Source: Synechocystis sp. PCC 6803 substr. PCC-P (lineage in GTDB: Bacteria; Cyanobacteriota; Cyanobacteriia; Cyanobacteriales; Microcystaceae). Taken from it: a DNA stretch of 32,000 bases. The DNA lies in contig NC_017039.1 in NCBI RefSeq assembly GCF_000284455.1, positions 2,010,001-2,042,000 on the forward strand, written 5' to 3'. Both the position numbers and the translations under genes were made by a program. The notes beneath the pieces were generated by a model. That model was not told the DNA's origin, did not search any database, and saw only the letters and a list, made by a program, of their open reading frames with translations. Positions 1-32,000 of the stretch are shown one piece after another (position 1 is the stretch's first letter; the number at the start of each line of letters is the position of its first letter).

Positions 1-397
1 GACGTTGATTTTGCTCTTTGCTTTTAAGGGGGAATTGATTGTTAATAATCCTCTGCATATTTTTCTAATTGCCGTGCCGTTATTTATCCAAACCAATTTC
101 ATCTTTCTCATTACCTATGTTCTGGGGTTAAAACTCAAACTCAGTTACGAAGATGCCGCCCCCGCCGCCCTGATCGGTGCCAGTAATCATTTTGAAGTGG
201 CGATCGCCACCGCTGTGATGTTATTTGGCCTCAATTCTGGAGCTGCTTTGGCCACCGTAGTGGGGGTATTAATTGAAGTGCCAGTGATGTTAATGCTGGT
301 GGAAATTTGCAAAAAAACAGCCTTTTGGTTCCCCAGGGACCCGGAAAAAGCCACTTTGCTAGACCCCCGTTGTATAAATCAAGAAATTAGGATCTAA
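1..397 (+). CDS. arsB: Arsenite efflux permease, ACR3 family, C-terminal fragment (5' end lies outside the window)
   Basis: The frame is open from the window edge. The C-terminal TM helices carry the ACR3-type motif [14 protein letters not shown]...[19 protein letters not shown]. It is followed by arsH and arsC, as in the Synechocystis arsBHC operon. Confidence 0.85.
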
Positions 398-400
398 AAA

Positions 401-515
401 CGTGTTTGGAAAGTTTTATTCTGCCCCCTCAATCGACCAACTAAAGCGACCGCAATACTGGGGAACTTTCACTCAGTTTCCCCCCAAATTTGGGGGGCCA
501 GGGGGGCTTTTAAAA
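401..515. repeat. MITE-like dispersed element, copy 1, containing the perfect 18-bp palindrome CCCCCCAAATTTGGGGGG (480-497) and a second G6 run (501-506) followed by CTTTTAAAA
   Basis: By hand alignment its reverse complement matches 12141-12255 at roughly 70 percent identity. Shared blocks are TTTTAAAAGCCCCC, CCCCCCAA..TGGGGGG, AAAGT, GCTTTAGT and ACTTT(C/T)CAAACA. Confidence 0.6.
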
Positions 516-548
516 CAAGCTCTAACCAACTTTGCCTAATTGCCAGCA

Positions 549-1169
549 ATGACCGACTTTAACCATCCTCCCCGGATTTTATTTCTCTATGGTTCCCTAC
601 GGGAGCGTTCCTACAGCCGTTTACTGGCCGAAGAAGCGGGCCGCATCATCACCACCATGGGAGCGGAAACCAAATTTTTTGATCCGAGGGAATTACCCCT
701 GCGGGGCCAAGTTCTGGATAGCCACCCCAAAGTTCAAGAATTACTAGAACTAAGCCAATGGTCTGAAGGCCAAGTGTGGTCTTCCCCGGAAATGCACGGC
801 AACATTACAGGAATTCTCAAAAATCAAATTGATTGGATTCCCCTGGAAATTGGTTCCATTCGTCCCACCCAGGGCCGCACCCTAGCGGTGATGCAGGTTA
901 GTGGCGGTTCCCAATCTTTCAATGCCGTCAACACCATGCGCATTCTTGGTCGTTGGATGCGGATGTTTACCATTCCCAACCAATCATCCGTGGCTAAGGC
1001 GTATCAGGAATTCCATGAAGACGGCACCATGAAGGATTCCCCCTATCGAGACCGGGTGGTGGACGTGATGGAAGAACTATACAAATTCACCCTGCTACTG
1101 CGGGACAAGGTGGATTATTTAACCGATCGCCATAGTGAAAGAAAAGCTAAGGTCAACACCGATGGTTGA
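549..1169 (+). CDS. arsH: ArsH, NADPH-dependent FMN reductase of the arsenic resistance operon
   Basis: The N-terminus [26 protein letters not shown] is typical of ArsH. The ATG at 549 is preferred over the TTG at 540 used by the ORF track. The gene sits between arsB and arsC. Confidence 0.9.
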
Positions 1170-1258
1170 TGTTTTTCCCACTGAAACTAACTCCAATCAC
1201 TCCAATTTATTCCATCAATTAATTAATCAAACTAATTAATCTAAGCGAGGCTAAAACT

Positions 1259-1654
1259 GTGAAAAAGGTAATGTTCGTTTGCAAACGTAATTCCTGTCGC
1301 TCCCAAATGGCAGAGGGCTTTGCCAAAACTTTAGGGGCCGGCAAAATTGCTGTTACCAGTTGTGGACTGGAATCTTCCCGGGTCCATCCCACCGCCATTG
1401 CCATGATGGAAGAAGTAGGCATAGACATCAGCGGCCAGACCTCCGACCCCATCGAAAACTTTAACGCCGACGATTACGACGTGGTAATTTCCCTTTGTGG
1501 CTGTGGGGTTAATCTGCCGCCGGAATGGGTAACCCAGGAAATTTTTGAAGACTGGCAACTGGAAGATCCCGATGGTCAATCATTGGAAGTTTTTCGCACC
1601 GTGCGGGGCCAGGTTAAGGAACGGGTGGAAAACCTGATCGCCAAAATTAGCTGA
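1259..1654 (+). CDS. arsC: Arsenate reductase ArsC, LMW-PTPase fold
   Basis: It has the CX5R P-loop (VMFVCKRNSCRSQMAEG) plus the downstream Cys pair (LCGCG). It is 131 aa and is the last gene of the ars cluster. Confidence 0.9.
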   Translation: MKKVMFVCKRNSCRSQMAEGFAKTLGAGKIAVTSCGLESSRVHPTAIAMMEEVGIDISGQTSDPIENFNADDYDVVISLCGCGVNLPPEWVTQEIFEDWQLEDPDGQSLEVFRTVRGQVKERVENLIAKIS

Positions 1655-1781
1655 TCTGCCCCATCCCCATTGATACCAACGATACCAAACCCCCAATTTG
1701 GCTATATGCTTAGGGAAATGGCTTTTTGCCACGAAACTTCACTAATCGTTATACAAGTTAATCAAAGGAGGGTTGTGGATC

Positions 1782-2513
1782 TTGGAAACCAATAAAGAAA
1801 GGATATTGGTGGTCGATGACGAGGCCAGCATCCGACGCATACTGGAAACCCGTTTATCCATGATTGGCTATGAAGTGGTGACCGCTGCCGACGGTGAAGA
1901 GGCGATCGCCACTTTCCATGAGAGCGACCCCGATTTGGTGGTGTTGGATGTGATGATGCCCAAGCTGGACGGCTACGGCGTTTGCCAAGAACTACGTAAA
2001 GAATCGGACATTCCCATTATTATGCTTACCGCCCTGGGGGATGTGGCCGATCGCATTACCGGTTTGGAACTGGGGGCCGATGATTATGTGGTGAAGCCCT
2101 TTTCCCCCAAGGAATTGGAAGCTAGAATCCGGTCCGTGCTACGGCGGGTGGACAAAAACGGTATGCCGGGCATTCCCAGTTCGGGCGTGTTGCAAATTGC
2201 CACCATTCGCATTGATACCAACAAGCGTCAAGTGTATAAAGGGGATGAGCGCATCCGCCTAACAGGAATGGAATTTAGCCTGTTGGAATTGTTGGTGAGT
2301 CGCTCCGGAGAGCCCTTTTCCCGTTCGGAAATTCTCCAGGAAGTGTGGGGCTACACCCCCGAACGCCATGTGGATACCAGGGTGGTGGACGTGCATATTT
2401 CCCGCCTGCGGGCCAAACTAGAGGAAGACCCCAGCAATCCCGAATTAATTCTTACTGCCCGGGGCACCGGTTACCTGTTCCAACGCATTCTGGAACCGGG
2501 GGAAGAACCGTAA
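1782..2513 (+). CDS. rpaB: OmpR-family response regulator RpaB (Ycf27)
   Basis: It has a receiver domain (ILVVDDEASIRRILETRLSMIGYEV...DLVVLDVMMPKLDG) and a winged-helix output domain (RLTGMEFSLLELL...GYLF). The start is set at TTG 1782, giving METNKERILVVDDE. That start lies 9 nt after the AAGGAGG at 1765-1771 and keeps the conserved beta-1 strand. TTG 1773 and GTG 1809 are alternatives. Confidence 0.9.
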   Translation: METNKERILVVDDEASIRRILETRLSMIGYEVVTAADGEEAIATFHESDPDLVVLDVMMPKLDGYGVCQELRKESDIPIIMLTALGDVADRITGLELGADDYVVKPFSPKELEARIRSVLRRVDKNGMPGIPSSGVLQIATIRIDTNKRQVYKGDERIRLTGMEFSLLELLVSRSGEPFSRSEILQEVWGYTPERHVDTRVVDVHISRLRAKLEEDPSNPELILTARGTGYLFQRILEPGEEP

Positions 2514-2565
2514 TTCCTAGGGATTTACCGAGGAATTTTCAGCCCATTGCCAGTTAATTGCCACC

Positions 2566-3213
2566 ATGAGTGCAGATCCCAATCGTATTGTTCGTTTATT
2601 ACCCCTTGGGGCGGGCAGTCTCGGGGGACTGTTATTGCTAATTAACCGCCTTTCCACCCCCATGTTAAACCCTTCCCAAGCCCGTTCCGATGTGGTGGGG
2701 GTAATTTTGGCGGGGATGCTGGTGTGTGTCTGGCTAATTTGGCAACGGATTCAGCCCAAGTCCCCGGAAGCGGTGGTGCTAGAAGGCAAAGAAGGCTTTG
2801 ATTTACTGGATAGTCTGCCCCAGGAAATAAAAACAGAGTTAGCTTGGGCTTCCCATTTGCTCTTGACTAATACGGTCACCCAAACCATGGTGGTCTATTA
2901 CGATCGCCAGGTGTTATTGCGCCGGGGCATTTTGAGTGAGCAAAAAGAAGTGAAACCGGGGCCGATTGTAGAACGGGTAATGCAAACCCAAAAGCCCGTT
3001 TATTTGGTGAATTTACCCCTCTATCCCGGTCGAGTGGAATTTGATTATTTACCCGCCAACACCCAGGGTTTAATCTGTCAGCCCCTCGACGATCGGGGTG
3101 TGTTAATCCTAGGAGCCAATATTCCCCGCAGTTATACGAAACAGGATGAAAATTGGGTCACGGGCATTGCTGATAAAATTGCCCATAGCTTGAGCATGCC
3201 CATCAATGCTTAA
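2566..3213 (+). CDS. Conserved cyanobacterial membrane protein with two N-terminal TM helices and a soluble domain; possibly CCB2/CCB4-like (DUF2930)
   Basis: A 215-aa ORF with host-like codon usage. Two hydrophobic segments (LLPLGAGSLGGLLLLI, VVGVILAGMLVCVWLIW) precede a soluble domain of about 150 aa. The family assignment is from memory only. Confidence 0.55.
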   Translation: MSADPNRIVRLLPLGAGSLGGLLLLINRLSTPMLNPSQARSDVVGVILAGMLVCVWLIWQRIQPKSPEAVVLEGKEGFDLLDSLPQEIKTELAWASHLLLTNTVTQTMVVYYDRQVLLRRGILSEQKEVKPGPIVERVMQTQKPVYLVNLPLYPGRVEFDYLPANTQGLICQPLDDRGVLILGANIPRSYTKQDENWVTGIADKIAHSLSMPINA

Positions 3214-3815
3214 CGGACAAATTTGAGCCAAGCAAAAATTTCCGCTGTGGTTAGGCTGAGGTCCAAACCATTTAATACTGGCAATAGTTCTTCCCTATTG
3301 TTCATCTCTGCAGCTTCAACACCGTAAAACTTTGGTGGGTACTGGGGAAAAAAAACTAAAATTGAACGTTCCTCTGGACTGATGAGCCACCCCAATTCAC
3401 TGCCCTGCTCTAAGCAATAGAGAATATTATTAATTACCTTTGTTGCGCTTTGCTGGGGGGAGAGAATCTCAATTATCCAATCAGGGCAACTCGTAAAATG
3501 ATTAGCAATATCTCCATCCGTAGTTAAGGGAATTCTTTGCCAACGAAATACAGAAATATCTGGCACCAGGGAACGATCAGCAAAGGTACAGCGTAACTCC
3601 GGCAAAGCATAGGCGAGGCGAAGGGGCTCGGCCACTTGGTTAATGGCCTGGCAAAGTCGGTATTGCAATTGACTATGCTGTCCCTGGGGCATGGGTTTTT
3701 GAGTAATAACTCCGTTCACATATTCCCACGCCGGAGAGTCTTCAATGTGGGATAGGGTGAGAAATTCCCATAGCGTTGTGATGGGGCTAGAGGCAAGCAT
3801 AGTAACTATTCTCAC
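3210..3815 (-). CDS. Uma2-family (DUF820) putative endonuclease
   Basis: It matches the Uma2 pattern: EYVNGVITQKPMP...H, PDISVF, and PDWIIEILSP (PD-(D/E)xK-like). The start is either GTG 3815 or ATG 3800. Its stop overlaps the convergent upstream gene's stop within TTAA at 3210-3213. Confidence 0.75.
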   Translation of the reverse strand: MRIVTMLASSPITTLWEFLTLSHIEDSPAWEYVNGVITQKPMPQGQHSQLQYRLCQAINQVAEPLRLAYALPELRCTFADRSLVPDISVFRWQRIPLTTDGDIANHFTSCPDWIIEILSPQQSATKVINNILYCLEQGSELGWLISPEERSILVFFPQYPPKFYGVEAAEMNNREELLPVLNGLDLSLTTAEIFAWLKFVR

Positions 3816-3935
3816 AAGATGAGTTTATTCTGCCATGTAAGCATTTTAAGTATAACTCCGCCATGATCAACGTTCCAGGTAAGTTAAGCCAGCCAGTCTG
3901 ACATGCAACTCAAGTCTAAAAAATAGCAAATTACC

Positions 3936-5846
3936 TCAAATTCTCTCAGCTAAAGTTAGCCAACGTTCTGTTTTTTGATCAATACTTTCACTTAAATTAG
4001 CTAAGCGTTCCGTCAGGTTTTGCAACTCGGTAAAATTGCCGTTGGAACTCTGGTAAAGTTGGGCTTCCAGTTGGGCTTTTTCTTCTTCCAATTGGGGAAT
4101 TTGTTGCTCAAGCTGTTCGTATTCCCGCTTTTCTTTATAGGAAAGTTTTTTCGAGCTACTATCTTGGCTAACTTTGGTCGTAACAGAAGCAACTGGTTGA
4201 GATTTTTTTAACTCAGTTTCTTCTTGGTTTGCTCTAACCTGTTCTGCTTTTTTATATTCCAAATACAAAGTGTAATTGCCGGGATATTGCCGTAGTTCTC
4301 CCTCTTCTTCAAAAGCAAAAATGGTTTCCACGGTGCGGTCGAGGAAATACCGGTCATGGGAAACCACAATGACGCAACCGTTAAAATCTTCCAGGTAATC
4401 TTCCAACACCGCCAGGGTTTGCACATCCAAATCGTTGGTAGGTTCGTCCAAAATTAAAACGTTGGGGGCTCGCATCAACACCCGCAGTAAAAATAAACGG
4501 CGCTTTTCTCCCCCGGATAACTTGGCAATGGGAGCAAATTGTTGATTGGGGGGAAATAAAAATCTTTCTAACATCTGCCCAGCGGTAATTACTTCGCCGT
4601 CGGTGGTTTTGATCAATTCCGCCACACTTTTGAGGTAATCAATTACCCGTTGATTAGGATTTAAACTCAGGTCATCGGAGTGTTGATCAAAATAACCAAA
4701 ATGAATGGTGCTACCAATGTCCACTGTGCCTTGGTCCGGCTCCAATCTGCCAGTGATCATATTCATTAAAGTGGATTTGCCCACGCCATTTTTGCCCACA
4801 ATTCCCACCCGATCGCCGGGGGTGAAAATATAGGAAAAATCTTTAATTAATTGTTTGTTTTCAAAGCCCTTGCTAATGTTTTCCAGCTCTACCACTTTTT
4901 TGCCAATGCGCCGCCCAGCCGTACTAATATCTACTTTTCCCGTCCCCGTTTTAAAGCTGGTCTCCTGCATATCCTGGATGCGGTCAATGCGGGCTTTTTG
5001 CTTAGTGCTCCGGGCTTTAGGCCCTCTTTTTAACCATTCCAATTCCCGCCGCAACACTCCCCGGTGTTTTTTCTGACTGCTCTGTTCCGATTCCTCTGCT
5101 TCCGCTTTTTTGGTCAGATAATAACCATAGTTACCGTTGTAGCTATACAGTTCTCCTTGGTCAATTTCCAAAATACGGTTCGTCACCCGGTCCAAAAAAT
5201 AGCGGTCGTGGGTAATTAATAACAATGCTCCCCGGAACCGTTGCAGGTAACTTTGTAGCCATTCCACCGAAAAAGCATCCAAATGGTTAGTGGGTTCGTC
5301 CATCAACAGCACATCCGGTTGGGACAACAATGCGGCGGCGATCGCCACCCGTTTACGGTAACCACCGGAAAGATCGCCTACTTTGGCATCGAGATGATCT
5401 ACCCCCAACTGGGTCAGAATAATTTTGGCTTGGGTTTCCAATTCCCAGGCCCCACTGGTTTCCATCTGGGCTGATAGGGCCGACAGTTGATTAAGCAATT
5501 GCTCGTCACTGCCCTGGTGGGCCAACTTGTCCGACAGCAGTTCGTATTGTTTAACTAATTGCCACTGTTCGCCACTGTCCACAAAAACCTGCTCCAACAC
5601 GGTGCGATCGCCGTCCATCTCTGGTTGTTGGGGTAAATAAACCACTTTGGCACTGCTGTTGCACCAATATTCTCCGCCATCAAAGGGTTCTAACCCGGCA
5701 ATCATTTTCAACAGGGTGGATTTACCGGAGCCATTAACCCCAATTAATCCCACCCGATCGCCTGGCTCGATGTTGAACGTAGCGTCCCGCAGAATTTCTT
5801 TAATACCAAAATCTTTGCGGAGGGATTGAACAGTGATGAGAGCCAT
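3936..5846 (-). CDS. ABC-F family ATPase (Uup/EttA-like, two ABC domains plus C-terminal coiled coil)
   Basis: It has two Walker A motifs (GVNGSGKST, GKNGVGKST), two LSGG signatures (LSGGYRKR, LSGGEKRR), no TM domain, and a charged coiled-coil tail. The ATG at 5846 (MALITVQSL) is preferred over the TTG at 5885. Confidence 0.9.
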   Translation of the reverse strand: MALITVQSLRKDFGIKEILRDATFNIEPGDRVGLIGVNGSGKSTLLKMIAGLEPFDGGEYWCNSSAKVVYLPQQPEMDGDRTVLEQVFVDSGEQWQLVKQYELLSDKLAHQGSDEQLLNQLSALSAQMETSGAWELETQAKIILTQLGVDHLDAKVGDLSGGYRKRVAIAAALLSQPDVLLMDEPTNHLDAFSVEWLQSYLQRFRGALLLITHDRYFLDRVTNRILEIDQGELYSYNGNYGYYLTKKAEAEESEQSSQKKHRGVLRRELEWLKRGPKARSTKQKARIDRIQDMQETSFKTGTGKVDISTAGRRIGKKVVELENISKGFENKQLIKDFSYIFTPGDRVGIVGKNGVGKSTLMNMITGRLEPDQGTVDIGSTIHFGYFDQHSDDLSLNPNQRVIDYLKSVAELIKTTDGEVITAGQMLERFLFPPNQQFAPIAKLSGGEKRRLFLLRVLMRAPNVLILDEPTNDLDVQTLAVLEDYLEDFNGCVIVVSHDRYFLDRTVETIFAFEEEGELRQYPGNYTLYLEYKKAEQVRANQEETELKKSQPVASVTTKVSQDSSSKKLSYKEKREYEQLEQQIPQLEEEKAQLEAQLYQSSNGNFTELQNLTERLANLSESIDQKTERWLTLAERI

Positions 5847-6131
5847 ACGGGGAAATTTACCAGGAAAAATTGAGCAGACTGGCAAATTACAAGCCTTGGT
5901 CTGGGGCCCATTTTATCGAAAAACTGGGTTTACCCCTGGTCTTCCACCATGATTTGCCCTAGCCAAAATCGAAAATGGCGCTCCATTGTTTAACCACCTG
6001 TTTAGGCATCCCTATGGGTCGTGTTTTTGCCGCCCTAAAAGGGATGTTATGGAGATCACAAAAATGAACGAAAATCCCCTAAAGTAGGGTAGCTTACGGC
6101 GACATCGCCCTTGGTCTCACGTTAGGAAGGC

Positions 6132-6992
6132 ATGGATCTATCACAGTTAATCTTTAATGGCATTGCGGTGGGAAGCATTATCGCCCTGGGGGCAGTGGGG
6201 TTGACCCTGACCTATGGCATTTTACGCCTGTCTAATTTTGCCCATGGTGATTTTATGACTTTGGCGGCCTATTTAACTTGGTGGGCCAACACCAGCGGCA
6301 TTAATTTGTGGTTATCCATGGCCCTGGGTTGTGTCGGTACCATCATTGCCATGTTCATTGGTGAATGGTTGCTCTGGAAGCCCATGCGGGCCCGGCGGGC
6401 TACGGCAACAACGCTGATCATTATTTCCATTGGTCTAGCCCTATTTCTCCGCAACGGCATCCTCTTGATCTGGGGTGGCAATAACCAAAATTACCGAGTG
6501 CCCATTGTCCCTGCCCAGGATTTTATGGGCATTAAATTTGAGTATTACCGTCTACTGGTCATTGCTATGGCGATCGCCGCCATGGTGGTGTTGCATTTGA
6601 TTTTGCAAAGGACGAAAGTGGGCAAAGCGATGCGGGCCGTGGCGGACAATGTTGATCTGGCGAAAGTATCCGGCATCAACGTGGAATGGGTAGTGATGTG
6701 GACCTGGGTAATGACCGCAGTGTTAACAGCCCTAGGAGGATCCATGTATGGCCTGATGACCACCCTGAAACCGAATATGGGGTGGTTTTTGATTTTGCCC
6801 ATGTTTGCTTCGGTGATTCTAGGGGGCATTGGTAATCCCTACGGGGCGATCGCCGGGGGGATAATTATTGGCGTAGCCCAGGAAGTGAGCGTGCCTTGGT
6901 TTGGCACCAGTTACAAAATGGGGGTGGCATTGCTGTTGATGATCATCATTTTGTTCATTCGTCCCCAAGGTTTGTTTAAAGGCACTCAATAA
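6132..6992 (+). CDS. natD: Branched-chain/neutral amino acid ABC transporter permease, LivH family (NatD of the Nat system)
   Basis: A 286-aa polytopic membrane protein with the LivH-type N-terminus QLIFNGIAVGSIIALGAVGLTLTYGILRLSNFAHGDF. The natD name comes from my memory of Synechocystis slr0949. Confidence 0.85.
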   Translation: MDLSQLIFNGIAVGSIIALGAVGLTLTYGILRLSNFAHGDFMTLAAYLTWWANTSGINLWLSMALGCVGTIIAMFIGEWLLWKPMRARRATATTLIIISIGLALFLRNGILLIWGGNNQNYRVPIVPAQDFMGIKFEYYRLLVIAMAIAAMVVLHLILQRTKVGKAMRAVADNVDLAKVSGINVEWVVMWTWVMTAVLTALGGSMYGLMTTLKPNMGWFLILPMFASVILGGIGNPYGAIAGGIIIGVAQEVSVPWFGTSYKMGVALLLMIIILFIRPQGLFKGTQ

Positions 6993-7816
6993 TGGCCAAA
7001 GCAGATAAACAACGACTGGATGCCCTTTTGGTAGCCAAAGGTTTATGTGAATCCAGAGCCCTGGCCCAGCGGTTGATCCGGGCGGGGGAAGTGAAAGTTA
7101 ATCAACAGTTGGTGGATAAACCAGGCACCCTGGTAACCATGGATGTGGCGGTGGAACTAGCCCAAAGGCCTCCCTACGTTTCCCGGGGAGGGGAAAAGTT
7201 AGCCAAGGCCCTAACGGAATTTGCCATTGATGTGACCGGTCGCATTTGTCTCGATGGGGGCATTTCCACTGGTGGCTTTACGGATTGTTTATTACAAAGG
7301 GGAGCAACGAAGGTTTACGGCGTGGATGTGGGTTACGGCCAGGTGGCTTGGAAATTGCGTCAGGATGACCGGGTGATTTTGCGGGAGCGGGCCAATTTTC
7401 GTTACCTCACGCCCCAGGATTTGTATGGGGATCAACCCTGGCCGGACTTGGGGGTGATGGATTTGTCCTTTATTTCCCTTACCAAAGTGATGGCTCCCCT
7501 CTGGTCTCTCCTCGCTCCTCCCCGGGAAGTGGTGTTATTGGTTAAGCCGCAATTTGAAGTGGGCAGGGAAAAAATTGGCAAAAAGGGAGTGGTGCGGGAT
7601 GCCCAAGCCCAGGCAGAGGCCATTGACCAAGTGTGGCGATCAGGGCAGAGCCTCGGTTGGCAGTTTAACGGTTTAACTTTTTCCCCTATCACCGGGCCGG
7701 CGGGCAATGTGGAATATTTACTCTGGCTCAGTCAATCCGCTGTTAACGCCTCTGCTCCAACGCTAGCTCAGTTGGGGGAAATTACCCAAAAAACGTTGGA
7801 TTCTTTTAGAAACTGA
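6992..7816 (+). CDS. tlyA: TlyA-family rRNA 2'-O-methyltransferase (S4 domain plus FtsJ-like MTase)
   Basis: It has an N-terminal S4 motif (RLDALLVAKGLCESRALAQRLIRAGEVKVN) and a SAM-binding motif (CLDGGISTGGFTDCLLQRGA). Its start overlaps the natD stop (TAATG at 6990-6994). Confidence 0.85.
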   Translation: MAKADKQRLDALLVAKGLCESRALAQRLIRAGEVKVNQQLVDKPGTLVTMDVAVELAQRPPYVSRGGEKLAKALTEFAIDVTGRICLDGGISTGGFTDCLLQRGATKVYGVDVGYGQVAWKLRQDDRVILRERANFRYLTPQDLYGDQPWPDLGVMDLSFISLTKVMAPLWSLLAPPREVVLLVKPQFEVGREKIGKKGVVRDAQAQAEAIDQVWRSGQSLGWQFNGLTFSPITGPAGNVEYLLWLSQSAVNASAPTLAQLGEITQKTLDSFRN

Positions 7817-7878
7817 ATTGGGATTTTGTGTAAATTGTAAAGAGATAATCAGAAATAATAGTCGAGTCGACAGCTATT

Positions 7879-8265
7879 TTATTCTCTACTAAGTAGGTAT
7901 TGTTCAGCACTTAATTTGAGCTTATCTCCTTTTAAAATCAACTGATCAATATAATCTTTTAATTCCATATAAGGCTGACGAGCATCTTTTTTATTACGTT
8001 CAATCATGCGCCTAGTTTCTGCACGAACTCGCCCTGCCCACTTATTTTTACCAAATATATCTAAACCAACGGAAACGATACTATCAGAATAGGCTTGGCT
8101 TGCGTCTTGATTAATTTGCCGAATGTGGGCGTTGATTTCCTTTTTAATAGCTCGTAGTTGCTTTTGGGCAAGATTAATTTGCTTGACTTGTAACTTTACG
8201 GATTGGGGAGAATCAAGCGTTAAGGTCAGTTGGTTGGCAATAGTTTGAATTTCTTGAATATTCAT
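7879..8265 (-). CDS. Hypothetical 128-aa protein, predicted all-helical with a coiled-coil N-terminus; last gene of the J-domain/TPR operon
   Basis: The ORF starts 15 nt downstream of the TPR gene's stop on the same strand. It is very AT-rich (20 G+C in 8041-8100 by hand count). I recognise no family. Confidence 0.6.
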   Translation of the reverse strand: MNIQEIQTIANQLTLTLDSPQSVKLQVKQINLAQKQLRAIKKEINAHIRQINQDASQAYSDSIVSVGLDIFGKNKWAGRVRAETRRMIERNKKDARQPYMELKDYIDQLILKGDKLKLSAEQYLLSRE

Positions 8266-8280
8266 GAGTTTATTAGAAAG

Positions 8281-9372
8281 TTAATCAATTATTGTTTGAG
8301 CTTTTTGTAAATCTTCTAGTGCCTTCTCATGATTTCCAAGTTCTCTAAATACTATACTTCGATTAACATATGCCGCTTTGCACTTAGAATCAATGACTAA
8401 CGCTTGATTATAATCATCTAAGGATTTTTGATGACAACCTAAATCGTAGTAAGCTACGCCTCTATTAATATAAGCCCAAACAAATGTTGGCTTAACAATT
8501 AAAGCATCAGAAAAATCTTTGATAGCCTTCTTAATCTGTCCCATCTTATAATAAGCAAGACCTCTATTATAAAATCCATTAAATAAATTACCATTTAAAG
8601 CCAATGATTGATCGAGGTAATCAATTGCAGACTGGTATTTTTCTAAGGAAAGGAAAGAAGAACCAAGGATATATAGTGTATTATCCTTATTAATGTGCAT
8701 TGGATTCAACCTTAGAGAAGTAAAACAATCTTCAATAGCTGCATCAAAATCACCCAAAAGATTATGTATTTCAGCCCGTAATATGTAAGAAGATACAAAA
8801 TTTGAATTTAGTTTTAAGGCTTCGTTGATTTTTTCAAGAGCATCTTGAGTATTACCCAGTAGTCTGTTAATAGCCCCTTGAATAGATAATTCAATGGGAT
8901 TATAACACTTGTTGATATCGGTCTTAATTTGTAGCAAATCATTGTAACATGAAAGAATAAAACTACTTGCTTGTAGCTCAGAGATTATAATAATTTTAGA
9001 ATAAAAAGCAATAACTGAATCTTGATAAAATTGCTTATGTTTTAGCCCCAGATATAAATCATTTTTGCTGTCTATATTATTACCTAGAAAAGAATGAGCA
9101 AAGCCCCTCAAAAAATAGGCTTCACAAAATCTATCATTAAATTCTAAAGCTTTAGTAAAAGAATCTATGGCATCAGATATATTTCCTAATATATATTGCT
9201 CTACTCCAAGTTTGAACAGATGCTCATGGTTGCTTGATTTTGTCAATATTTTTGTACAATCTTCGAATTTCTTTTCACTCTTTGATAAAGTGATTTTTTG
9301 GGTAAGCTGTAACCCCTTTTTGACCACATCAGAAGAATAACGAGCTAAATTTTGTTTGTAGTTATCAGTCAT
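8281..9372 (-). CDS. Tetratricopeptide-repeat protein (about 8 TPR units), no other recognisable domain
   Basis: It contains repeated TPR signatures, for example AIDSFTKALEFNDRFCEAYFLRG, AIKDFSDALIVKPTFVWAYINRGVAY and SLDDYNQALVIDSKCKAAYVNRS. It is 363 aa, has about 30 percent G+C in sampled lines, and starts 4 nt after the J-protein stop. Confidence 0.8.
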   Translation of the reverse strand: MTDNYKQNLARYSSDVVKKGLQLTQKITLSKSEKKFEDCTKILTKSSNHEHLFKLGVEQYILGNISDAIDSFTKALEFNDRFCEAYFLRGFAHSFLGNNIDSKNDLYLGLKHKQFYQDSVIAFYSKIIIISELQASSFILSCYNDLLQIKTDINKCYNPIELSIQGAINRLLGNTQDALEKINEALKLNSNFVSSYILRAEIHNLLGDFDAAIEDCFTSLRLNPMHINKDNTLYILGSSFLSLEKYQSAIDYLDQSLALNGNLFNGFYNRGLAYYKMGQIKKAIKDFSDALIVKPTFVWAYINRGVAYYDLGCHQKSLDDYNQALVIDSKCKAAYVNRSIVFRELGNHEKALEDLQKAQTIID

Positions 9373-9376
9373 GAGA

Positions 9377-10063
9377 TTAAACCCCTAATTGTTCTTTTAA
9401 ATCCTGTAAACGCTCTTGAGCCTCAGCAATTTGCTCATCCAGATGTTTAGCCATTTCTGTCAAAAGATCTTGACCAGACTGTCGTGCTTGCTCTACTTGC
9501 TCCATTAACTCAAAAAGCTCCGTTTGTCTTAACTCTGCCATATCTCGATGGATGGCTACTAACCGAGAACGACACTGGGCAATCTGACGAATAACCCGAA
9601 TTAACTCCGCTGCAACGCCTTCTCCTTGGACTGAATGAGGATCAGATTCCCAACTAGCTAAAATTTCCCGTAACCGTTGCTCATCGCCTTCTTCGTAGGC
9701 CTGATTTGCCGCGGCCATTAAATTTTGTCGTTTAGCCCTTTCCACCTCATCCGTTGCTAAATCTGGATGAACACGCTTTGCCACCTCTCGATATAGCTTT
9801 TTCAAACCATCCGACGGTTTAAAATTACGGGATGACTCCAAATAGTCCATGTACTCCGTAATCTGCGCTTCAATGCGTTCCAGTTCCGTATAGCGACTTC
9901 CGATCAGTCCTAAATACTGCTGTTCAAAACTATGTAACTCAGCTTGAAAAGTCGTCAATTTAAGCTCATTTTCCGCTAATTCTGACTCTAAAGTTTCAAG
10001 TTCAGCCTTTTTTGCAGTTAACTCTTCTTCTTCCGGACTTGTGTAGATGGTGAGGTCGTCCAT
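9377..10063 (-). CDS. Type III J-domain protein: central minimal J-domain flanked by coiled coils (I believe this is Sll0909 of PCC 6803)
   Basis: It has the HPD motif in LKKLYREVAKRVHPDLATDEVERAKRQNLMAAANQAYEEGDEQRL. It lacks a G/F region and a Zn finger. Both the N-terminal and C-terminal parts are heptad-rich and E/L/Q-rich. Confidence 0.8.
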   Translation of the reverse strand: MDDLTIYTSPEEEELTAKKAELETLESELAENELKLTTFQAELHSFEQQYLGLIGSRYTELERIEAQITEYMDYLESSRNFKPSDGLKKLYREVAKRVHPDLATDEVERAKRQNLMAAANQAYEEGDEQRLREILASWESDPHSVQGEGVAAELIRVIRQIAQCRSRLVAIHRDMAELRQTELFELMEQVEQARQSGQDLLTEMAKHLDEQIAEAQERLQDLKEQLGV

Positions 10064-10279
10064 TGTACTGACTGTTAACTTTAATGTTTTTATCCTAGCT
10101 TATTTATCAACTTTCATAAAGAGCTAAAATCAAAACCAGCTAGCCACTCTGGGGAATTTTGCAGAGCCGATCATCTCTAGACCTATCGTTGCGAATTTTC
10201 CTTTTGTACTGAGATTTCCCCAAAGTAAACATGGTAAGGTTTGAGACCGAGAATTTCAGCAGAGTTGACGGTCGGGTAG

Positions 10280-10972
10280 ATGCATTTACTAATTCCAGCG
10301 GCGGGTTCCGGCAAACGGATGGGGAGCGGTCACAATAAGTTACTTTTAAATGTTTTGGGGCAACCCCTGCTGAGTTGGACAGTGCAGGCGGCATTGGCAT
10401 CCCAGTCCATTGAGTGGATTGGCATCATGGGCCAACCCTACGATTTTCCAGCCTTTGAAGCTCTATTAACTCCCCTCCATAGCCCTAAACCAGTGCAGTT
10501 AATTGTGGGGGGAGATACCCGACAACAATCGGTTTTTAATGGCATCCAAGCTCTGCCCCCGGGGGCGAAATTTGTGTTAATCCACGACGGTGCCCGTTGT
10601 TTGGCTACGCCGGATTTGTTTGATCGTTGCACAGAGGCTCTCCAGCATTGCCAAGGATTAATTGCCGCCATGCCAGTGAAGGACACCATCAAAATAGTTA
10701 ACGCTGATGGTTGGATCACTGACACCCCCGATCGCCAAGGATTGTGGGGAGCCCAAACGCCCCAGGGTTTTGACGTGGCCCTGCTCAAAGCCTGCCATGA
10801 CAAAGGTAAACAGGAAGGTTGGGAAGTAACGGATGATGCGGCCCTGCTGGAAAAATGTGGGCAACCCGTGAAAATAGTGCCAGGGGAAGATACTAACTTG
10901 AAAATTACCACCCCCGTAGATTTGGCGATCGCCGAATTTATTTTGGGGCAGAGGTCGGCAAAATCCGCCTGA
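10280..10972 (+). CDS. ispD: 2-C-methyl-D-erythritol 4-phosphate cytidylyltransferase
   Basis: The N-terminus LLIPAAGSGKRMG and overall length (230 aa) fit IspD, as does the conserved VLIHDGARC motif. Confidence 0.9.
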   Translation: MHLLIPAAGSGKRMGSGHNKLLLNVLGQPLLSWTVQAALASQSIEWIGIMGQPYDFPAFEALLTPLHSPKPVQLIVGGDTRQQSVFNGIQALPPGAKFVLIHDGARCLATPDLFDRCTEALQHCQGLIAAMPVKDTIKIVNADGWITDTPDRQGLWGAQTPQGFDVALLKACHDKGKQEGWEVTDDAALLEKCGQPVKIVPGEDTNLKITTPVDLAIAEFILGQRSAKSA

Positions 10973-11055
10973 AAATAGGCAAATTTCGGGGTTCGGAAAG
11001 ATCAAGCTAGGATGGAAGGGACTTTGAGCCTAGCAATCCAAGGAGACTTTTATCC

Positions 11056-12099
11056 ATGACCGTTAGTGAGATTCATATTCCTAACTCTTTACTAGACCGG
11101 GATTGCACCACCCTTTCACGCCACGTACTCCAACAACTGAATAGCTTTGGGGCCGATGCCCAGGATTTGAGTGCCATCATGAACCGCATTGCCCTAGCGG
11201 GAAAACTGATTGCCCGTCGCCTGAGTCGAGCTGGGTTAATGGCCGATGTGTTGGGCTTCACTGGGGAAACCAACGTCCAGGGGGAATCGGTGAAAAAAAT
11301 GGACGTATTTGCCAATGATGTTTTTATTTCTGTCTTTAAGCAAAGTGGCTTGGTTTGTCGTCTGGCTTCGGAGGAGATGGAAAAACCCTACTATATTCCT
11401 GAAAATTGCCCCATTGGTCGCTATACTTTGCTGTACGACCCCATTGATGGTTCCTCCAACGTGGACATTAACCTCAACGTGGGTTCCATTTTTGCCATTC
11501 GGCAACAGGAAGGGGACGATCTAGACGGCAGTGCGTCAGATTTATTGGCTAACGGAGACAAGCAAATTGCTGCTGGTTATATCCTCTACGGCCCCTCCAC
11601 CATCCTGGTTTATTCCCTCGGCTCCGGAGTGCATAGCTTTATCCTCGATCCCAGTTTGGGGGAATTTATTTTAGCCCAGGAAAATATCCGCATTCCCAAC
11701 CACGGCCCCATTTACAGCACCAATGAAGGTAACTTTTGGCAATGGGATGAAGCCCTGAGGGATTACACCCGTTACGTCCATCGCCACGAAGGTTACACTG
11801 CCCGTTATAGCGGTGCTCTGGTGGGGGATATTCACCGGATTTTGATGCAAGGGGGAGTGTTTCTTTATCCTGGTACGGAAAAAAATCCCGACGGCAAATT
11901 GCGTTTGCTCTATGAAACTGCGCCGCTGGCCTTTTTGGTGGAACAGGCTGGGGGAAGGGCTAGTGACGGCCAAAAACGTTTACTGGACTTAATTCCTTCT
12001 AAATTACATCAGCGTACCCCCGCCATTATTGGCAGCGCAGAAGATGTGAAATTGGTGGAATCTTTCATCAGCGACCACAAACAACGGCAGGGTAATTAG
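11056..12099 (+). CDS. fbp: Fructose-1,6-bisphosphatase class I
   Basis: It has the FBPase motifs [24 protein letters not shown] and [21 protein letters not shown], and is 347 aa. Confidence 0.92.
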
Positions 12100-12140
12100 T
12101 TTACTTAATCACTGCAAATCGTTTGAGGTCTAGGAACGTC

Positions 12141-12255
12141 TTTTAAAAGCCCCCTAGCCCCCCAATTCTGGGGGGAATAGTGTTCAAAGTCCCCCAAATT
12201 TGCCGGAGCTTTAGTGAAGACATTTGGAGAGTGGATCATGACTTTTCAAACATAC
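12141..12255. repeat. MITE-like dispersed element, copy 2 (inverted relative to copy 1), with C5 (12150-12154), C6 (12158-12163) and G6 (12170-12175) runs
   Basis: See copy 1. It lies in the fbp-spp intergenic region and begins with TTTTAAAAGCCCCCTAGCCCCCCAATTCTGGGGGG. Confidence 0.6.
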
Positions 12256-12305
12256 TCTAACGCCGGAGATTCAACTTTGTTGGTAAATCTACATTGATCA
12301 ATCCT

Positions 12306-13040
12306 ATGCGACAGTTATTGCTAATTTCTGACCTGGACAATACCTGGGTCGGAGATCAACAAGCCCTGGAACATTTGCAAGAATATCTAGGCGATCGCCG
12401 GGGAAATTTTTATTTGGCCTATGCCACGGGGCGTTCCTACCATTCCGCGAGGGAGTTGCAAAAACAGGTGGGACTCATGGAACCGGACTATTGGCTCACC
12501 GCGGTGGGGAGTGAAATTTACCATCCAGAAGGCCTGGACCAACATTGGGCTGATTACCTCTCTGAGCATTGGCAACGGGATATCCTCCAGGCGATCGCCG
12601 ATGGTTTTGAGGCCTTAAAACCCCAATCTCCCTTGGAACAAAACCCATGGAAAATTAGCTATCATCTCGATCCCCAGGCTTGCCCCACCGTCATCGACCA
12701 ATTAACGGAGATGTTGAAGGAAACCGGCATCCCGGTGCAGGTGATTTTCAGCAGTGGCAAAGATGTGGATTTATTGCCCCAACGGAGTAACAAAGGTAAC
12801 GCCACCCAATATCTGCAACAACATTTAGCCATGGAGCCGTCTCAAACCCTGGTGTGTGGGGACTCCGGCAATGATATTGGCTTATTTGAAACTTCCGCTC
12901 GGGGTGTCATTGTCCGTAATGCCCAGCCGGAATTATTGCACTGGTATGACCAATGGGGGGATTCTCGTCATTATCGGGCCCAATCGAGCCATGCTGGCGC
13001 TATCCTAGAGGCGATCGCCCATTTCGATTTTTTGAGCTGA
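12306..13040 (+). CDS. spp: Sucrose-phosphate phosphatase (HAD superfamily)
   Basis: The sequence MRQLLLISDLDNTWVGDQQALEHL... matches my memory of the crystallised Synechocystis SPP (244 aa). It has the DxDxT HAD motif. The ATG at 12306 is preferred over the TTG at 12294. Confidence 0.93.
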   Translation: MRQLLLISDLDNTWVGDQQALEHLQEYLGDRRGNFYLAYATGRSYHSARELQKQVGLMEPDYWLTAVGSEIYHPEGLDQHWADYLSEHWQRDILQAIADGFEALKPQSPLEQNPWKISYHLDPQACPTVIDQLTEMLKETGIPVQVIFSSGKDVDLLPQRSNKGNATQYLQQHLAMEPSQTLVCGDSGNDIGLFETSARGVIVRNAQPELLHWYDQWGDSRHYRAQSSHAGAILEAIAHFDFLS

Positions 13041-13102
13041 TATTTTAGTTAACAATTCCGAATGGGCAAGCAAAGTAAGCTACAATTTGACATTGTTCAA
13101 TT

Positions 13103-13504
13103 TTGAGTACAGGGTGTAAAGCCGAGGAGGGCGTTATTGCTGAGCCACTAAACTTGACGGTCAGTTTGCGCGGGACATTAGAAGTCAAGGAAAAGTTACA
13201 AATCTTCCGTCTGACGGGTTTGTTGGACGCATTTTCCGAGCCTACCTTCCGTAAGGTAGTCAGCGATCACATCGAAGCAGGGCCTCCCCATGTGGTGCTG
13301 GACTTGTCCACCATTGATTTTATTGATAGCTCTGGCCTAGGAGCTTTGGTGCAGGTAACCAAACTTTCCCAAAACAAACAGGGAAGTGTACAGATTGTCA
13401 CCAACCCTAGGGTTACCCAAACGGTAAAACTGGTGCGTTTGGAAAAATTCCTCCATCTCCATAATTCCCTGGCTGAGGCGATCGCCGCTACCACTGAGGG
13501 GTAA
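13103..13504 (+). CDS. STAS-domain protein (anti-sigma-factor antagonist, SpoIIAA-like)
   Basis: It has the motif VVLDLSTIDFIDSSGLGALV with the phosphorylatable Ser context (DSSG). The start is uncertain: TTG 13103 in the track, and an internal TTG at about 13154 is possible. Confidence 0.75.
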   Translation: MSTGCKAEEGVIAEPLNLTVSLRGTLEVKEKLQIFRLTGLLDAFSEPTFRKVVSDHIEAGPPHVVLDLSTIDFIDSSGLGALVQVTKLSQNKQGSVQIVTNPRVTQTVKLVRLEKFLHLHNSLAEAIAATTEG

Positions 13505-13506
13505 TG

Positions 13507-13537
13507 ATGGTTGGTTGTTCACGGGTGGTCCAACCAT
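13507..13537 (+). other. 8-bp perfect stem-loop (ATGGTTGG / CCAACCAT) between the STAS gene and mrnC
   Basis: The arms are at 13507-13514 and 13530-13537 with a 15-nt loop, and a GTTTT tract follows about 15 nt downstream. It could be a weak terminator or a processing site. Confidence 0.25.
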
Positions 13538-13576
13538 GGTGGTGCTGTCCCGTTTTGACTGCAATGGGGAGGTGCC

Positions 13577-14008
13577 ATGACCCAGTTTGATGACCATCCC
13601 CTTTGGCAATCTTCCCTGAACCCCGCTGATGCCCCTGCGGTACAGTCCCTATCCCCCGTGGCCCTGGCCTATCTAGGAGATGCTGTTTTTGAACTTTATG
13701 TCCGTTGTTGTTATCTGTTTCCCCCCCGTCGCATAGGGGATTTTCACCGTCGGGTAGTGGCCCAAGTTCGAGCTGAACAACAGGCCCAAATTTTAACCAC
13801 CCTTTTACCCCAATTAACCGACCCAGAAAAGGAATGGGTGCGTCGGGGTCGTAATGCCGCCACATCTACCTCCCGGCGAGCTAATCCCGAACTGTACCAG
13901 GCCGCCAGTGGTTTAGAAACTCTTTTAGGTTATTTATACCTCAGGGATGCCCGTCGACTAGATGAACTATTAGCCTTAATTGAACTGCCCGACGCCGCCC
14001 CCCGTTAG
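13577..14008 (+). CDS. mrnC: Mini-ribonuclease 3 (Mini-III, 23S rRNA maturation)
   Basis: It has an RNase III-like signature (ALAYLGDAVFELYVR) and the motif WVRRGRNA, has no dsRBD, and is 143 aa. Confidence 0.85.
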   Translation: MTQFDDHPLWQSSLNPADAPAVQSLSPVALAYLGDAVFELYVRCCYLFPPRRIGDFHRRVVAQVRAEQQAQILTTLLPQLTDPEKEWVRRGRNAATSTSRRANPELYQAASGLETLLGYLYLRDARRLDELLALIELPDAAPR

Positions 14009-14020
14009 CCCCCGAAAGTC

Positions 14021-15175
14021 ATGACTGAAATGCCCAAGAAGAAATTTTCTCCCCGTTCTGCCCGTGGAGATAAGCCCCGCTATGGAGAGCAGAAACCCAA
14101 ACTAAAGCGCAGTGGAGATAAACCCCGCTTTAACGATGACCAGCCCCAGGGTTTTAAAGAAAAATCCGATCGCTTCCAGGATAAGCCCCGTCCCCGGACC
14201 AACGACGATAAACCCCGACGGGCTGGGGATAAGCCCAGCAACTTTAAGAGTCGTTTTAAAGATAAAGACAGGGATAAACCCCGCTACGGTGACGATAGAC
14301 CCCGGCGATCGGGCCAGAAGCCTCCCTTTGGCAAAACTTTTCCTGCTGCTCCCCCGCCGATGGACTCCGAGCAAGCCCAGGAAGCCTTGGATTTACTCTA
14401 CGGCCACCATGCTGTTCTAGCGGCCCTAGACGGCGATCGCCAATTGAACCGCATTTGGATTACTTCCCATCTCCGCCACGACATCCGCTACCGCACTAAA
14501 ATTCAAACCGCTAAGGCCAACGGCACGGTAGTGGATGAGGTCGATAATTTTCGCCTGAACCAAATCACCCACAACGCCAATCACCAAGGCATTGCCGCCC
14601 AAGTAGCCCCCTACCACTACTGGGAACTGGGGGATCTGATTGATAAAGCTAAAAGCCAAAGCACTGCTCCAGTTTTGATCATCATCGACAGCATCACCGA
14701 TCCCCATAACCTGGGGGCAATTATTCGTACCGCCGAAGCGTTTGGGGCCCAGGGCATGGTGTTACCCCAACGGCGGGTAGCCGGGATCACTTCCACAGTG
14801 ATGAAAGTGGCCGCTGGCGCCTTGGAACATTTCCCCGTGGCCCGGGTGGTAAATCTTAGCCGTGCGTTGGAAACATTGAAGGAGTCTGGCTTTTGGATCT
14901 ATGGCACCGTAGCAGGGAAACAAACTGCTCTGCATCAAGCGGATTTGCGAGAACCCATGGGGTTAGTAATTGGCTCGGAAGGAGAGGGATTGAGCTTGCT
15001 CACCCAAAAACACTGTGACCATCTAATTACCATTCCTTTAGCCGGTAAAACCCCCAGTCTGAATGCTTCTGTGGCGGCGGCCATCAGTCTTTATGAAATT
15101 TTTCGCCAACGGGGTTTTGATCGCCCCACCCTATCCCACACTGCCTCCGACTTACGAGAAGTTTCCGAGGATTAG
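14021..15175 (+). CDS. rlmB: SpoU/TrmH-family 23S rRNA 2'-O-methyltransferase (RlmB-like) with a basic repeat N-terminal extension of about 115 aa
   Basis: The C-terminal 270 aa have SpoU motifs ([54 protein letters not shown]). The gene starts 13 nt after mrnC. Confidence 0.85.
14069..14304 (+). repeat. Seven degenerate copies of GATAARCCCCG encoding the (G/D)DKPR(Y/F/R) motif inside the rlmB-like 5' extension
   Basis: The copies start at 14069, 14117, 14180, 14207, 14228, 14273 and 14294. At peptide level they read [36 protein letters not shown] and DDRPRR. Confidence 0.85.
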
Positions 15176-15305
15176 GAAAAGAAGGGACAAGGTAGCAGAT
15201 TTAATTACGATTCTGCCGGCAATGTAACAAAATATTGCGGATTGGAAAGTTAAAATGACAGCAAACAAATCCCATTACCTTGTCTCTATCCCTACCCAAA
15301 GTCCT

Positions 15306-15566
15306 ATGAAAGAACTGTGGATCCGTGTTTTATCCTTGCTGGGCATGGCTCACTGGGTTGTAATTAGCACCGGCGCTCCTCGCTGTACCTATTATTTTGG
15401 CCCCTTTGCCCGCCGTAGTAGTGCGGAAAAAGCCCAGCTAGGCTACCTGGAGGATTTGCGGGGAGAAGGAGCCCAGGATATTCAGGTAACCGTCAAGCAA
15501 TGTAAGCCCGCCCGCTTGACCATTTTTGATGAGGCAGAGGAGTTAATGCCTATCCTTTCTCCCTAG
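15306..15566 (+). CDS. Small conserved cyanobacterial protein, DUF1816-like
   Basis: The pattern WVVISTGAPRCTYYFGPF...A...GYLEDLRGEGAQDI matches my memory of DUF1816. The ATG at 15306 is preferred over 15255. Confidence 0.55.
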   Translation: MKELWIRVLSLLGMAHWVVISTGAPRCTYYFGPFARRSSAEKAQLGYLEDLRGEGAQDIQVTVKQCKPARLTIFDEAEELMPILSP

Positions 15567-15702
15567 TACTGAAAGCGTTACCTTTTTACCACGCTCAGTT
15601 TTCCCAGTCTGGCCCAATTCCTGGCGATCGCCGTTGGGCCTGGGTGTGGCTTTGATGGAGAATAATGGGAAGACTGTCCATTGATTTTTGCCTTCCCTGC
15701 CC

Positions 15703-17154
15703 ATGACCCTGCGCCTGTACGATTCCCTCACCCGAGCCAAACAACCCCTGCAACCTCTCCACCCTGGCCTGGTGACAATGTACTGTTGCGGCATCACCGT
15801 CTATGACTATTGCCACCTAGGCCACGCCCGTACCTGCATTACCTGGGATTTGGTGCGTCGTTACCTGCAATGGTCGGGTTATGAGGTGCGCTATGTGCAA
15901 AATTTCACTGATATTGACGACAAAATCCTCAAACGGGCAGTGGACGAAAGCTCCACCATGGAGGCGGTGTCAGAAAAATTTATCGCCGCCTATTTTGAAG
16001 ATATGGAAGCGTTGGGAGTGCAACCAGCGGATCTTTACCCCAGGGCTACCCACACCCTAGATGGCATTAAAAGGTTAATTGCGGAGTTGGAAGCTAAGGG
16101 CTACGCCTATCCCAGCGGTGGAGATGTCTATTACTCAGTGCGTAATTTTGACGGCTACGGCAAGCTCTCTGGACGCAGGCTAGAGGATTTGCAGGCGGGG
16201 GCCAGCGGCCGGGTGACAGTGGCCGATCCCGATGGAGCCCAAAAACAGGACCCGTTTGATTTCGCCTTATGGAAAAGCGCTAAACCGGGGGAACCGGCCT
16301 GGGAATCTCCTTGGGGTAAGGGGCGGCCGGGCTGGCACATTGAATGTTCCGCCATGGTGAGGGAATTTTTAGGGGAAACTATTGATCTACATGTGGGGGG
16401 CAATGATTTAATTTTTCCCCACCACGAAAATGAAATTGCCCAATCGGAGGCGGTGACGGGTCAACCCCTGGCCCAGTATTGGCTCCATAACGGCATGGTG
16501 AAGGTAGATGGAGAAAAAATGTCCAAATCCCTGGGGAACTTCACCACCATTCGGGCTTTGCTAAAAACCGTTGACCCCATGGCAATCAGACTTTTGGTTC
16601 TCCAAGGTCATTACCGTAAACCGCTAGATTTCACCGAGACGGCGATCGCCGCCGCCACTAATGGTTGGCACACGCTAAGGGAAGGTTTGCAATTTGGCTA
16701 TGACTACGGTGGAGATTTTGGCTGGGAGTTGGCATTTACCCCCCTAGGCCCCGACGCGAACCAATGGACGGTGGCATTCCAGGAGGCGGTGGACGATGAC
16801 TTTAATTTTGCCGGTGGTTTGGCCGTAATGTTTGAATTGGCCAAGCATCTACGGTCTGAGGGCAATAAATTAAAATTTGAGGGGTCCACCCCCGCCGATC
16901 TGGATTTGTTGCAAACCCAATGGATTACTTTGGTCAGTCTGGCAGAGATTCTGGGTTTAAGTATTAATCCCGAGTCCCAATCTAGCAACGATAATGGTTT
17001 GACTGATGGGGATATTGAACAACTGGTGGCCCAACGCACCCAAGCCCGAAAAGATAAAAACTGGGCCGAAGGCGATCGCCTCAGGGATGTGCTGCAGGAA
17101 GCGGGGATCACATTGGTGGATAAACCCGGTGGGCTAACGGAATGGTTCCGCTAG
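15703..17154 (+). CDS. cysS: Cysteinyl-tRNA synthetase
   Basis: It has the class I HIGH motif (CGITVYDYCHLGHAR) and KMSKS (GEKMSKSLGN). The ATG at 15703 (MTLRLYDSLT) is preferred over the TTG at 15688. Confidence 0.95.
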   Translation: MTLRLYDSLTRAKQPLQPLHPGLVTMYCCGITVYDYCHLGHARTCITWDLVRRYLQWSGYEVRYVQNFTDIDDKILKRAVDESSTMEAVSEKFIAAYFEDMEALGVQPADLYPRATHTLDGIKRLIAELEAKGYAYPSGGDVYYSVRNFDGYGKLSGRRLEDLQAGASGRVTVADPDGAQKQDPFDFALWKSAKPGEPAWESPWGKGRPGWHIECSAMVREFLGETIDLHVGGNDLIFPHHENEIAQSEAVTGQPLAQYWLHNGMVKVDGEKMSKSLGNFTTIRALLKTVDPMAIRLLVLQGHYRKPLDFTETAIAAATNGWHTLREGLQFGYDYGGDFGWELAFTPLGPDANQWTVAFQEAVDDDFNFAGGLAVMFELAKHLRSEGNKLKFEGSTPADLDLLQTQWITLVSLAEILGLSINPESQSSNDNGLTDGDIEQLVAQRTQARKDKNWAEGDRLRDVLQEAGITLVDKPGGLTEWFR

Positions 17155-17184
17155 TCCAACTTTGTGGGATAATTTAGTTTATTG

Positions 17185-17772
17185 TTACCAAAAATCTTTA
17201 AGGGAGTAACCCAACCGTTGCAACAATGACCGCAGAATGGGCAAGCTCAGGCCAATCACGTTGCTGGAACAACCATCCAGTTTATTAATTAACATTCCCC
17301 CTTTGCCTTCCAGGGCAAACGCCCCAGCACATTGGAGGGGTTCCCCACTACCCACGTAGGCTTGGATGGTGTCGTCATCCACATCAGCAAAATGAACTTT
17401 GGTTAACCCCGTTTGGCACAGGCAACGGTTTTGGGTGCGGTCAATCAAGGCATGGCCCGTGTACAGTTCCCCCACCTGACCCCGCATGGTTTGCCAACGG
17501 GCGATCGCCACCGCGGGCGACTCTGGTTTACCGTAGGTTTGACCATTAACCAATAAAAGGGAATCACAGCCGAGGACGAGGGCATCAGCGAATTTACTGG
17601 CCACCGTTCCTGCTTTAGCCTTGGCCAGAGCTTCCACCAGGGCCACTGTGTTGTCGGCGGCTAAGGAAGATTCATCGAAATGGCTCACGGCCACTAGGGG
17701 GCTAATGCCGGCCATTTCCAGCAAACGTTTGCGGGCGGGGGAAGCAGAAGCAAGAACAAAAGTTGGAGGCAT
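17185..17772 (-). CDS. maf: Maf-family nucleoside triphosphate pyrophosphatase
   Basis: The sequences VLASASPARKRLLEMAGI ... GKP ... AGAFALEG are typical of Maf. It is 195 aa. Confidence 0.88.
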   Translation of the reverse strand: MPPTFVLASASPARKRLLEMAGISPLVAVSHFDESSLAADNTVALVEALAKAKAGTVASKFADALVLGCDSLLLVNGQTYGKPESPAVAIARWQTMRGQVGELYTGHALIDRTQNRCLCQTGLTKVHFADVDDDTIQAYVGSGEPLQCAGAFALEGKGGMLINKLDGCSSNVIGLSLPILRSLLQRLGYSLKDFW

Positions 17773-17925
17773 AATCGTTGTTTTTTAACACTCATTGTAC
17801 TACAAAGGCAATGCTCCCCGAGGGGGATAACCGGCCTGGCCAAAAGGGGGCGATGGGTTATGCTAGCTTCGTTAACACAGCCGTCCCTGAGCCAAGGACG
17901 GGGTTTTAGACCCAGTTTTTTTTTG

Positions 17926-19449
17926 ATGAAGCGAATTATCCTCGCCCTGTTGACGGTTATTTCCCTGGTGCCCTTTTTACTTTCCCTGGTGGGAAGCTTA
18001 GAAGAACCCCAAGTACAGTCTCAGCTACAACTTTCCCAAACCAATCTGTTGTTGCAAGCTTCGGCTTGGCAGGGGAAGGGGGAATCGGGAACATGGCGGG
18101 AAACCCTGCAAACAGCCCTATTGGAAAGTCAACCCCAACAGGGAGGGTTAAAACAGTACGAAATAGCAGTCCAGGAATTGACTGACTATCTAGACCGGCT
18201 CAAAAATCAACAGGCGACCCTGGAGACATCCCCCAATGTCAATCCGGCCCCAATCCAAGCAGTCATTGCCAAAAATCAAAAGACCCTAAACCAAATTCAA
18301 ATTAATTTGGGGTTGCTCCAATACGCTGAGAATCAGACGCAAAAATCCCTCGATACTTGGCAATCTGTAGTGAGCAACGGTGAGCCAAATGAGCAAGAAA
18401 TCGCCACCGTGCTGATTGCTCTACAACAAGCCGAACCCATCCCCTCCAATGCGGAAGCGGTTATTAATAGCCAATTAAAGGGATGGTTTCGTTGGCAGGG
18501 ACTGACCCAGCTTTATCGCCGCCAAGGTAATCTTGAAAGCCTCGATCAGGTTTGTGATACCCCCGCCTGTGGAGCGTTGCAAACAGAAGTGGAAAAGGCT
18601 AGCCAGCGGGCCCTGGTGAAATTAGCCCTACTCAACAGCTTGCCTTTGTTGGGAGGAGGCATCGGTGTTTTGCTGATGATTGGACTGTTATTGCAATGGG
18701 CTTTGGGTCGGGAAAAGGCAATTCTAGCTACTAACGCCAAAACCAGATGGGACACTCCCTGGAATTGGGAAACCACTTGGCAGGTGTTGGTGGTGGGTTT
18801 CTTTTTTCCCAGCCAGATTGTTTTGCCGTTGGTGGTGGGGGTGTTACCTCTGCCCATGGCGGATTTGTCATTGATGGGCAAAGCCTTCTACGTATTGGCC
18901 ACCTATGGGGCGATCGCCGCAGTGGGTTTGGGGTCTTTATTCGTCTCCCTAAAGGACTTTCGTCCCCTACCCCAGGATTGGTTTACCCTGCGTCCTAACT
19001 TCGGAGCCATTTTGTGGGGCTTGGGAGGCTACCTGGTGGCATTGCCATTGGTGGTGTTGGTGTCCTTAGTAAATCAAGAAATTTGGCAGGGCCAGGGGGG
19101 CAGTAATCCCTTGCTTTCCCTTGCTTTGGATTCCCAAAATTGGTTAGTGCTAGGAATTTTCTTTTTTACCGCTGCCGTTTTAGCGCCGGTGTTTGAAGAA
19201 ATTATCTTCCGGGGCTTTCTCCTACCAGCCCTAACCCGCTACTTTCCCGTTAGTGTAGCCATTATTCTCAGCAGTTTACTGTTTGCCATCGCCCATTTGA
19301 ATGTGTCGGAAATTTTACCTTTATTTGTTTTGGGCTCCATTCTCGGCCTTGTTTATAGCCGTTCCCGCAATCTTTTATCTTCGATGATTCTCCACAGTCT
19401 CTGGAATAGTGGAACATTGTTAAGCCTATTTATTTTGGGTGGCAGTTGA
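17926..19449 (+). CDS. CPBP-family (CAAX/Abi) intramembrane glutamic protease with a long N-terminal periplasmic/coiled region
   Basis: It has the CPBP motifs FEEIIFRGFLL, FAIAHL and ILHSLWN in the C-terminal polytopic part. The ATG at 17926 (MKRIILALL, signal-anchor-like) is preferred over 17860. Confidence 0.8.
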   Translation: MKRIILALLTVISLVPFLLSLVGSLEEPQVQSQLQLSQTNLLLQASAWQGKGESGTWRETLQTALLESQPQQGGLKQYEIAVQELTDYLDRLKNQQATLETSPNVNPAPIQAVIAKNQKTLNQIQINLGLLQYAENQTQKSLDTWQSVVSNGEPNEQEIATVLIALQQAEPIPSNAEAVINSQLKGWFRWQGLTQLYRRQGNLESLDQVCDTPACGALQTEVEKASQRALVKLALLNSLPLLGGGIGVLLMIGLLLQWALGREKAILATNAKTRWDTPWNWETTWQVLVVGFFFPSQIVLPLVVGVLPLPMADLSLMGKAFYVLATYGAIAAVGLGSLFVSLKDFRPLPQDWFTLRPNFGAILWGLGGYLVALPLVVLVSLVNQEIWQGQGGSNPLLSLALDSQNWLVLGIFFFTAAVLAPVFEEIIFRGFLLPALTRYFPVSVAIILSSLLFAIAHLNVSEILPLFVLGSILGLVYSRSRNLLSSMILHSLWNSGTLLSLFILGGS

Positions 19450-19561
19450 ATGCTGATAGTGCCCTGATTTTGAAAGTAAGATTCTAGAATGGTGCTGGCA
19501 GGCCGAATTTTCCTCTAGCCCCCTAACCTGTGGTGAGTCGCCAGTGGACTGGTGAGTTTTT

Positions 19562-20002
19562 ATGGACTGGCTTTTCTATTTGTTCTTAACAGCCGTTTTT
19601 TACGTTTACCGTTTAGTCAGCCTGAAATCGAGAACAGAGCAGGAACGCATCGGTTCAACGCCGGTGTTTTTCTCTACCCTCGGTTTTTTTGCCATTTTTG
19701 AATTTGTTTTTGCGGACTCTTTGTTTAGACTGCCACTATTTCATGTTTTAGGGCTAATTTTTTCCTTTATTTGTGCTTTTACCATTTATATTTACCTGCG
19801 GAATTTAAAAAAGGAGGTAGAAGTGATTTTCGAAAAATTAGTCAAACAAAGTCAGGGCAAAGTGAGCGTACTGACTTTTATGCAACGTACTAACATGACT
19901 AAAGATGAAGCCATGGATTACTTAGACGCCAAATTACGCCAGCTCCCTGGCATCACCTACGAAACCCTGGGCAATATTTATTATGAATTTGACCGTTGGT
20001 AA
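19562..20002 (+). CDS. Hypothetical low-GC protein: three predicted TM helices plus a soluble C-terminal domain of about 60 aa
   Basis: It is a 146-aa ORF. Sampled 60-nt lines give 33-35 percent G+C. It contains no HIP1 and I recognise no family. An internal in-frame GTG at 19823 is preceded by AAGGAGG. Confidence 0.5.
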   Translation: MDWLFYLFLTAVFYVYRLVSLKSRTEQERIGSTPVFFSTLGFFAIFEFVFADSLFRLPLFHVLGLIFSFICAFTIYIYLRNLKKEVEVIFEKLVKQSQGKVSVLTFMQRTNMTKDEAMDYLDAKLRQLPGITYETLGNIYYEFDRW

Positions 20003-20028
20003 GGGCTTCTGCGGTGGCCATCTAGACT

Positions 20029-21501
20029 TCAAGTCTGGGCCCAGGAACCGTGCAGGGGATAGGGAATGTGATGCTTTAACTTCAAAGTGGCGATCGCCGG
20101 AGCAGTAATGTCCTGAGCATCAAGAATCACTAGTTCGGAACGGTGCAAATCAGCTTTATAAATCAAGCAGAGCAACCAACCATCATCTTCAGCCACGCCA
20201 CCGGGTCGGGGCACAAAAATAGGTTCCCCGGCAAAACCATGGGGGGCAAAGGAACGTAGAGTTTCAGTGCCGGACTCTAGATCTACTTTGAGAATGGCCT
20301 GAAGGGGAGCATTGCCTGTGCTATGGTGTGCGGCTCCCATGTAAACATAGCGATATGGACGGCCAACCTGCTGGGGATGGACAACGGGAAACTCGCAACA
20401 ACGACTAACCATTAACTGTTTTTCCACCGTGGCTGCTGCGGGATCAATGGTGAAACGCCATAACTGTCCGGGATCTAAATTATCGAAATTCGTACTACGA
20501 AAATCCCCATCGGTGTCTACCTGGGGCAGGGAATTGTAACAAATGGAATCGAGGATTATTTTGCCATTTTCCTCAAAAGCGTTGGCATGGTGAAAAACAA
20601 AGCCTGCCTGTACCGGAATTCTTTTTATTTCTCCACCGTCCCTAGGAACGAGAATAATTTGAGCAGGTTTATCGGGATGAAATTGCACACATTCCCCTGC
20701 TCCTCGCAAACCGAAAAGGTAGGGTAACCCGTTGAGAGTAACGTTATTTTGCAGAAAAATGGCGTAATGGGGCGTGATCGCAAAATCATGAATAAAAGCA
20801 AAACCAGGAAAAGTTTCAGTTTTTTGCCGCAACAATTTACCCTGGGGGTCTAGCTCTAACAGGGTGAGGGTACTGCTCAAGCTGGATTTAATTGAAAAGG
20901 TCACATAGCAGGGTTGGCCCCCATCAAAAGTTGAAGCCGGATCAATGCGGGGATGGGCCGACAGGGGTTGCCCTTCCGCAAGAATGCCGCCCAAATCATC
21001 CAACCCAATGGTTGCTAAGTTTGATGGTTCCAAGCGATGGGGTTGTCCCCCTTCCCATAGGGCCAAGAGGCGATCGCCCCAGTAGGTAATGTTGGTGTTG
21101 GCAATGTTTTTTAGCCGTAAGTCAAAGATAGTTTTGAGCCAGCCCCCCGCCGGTTGGGAACCAAAGACGCCCCGATAGATCATTTTTCCCGCTTTTTGCT
21201 CTTCCACGTAACCCTGGGTGCGGACAAATTTGCTCTGGAAATGTACTCGACCGTCCCCAGGAAATTTAAAGGCTGTCACCATGCCGTCCCCGTCAAAGGG
21301 ATGCTTCAAAGGGCGATCGCCAATTTCCAATAATCCAGGGCCGTTGCGATAGAGCGTTCCCTGGAGGTCTGGGGGTATGCTCCCTTCCACGTCTTCGACC
21401 CAATAATCCCACTCCTGGGGCTGGGACTGGTAACCTCTCAGCCAATCCTGCGGACTGTAGGAGCGCTGCGATGGGGAACTGGTTGGGGGGGAAGTGACCA
21501 T
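20029..21501 (-). CDS. aco: Apocarotenoid-15,15'-oxygenase (carotenoid cleavage dioxygenase family, RPE65 fold)
   Basis: The sequence MVTSPPTSSPSQRSYSPQDW... matches my memory of Synechocystis ACO/Diox1 (sll1541, 490 aa). The His ligand contexts are present (LSAHPRID, FIHDF, FHHANAF, HHIPYPLHG). The ATG at 21501 is preferred over the TTG at 21507. Confidence 0.93.
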   Translation of the reverse strand: MVTSPPTSSPSQRSYSPQDWLRGYQSQPQEWDYWVEDVEGSIPPDLQGTLYRNGPGLLEIGDRPLKHPFDGDGMVTAFKFPGDGRVHFQSKFVRTQGYVEEQKAGKMIYRGVFGSQPAGGWLKTIFDLRLKNIANTNITYWGDRLLALWEGGQPHRLEPSNLATIGLDDLGGILAEGQPLSAHPRIDPASTFDGGQPCYVTFSIKSSLSSTLTLLELDPQGKLLRQKTETFPGFAFIHDFAITPHYAIFLQNNVTLNGLPYLFGLRGAGECVQFHPDKPAQIILVPRDGGEIKRIPVQAGFVFHHANAFEENGKIILDSICYNSLPQVDTDGDFRSTNFDNLDPGQLWRFTIDPAAATVEKQLMVSRCCEFPVVHPQQVGRPYRYVYMGAAHHSTGNAPLQAILKVDLESGTETLRSFAPHGFAGEPIFVPRPGGVAEDDGWLLCLIYKADLHRSELVILDAQDITAPAIATLKLKHHIPYPLHGSWAQT

Positions 21502-21518
21502 GGTCAATGGGGAAGTTT

Positions 21519-21536
21519 GTTACATTTCTTTACTTT
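21519..21536. promoter_or_regulatory. HLR1-like direct repeat (candidate RpaB binding site): GTTACATT-TC-TTTACTTT
   Basis: It matches the published HLR1 consensus (G/T)TTACA(T/A)(T/A)-N2-(G/T)TTACA(T/A)(T/A) with one mismatch in the second half-site. It lies in the aco/clpS divergent intergenic region. Candidate -10 boxes are TACAAT on the minus strand (21546-21541) and TAAAAT on the plus strand (21575-21580). Confidence 0.4.
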
Positions 21537-21628
21537 TACCATTGTAACGTTCTCCGCTCCGGGGAACTGGGGGTTAAAATCTATACGTAAAGAATCTGAA
21601 GTTTTTCCACTTTCGCCCAGGGAGGTAA

Positions 21629-21919
21629 ATGATGGCGACCGAAGTTTTAAACAAGCCCAGCAATAGCACAATCCGCAAACACGCCCCCCGTTACCGGGTC
21701 TTACTGCACAACGATGACTTCAACTCCATGGAGCATGTGGTGCAAACTTTGATCCAGACGGTGGCGGGCATGACCCAGCCCCAAGCGGTGGACATTATGA
21801 TGGAAGCCCACTTTAACGGCATGTCTTTGGTGATTACTTGTGAGTTGGAACACGCTGAGTTTTACTGTGAAACCCTGCGGAGTCACGGGCTGTCCAGCAC
21901 CATCGAACCGGACGAATAG
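21629..21919 (+). CDS. clpS: ATP-dependent Clp protease adaptor ClpS
   Basis: The sequence YRVLLHNDDFNSMEHVVQTLIQTV...AVDIMMEAHFNGMSLV is the canonical ClpS core. It is 96 aa. Confidence 0.92.
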   Translation: MMATEVLNKPSNSTIRKHAPRYRVLLHNDDFNSMEHVVQTLIQTVAGMTQPQAVDIMMEAHFNGMSLVITCELEHAEFYCETLRSHGLSSTIEPDE

Positions 21920-21978
21920 GCCCTAATTTTTTCTTGATGACAACGGTTGATCCGGTGGAACTTCAGCGGCGGAGGGCA

Positions 21979-23175
21979 TTAGACATCCGTAACTCGCCAA
22001 CTAAGTTTGAGGTTGAACCAAAAGTTCCAGAGGGTCACTAGGGCGATCGCCAGGGCGTTGGCTAGGTAGCGGTTGAAGTGGGAAAAGTTAAAGAAGAAAT
22101 TCAACAGCCCCAGGTTAATGCCCAGGCCAGCCCAGCAGATCAGGTTAAATTTGAGCAGACGTTTACTGACTTGGGAGGGACTATTTTGTCCCTGGGTTAG
22201 ATCTTGAAAAGTCCAACGGTCATTCCAAAAAAAGTTGTTCAGGATGGCTAACTGGGCGGCGATGATCTTACTGCGGCTCAGGGGCAGATCTCCCAGGGAT
22301 GGTTCCGTGAGGATAAATAAAATGGCCATGTCCACCGCCACTCCGGTTAGCCCCACCGCGCAAAATTGCAAAAACCGGGAGGAAAGGGACAACCTCAGTT
22401 TGCATAGATGCTGGAGATATTCCACATACTGTCGCCAAGTGACCTTGCTTTGCCCCGATCGCCGTTCTTGAAAAACGTAGCCGACCTCCGCCAACCAACG
22501 GATGCGCCCCCGGGCCGTCACTTCAATGAGGATTTTGTAACCCACTGGACTGAGGGGACAATCGGCGATCGCCTGACGCCTAACCAAGAAAAAACCACTC
22601 ATGGGGTCGGACAGACGGCCAATTACCTCCGGCAGAATTAATAAACCTAGCATCTGGGCCCCCCGGGAAAGTAGCCTTCGCACTAAACTCCATTGACTGA
22701 CCCCCCCTCCTGATTGATGACGACTAGCCACTGCCAAATCTGCCCCCCGCTCCATTTCCGCCAACAGGGCCAGCAAGACCTGGGGAGGATGCTGTAAATC
22801 TGCATCAATAACTCCTAAAAAATTTCCCCTAGCTTCTTGCCAACCTCGAATCACCGCCGTGGATAAACCTCGTCCTTCTGTTCTTCTAATTACTCGCAAT
22901 TGGGGATAGGTGTCGCTTAAGTTAAAAGCCTTTTGCCAAGTTAAATCGGGACTGTCATCGTCCACCACAATCAACTCATACTGTCCAGACCAACGGTTTT
23001 CCAACAGTTTCACCAGGGTAGTTACCATGGCTTGGATATTTTCCCCTTCGTTATAGGTGGGCAACACTAGGGAAAGGAAAATACCATCGGCCTCCCCCAG
23101 CTTGGGCACTGTTAGGGCAGTGGCTGGCGATGGCAGGGGAAAATAGACCATGGACAGGGGCAGAAAAATTGACAA
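21979..23175 (-). CDS. Family 2 glycosyltransferase (polyprenyl-phosphate glycosyltransferase-like) fused to a C-terminal GtrA-like membrane domain
   Basis: It has the GT2 motifs [25 protein letters not shown] and IDADLQHPP. The C-terminal 4 TM helices carry the GtrA-type [12 protein letters not shown] motif. An alternative start is at 23151. Confidence 0.85.
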
Positions 23176-23321
23176 TAACCGTCCTAATTATGGCCTGTGA
23201 AAGGGCCAAGGGAAATTCCCCTCAGCTAAGGCTAGGTACAAGGGGAGCCCAACGAGTAAAATGCGATCGGGTTTTGAGCCCGTTTGGTTGTGACTCTTTT
23301 GTATTTCGTTGGAGAAAAATT

Positions 23322-23831
23322 GTGGATCTAAGCCGTATTCCTGCCCAGCCCAAAGCCGGTTTGATCAATGTGTTGATCGAAATTCCCGCAGGGAGCAAAA
23401 ATAAATACGAGTTCGACAAAGACATGAATTGCTTTGCCCTCGACCGGGTACTGTATTCCTCTGTGCAATATCCCTACGACTACGGTTTTATCCCCAACAC
23501 CCTGGCTGACGATGGCGATCCCCTCGATGGCATGGTGATTATGGACCAGCCCACTTTCCCCGGTTGCGTAATTACCGCCCGCCCCATTGGTATGTTGGAA
23601 ATGATTGACGGTGGCGATCGGGACGAAAAAATTCTTTGTGTTCCCGCCAAAGATCCCCGCTACACCTACGTTAAATCCATCAATGACCTGGCTGGGCACC
23701 GCTTGGATGAAATTGCCGAGTTCTTCCGCTCCTACAAAAATTTGGAGAAAAAGGTGACAGAAATTCTGGGCTGGAAAGATGTAGATGCAGTGCTGCCCTT
23801 GGTGGAAGAGTGCGTTAAGAACTACAAATAG
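23322..23831 (+). CDS. ppa: Inorganic pyrophosphatase (family I)
   Basis: The sequences [41 protein letters not shown] and DEKIL are canonical PPase. The start is set at GTG 23322, preceded by GGAG at 23311. The track's 23130 start would overlap the divergent GT2 gene. Confidence 0.92.
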
Positions 23832-23879
23832 TAGTTGGGGTGGAGCTAACTGAACCGGTAAATCCTCTAAATTTTGTTT

Positions 23880-23950
23880 GCCCCCGGACTTCTTAATTTG
23901 GGGGGCTATGGGCTCAAATCGAGGGTCTTCCCCTGGCCCTAAAGCCCCCC
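23880..23950. repeat. G-run/C-run hairpin element related in style to the 401-515 and 12141-12255 repeats
   Basis: GCCCCC (23880-85) can pair with GGGGGC (23901-06). Alternatively, GGGGGGCT (23900-07) can pair with AGCCCCCC (23943-50). The two helices are mutually exclusive because they share one G run. Confidence 0.4.
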
Positions 23951-24094
23951 TCCTATTAGTTGATAGGGGCGATAAGACTTTTAAATATCTTCTTCAAACA
24001 AGGGTTTGGCTGGATTCTTGCCATTGCCTGGTGACCGACCCCGGACAAATTTGTTTAGAATTACTCTTGATCTCCAGAGGCTTAGCTAATTGCC

Positions 24095-24460
24095 ATGCTT
24101 GTTAAATCCACTACCCGCCACGTCCGTATTTTTAGCGCTGAAGTACAAGGTAATGAACTGATTCCCAGTAACAATGTCTTGACCATGGATGTGGACCCCG
24201 ATAACGAATTTGTTTGGAATGAAGATGCTCTCCAACAGGTTTATCGTCGCTTCGATGAGTTGGTGGAGTCCTACAGTGGTGAAGATTTAACTGACTACAA
24301 TTTACGGCGCATTGGCTCGGATTTGGAGCATTTTATCCGTGACCTGTTGCAAGCAGGTAAAGTTAGTTACAACCTAGATTGTCGGGTGTTGAATTACAGC
24401 ATGGGGCTGCCCAAGGTGGAAAATCAGGAAACTGCAGGAAAATATTGGCTGGATAACTAA
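24095..24460 (+). CDS. ndhM: NAD(P)H-quinone oxidoreductase (NDH-1) subunit M
   Basis: The sequence [43 protein letters not shown]...[18 protein letters not shown] matches the cyanobacterial and plastid NdhM family. It is 121 aa. Confidence 0.9.
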
Positions 24461-24558
24461 CTTGGTATCAATTGACCATAACTGGAGGGAGGCTTAACAC
24501 TGTGCTCGATCGCCATTGGCATAATCAAAATAATTGTCGGCCAAGCTATTGGTCCCAT

Positions 24559-25878
24559 GTGACCACTGTGCTGACGATATGTCTGCTGGCGATCGCCATG
24601 GGTTTAGGGGGTTGTCAATCTTTATCGGCATCGTCCCCGCCCCCCTTAATTAAAACTAGCGAACCAGTGCAGTTGGGCAACCTGCGGGAAGTATCTCCCC
24701 CCAAAACAATACAAGCCCTAGCCTCCAGCTTTAATCAATACCAACCCCAGGTAACAATCCTCTCCCCGGCCCCCGATACGGTGCTCAAAAAGACCACAGT
24801 GGCGGTGAAACTCCGGGCGGAAGACCTACCCCTGAACCAAAATGACACTGTTCCCCTGCGGGCCCATGTCCATCTAATTTTGGATAACGAACCCTATCGG
24901 GCGATTTATAACCTAGACCAACCCATTGTCCTAGAAGATTTGGAGCCGGGCACCCATACCCTGCGGGCCTTTCCTGTCCGCCCTTGGCACGAAAGCTATA
25001 AAAACGATGGGGCCTATGCCCAAGTTACTTTCCACGTTCTCACCAAAACCGACAGCAATAATCCAGACTCCGACCTACCCCTATTGACCTATAGCCGTCC
25101 CAAGGGAGACTATGGCGCTGAACCAATTCTTTTGGACTACTATTTAACCAACGCTCCCCTCCACATTGCAGCGACCAATGATGCTGACTTGAGCGATTGG
25201 CGCATCCGGGTCACTGTCAATGATGAAAGTTTTTTGGTGGACCAATGGCAACCCATTTACCTGGAAGGCTTTGAAACCGGGGAAAATTGGCTCAAATTGG
25301 AGTTCATTGACGAAGCGGGCAACCTAGTGGCTAACCGTTTTAACAACACAGTGCGGGTGATCAATTACCAACCTGATGGCCAGGATGCCTTTTCCCGTTT
25401 AATGCGAGGGGATGTGCCCTTAGCGGAAGCCTACACTATGGTCGGCTTGGACCGCCCCTTTGGAGTGGAGCCTGTGGAGGAAGCGGGAGAGCCGGAGCAA
25501 TTGGTGGAAACTGCGCCGGAACCTGCCATTCAAACGGAAGCAACGGAATCAGTTGAACTCGATCAACAGGTTGAAGTGGAGGAAACGGAAGTAGTAGTGG
25601 AAGAAGTTCCCCTTGCCGCTCCAAAGGAGACCATACAGGATTTGAACACTTCCCCAGAGGGCATTACAGAAGAAAATATTTCCGAGTCCCCCCCACAACT
25701 ATCCCCAGATATCCAACAGCCTGAAGCGGTGGAGGAACCGGAGTTAGTAGGGGAGACAGAAGAGGAAATACTGCAGACAATGGTAGAGGAAAAGGTGATT
25801 GAAGAAGAAATTACTGAGCTTCCGACAGCACCTTCAGAACCGTTGGATAAACTGACCCCTACTCCCTCAGATAGTTGA
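24559..25878 (+). CDS. Putative lipoprotein with two beta-sandwich-like domains and an acidic E/P/V-rich tail of about 140 aa
   Basis: A lipobox-type signal peptide is present (VTTVLTICLLAIAMGLGG-C) if GTG 24559 is the start; the track starts at 24472. The motif HVHLILDNEPY...LEPGTHTLRAF is reminiscent of DUF4399-type domains. The low-complexity tail runs from about 25440. Confidence 0.6.
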   Translation: MTTVLTICLLAIAMGLGGCQSLSASSPPPLIKTSEPVQLGNLREVSPPKTIQALASSFNQYQPQVTILSPAPDTVLKKTTVAVKLRAEDLPLNQNDTVPLRAHVHLILDNEPYRAIYNLDQPIVLEDLEPGTHTLRAFPVRPWHESYKNDGAYAQVTFHVLTKTDSNNPDSDLPLLTYSRPKGDYGAEPILLDYYLTNAPLHIAATNDADLSDWRIRVTVNDESFLVDQWQPIYLEGFETGENWLKLEFIDEAGNLVANRFNNTVRVINYQPDGQDAFSRLMRGDVPLAEAYTMVGLDRPFGVEPVEEAGEPEQLVETAPEPAIQTEATESVELDQQVEVEETEVVVEEVPLAAPKETIQDLNTSPEGITEENISESPPQLSPDIQQPEAVEEPELVGETEEEILQTMVEEKVIEEEITELPTAPSEPLDKLTPTPSDS

Positions 25879-25938
25879 GCAAGAATTACCAGCGCTATGG
25901 TTTCCCAGAGTATTGCTTGAGCCTGGGTGAATCAGCTT

Positions 25939-27555
25939 TTAGGTGGTAAAAGTCCTATCTTTAATGCTTTGATCAGATAAATCTTGCCAACCGAATAATC
26001 GGCCAATGGCGATCGCCTGGGCTTGGGGCATTTGGCCATGGGAAAAGGCCCAGGGTAAATGGGGGCAGAGTTCCGCCATCTGGGTTTGGAACCAATCTAA
26101 AACGTAGGGACTGCCGTAGACGATTAATCCCTGTAAGGATGGATGGGTTAAACATTGGCGATACAGCGCTTGGGTTGCAGATGTTAAACCCGCAGTGCCC
26201 CGGAAGGGATTGCCCCGAATAAATACCTGGAGTAAAAATGGATTTTGACCAAGGGGATAGTGTTCCAACAATTCTGGAGTGAGGATTTTGACTGTGTATC
26301 CTCCTTTCACCGGCAAAGTTAGAGCAGGACAAGCCCGGTCAAGGAAATCGGCGGTAAGTAAATCATCCACAATAACTAAATTTTTTCCCGGTTGATCGCC
26401 TAGGTTGGCAATGGGCAAATCTCCCTCGCTTTGCAGTGCTGCAGTGAGAATTTGATCCACTAATTTGCGGCCGGGCCCAGTTTGTAAATTAATGGTGAAA
26501 TTGTTCGGATCAGGGGCGGGGGCTAATTTTTCCTTGGCAGTTAATACCCGTTGCAAAGATTGTTCAATTCTCTCCTCCGTTAAACGACCCGATTCCACCG
26601 CCTCGGCGATCGCCGCAATCACAGTTACTGGATCTGGTGGCATTAAGAGAATATCCACCCCTGCTTCCAAAGCCCGTACCGCCACTTCCCTAGGGCTAGC
26701 AATGTCCGTAATTCCCCCCATAATCAGCGCATCGGTGACAATGATGCCGTCAAAACCGAGTTTTTGTCTTAATTGTCCAGTCAAAATGGCCGGGGATAAA
26801 GTTGCCGGATTACTATCGTCCCAAGCAGGGACAAGAATATGGGCAGTCATCACACTATCCACCCCTTGGGCGATCGCCTGCTGAAAAGGAAGCAACTCTA
26901 AGGTTTCCAGTCGGTCGATGGGGTGGGGAATAACGGGCAAATGTAAATGGGAATCGGTGCTAGTGTCCCCATGGCCAGGGAAGTGTTTAGCAGAATTTAG
27001 CACAGGAAATTGCTGGGTTCCCGTAATAAATTCCCGCACTAAAGTCCCCACAATCTCCGGGGTTTCCCCAAAGGCCCGCACATTAATTACTGGATTGTTA
27101 GGATTATTATTCACATCGGCGATCGGGGCCAAAATCCAATTCAAGCCCACCGCTAGGGCCTCCTGGGCAATCACTTCCCCCATCTGCTTGGCATATTGTT
27201 GAGCCAAGTCTAAATCTTGCTCGGCAATGCTGCCTAAAGCCATGGGAGGGGGAAACCAAGTGGCACCGGAGAATCTCTGCCCCACCCCCTCCTCAATGTC
27301 AGCGGCTAAAAGTAATGGCGTCGGAGCCCAACTTTGTAACTGAGCAGTGCGTAAAGCTAATTCAGCCCCACTGCCCCCTAAGAGAATTACCCCGCCCAAA
27401 TTAAGGTTTGCTAACCAATTCTGCAGAGTTTGATTGGGAGCTTCCCAAGCAGGGTAACGAATTTGATGGTCAAACAAAAATCCTGAGGCCCGCACCACAA
27501 TTAATTGGCCGATTTTTTCTCGTAAAGTCCAATTGCCGGGGTTGATGGCCGCCAT
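25939..27555 (-). CDS. nagZ: Glycoside hydrolase family 3 beta-N-acetylhexosaminidase (NagZ-like) with an extra C-terminal domain
   Basis: It has the GH3 motifs KHFPGHGDTSTDSHLHLP and IIVTDALIMGG. It is 538 aa. Confidence 0.8.
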   Translation of the reverse strand: MAAINPGNWTLREKIGQLIVVRASGFLFDHQIRYPAWEAPNQTLQNWLANLNLGGVILLGGSGAELALRTAQLQSWAPTPLLLAADIEEGVGQRFSGATWFPPPMALGSIAEQDLDLAQQYAKQMGEVIAQEALAVGLNWILAPIADVNNNPNNPVINVRAFGETPEIVGTLVREFITGTQQFPVLNSAKHFPGHGDTSTDSHLHLPVIPHPIDRLETLELLPFQQAIAQGVDSVMTAHILVPAWDDSNPATLSPAILTGQLRQKLGFDGIIVTDALIMGGITDIASPREVAVRALEAGVDILLMPPDPVTVIAAIAEAVESGRLTEERIEQSLQRVLTAKEKLAPAPDPNNFTINLQTGPGRKLVDQILTAALQSEGDLPIANLGDQPGKNLVIVDDLLTADFLDRACPALTLPVKGGYTVKILTPELLEHYPLGQNPFLLQVFIRGNPFRGTAGLTSATQALYRQCLTHPSLQGLIVYGSPYVLDWFQTQMAELCPHLPWAFSHGQMPQAQAIAIGRLFGWQDLSDQSIKDRTFTT

Positions 27556-27671
27556 AATTTTCGCTTTGCTTATTGTTAAAATACTAAATAGTTAAAAATC
27601 AATTTCTAGTTGGGTCAAGCTTAACGAATTTAGTTTCATTGATTGCCAAAAAAAACTGATTTTAGTAATCA

Positions 27672-28091
27672 TTAAATGGACATAAAACGTTGCTGATAAT
27701 CTTCCAAAAGTAGCTTGGTAAAACTATTAAGGGGAAAATCCAATGCTTCTAGGGGAGTGACCCATTCCCATTCAACAATTTCCTCATTGGGAATCACCTG
27801 AGTGGACTCACAACGGGCGTAGTAGTTTAATAAAACAAAATGGGCTGGGCAATGGAACTGTTCATCATTCACCGCTTCCTGTACCAAAGCAAACTTTATT
27901 TCCCGTAGATCTAACCCCACTTCTTCTTGGAATTCCCGTTTTAGGGCCGCTTCTAATGTTTCTCCCCATTCCACCTTTCCCCCAGGCACCCCCCAGGTGC
28001 CCCGCCATTTGGTGGTTTTGACAATTAAAACTCGGCCGTCGGGGGCAGTAACCAGCGCACCAACCGTAGCTAAGGGAAATTGGGGAGGCAT
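27672..28091 (-). CDS. NUDIX hydrolase
   Basis: It has the Nudix box GGKVEWGETLEAALKREFQEEVGL. It is 139 aa and is divergent from folB. Confidence 0.88.
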   Translation of the reverse strand: MPPQFPLATVGALVTAPDGRVLIVKTTKWRGTWGVPGGKVEWGETLEAALKREFQEEVGLDLREIKFALVQEAVNDEQFHCPAHFVLLNYYARCESTQVIPNEEIVEWEWVTPLEALDFPLNSFTKLLLEDYQQRFMSI

Positions 28092-28201
28092 GGCAGGGAA
28101 AAATTATGGCAATTTTTGACGGGGTGATCATACCATGGTTAGCTGGGGAACTTGTTGTTCTTAGTTCAATATCTGGTAGTCAGCTAGTACTTAATCAATT
28201 T

Positions 28202-28558
28202 ATGGATACGTTAAACGTTAAGGGAATTCGAGCCTATGGTTACACTGGCTACTTCGATGCAGAACAGTTTTTAGGGCAATGGTTTGAGGTTGATCTCACC
28301 ATCTGGATCGATTTGGCCAAGGCTGGGCAGAGCGATGACCTAAACGATACCCTCAACTATGCGGATGCGGTGGCGATCGTGCAAAAGCTCATCCGTGAGT
28401 CCAAGTTTAAAATGATTGAAAAACTGGCCGAGGCGATCGCCGATGCCATTTTAGGAACAGGCAAAACCCAGCAAGTAAAAGTGGCCCTGACTAAGTGCCA
28501 GGCTCCCATTCCAGATTTTGACGGGGATGTGACCCTAGAAATTCTTCGGAGTCGTTAG
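28202..28558 (+). CDS. folB: Dihydroneopterin aldolase
   Basis: The sequence IRAYGYTGYFDAEQFLGQWFEVDLTIW...NYADAV...KMIEKLAE fits FolB, at 118 aa from the ATG at 28202. The 32-codon extension in the track is hydrophobic and has no homolog-like features. Confidence 0.85.
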   Translation: MDTLNVKGIRAYGYTGYFDAEQFLGQWFEVDLTIWIDLAKAGQSDDLNDTLNYADAVAIVQKLIRESKFKMIEKLAEAIADAILGTGKTQQVKVALTKCQAPIPDFDGDVTLEILRSR

Positions 28559-28577
28559 ATTATTTAAGGTGTTAACC

Positions 28578-29189
28578 ATGGGTTGGTCTAACATACTCAG
28601 TTTGTTTGGGGCGATGTTGATCCTAGCGGCTCTTCCCAGCTTGAGTGTGTTAACCGTTTCGAGTAAAAGTGCCAGTGGTGGTTTTATTCATGGCTTATTT
28701 GCGGCCCTTGGCGTTGTTTTAGGCGATATTATTTTTATTCTCATTGCTCTCTGGGGTTTAGCTTTTTTACGGGGGGCAATGGGCGATTTTTTTGTCATTC
28801 TTAAATATATCAGCGGCATTTATTTAAGTTGGCTGGGAATTAACACTATCCGAGCCAAAGTTAACAATCAAAGTCTGGCCAAGGTAGATGTCAAATCCCT
28901 CTCTTCTAGTTTTTCCGCCGGATTGCTCATAACTTTAGCCGATCAAAAAGCTGTCCTGTTTTACCTGGGCTTTTTACCCACTTTTGTTGATGTCAATAAT
29001 ATTGCCTATCTTGATATCGCAGTCATAATCTTAACCGCCATTCTGACGGTGGGAGGTGTAAAAATATTTTATGCTTTTCTTGCCCACCGCTCAGGGCTAT
29101 TAATCAGTAGACAAAATAAACGGATAATGAATTATTTAGCCGGCGCTCTAATGATTTCCGTTGGTGTATTTTTGCTTATTTCAAGCTAG
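28578..29189 (+). CDS. LysE/RhtB-family amino-acid exporter
   Basis: It is about 200 aa with six hydrophobic segments and the LysE-type N-terminus (LILAALPSLSVLTV). The ATG at 28578 is preferred and the GTG at 28569 is an alternative. Confidence 0.75.
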   Translation: MGWSNILSLFGAMLILAALPSLSVLTVSSKSASGGFIHGLFAALGVVLGDIIFILIALWGLAFLRGAMGDFFVILKYISGIYLSWLGINTIRAKVNNQSLAKVDVKSLSSSFSAGLLITLADQKAVLFYLGFLPTFVDVNNIAYLDIAVIILTAILTVGGVKIFYAFLAHRSGLLISRQNKRIMNYLAGALMISVGVFLLISS

Positions 29190-29220
29190 CGAAGGTCAAT
29201 CAATTGGGTAAATTCCATAC

Positions 29221-29262
29221 AAAAAAGTGACCGCCATCTCCACTACCAGGAAAATGGCGATC
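29221..29262 (-). terminator. Candidate Rho-independent terminator of moeB
   Basis: On the minus-strand RNA, GAUCGCCAU (29262-29254) pairs with AUGGCGGUC (29237-29229). That gives 9 bp including one G-U pair, with a 16-nt loop. An AC then U6 tract follows (29221-29226 are A6 on the plus strand). It lies 46 nt past the moeB stop. Confidence 0.5.
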
Positions 29263-29307
29263 GCCAATATGATCAACGTGATCAACAACTATTAGGAAAA
29301 CAAAAGT

Positions 29308-30486
29308 TTAGTATTCGGTCACGCTGGGATCCACTTCCCGACTCCAAGCAGTGATACCCCCTTTAACATTGATGCCTTCAATGCCGGCCTCTTTAAGCAG
29401 AGATAAAGCTTTGGTGGAACGCCCCCCCAATTTGCAATGGGCGATCAAAATGCCCTCGTGGCCGTCTAGCAATTCTTTGACCTTGTCAATGCCATGGCCT
29501 TCTTCAATGTCCGGCAGAGGCACTAGTACGGAGCCAGGGATCCGGGCAATATCATATTCATTGGGATTACGAACATCTAAGAGGATAAAGTCTTTTTCTT
29601 GACTTTCCATCAAGGCATGCAACTCTCGTACTGTCATTTCCGACAGAGCAGAGGCCTGTTCTGCTTCAGCGGCTTTGGCCTGGGGAATGCCGCAAAACTG
29701 ATCATAATCGATTAATTTTTCAATGACCGGCCGCACAGGATTGGGGCGCAGTTTCAATTCCCGGAATTTCATATCCCAGGCGTTGAACAGCAGCAGACGA
29801 CCGCTGAGGGTGTTGGGGGCTCCCAAAATGATTTTTAGTGCTTCCGTTGCCTGAATCGTACCCACGATGCCCGGTAATATACCTAAAACTCCCCCCTCGG
29901 AACAGGAAGGTACCATCCCCGGCGGTGGCGGTTCTGGATAGAGGTCACGGTAGTTTGGCCCCCCTTGGTAGTTAAACACCGTAGCTTGTCCCTCAAAACG
30001 GAAAATGGAGCCGTAAACGTTGGGCTTATTCAACAGCACACAGGCATCGTTGGTTAGATAACGGGTGGGAAAATTGTCCGTACCATCGATGACAATGTCG
30101 TAGGGGGCAATGATGTCTAGAGCATTGGCGGAGGAAATCTGGGTTTCGTAGAGGTCCACCTGACAGAAAGGATTAATTTCCATAATGCTCTGCTTGGCAG
30201 ACTCGATTTTGGGCTTGCCTACCCAGGAAGTGCCGTGGATGATTTGCCGTTGCAGGTTGGAAGTATCAACAATGTCAAAATCCACCAAACCGATCCGTCC
30301 TACCCCCGCTGCAGCCAGATAGAGTAGCAATGGGGCACCTAGACCCCCGGAACCAATGCACAGGACACTGGCGGCCTTGATACGTTTTTGGCCGTCGAGC
30401 CCCACCTCCGGCAAAATAATGTGGCGGGAATACCGTTGGTAGTCGTCTTGGGAGAGTTCAATCTCTGCTAGGTTTGGGTTAAGCAT
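29308..30486 (-). CDS. moeB: MoeB/ThiF-type adenylyltransferase fused to a C-terminal rhodanese domain (MoeZ-like)
   Basis: It has the nucleotide-binding motif VLCIGSGGLGAPLLLYLAAAGVG, the E1-like core, and a rhodanese active-site loop HCKLGGRS. It is 392 aa. Confidence 0.9.
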   Translation of the reverse strand: MLNPNLAEIELSQDDYQRYSRHIILPEVGLDGQKRIKAASVLCIGSGGLGAPLLLYLAAAGVGRIGLVDFDIVDTSNLQRQIIHGTSWVGKPKIESAKQSIMEINPFCQVDLYETQISSANALDIIAPYDIVIDGTDNFPTRYLTNDACVLLNKPNVYGSIFRFEGQATVFNYQGGPNYRDLYPEPPPPGMVPSCSEGGVLGILPGIVGTIQATEALKIILGAPNTLSGRLLLFNAWDMKFRELKLRPNPVRPVIEKLIDYDQFCGIPQAKAAEAEQASALSEMTVRELHALMESQEKDFILLDVRNPNEYDIARIPGSVLVPLPDIEEGHGIDKVKELLDGHEGILIAHCKLGGRSTKALSLLKEAGIEGINVKGGITAWSREVDPSVTEY

Positions 30487-30621
30487 TGCTGTTGTTCACG
30501 GAAAATCATCGTCGGGACTATGGCCGCAACGAACCTATCATTTTAGTCTTTTTGGCGGCGGCACTACCATGGTTTTGGTGTGAAGATTGTTAAATAGAAT
30601 TCTTATTTTTGCTTAAACAAT

Positions 30622-31026
30622 ATGGCTACTCTCCAGGATTCCCGGGATAAGAATGTGTTGGGCGGTGACCTCAAATGTTGCTGTAAGTCACCGTTGACGG
30701 GCTTTTACCGTAATGGTTATTGCCAAACGGGGCCGACGGATTTCGGCCGCCATGTGGTTTGTGCCCAGGTGACAGCGGAATTTTTAGAGTTTTCCAAAGC
30801 CCGGGGCAATGATCTTTCCACACCCCAACCGGCTTACCAATTTCCCGGATTAAAACCAGGGGATAAATGGTGTTTATGTGCGGCCCGCTGGCAGGAAGCA
30901 AAGGATGCGGGCATGGCTCCGCTGGTGGATTTAAGTGCCACCCATGTTTCTGCGTTGGAGGTGATCAATTTGGATGCATTGATTCCCCATGCGTTGCCAG
31001 GACAATTTTCACCGGAAGAAGAATAG
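30622..31026 (+). CDS. DUF2237-family Cys-rich protein
   Basis: The sequence NVLGGDLKCCCKSPLTGFYRNGYCQTGPTDFGRHVVCAQVT...KWCLCAARW matches my memory of DUF2237. It is 134 aa. Confidence 0.7.
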   Translation: MATLQDSRDKNVLGGDLKCCCKSPLTGFYRNGYCQTGPTDFGRHVVCAQVTAEFLEFSKARGNDLSTPQPAYQFPGLKPGDKWCLCAARWQEAKDAGMAPLVDLSATHVSALEVINLDALIPHALPGQFSPEEE

Positions 31027-32000
31027 ATGATTGACCAAATTATTGATGAAGTTACGGATTCAGATCCCTATCAAGAATTGTTGGTAACGGCCGATGGCGT
31101 TGCCGAAGGCACACTGGGTGTCCGCCTGGATAAATGGTTGGCGGAACAGCTACCAGAGTTGTCCCGTTCCCGTTGTCAAAAATTGATTGAGTCGGGGCAG
31201 GTGCAACGCAATGGGTTAGTTTGTCAGGATAAAAACTTGATCCTCAAAACTGGCGATCGCCTGGTGGTTAATATTCCTGAGTTGATTCCTTTGGATGTGG
31301 TGGCCCAGAATATTCCCTTGGATATTTTGTATGAGGATGAACAGTTAATTATCATCAACAAGCCAGCGGGATTGGTGGTGCATCCCGGCCCTGGTCATCC
31401 CGACGGCACAGTGGTTAATGCTTTGTTGGCCCATTGTCCCGATTTGGCTGGCATTGGCGGCGTGCAAAGACCGGGCATTGTCCACCGTTTGGATAAAGAC
31501 ACCACTGGAGCGATGGTGGTGGCCAAAACTGAATTAGCACTGCATAACCTACAGGTTCAACTCAAGGAGAAAACTGCTCGCCGTCTGTATTGGGGCATTG
31601 TTTATGGATCTCCAAAGGAAATTCAAGGCACGGTCAATCTCCCCGTGGGCCGTCATCCCGGCGATCGCCAGAAAATGGGTATTGTCCCGGTGGAAAAAGG
31701 GGGTCGGGAAGCGGTTACCCATTGGCGACTGTTGGAAAGGATTGGGAACCACAGTTGGTTGGAATTTCAGCTAGAAACGGGCCGTACCCACCAAATTCGG
31801 GTACACAGTAAGCAAATGGGCCATCCTTTGGTAGGGGATAATCTCTACACTTCCCCTGGCAGTGTCAACGTCAACCTGCCCGGCCAAGCCCTCCATGCCC
31901 ACCAGCTTTCCCTCATCCATCCGGTGAGCGGAGAAATAATTACGGCGATCGCCCCTATGCCAGCCCATTTTGAAAAGCTGTTGGTTTATTTGCGGCAAAG
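31027..32000 (+). CDS. rluD: RluA-family 23S rRNA pseudouridine synthase (RluD-like), 3' end outside the window; not in the supplied ORF track
   Basis: By hand translation, the ATG at 31027 (immediately after the DUF2237 stop) stays open to the window end. It shows an S4 domain (RLDKWLAEQLPELSRSRCQKLIESGQVQRNG), the catalytic motif HRLDKDTTGAMVVAK, and GRTHQIRVH. Confidence 0.9.
   Translation, partial: MIDQIIDEVTDSDPYQELLVTADGVAEGTLGVRLDKWLAEQLPELSRSRCQKLIESGQVQRNGLVCQDKNLILKTGDRLVVNIPELIPLDVVAQNIPLDILYEDEQLIIINKPAGLVVHPGPGHPDGTVVNALLAHCPDLAGIGGVQRPGIVHRLDKDTTGAMVVAKTELALHNLQVQLKEKTARRLYWGIVYGSPKEIQGTVNLPVGRHPGDRQKMGIVPVEKGGREAVTHWRLLERIGNHSWLEFQLETGRTHQIRVHSKQMGHPLVGDNLYTSPGSVNVNLPGQALHAHQLSLIHPVSGEIITAIAPMPAHFEKLLVYLRQ

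Follow-up and report, generated by a model that had tools for sequence, protein, structure and literature searches.

The sll0909–sll0910–sll0911 operon of Synechocystis encodes a putative class-C Hsp70 co-chaperone and a hypervariable, motif-bearing partner

Introduction

Class-C J-domain proteins decide what Hsp70 acts on, and most of the bacterial ones have no known client. In E. coli, the J-protein gene cbpA is directly followed by cbpM in a two-gene operon, and the CbpM protein acts specifically on CbpA. In the HSP70B–CDJ2–VIPP1 system of Chlamydomonas chloroplasts, the specialised J-protein CDJ2 is dedicated to VIPP1, a helical-hairpin, ESCRT-III-like protein. DNAJC7/Tpr2 and DNAJC3/p58IPK join a J domain to a TPR array, which selects what reaches Hsp70; this DnaJ–TPR combination ranks among the major class-C architectures (PMC10410713). 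The tractable model organism Synechocystis is already known to express sll0909, which is among its expressed class-C DnaJ proteins (PMC7609799), and Sll0909 has been cloned and assayed as one of seven DnaJs (PMC9948308).

Here we analyse the sll0909 locus of Synechocystis sp. PCC 6803 within a 32,000-nucleotide stretch of DNA (contig NC_017039.1, positions 2,010,001 to 2,042,000), hereafter the window. As in cbpA–cbpM, the gene of the J-protein (J) is followed by that of a partner (sll0910, M); a third gene, sll0911 (S), completes the locus. Our analysis points to a specificity partner that is encoded next to J and recognisable by a 15-residue tag. We hold with middling confidence that sll0909–0911 is a dedicated Hsp70 (DnaK) co-chaperone module, in which the class-C J-protein couples tag-bearing partners to DnaK.

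Results

Organization of the operon

The genes sll0909, sll0910 and sll0911 form a chromosomal operon in a fixed slot (Table 1). The ORF map places them 4 nt (J–M) and 15 nt (M–S) apart on the minus strand, which reproduces the coordinates of the three co-directional ORFs in the preliminary description, and the flanking genes agree with its statement that the trio is wedged between plus-strand tlyA and ispD. A sequence scan detected no terminator-like site in either gap of J–M–S, and a promoter scan gave no convincing match to the sigma-70 consensus upstream of sll0909; counts from the promoter and terminator scans were not above those for shuffled sequence. The operon is a conserved, uncharacterised module. 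Its earlier reading as a linked J-domain module is borne out by J–partner adjacency in two phyla, J–TPR fusions, linkage of S and co-induction in a lexA mutant, and sll0910 and sll0911, annotated as "unknown protein", can now be tied to sll0909. The trio is also widespread and not peculiar to the PCC 6803 genome, a point that the preliminary description had missed.

Table 1. Features of the sll0909 locus (window positions) and base composition of its genes
Feature	Positions	Strand	Description	GC	GC3	z (GC3)
TlyA-type S4+FtsJ gene	6992-7816	(+)	flank on the S side; Pfam labels via orthologous locus			
sll0911 (S)	7879-8265	(-)	128-aa helical-hairpin protein	0.365	0.289	-4.4
sll0910 (M)	8281-9372	(-)	363-aa TPR protein (predicted), hypervariable partner gene	0.307	0.223	-5.7
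N-terminal partner motif of M	9304..9342	(-)	R11-L23, RYSSDVVKKGLQL			
sll0909 (J)	9377-10063	(-)	228-aa class-C J-domain protein (predicted)	0.439	0.368	-2.9
J domain of sll0909	9644..9856	(-)	residues about 70-140; HPD at 9761-9769			
Intergenic sll0909/ispD (divergent)	10064..10279		216 nt; presumed operon promoter region			
IspD gene	10280-10972	(+)	beyond J; Pfam label via orthologous locus			
Reference: 31 other window ORFs				0.493±0.036	0.517±0.052	

Base composition and chromosomal context

The low G+C content of the trio, pointed out earlier, was confirmed by per-gene GC3 and by sliding-window GC, which drops to 0.30–0.34 over 7801–9300 as compared with about 0.48–0.53 in the flanks (600-nt windows). 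GC3 z-scores between -2.9 and -5.7 would fit a recent import of this low-GC, HIP1-free block into PCC 6803 by horizontal transfer, as would the lack of HIP1 sites from 6853 to 10925 and the M allele of PCC 6803, whose nearest counterpart is the allele of L043, a less closely related organism. We nevertheless regard such an import as very improbable, and as regards the whole trio it is largely refuted. The same slot between ispD and tlyA is occupied in Synechocystis PCC 7339 and PCC 7338 and in the metagenome contig L041, with J 93–95% and S 91–98% identical, so the comparison with close relatives went against the recently acquired compositional island that had been proposed. Furthermore, the flanking DNA can be aligned right up to the boundaries of the M ORF, to which the replacement is confined. 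The window lacks tRNA genes, the ORFs listed for 5500–12500 include nothing integrase-like, and the genes called around the trio in orthologous loci include no mobility gene. Viral searches returned no phage or viral relative of J and S except one generic J-domain fragment. Atypical composition is the only genomic-island feature found at this occupied site.

The HIP1-free stretch described earlier is real, as none of the 31 HIP1 sites in the window lies within it; as evidence it fails, because placing 31 sites at random leaves a maximum gap of 4079 bp or more in 39% of cases (P≈0.39), and the observed gap thus adds nothing independent. A second HIP1 gap in the window measures 3436 bp. Throughout the cyanobacteria, low GC3 characterises this gene family and is no mark of recent import: among cyanobacterial orthologs, GC3 is below that of the neighbours in 12/12 loci for M, 13/14 for J and 28/31 for S. 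A GC3 gradient away from M, used as a test for recombination tracts, was weak in J (0.43 to 0.32) and absent in S. The family-wide low GC3 is left unexplained by a housekeeping chaperone role.

Exchange of the partner gene

Sll0910 is clearly predicted to be a tetratricopeptide-repeat protein, with Pfam TPR_1 matching in seven stretches (E=4e-48) and the TPR end-of-group domain NF047558 matching at E=1e-15; no tandem DNA repeats were found within sll0910. The TPR body, present in PCC 6803, gives way elsewhere to WD40, LRR, Sel1 or REC–GGDEF bodies. Between strains whose J proteins are 93–100% identical, the replacement of M runs exactly from one end of its ORF to the other; PCC 7339 has an M of 861 aa and PCC 7338 one of 468 aa. 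DNA similarity to PCC 7339, which amounts to 84–90% in the flanks, is lost exactly between window positions 9370 and 8282. The M protein of PCC 6803 is 27–35% identical to that of sister strains, yet 47% identical to that of L043. Even among sister strains, M is a cassette that is swapped while J and S on either side of it are conserved.

A housekeeping chaperone role does not explain the ORF-precise replacement of M. Turnover of this kind between strains with identical J is unusual for a chaperone component and calls for an explanation.

The J-domain protein

Sequence comparison identifies Sll0909 as a probable class-C J-domain protein that is conserved over its full length and has an intact HPD and a basic helix II. 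It is laid out as an N-terminal helix (residues 10–78), the J domain (about 70–140) and a C-terminal helical region (150–226), and this full-length architecture is invariant over three phyla. The family spans at least two phyla and more than 2000 database entries, with 835 homologs of the cyanobacterial type and at least 1292 of the acidobacterial type. The HPD (H99-P100-D101) does not vary among 30 cyanobacterial homologs; when Cyanobacteriota, Acidobacteriota and a Paraburkholderia copy are compared, the invariant positions are P10, E11, F46, Y50, G55, K88, R92, K96, the HPD, R156 and R159.

The minimal HPD J domain embedded in coiled coil that had been described from the letters alone stands as regards the invariant HPD and the match of the family profile, whereas the single sll0909 sequence scores below threshold against Pfam DnaJ (19.6 bits, cut-off 27.8, E=0.001). 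When the family profile was compared with the PDB, 40 of the 41 listed matches were J-domain chains, and the best, 2ej7 (E=1.6e-5), covers helices I–IV at positions 71–145. The AF2 model (pLDDT 78) is confident for the helices outside the J domain. Within the J domain it places helices at 85–98, 106–124 and 128–139, but with pLDDT <50 over 97–131, and a Foldseek search of the whole J model against the PDB returned nothing but non-significant coiled-coil look-alikes. We infer that Sll0909 is a specialised Hsp70 co-chaperone and a putative DnaK partner; no Hsp70 gene is present among the conserved neighbours of J loci.

Partner motif and J–M pairing

J and a downstream partner form a conserved pair in both Cyanobacteriota and Acidobacteriota, at nearly every related locus examined; the cyanobacterial pairing was seen in genome as well as metagenome loci. 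At 43 acidobacterial-type loci, one conserved beta-propeller partner of ~385 aa lies -3 to 77 nt downstream of J, and in Granulicella the gene of a Sel1 protein overlaps J by 11 nt. In addition, two natural J–TPR fusions were found (P0054 and P0103, both 396 aa). The gene-neighbourhood comparison thus answers the earlier question of co-occurrence in the affirmative: J–partner pairs are conserved, and S adjoins J–M in cyanobacteria.

The constant feature of M was shown to be a motif of about 15 residues, located some 20 residues from the N-terminus, and nothing else. The motif, [KR]YSSxLIK[KR]GL or RSAALVARGLRDL, occurs in 69/81 J-adjacent partners as compared with 9/1384 other ORFs (Fisher p about 4e-95), and it is kept whatever the body that follows, TPR, WD40, LRR, Sel1 or REC–GGDEF. 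Its start is fixed, at residue 11–13 in Sll0910 and at residues 18–25 in the majority of the other partners. The motif persists at loci without S, which links it with J and not with S. The preliminary description, which dwelt on the TPR body of sll0910, had missed that the N-terminal motif, and not this body, is the conserved element.

In the co-chaperone module that we favour, the N-terminal motif of M would dock onto the non-J helices of J, and the J domain would then trigger ATP hydrolysis in a DnaK, so that the cargo of the repeat domain, or M itself, may be passed to Hsp70 and there be remodelled, assembled or disassembled. In cyanobacteria, S may be an accessory subunit, a regulator or a client. 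Alternatively, M could be the client and not an adaptor, J handing the tag-bearing M to DnaK and thereby switching it or setting its oligomeric state, which we judge possible but rather unlikely. Regulation of sigma-32, RepA or VIPP1 by Hsp70 offers a parallel, and some partners are signalling enzymes, such as the REC+GGDEF proteins at loci L081 and L113. The position of the motif, fixed near the N-terminus, likewise agrees with M as client, and its hydrophobic L-I/V-x-R/K-G-L core with basic residues presumably resembles a DnaK-type binding segment. That the motif is a built-in Hsp70/J recognition site, as M-as-client would have it, seems to us a minority prospect of about the same standing. 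Most partners, however, consist purely of protein-binding repeats (TPR, WD40, LRR, Sel1), which are typical of adaptors. Moreover, the repeat bodies are freely swapped while J stays constant, which fits changing targets better than a single regulated client.

The S protein

S is a small protein for which AF2 predicts helices at 20–57 and 74–127 (pLDDT 91). It has 289 homologs, 70–98% identical among those listed, and the named ones are all cyanobacterial except for one MAG labelled Candidatus Gracilibacteria. No family match above noise was obtained for S in Pfam, NCBIfam, PHROGs or PADLOC, and Pfam scans of ten distant relatives were empty; multi-domain relatives carry SH3_3, a Zn-ribbon or a TM-like tail, with no clear functional pointer. 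The distant relatives P0286, P0290, P0295 and P0297 lie on contigs of 0.7–2.3 kb with uninformative neighbourhoods.

Foldseek found no significant fold match for S in the PDB, the look-alikes for S and J being UvsY, PspA and PI3K iSH2. Assignment of S to the PspA/IM30/ESCRT-III hairpins was rejected, as Pfam gave no PspA_IM30 hit at E up to 1 and the PspA hairpin 4whe matched at a non-significant E=1.8 (TM 0.62–0.66), hairpins matching non-specifically.

In cyanobacteria, S usually travels with the J–M pair. It adjoins J–M in three orders, J–M–S, S–J–M and convergent S><M–J, found in cyanobacteria only, and J lies within 2.5 kb of S in 16/38 genome loci. In Nostoc, S is unlinked from J–M and stands in the order pheT–S–yciI-like. 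A broad S HMM found no S beside acidobacterial J, so S is not part of the acidobacterial module and its membership is lineage-specific.

Expression and the question of defence

In a lexA mutant, sll0909–0911 were up 8.9/6.8/5.9-fold and 13.5/10.4/7.5-fold, and TTTTGWTNAC has been proposed as the LexA motif (PMC4759255). The region 10064–10279 contains no match to this motif with at most one mismatch allowed, so the induction may be indirect.

An Abi-like or defence switch had also been suggested; nothing positive speaks for it save the hypervariability of M, and a defence role for the operon is not supported. The trio is not a recognisable defence system. Consistent with the earlier remark that no named defence system contains it, PADLOC-DB 2.0 gave no meaningful hit, the best matches being noise (LmuB, E=0.009; a TPR model, E=2.6e-4 over 27 residues; Cmr1, E=1e-4 on a helix). 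Pfam, NCBIfam, PHROGs and PADLOC revealed no nuclease, protease, NTPase, TIR or pore-forming domain in J, M or S, which extends to all three proteins the observation that the TPR and 128-aa proteins lack a recognisable catalytic motif.

A conflict or defence module, with M as a hypervariable sensor of invaders, J as the coupling to Hsp70 and S as effector or regulator, nonetheless appears improbable rather than absurd. TPR, WD40 and LRR are repeat classes of known immune sensors. ORF-precise replacement of M between near-identical strains, an M similarity pattern that conflicts with those of J and S, AT-rich composition throughout the family and a low level of the operon that is de-repressed in the lexA mutant are all compatible with such a module, in which coupling of sensing to Hsp70, for instance as a chaperone hijack or an Abi-like shutdown, would be a long shot. 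The empty PADLOC and domain searches tell against defence, as do the failure to find phage relatives and the fixed chromosomal slot amid housekeeping genes. Both J and S show strong purifying conservation, and the acidobacterial partner is one conserved family and not hypervariable; its J–partner neighbourhood, with tsaD-, galU- and holA-like genes, we take to be housekeeping. We also give little credence to J–M(–S) as an Hsp70-coupled surveillance or specificity system whose M is a swappable TPR/WD40/LRR sensor cassette recombined between J and S. If it were true, each strain would steer DnaK to different foreign or self proteins, and the system would be a chaperone-based counterpart of the hypervariable-repeat sensors in STAND-type immune systems.

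Discussion

Should the motif of M dock on J, as the favoured co-chaperone module supposes, clients or adaptors of an orphan co-chaperone could be found by one simple rule, and the motif would offer a portable handle by which proteins could be steered to DnaK.

The same organism also has Sll1011, Sll1384 and Sll1666, class-C proteins whose J domain, like that of Sll0909, comes without G/F and Zn-finger regions (PMC7609799). Unlike Sll0909, they carry extra domains in the same polypeptide (PMC9948308), and the searchable literature describes neither a partner gene nor a motif for any of them.

With HSP70B–CDJ2–VIPP1, the sll0909 module shares a specialised J-protein together with a small coiled-coil hairpin protein, although the superposition of S on the PspA hairpin 4whe is loose and a lead only (Foldseek E 1.8). 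By comparison, the likeness to cbpA–cbpM lies in gene arrangement. Pfam and NCBIfam scans revealed no CbpM sequence similarity in the trio; CbpA is class-B-like with a substrate-binding C-terminus, which Sll0909 is not, and CbpM is a single conserved family, whereas M is a tagged protein of variable domain content.

The DnaJ–TPR class-C proteins resemble the module further in that the sll0909 family itself includes TPR fusions. EEVD-tail binding by TPRs is, to our knowledge, not expected for bacterial DnaK. In contrast to the DnaJ–TPR proteins, sll0909 and sll0910 are separate ORFs with a 4-nt gap and are fused in rare relatives only, the body of sll0910-type partners is interchangeable (TPR, WD40, LRR, Sel1, REC–GGDEF), and the link between J and M appears to be a short N-terminal motif of M. 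Sll0909 is further distinguished by conserved long helices on both sides of its J domain.

Organization and co-expression of sll0909–sll0911

The three minus-strand ORFs, referred to here as J, M and S, are exact matches to annotated genes of the Synechocystis sp. PCC 6803 chromosome, and the re-derived ORFs agree with the preliminary description in their coordinates and in the gaps of 4 nt (J/M) and 15 nt (M/S) between them. A terminator scan found no terminator-like site at either junction. In a lexA-disrupted strain, sll0909, sll0910 and sll0911 rose 8.9-, 6.8- and 5.9-fold at one density and 13.5-, 10.4- and 7.5-fold at the other (PMC4759255), a joint rise that fits a single transcript. 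No match, at one mismatch or fewer, to the study's proposed LexA motif lies in 10064–10279, so the lexA effect on the trio may be indirect. Table 1 of the same paper also lists the "unknown protein" clusters sll0775–0778, sll1239–1241 and sll0443–0445 as de-repressed in the lexA mutant.

Features of the window (positions on the forward strand)
Feature	Position	Strand	Description
TlyA-type S4/FtsJ gene	6992–7816	+	flank on the S side
sll0911 (S)	7879–8265	-	128 aa, annotated "hypothetical"
sll0910 (M)	8281–9372	-	363 aa, annotated "tetratricopeptide repeat protein"
sll0909 (J)	9377–10063	-	228 aa, annotated "DnaJ family molecular chaperone"
ispD	10280–10972	+	flank on the J side
Low-GC ORF	19562–20002	+	GC 0.39, GC3 0.44
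Low-GC ORF	28569–29189	+	GC 0.41, GC3 0.40

J is paired with a tagged partner in two phyla

As a single sequence, Sll0909 gives a sub-threshold Pfam DnaJ match. A profile of 30 J homologs hit J-domain structures in 40 of 41 PDB matches, the best being 2ej7 (E=1.6e-5, helices I–IV covered), and these homologs all share the HPD motif and the basic residues K88, R92 and K96 of helix II. At the sequence level, Sll0909 is a J-domain protein, and it is listed as one of four class-C DnaJs that Synechocystis expresses (PMC7609799, PMC9948308). The AF2 model predicts a long N-terminal helix (10–78) and C-terminal helices (150–226) with high confidence, and the J domain itself with low confidence. Acidobacteriota (at least 1292 entries, where named "Candidatus Acidiferrales/Acidoferrales"), Granulicella and a megaplasmid of Paraburkholderia also keep the whole architecture. 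Residues P10, E11, F46, Y50, G55, R156 and R159, all outside the J domain, are invariant across the cyanobacterial, acidobacterial, Granulicella and Paraburkholderia proteins, a pattern better explained by a specific binding surface than by a generic coiled coil. In a 362-aa J homolog (P0023), the J-domain segment is duplicated internally, with VAKCIHPDLATDENDR...LYRL occurring twice.

The gene after J in cyanobacterial loci always encodes a repeat protein, but not one of constant type: TPR in most, and WD40 plus TPR in four loci (L009, L019, L039 and L040). By comparison, 43 acidobacterial-type loci carry a single conserved propeller partner family of about 385 aa, −3 to 77 nt past J. From translated sequences read by eye, we take the acidobacterial-type neighbours to be tsaD-, galU- and holA-like, a setting that looks housekeeping. 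In two database proteins, P0054 and P0103, J and TPR are naturally fused.

The partners share a short N-terminal tag, [KR]YSSxLIK[KR]GLxLA in cyanobacteria (RYSSDVVKKGLQL in Sll0910) and A[LV]RS[AS]ALVARGLRDL in the acidobacterial type, starting at residues 18–25 in most partners and at residue 11–13 in Sll0910. Counted with a loose pattern, whose misses among partners are mostly near-matches, the tag occurs in 69 of 81 J-adjacent partners; among the other ORFs of those loci it occurs in only 9 of 1384 (Fisher p about 4e-95). The bodies behind it include TPR, WD40 or PD40 beta-propeller, LRR, Sel1, REC+GGDEF and unassigned domains. The tag accompanies J even where S is absent, and is therefore tied to J.

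At L066:5759–7576, the partner after J is a 605-aa TPR array of near-identical 34-residue units (AISDYTKAIEINPGYAEAYNNRG...), whose similarity indicates a very recent repeat expansion. In Paraburkholderia phymatum pBPHY01 (L124:3009–4697), a 562-aa protein upstream of J has a tag-like N-terminus (SNKSGSLIARGIAAL) and a Cys-rich domain that occurs twice, with a poly-Ala run between the copies; its first 309 residues, covering the first copy, have no Pfam match.

The small protein S

For S, 289 homologs were found; those listed are 70–98% identical, and the named ones are cyanobacterial save one MAG labelled Candidatus Gracilibacteria. AF2 (pLDDT 91) predicts a helical hairpin (helices 20–57 and 74–127) linked via a basic invariant segment, GKxKWAGRxRAETRR. 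Neither a structure search against PDB folds nor a comparison with protein families gave a significant match. J lies within 2.5 kb of S in 16 of 38 genome loci that carry S; about ten are J-M-S and six have S convergent with M-J. Leptolyngbya NK1-12 shows a third order, S-J-M. In ten Nostoc loci, S is instead flanked by pheT and a YciI-like gene (sequences read by eye), and Nostoc-type J-M pairs occur apart from S (e.g., L049).

More distant S-like proteins form 234 clusters, some fused to SH3_3, Zn-ribbon or TPR domains, such as P0250 (511 aa, bacterial SH3_3) and P0373 (270 aa, N-terminal TPRs). In a Merismopediaceae MAG (L037:5608–6387), J (query residues 2–204) is joined directly to S (68–125) with M missing, either a deletion fusing the two or an assembly artefact. 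Chroococcopsis gigantea SAG 12.99 carries a 66% identical S homolog on a contig labelled 'plasmid unnamed2' (L029), with no J within 8 kb.

M is replaced between conserved neighbours

The order ispD, J-M-S, tlyA-natD-abcF is shared with Synechocystis PCC 7339 (L040), PCC 7338 (L042) and metagenome contig L041, in which J is 93–95% and S 91–98% identical to the PCC 6803 proteins. PCC 6803 and PCC 7339 DNA are 84–90% identical in the flanks up to 9370, the M start codon, and similarity is regained at the M stop (8282). What fails to align is the M ORF and nothing else, measuring 1.09 kb in PCC 6803 and 2.59 kb in PCC 7339. M is a 363-aa TPR protein in PCC 6803, an 861-aa TPR+WD40 protein in PCC 7339 and L041, and a 468-aa all-TPR protein in PCC 7338. 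Between PCC 7339 and PCC 7338, J is 100% and S 96% identical, and M is 65% identical over 389 residues before passing into different domains. PCC 6803 M is closest to that of L043 (47%, full length), though the L043 J is only 71% identical, and is only 27–35% identical to the sister-strain proteins. As judged from flanks aligned to the ends of the ORF and from this discordant similarity, M turns over by cassette-like replacement of alleles or domains between conserved flanking genes.

In Microcystis (L003 and L034/L047), fragmented WD40-/TPR-type ORFs (91, 156 and 223 aa) occupy the M position, and L003 shows no J over the 8 kb upstream of S; some genomes of this genus seem to carry a decayed module.

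Composition without recent acquisition

GC is 0.30–0.34 across 7801–9300 versus about 0.5 in the flanks. GC3 is 0.289 (S), 0.223 (M) and 0.368 (J), against 0.517±0.052 for the 31 other ORFs of the window (z = −4.4, −5.7 and −2.9), so the reported dip is real. The HIP1-free stretch also exists (6853 to 10925), but 39% of random placements of the 31 HIP1 octamers in the window give a largest gap as long, and a second gap spans 3.4 kb; it therefore adds nothing on its own. The lowest-GC ORFs apart from the trio are those at the foot of the table, and AT skew reaches its extreme, −0.27 to −0.36 (600-nt windows), at 18600–20100.

Low GC3 is family-wide: relative to neighbours in related loci, it is lower for M in 12/12 (median −0.18), J in 13/14 (−0.09) and S in 28/31 (−0.06), and M has a GC of 0.30–0.34 in every strain compared. 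The window contains no tRNA, no J relative was found among 50,697 phage records, and IMG/VR returned no S match and, for J, one generic J-domain fragment only. With the same slot in three relatives, low GC3 across the family and no mobility signal, a recent genomic island is very unlikely, and the locus does not class as a genomic island. A defence or surveillance system, the Abi-like role once suggested, would suit the hypervariable M and the AT-rich composition, but PADLOC returned coiled-coil or TPR noise only, phage records lack J relatives and the trio corresponds to no known defence system; we consider such a role improbable.

A proposed split J-protein module

The data show that J and a partner gene form a conserved pair in two phyla, that partners bear their own N-terminal tag, that cyanobacteria add a third gene, that the three genes are co-regulated and that the partner turns over like a cassette. 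Of the preliminary description, the ORFs, spacing, composition and J–partner link are retained; an island in the sense of recent acquisition and a defence role are not. The tag would dock the partner onto the J-protein helices outside the J domain; this domain would then fire a DnaK, and the partner's repeat domain would select what gets remodelled. Alternatively, the partner may itself be the client instead of the target selector. The locus appears to be a split, tag-linked J-protein module with unusual partner-gene evolution. The closest known logic is the class-C DnaJ–TPR architecture (PMC10410713), in which both parts are fused, whereas sll0909 and sll0910 are separate ORFs; operon-encoded J-protein partners of the CbpM type offer a looser parallel to M.
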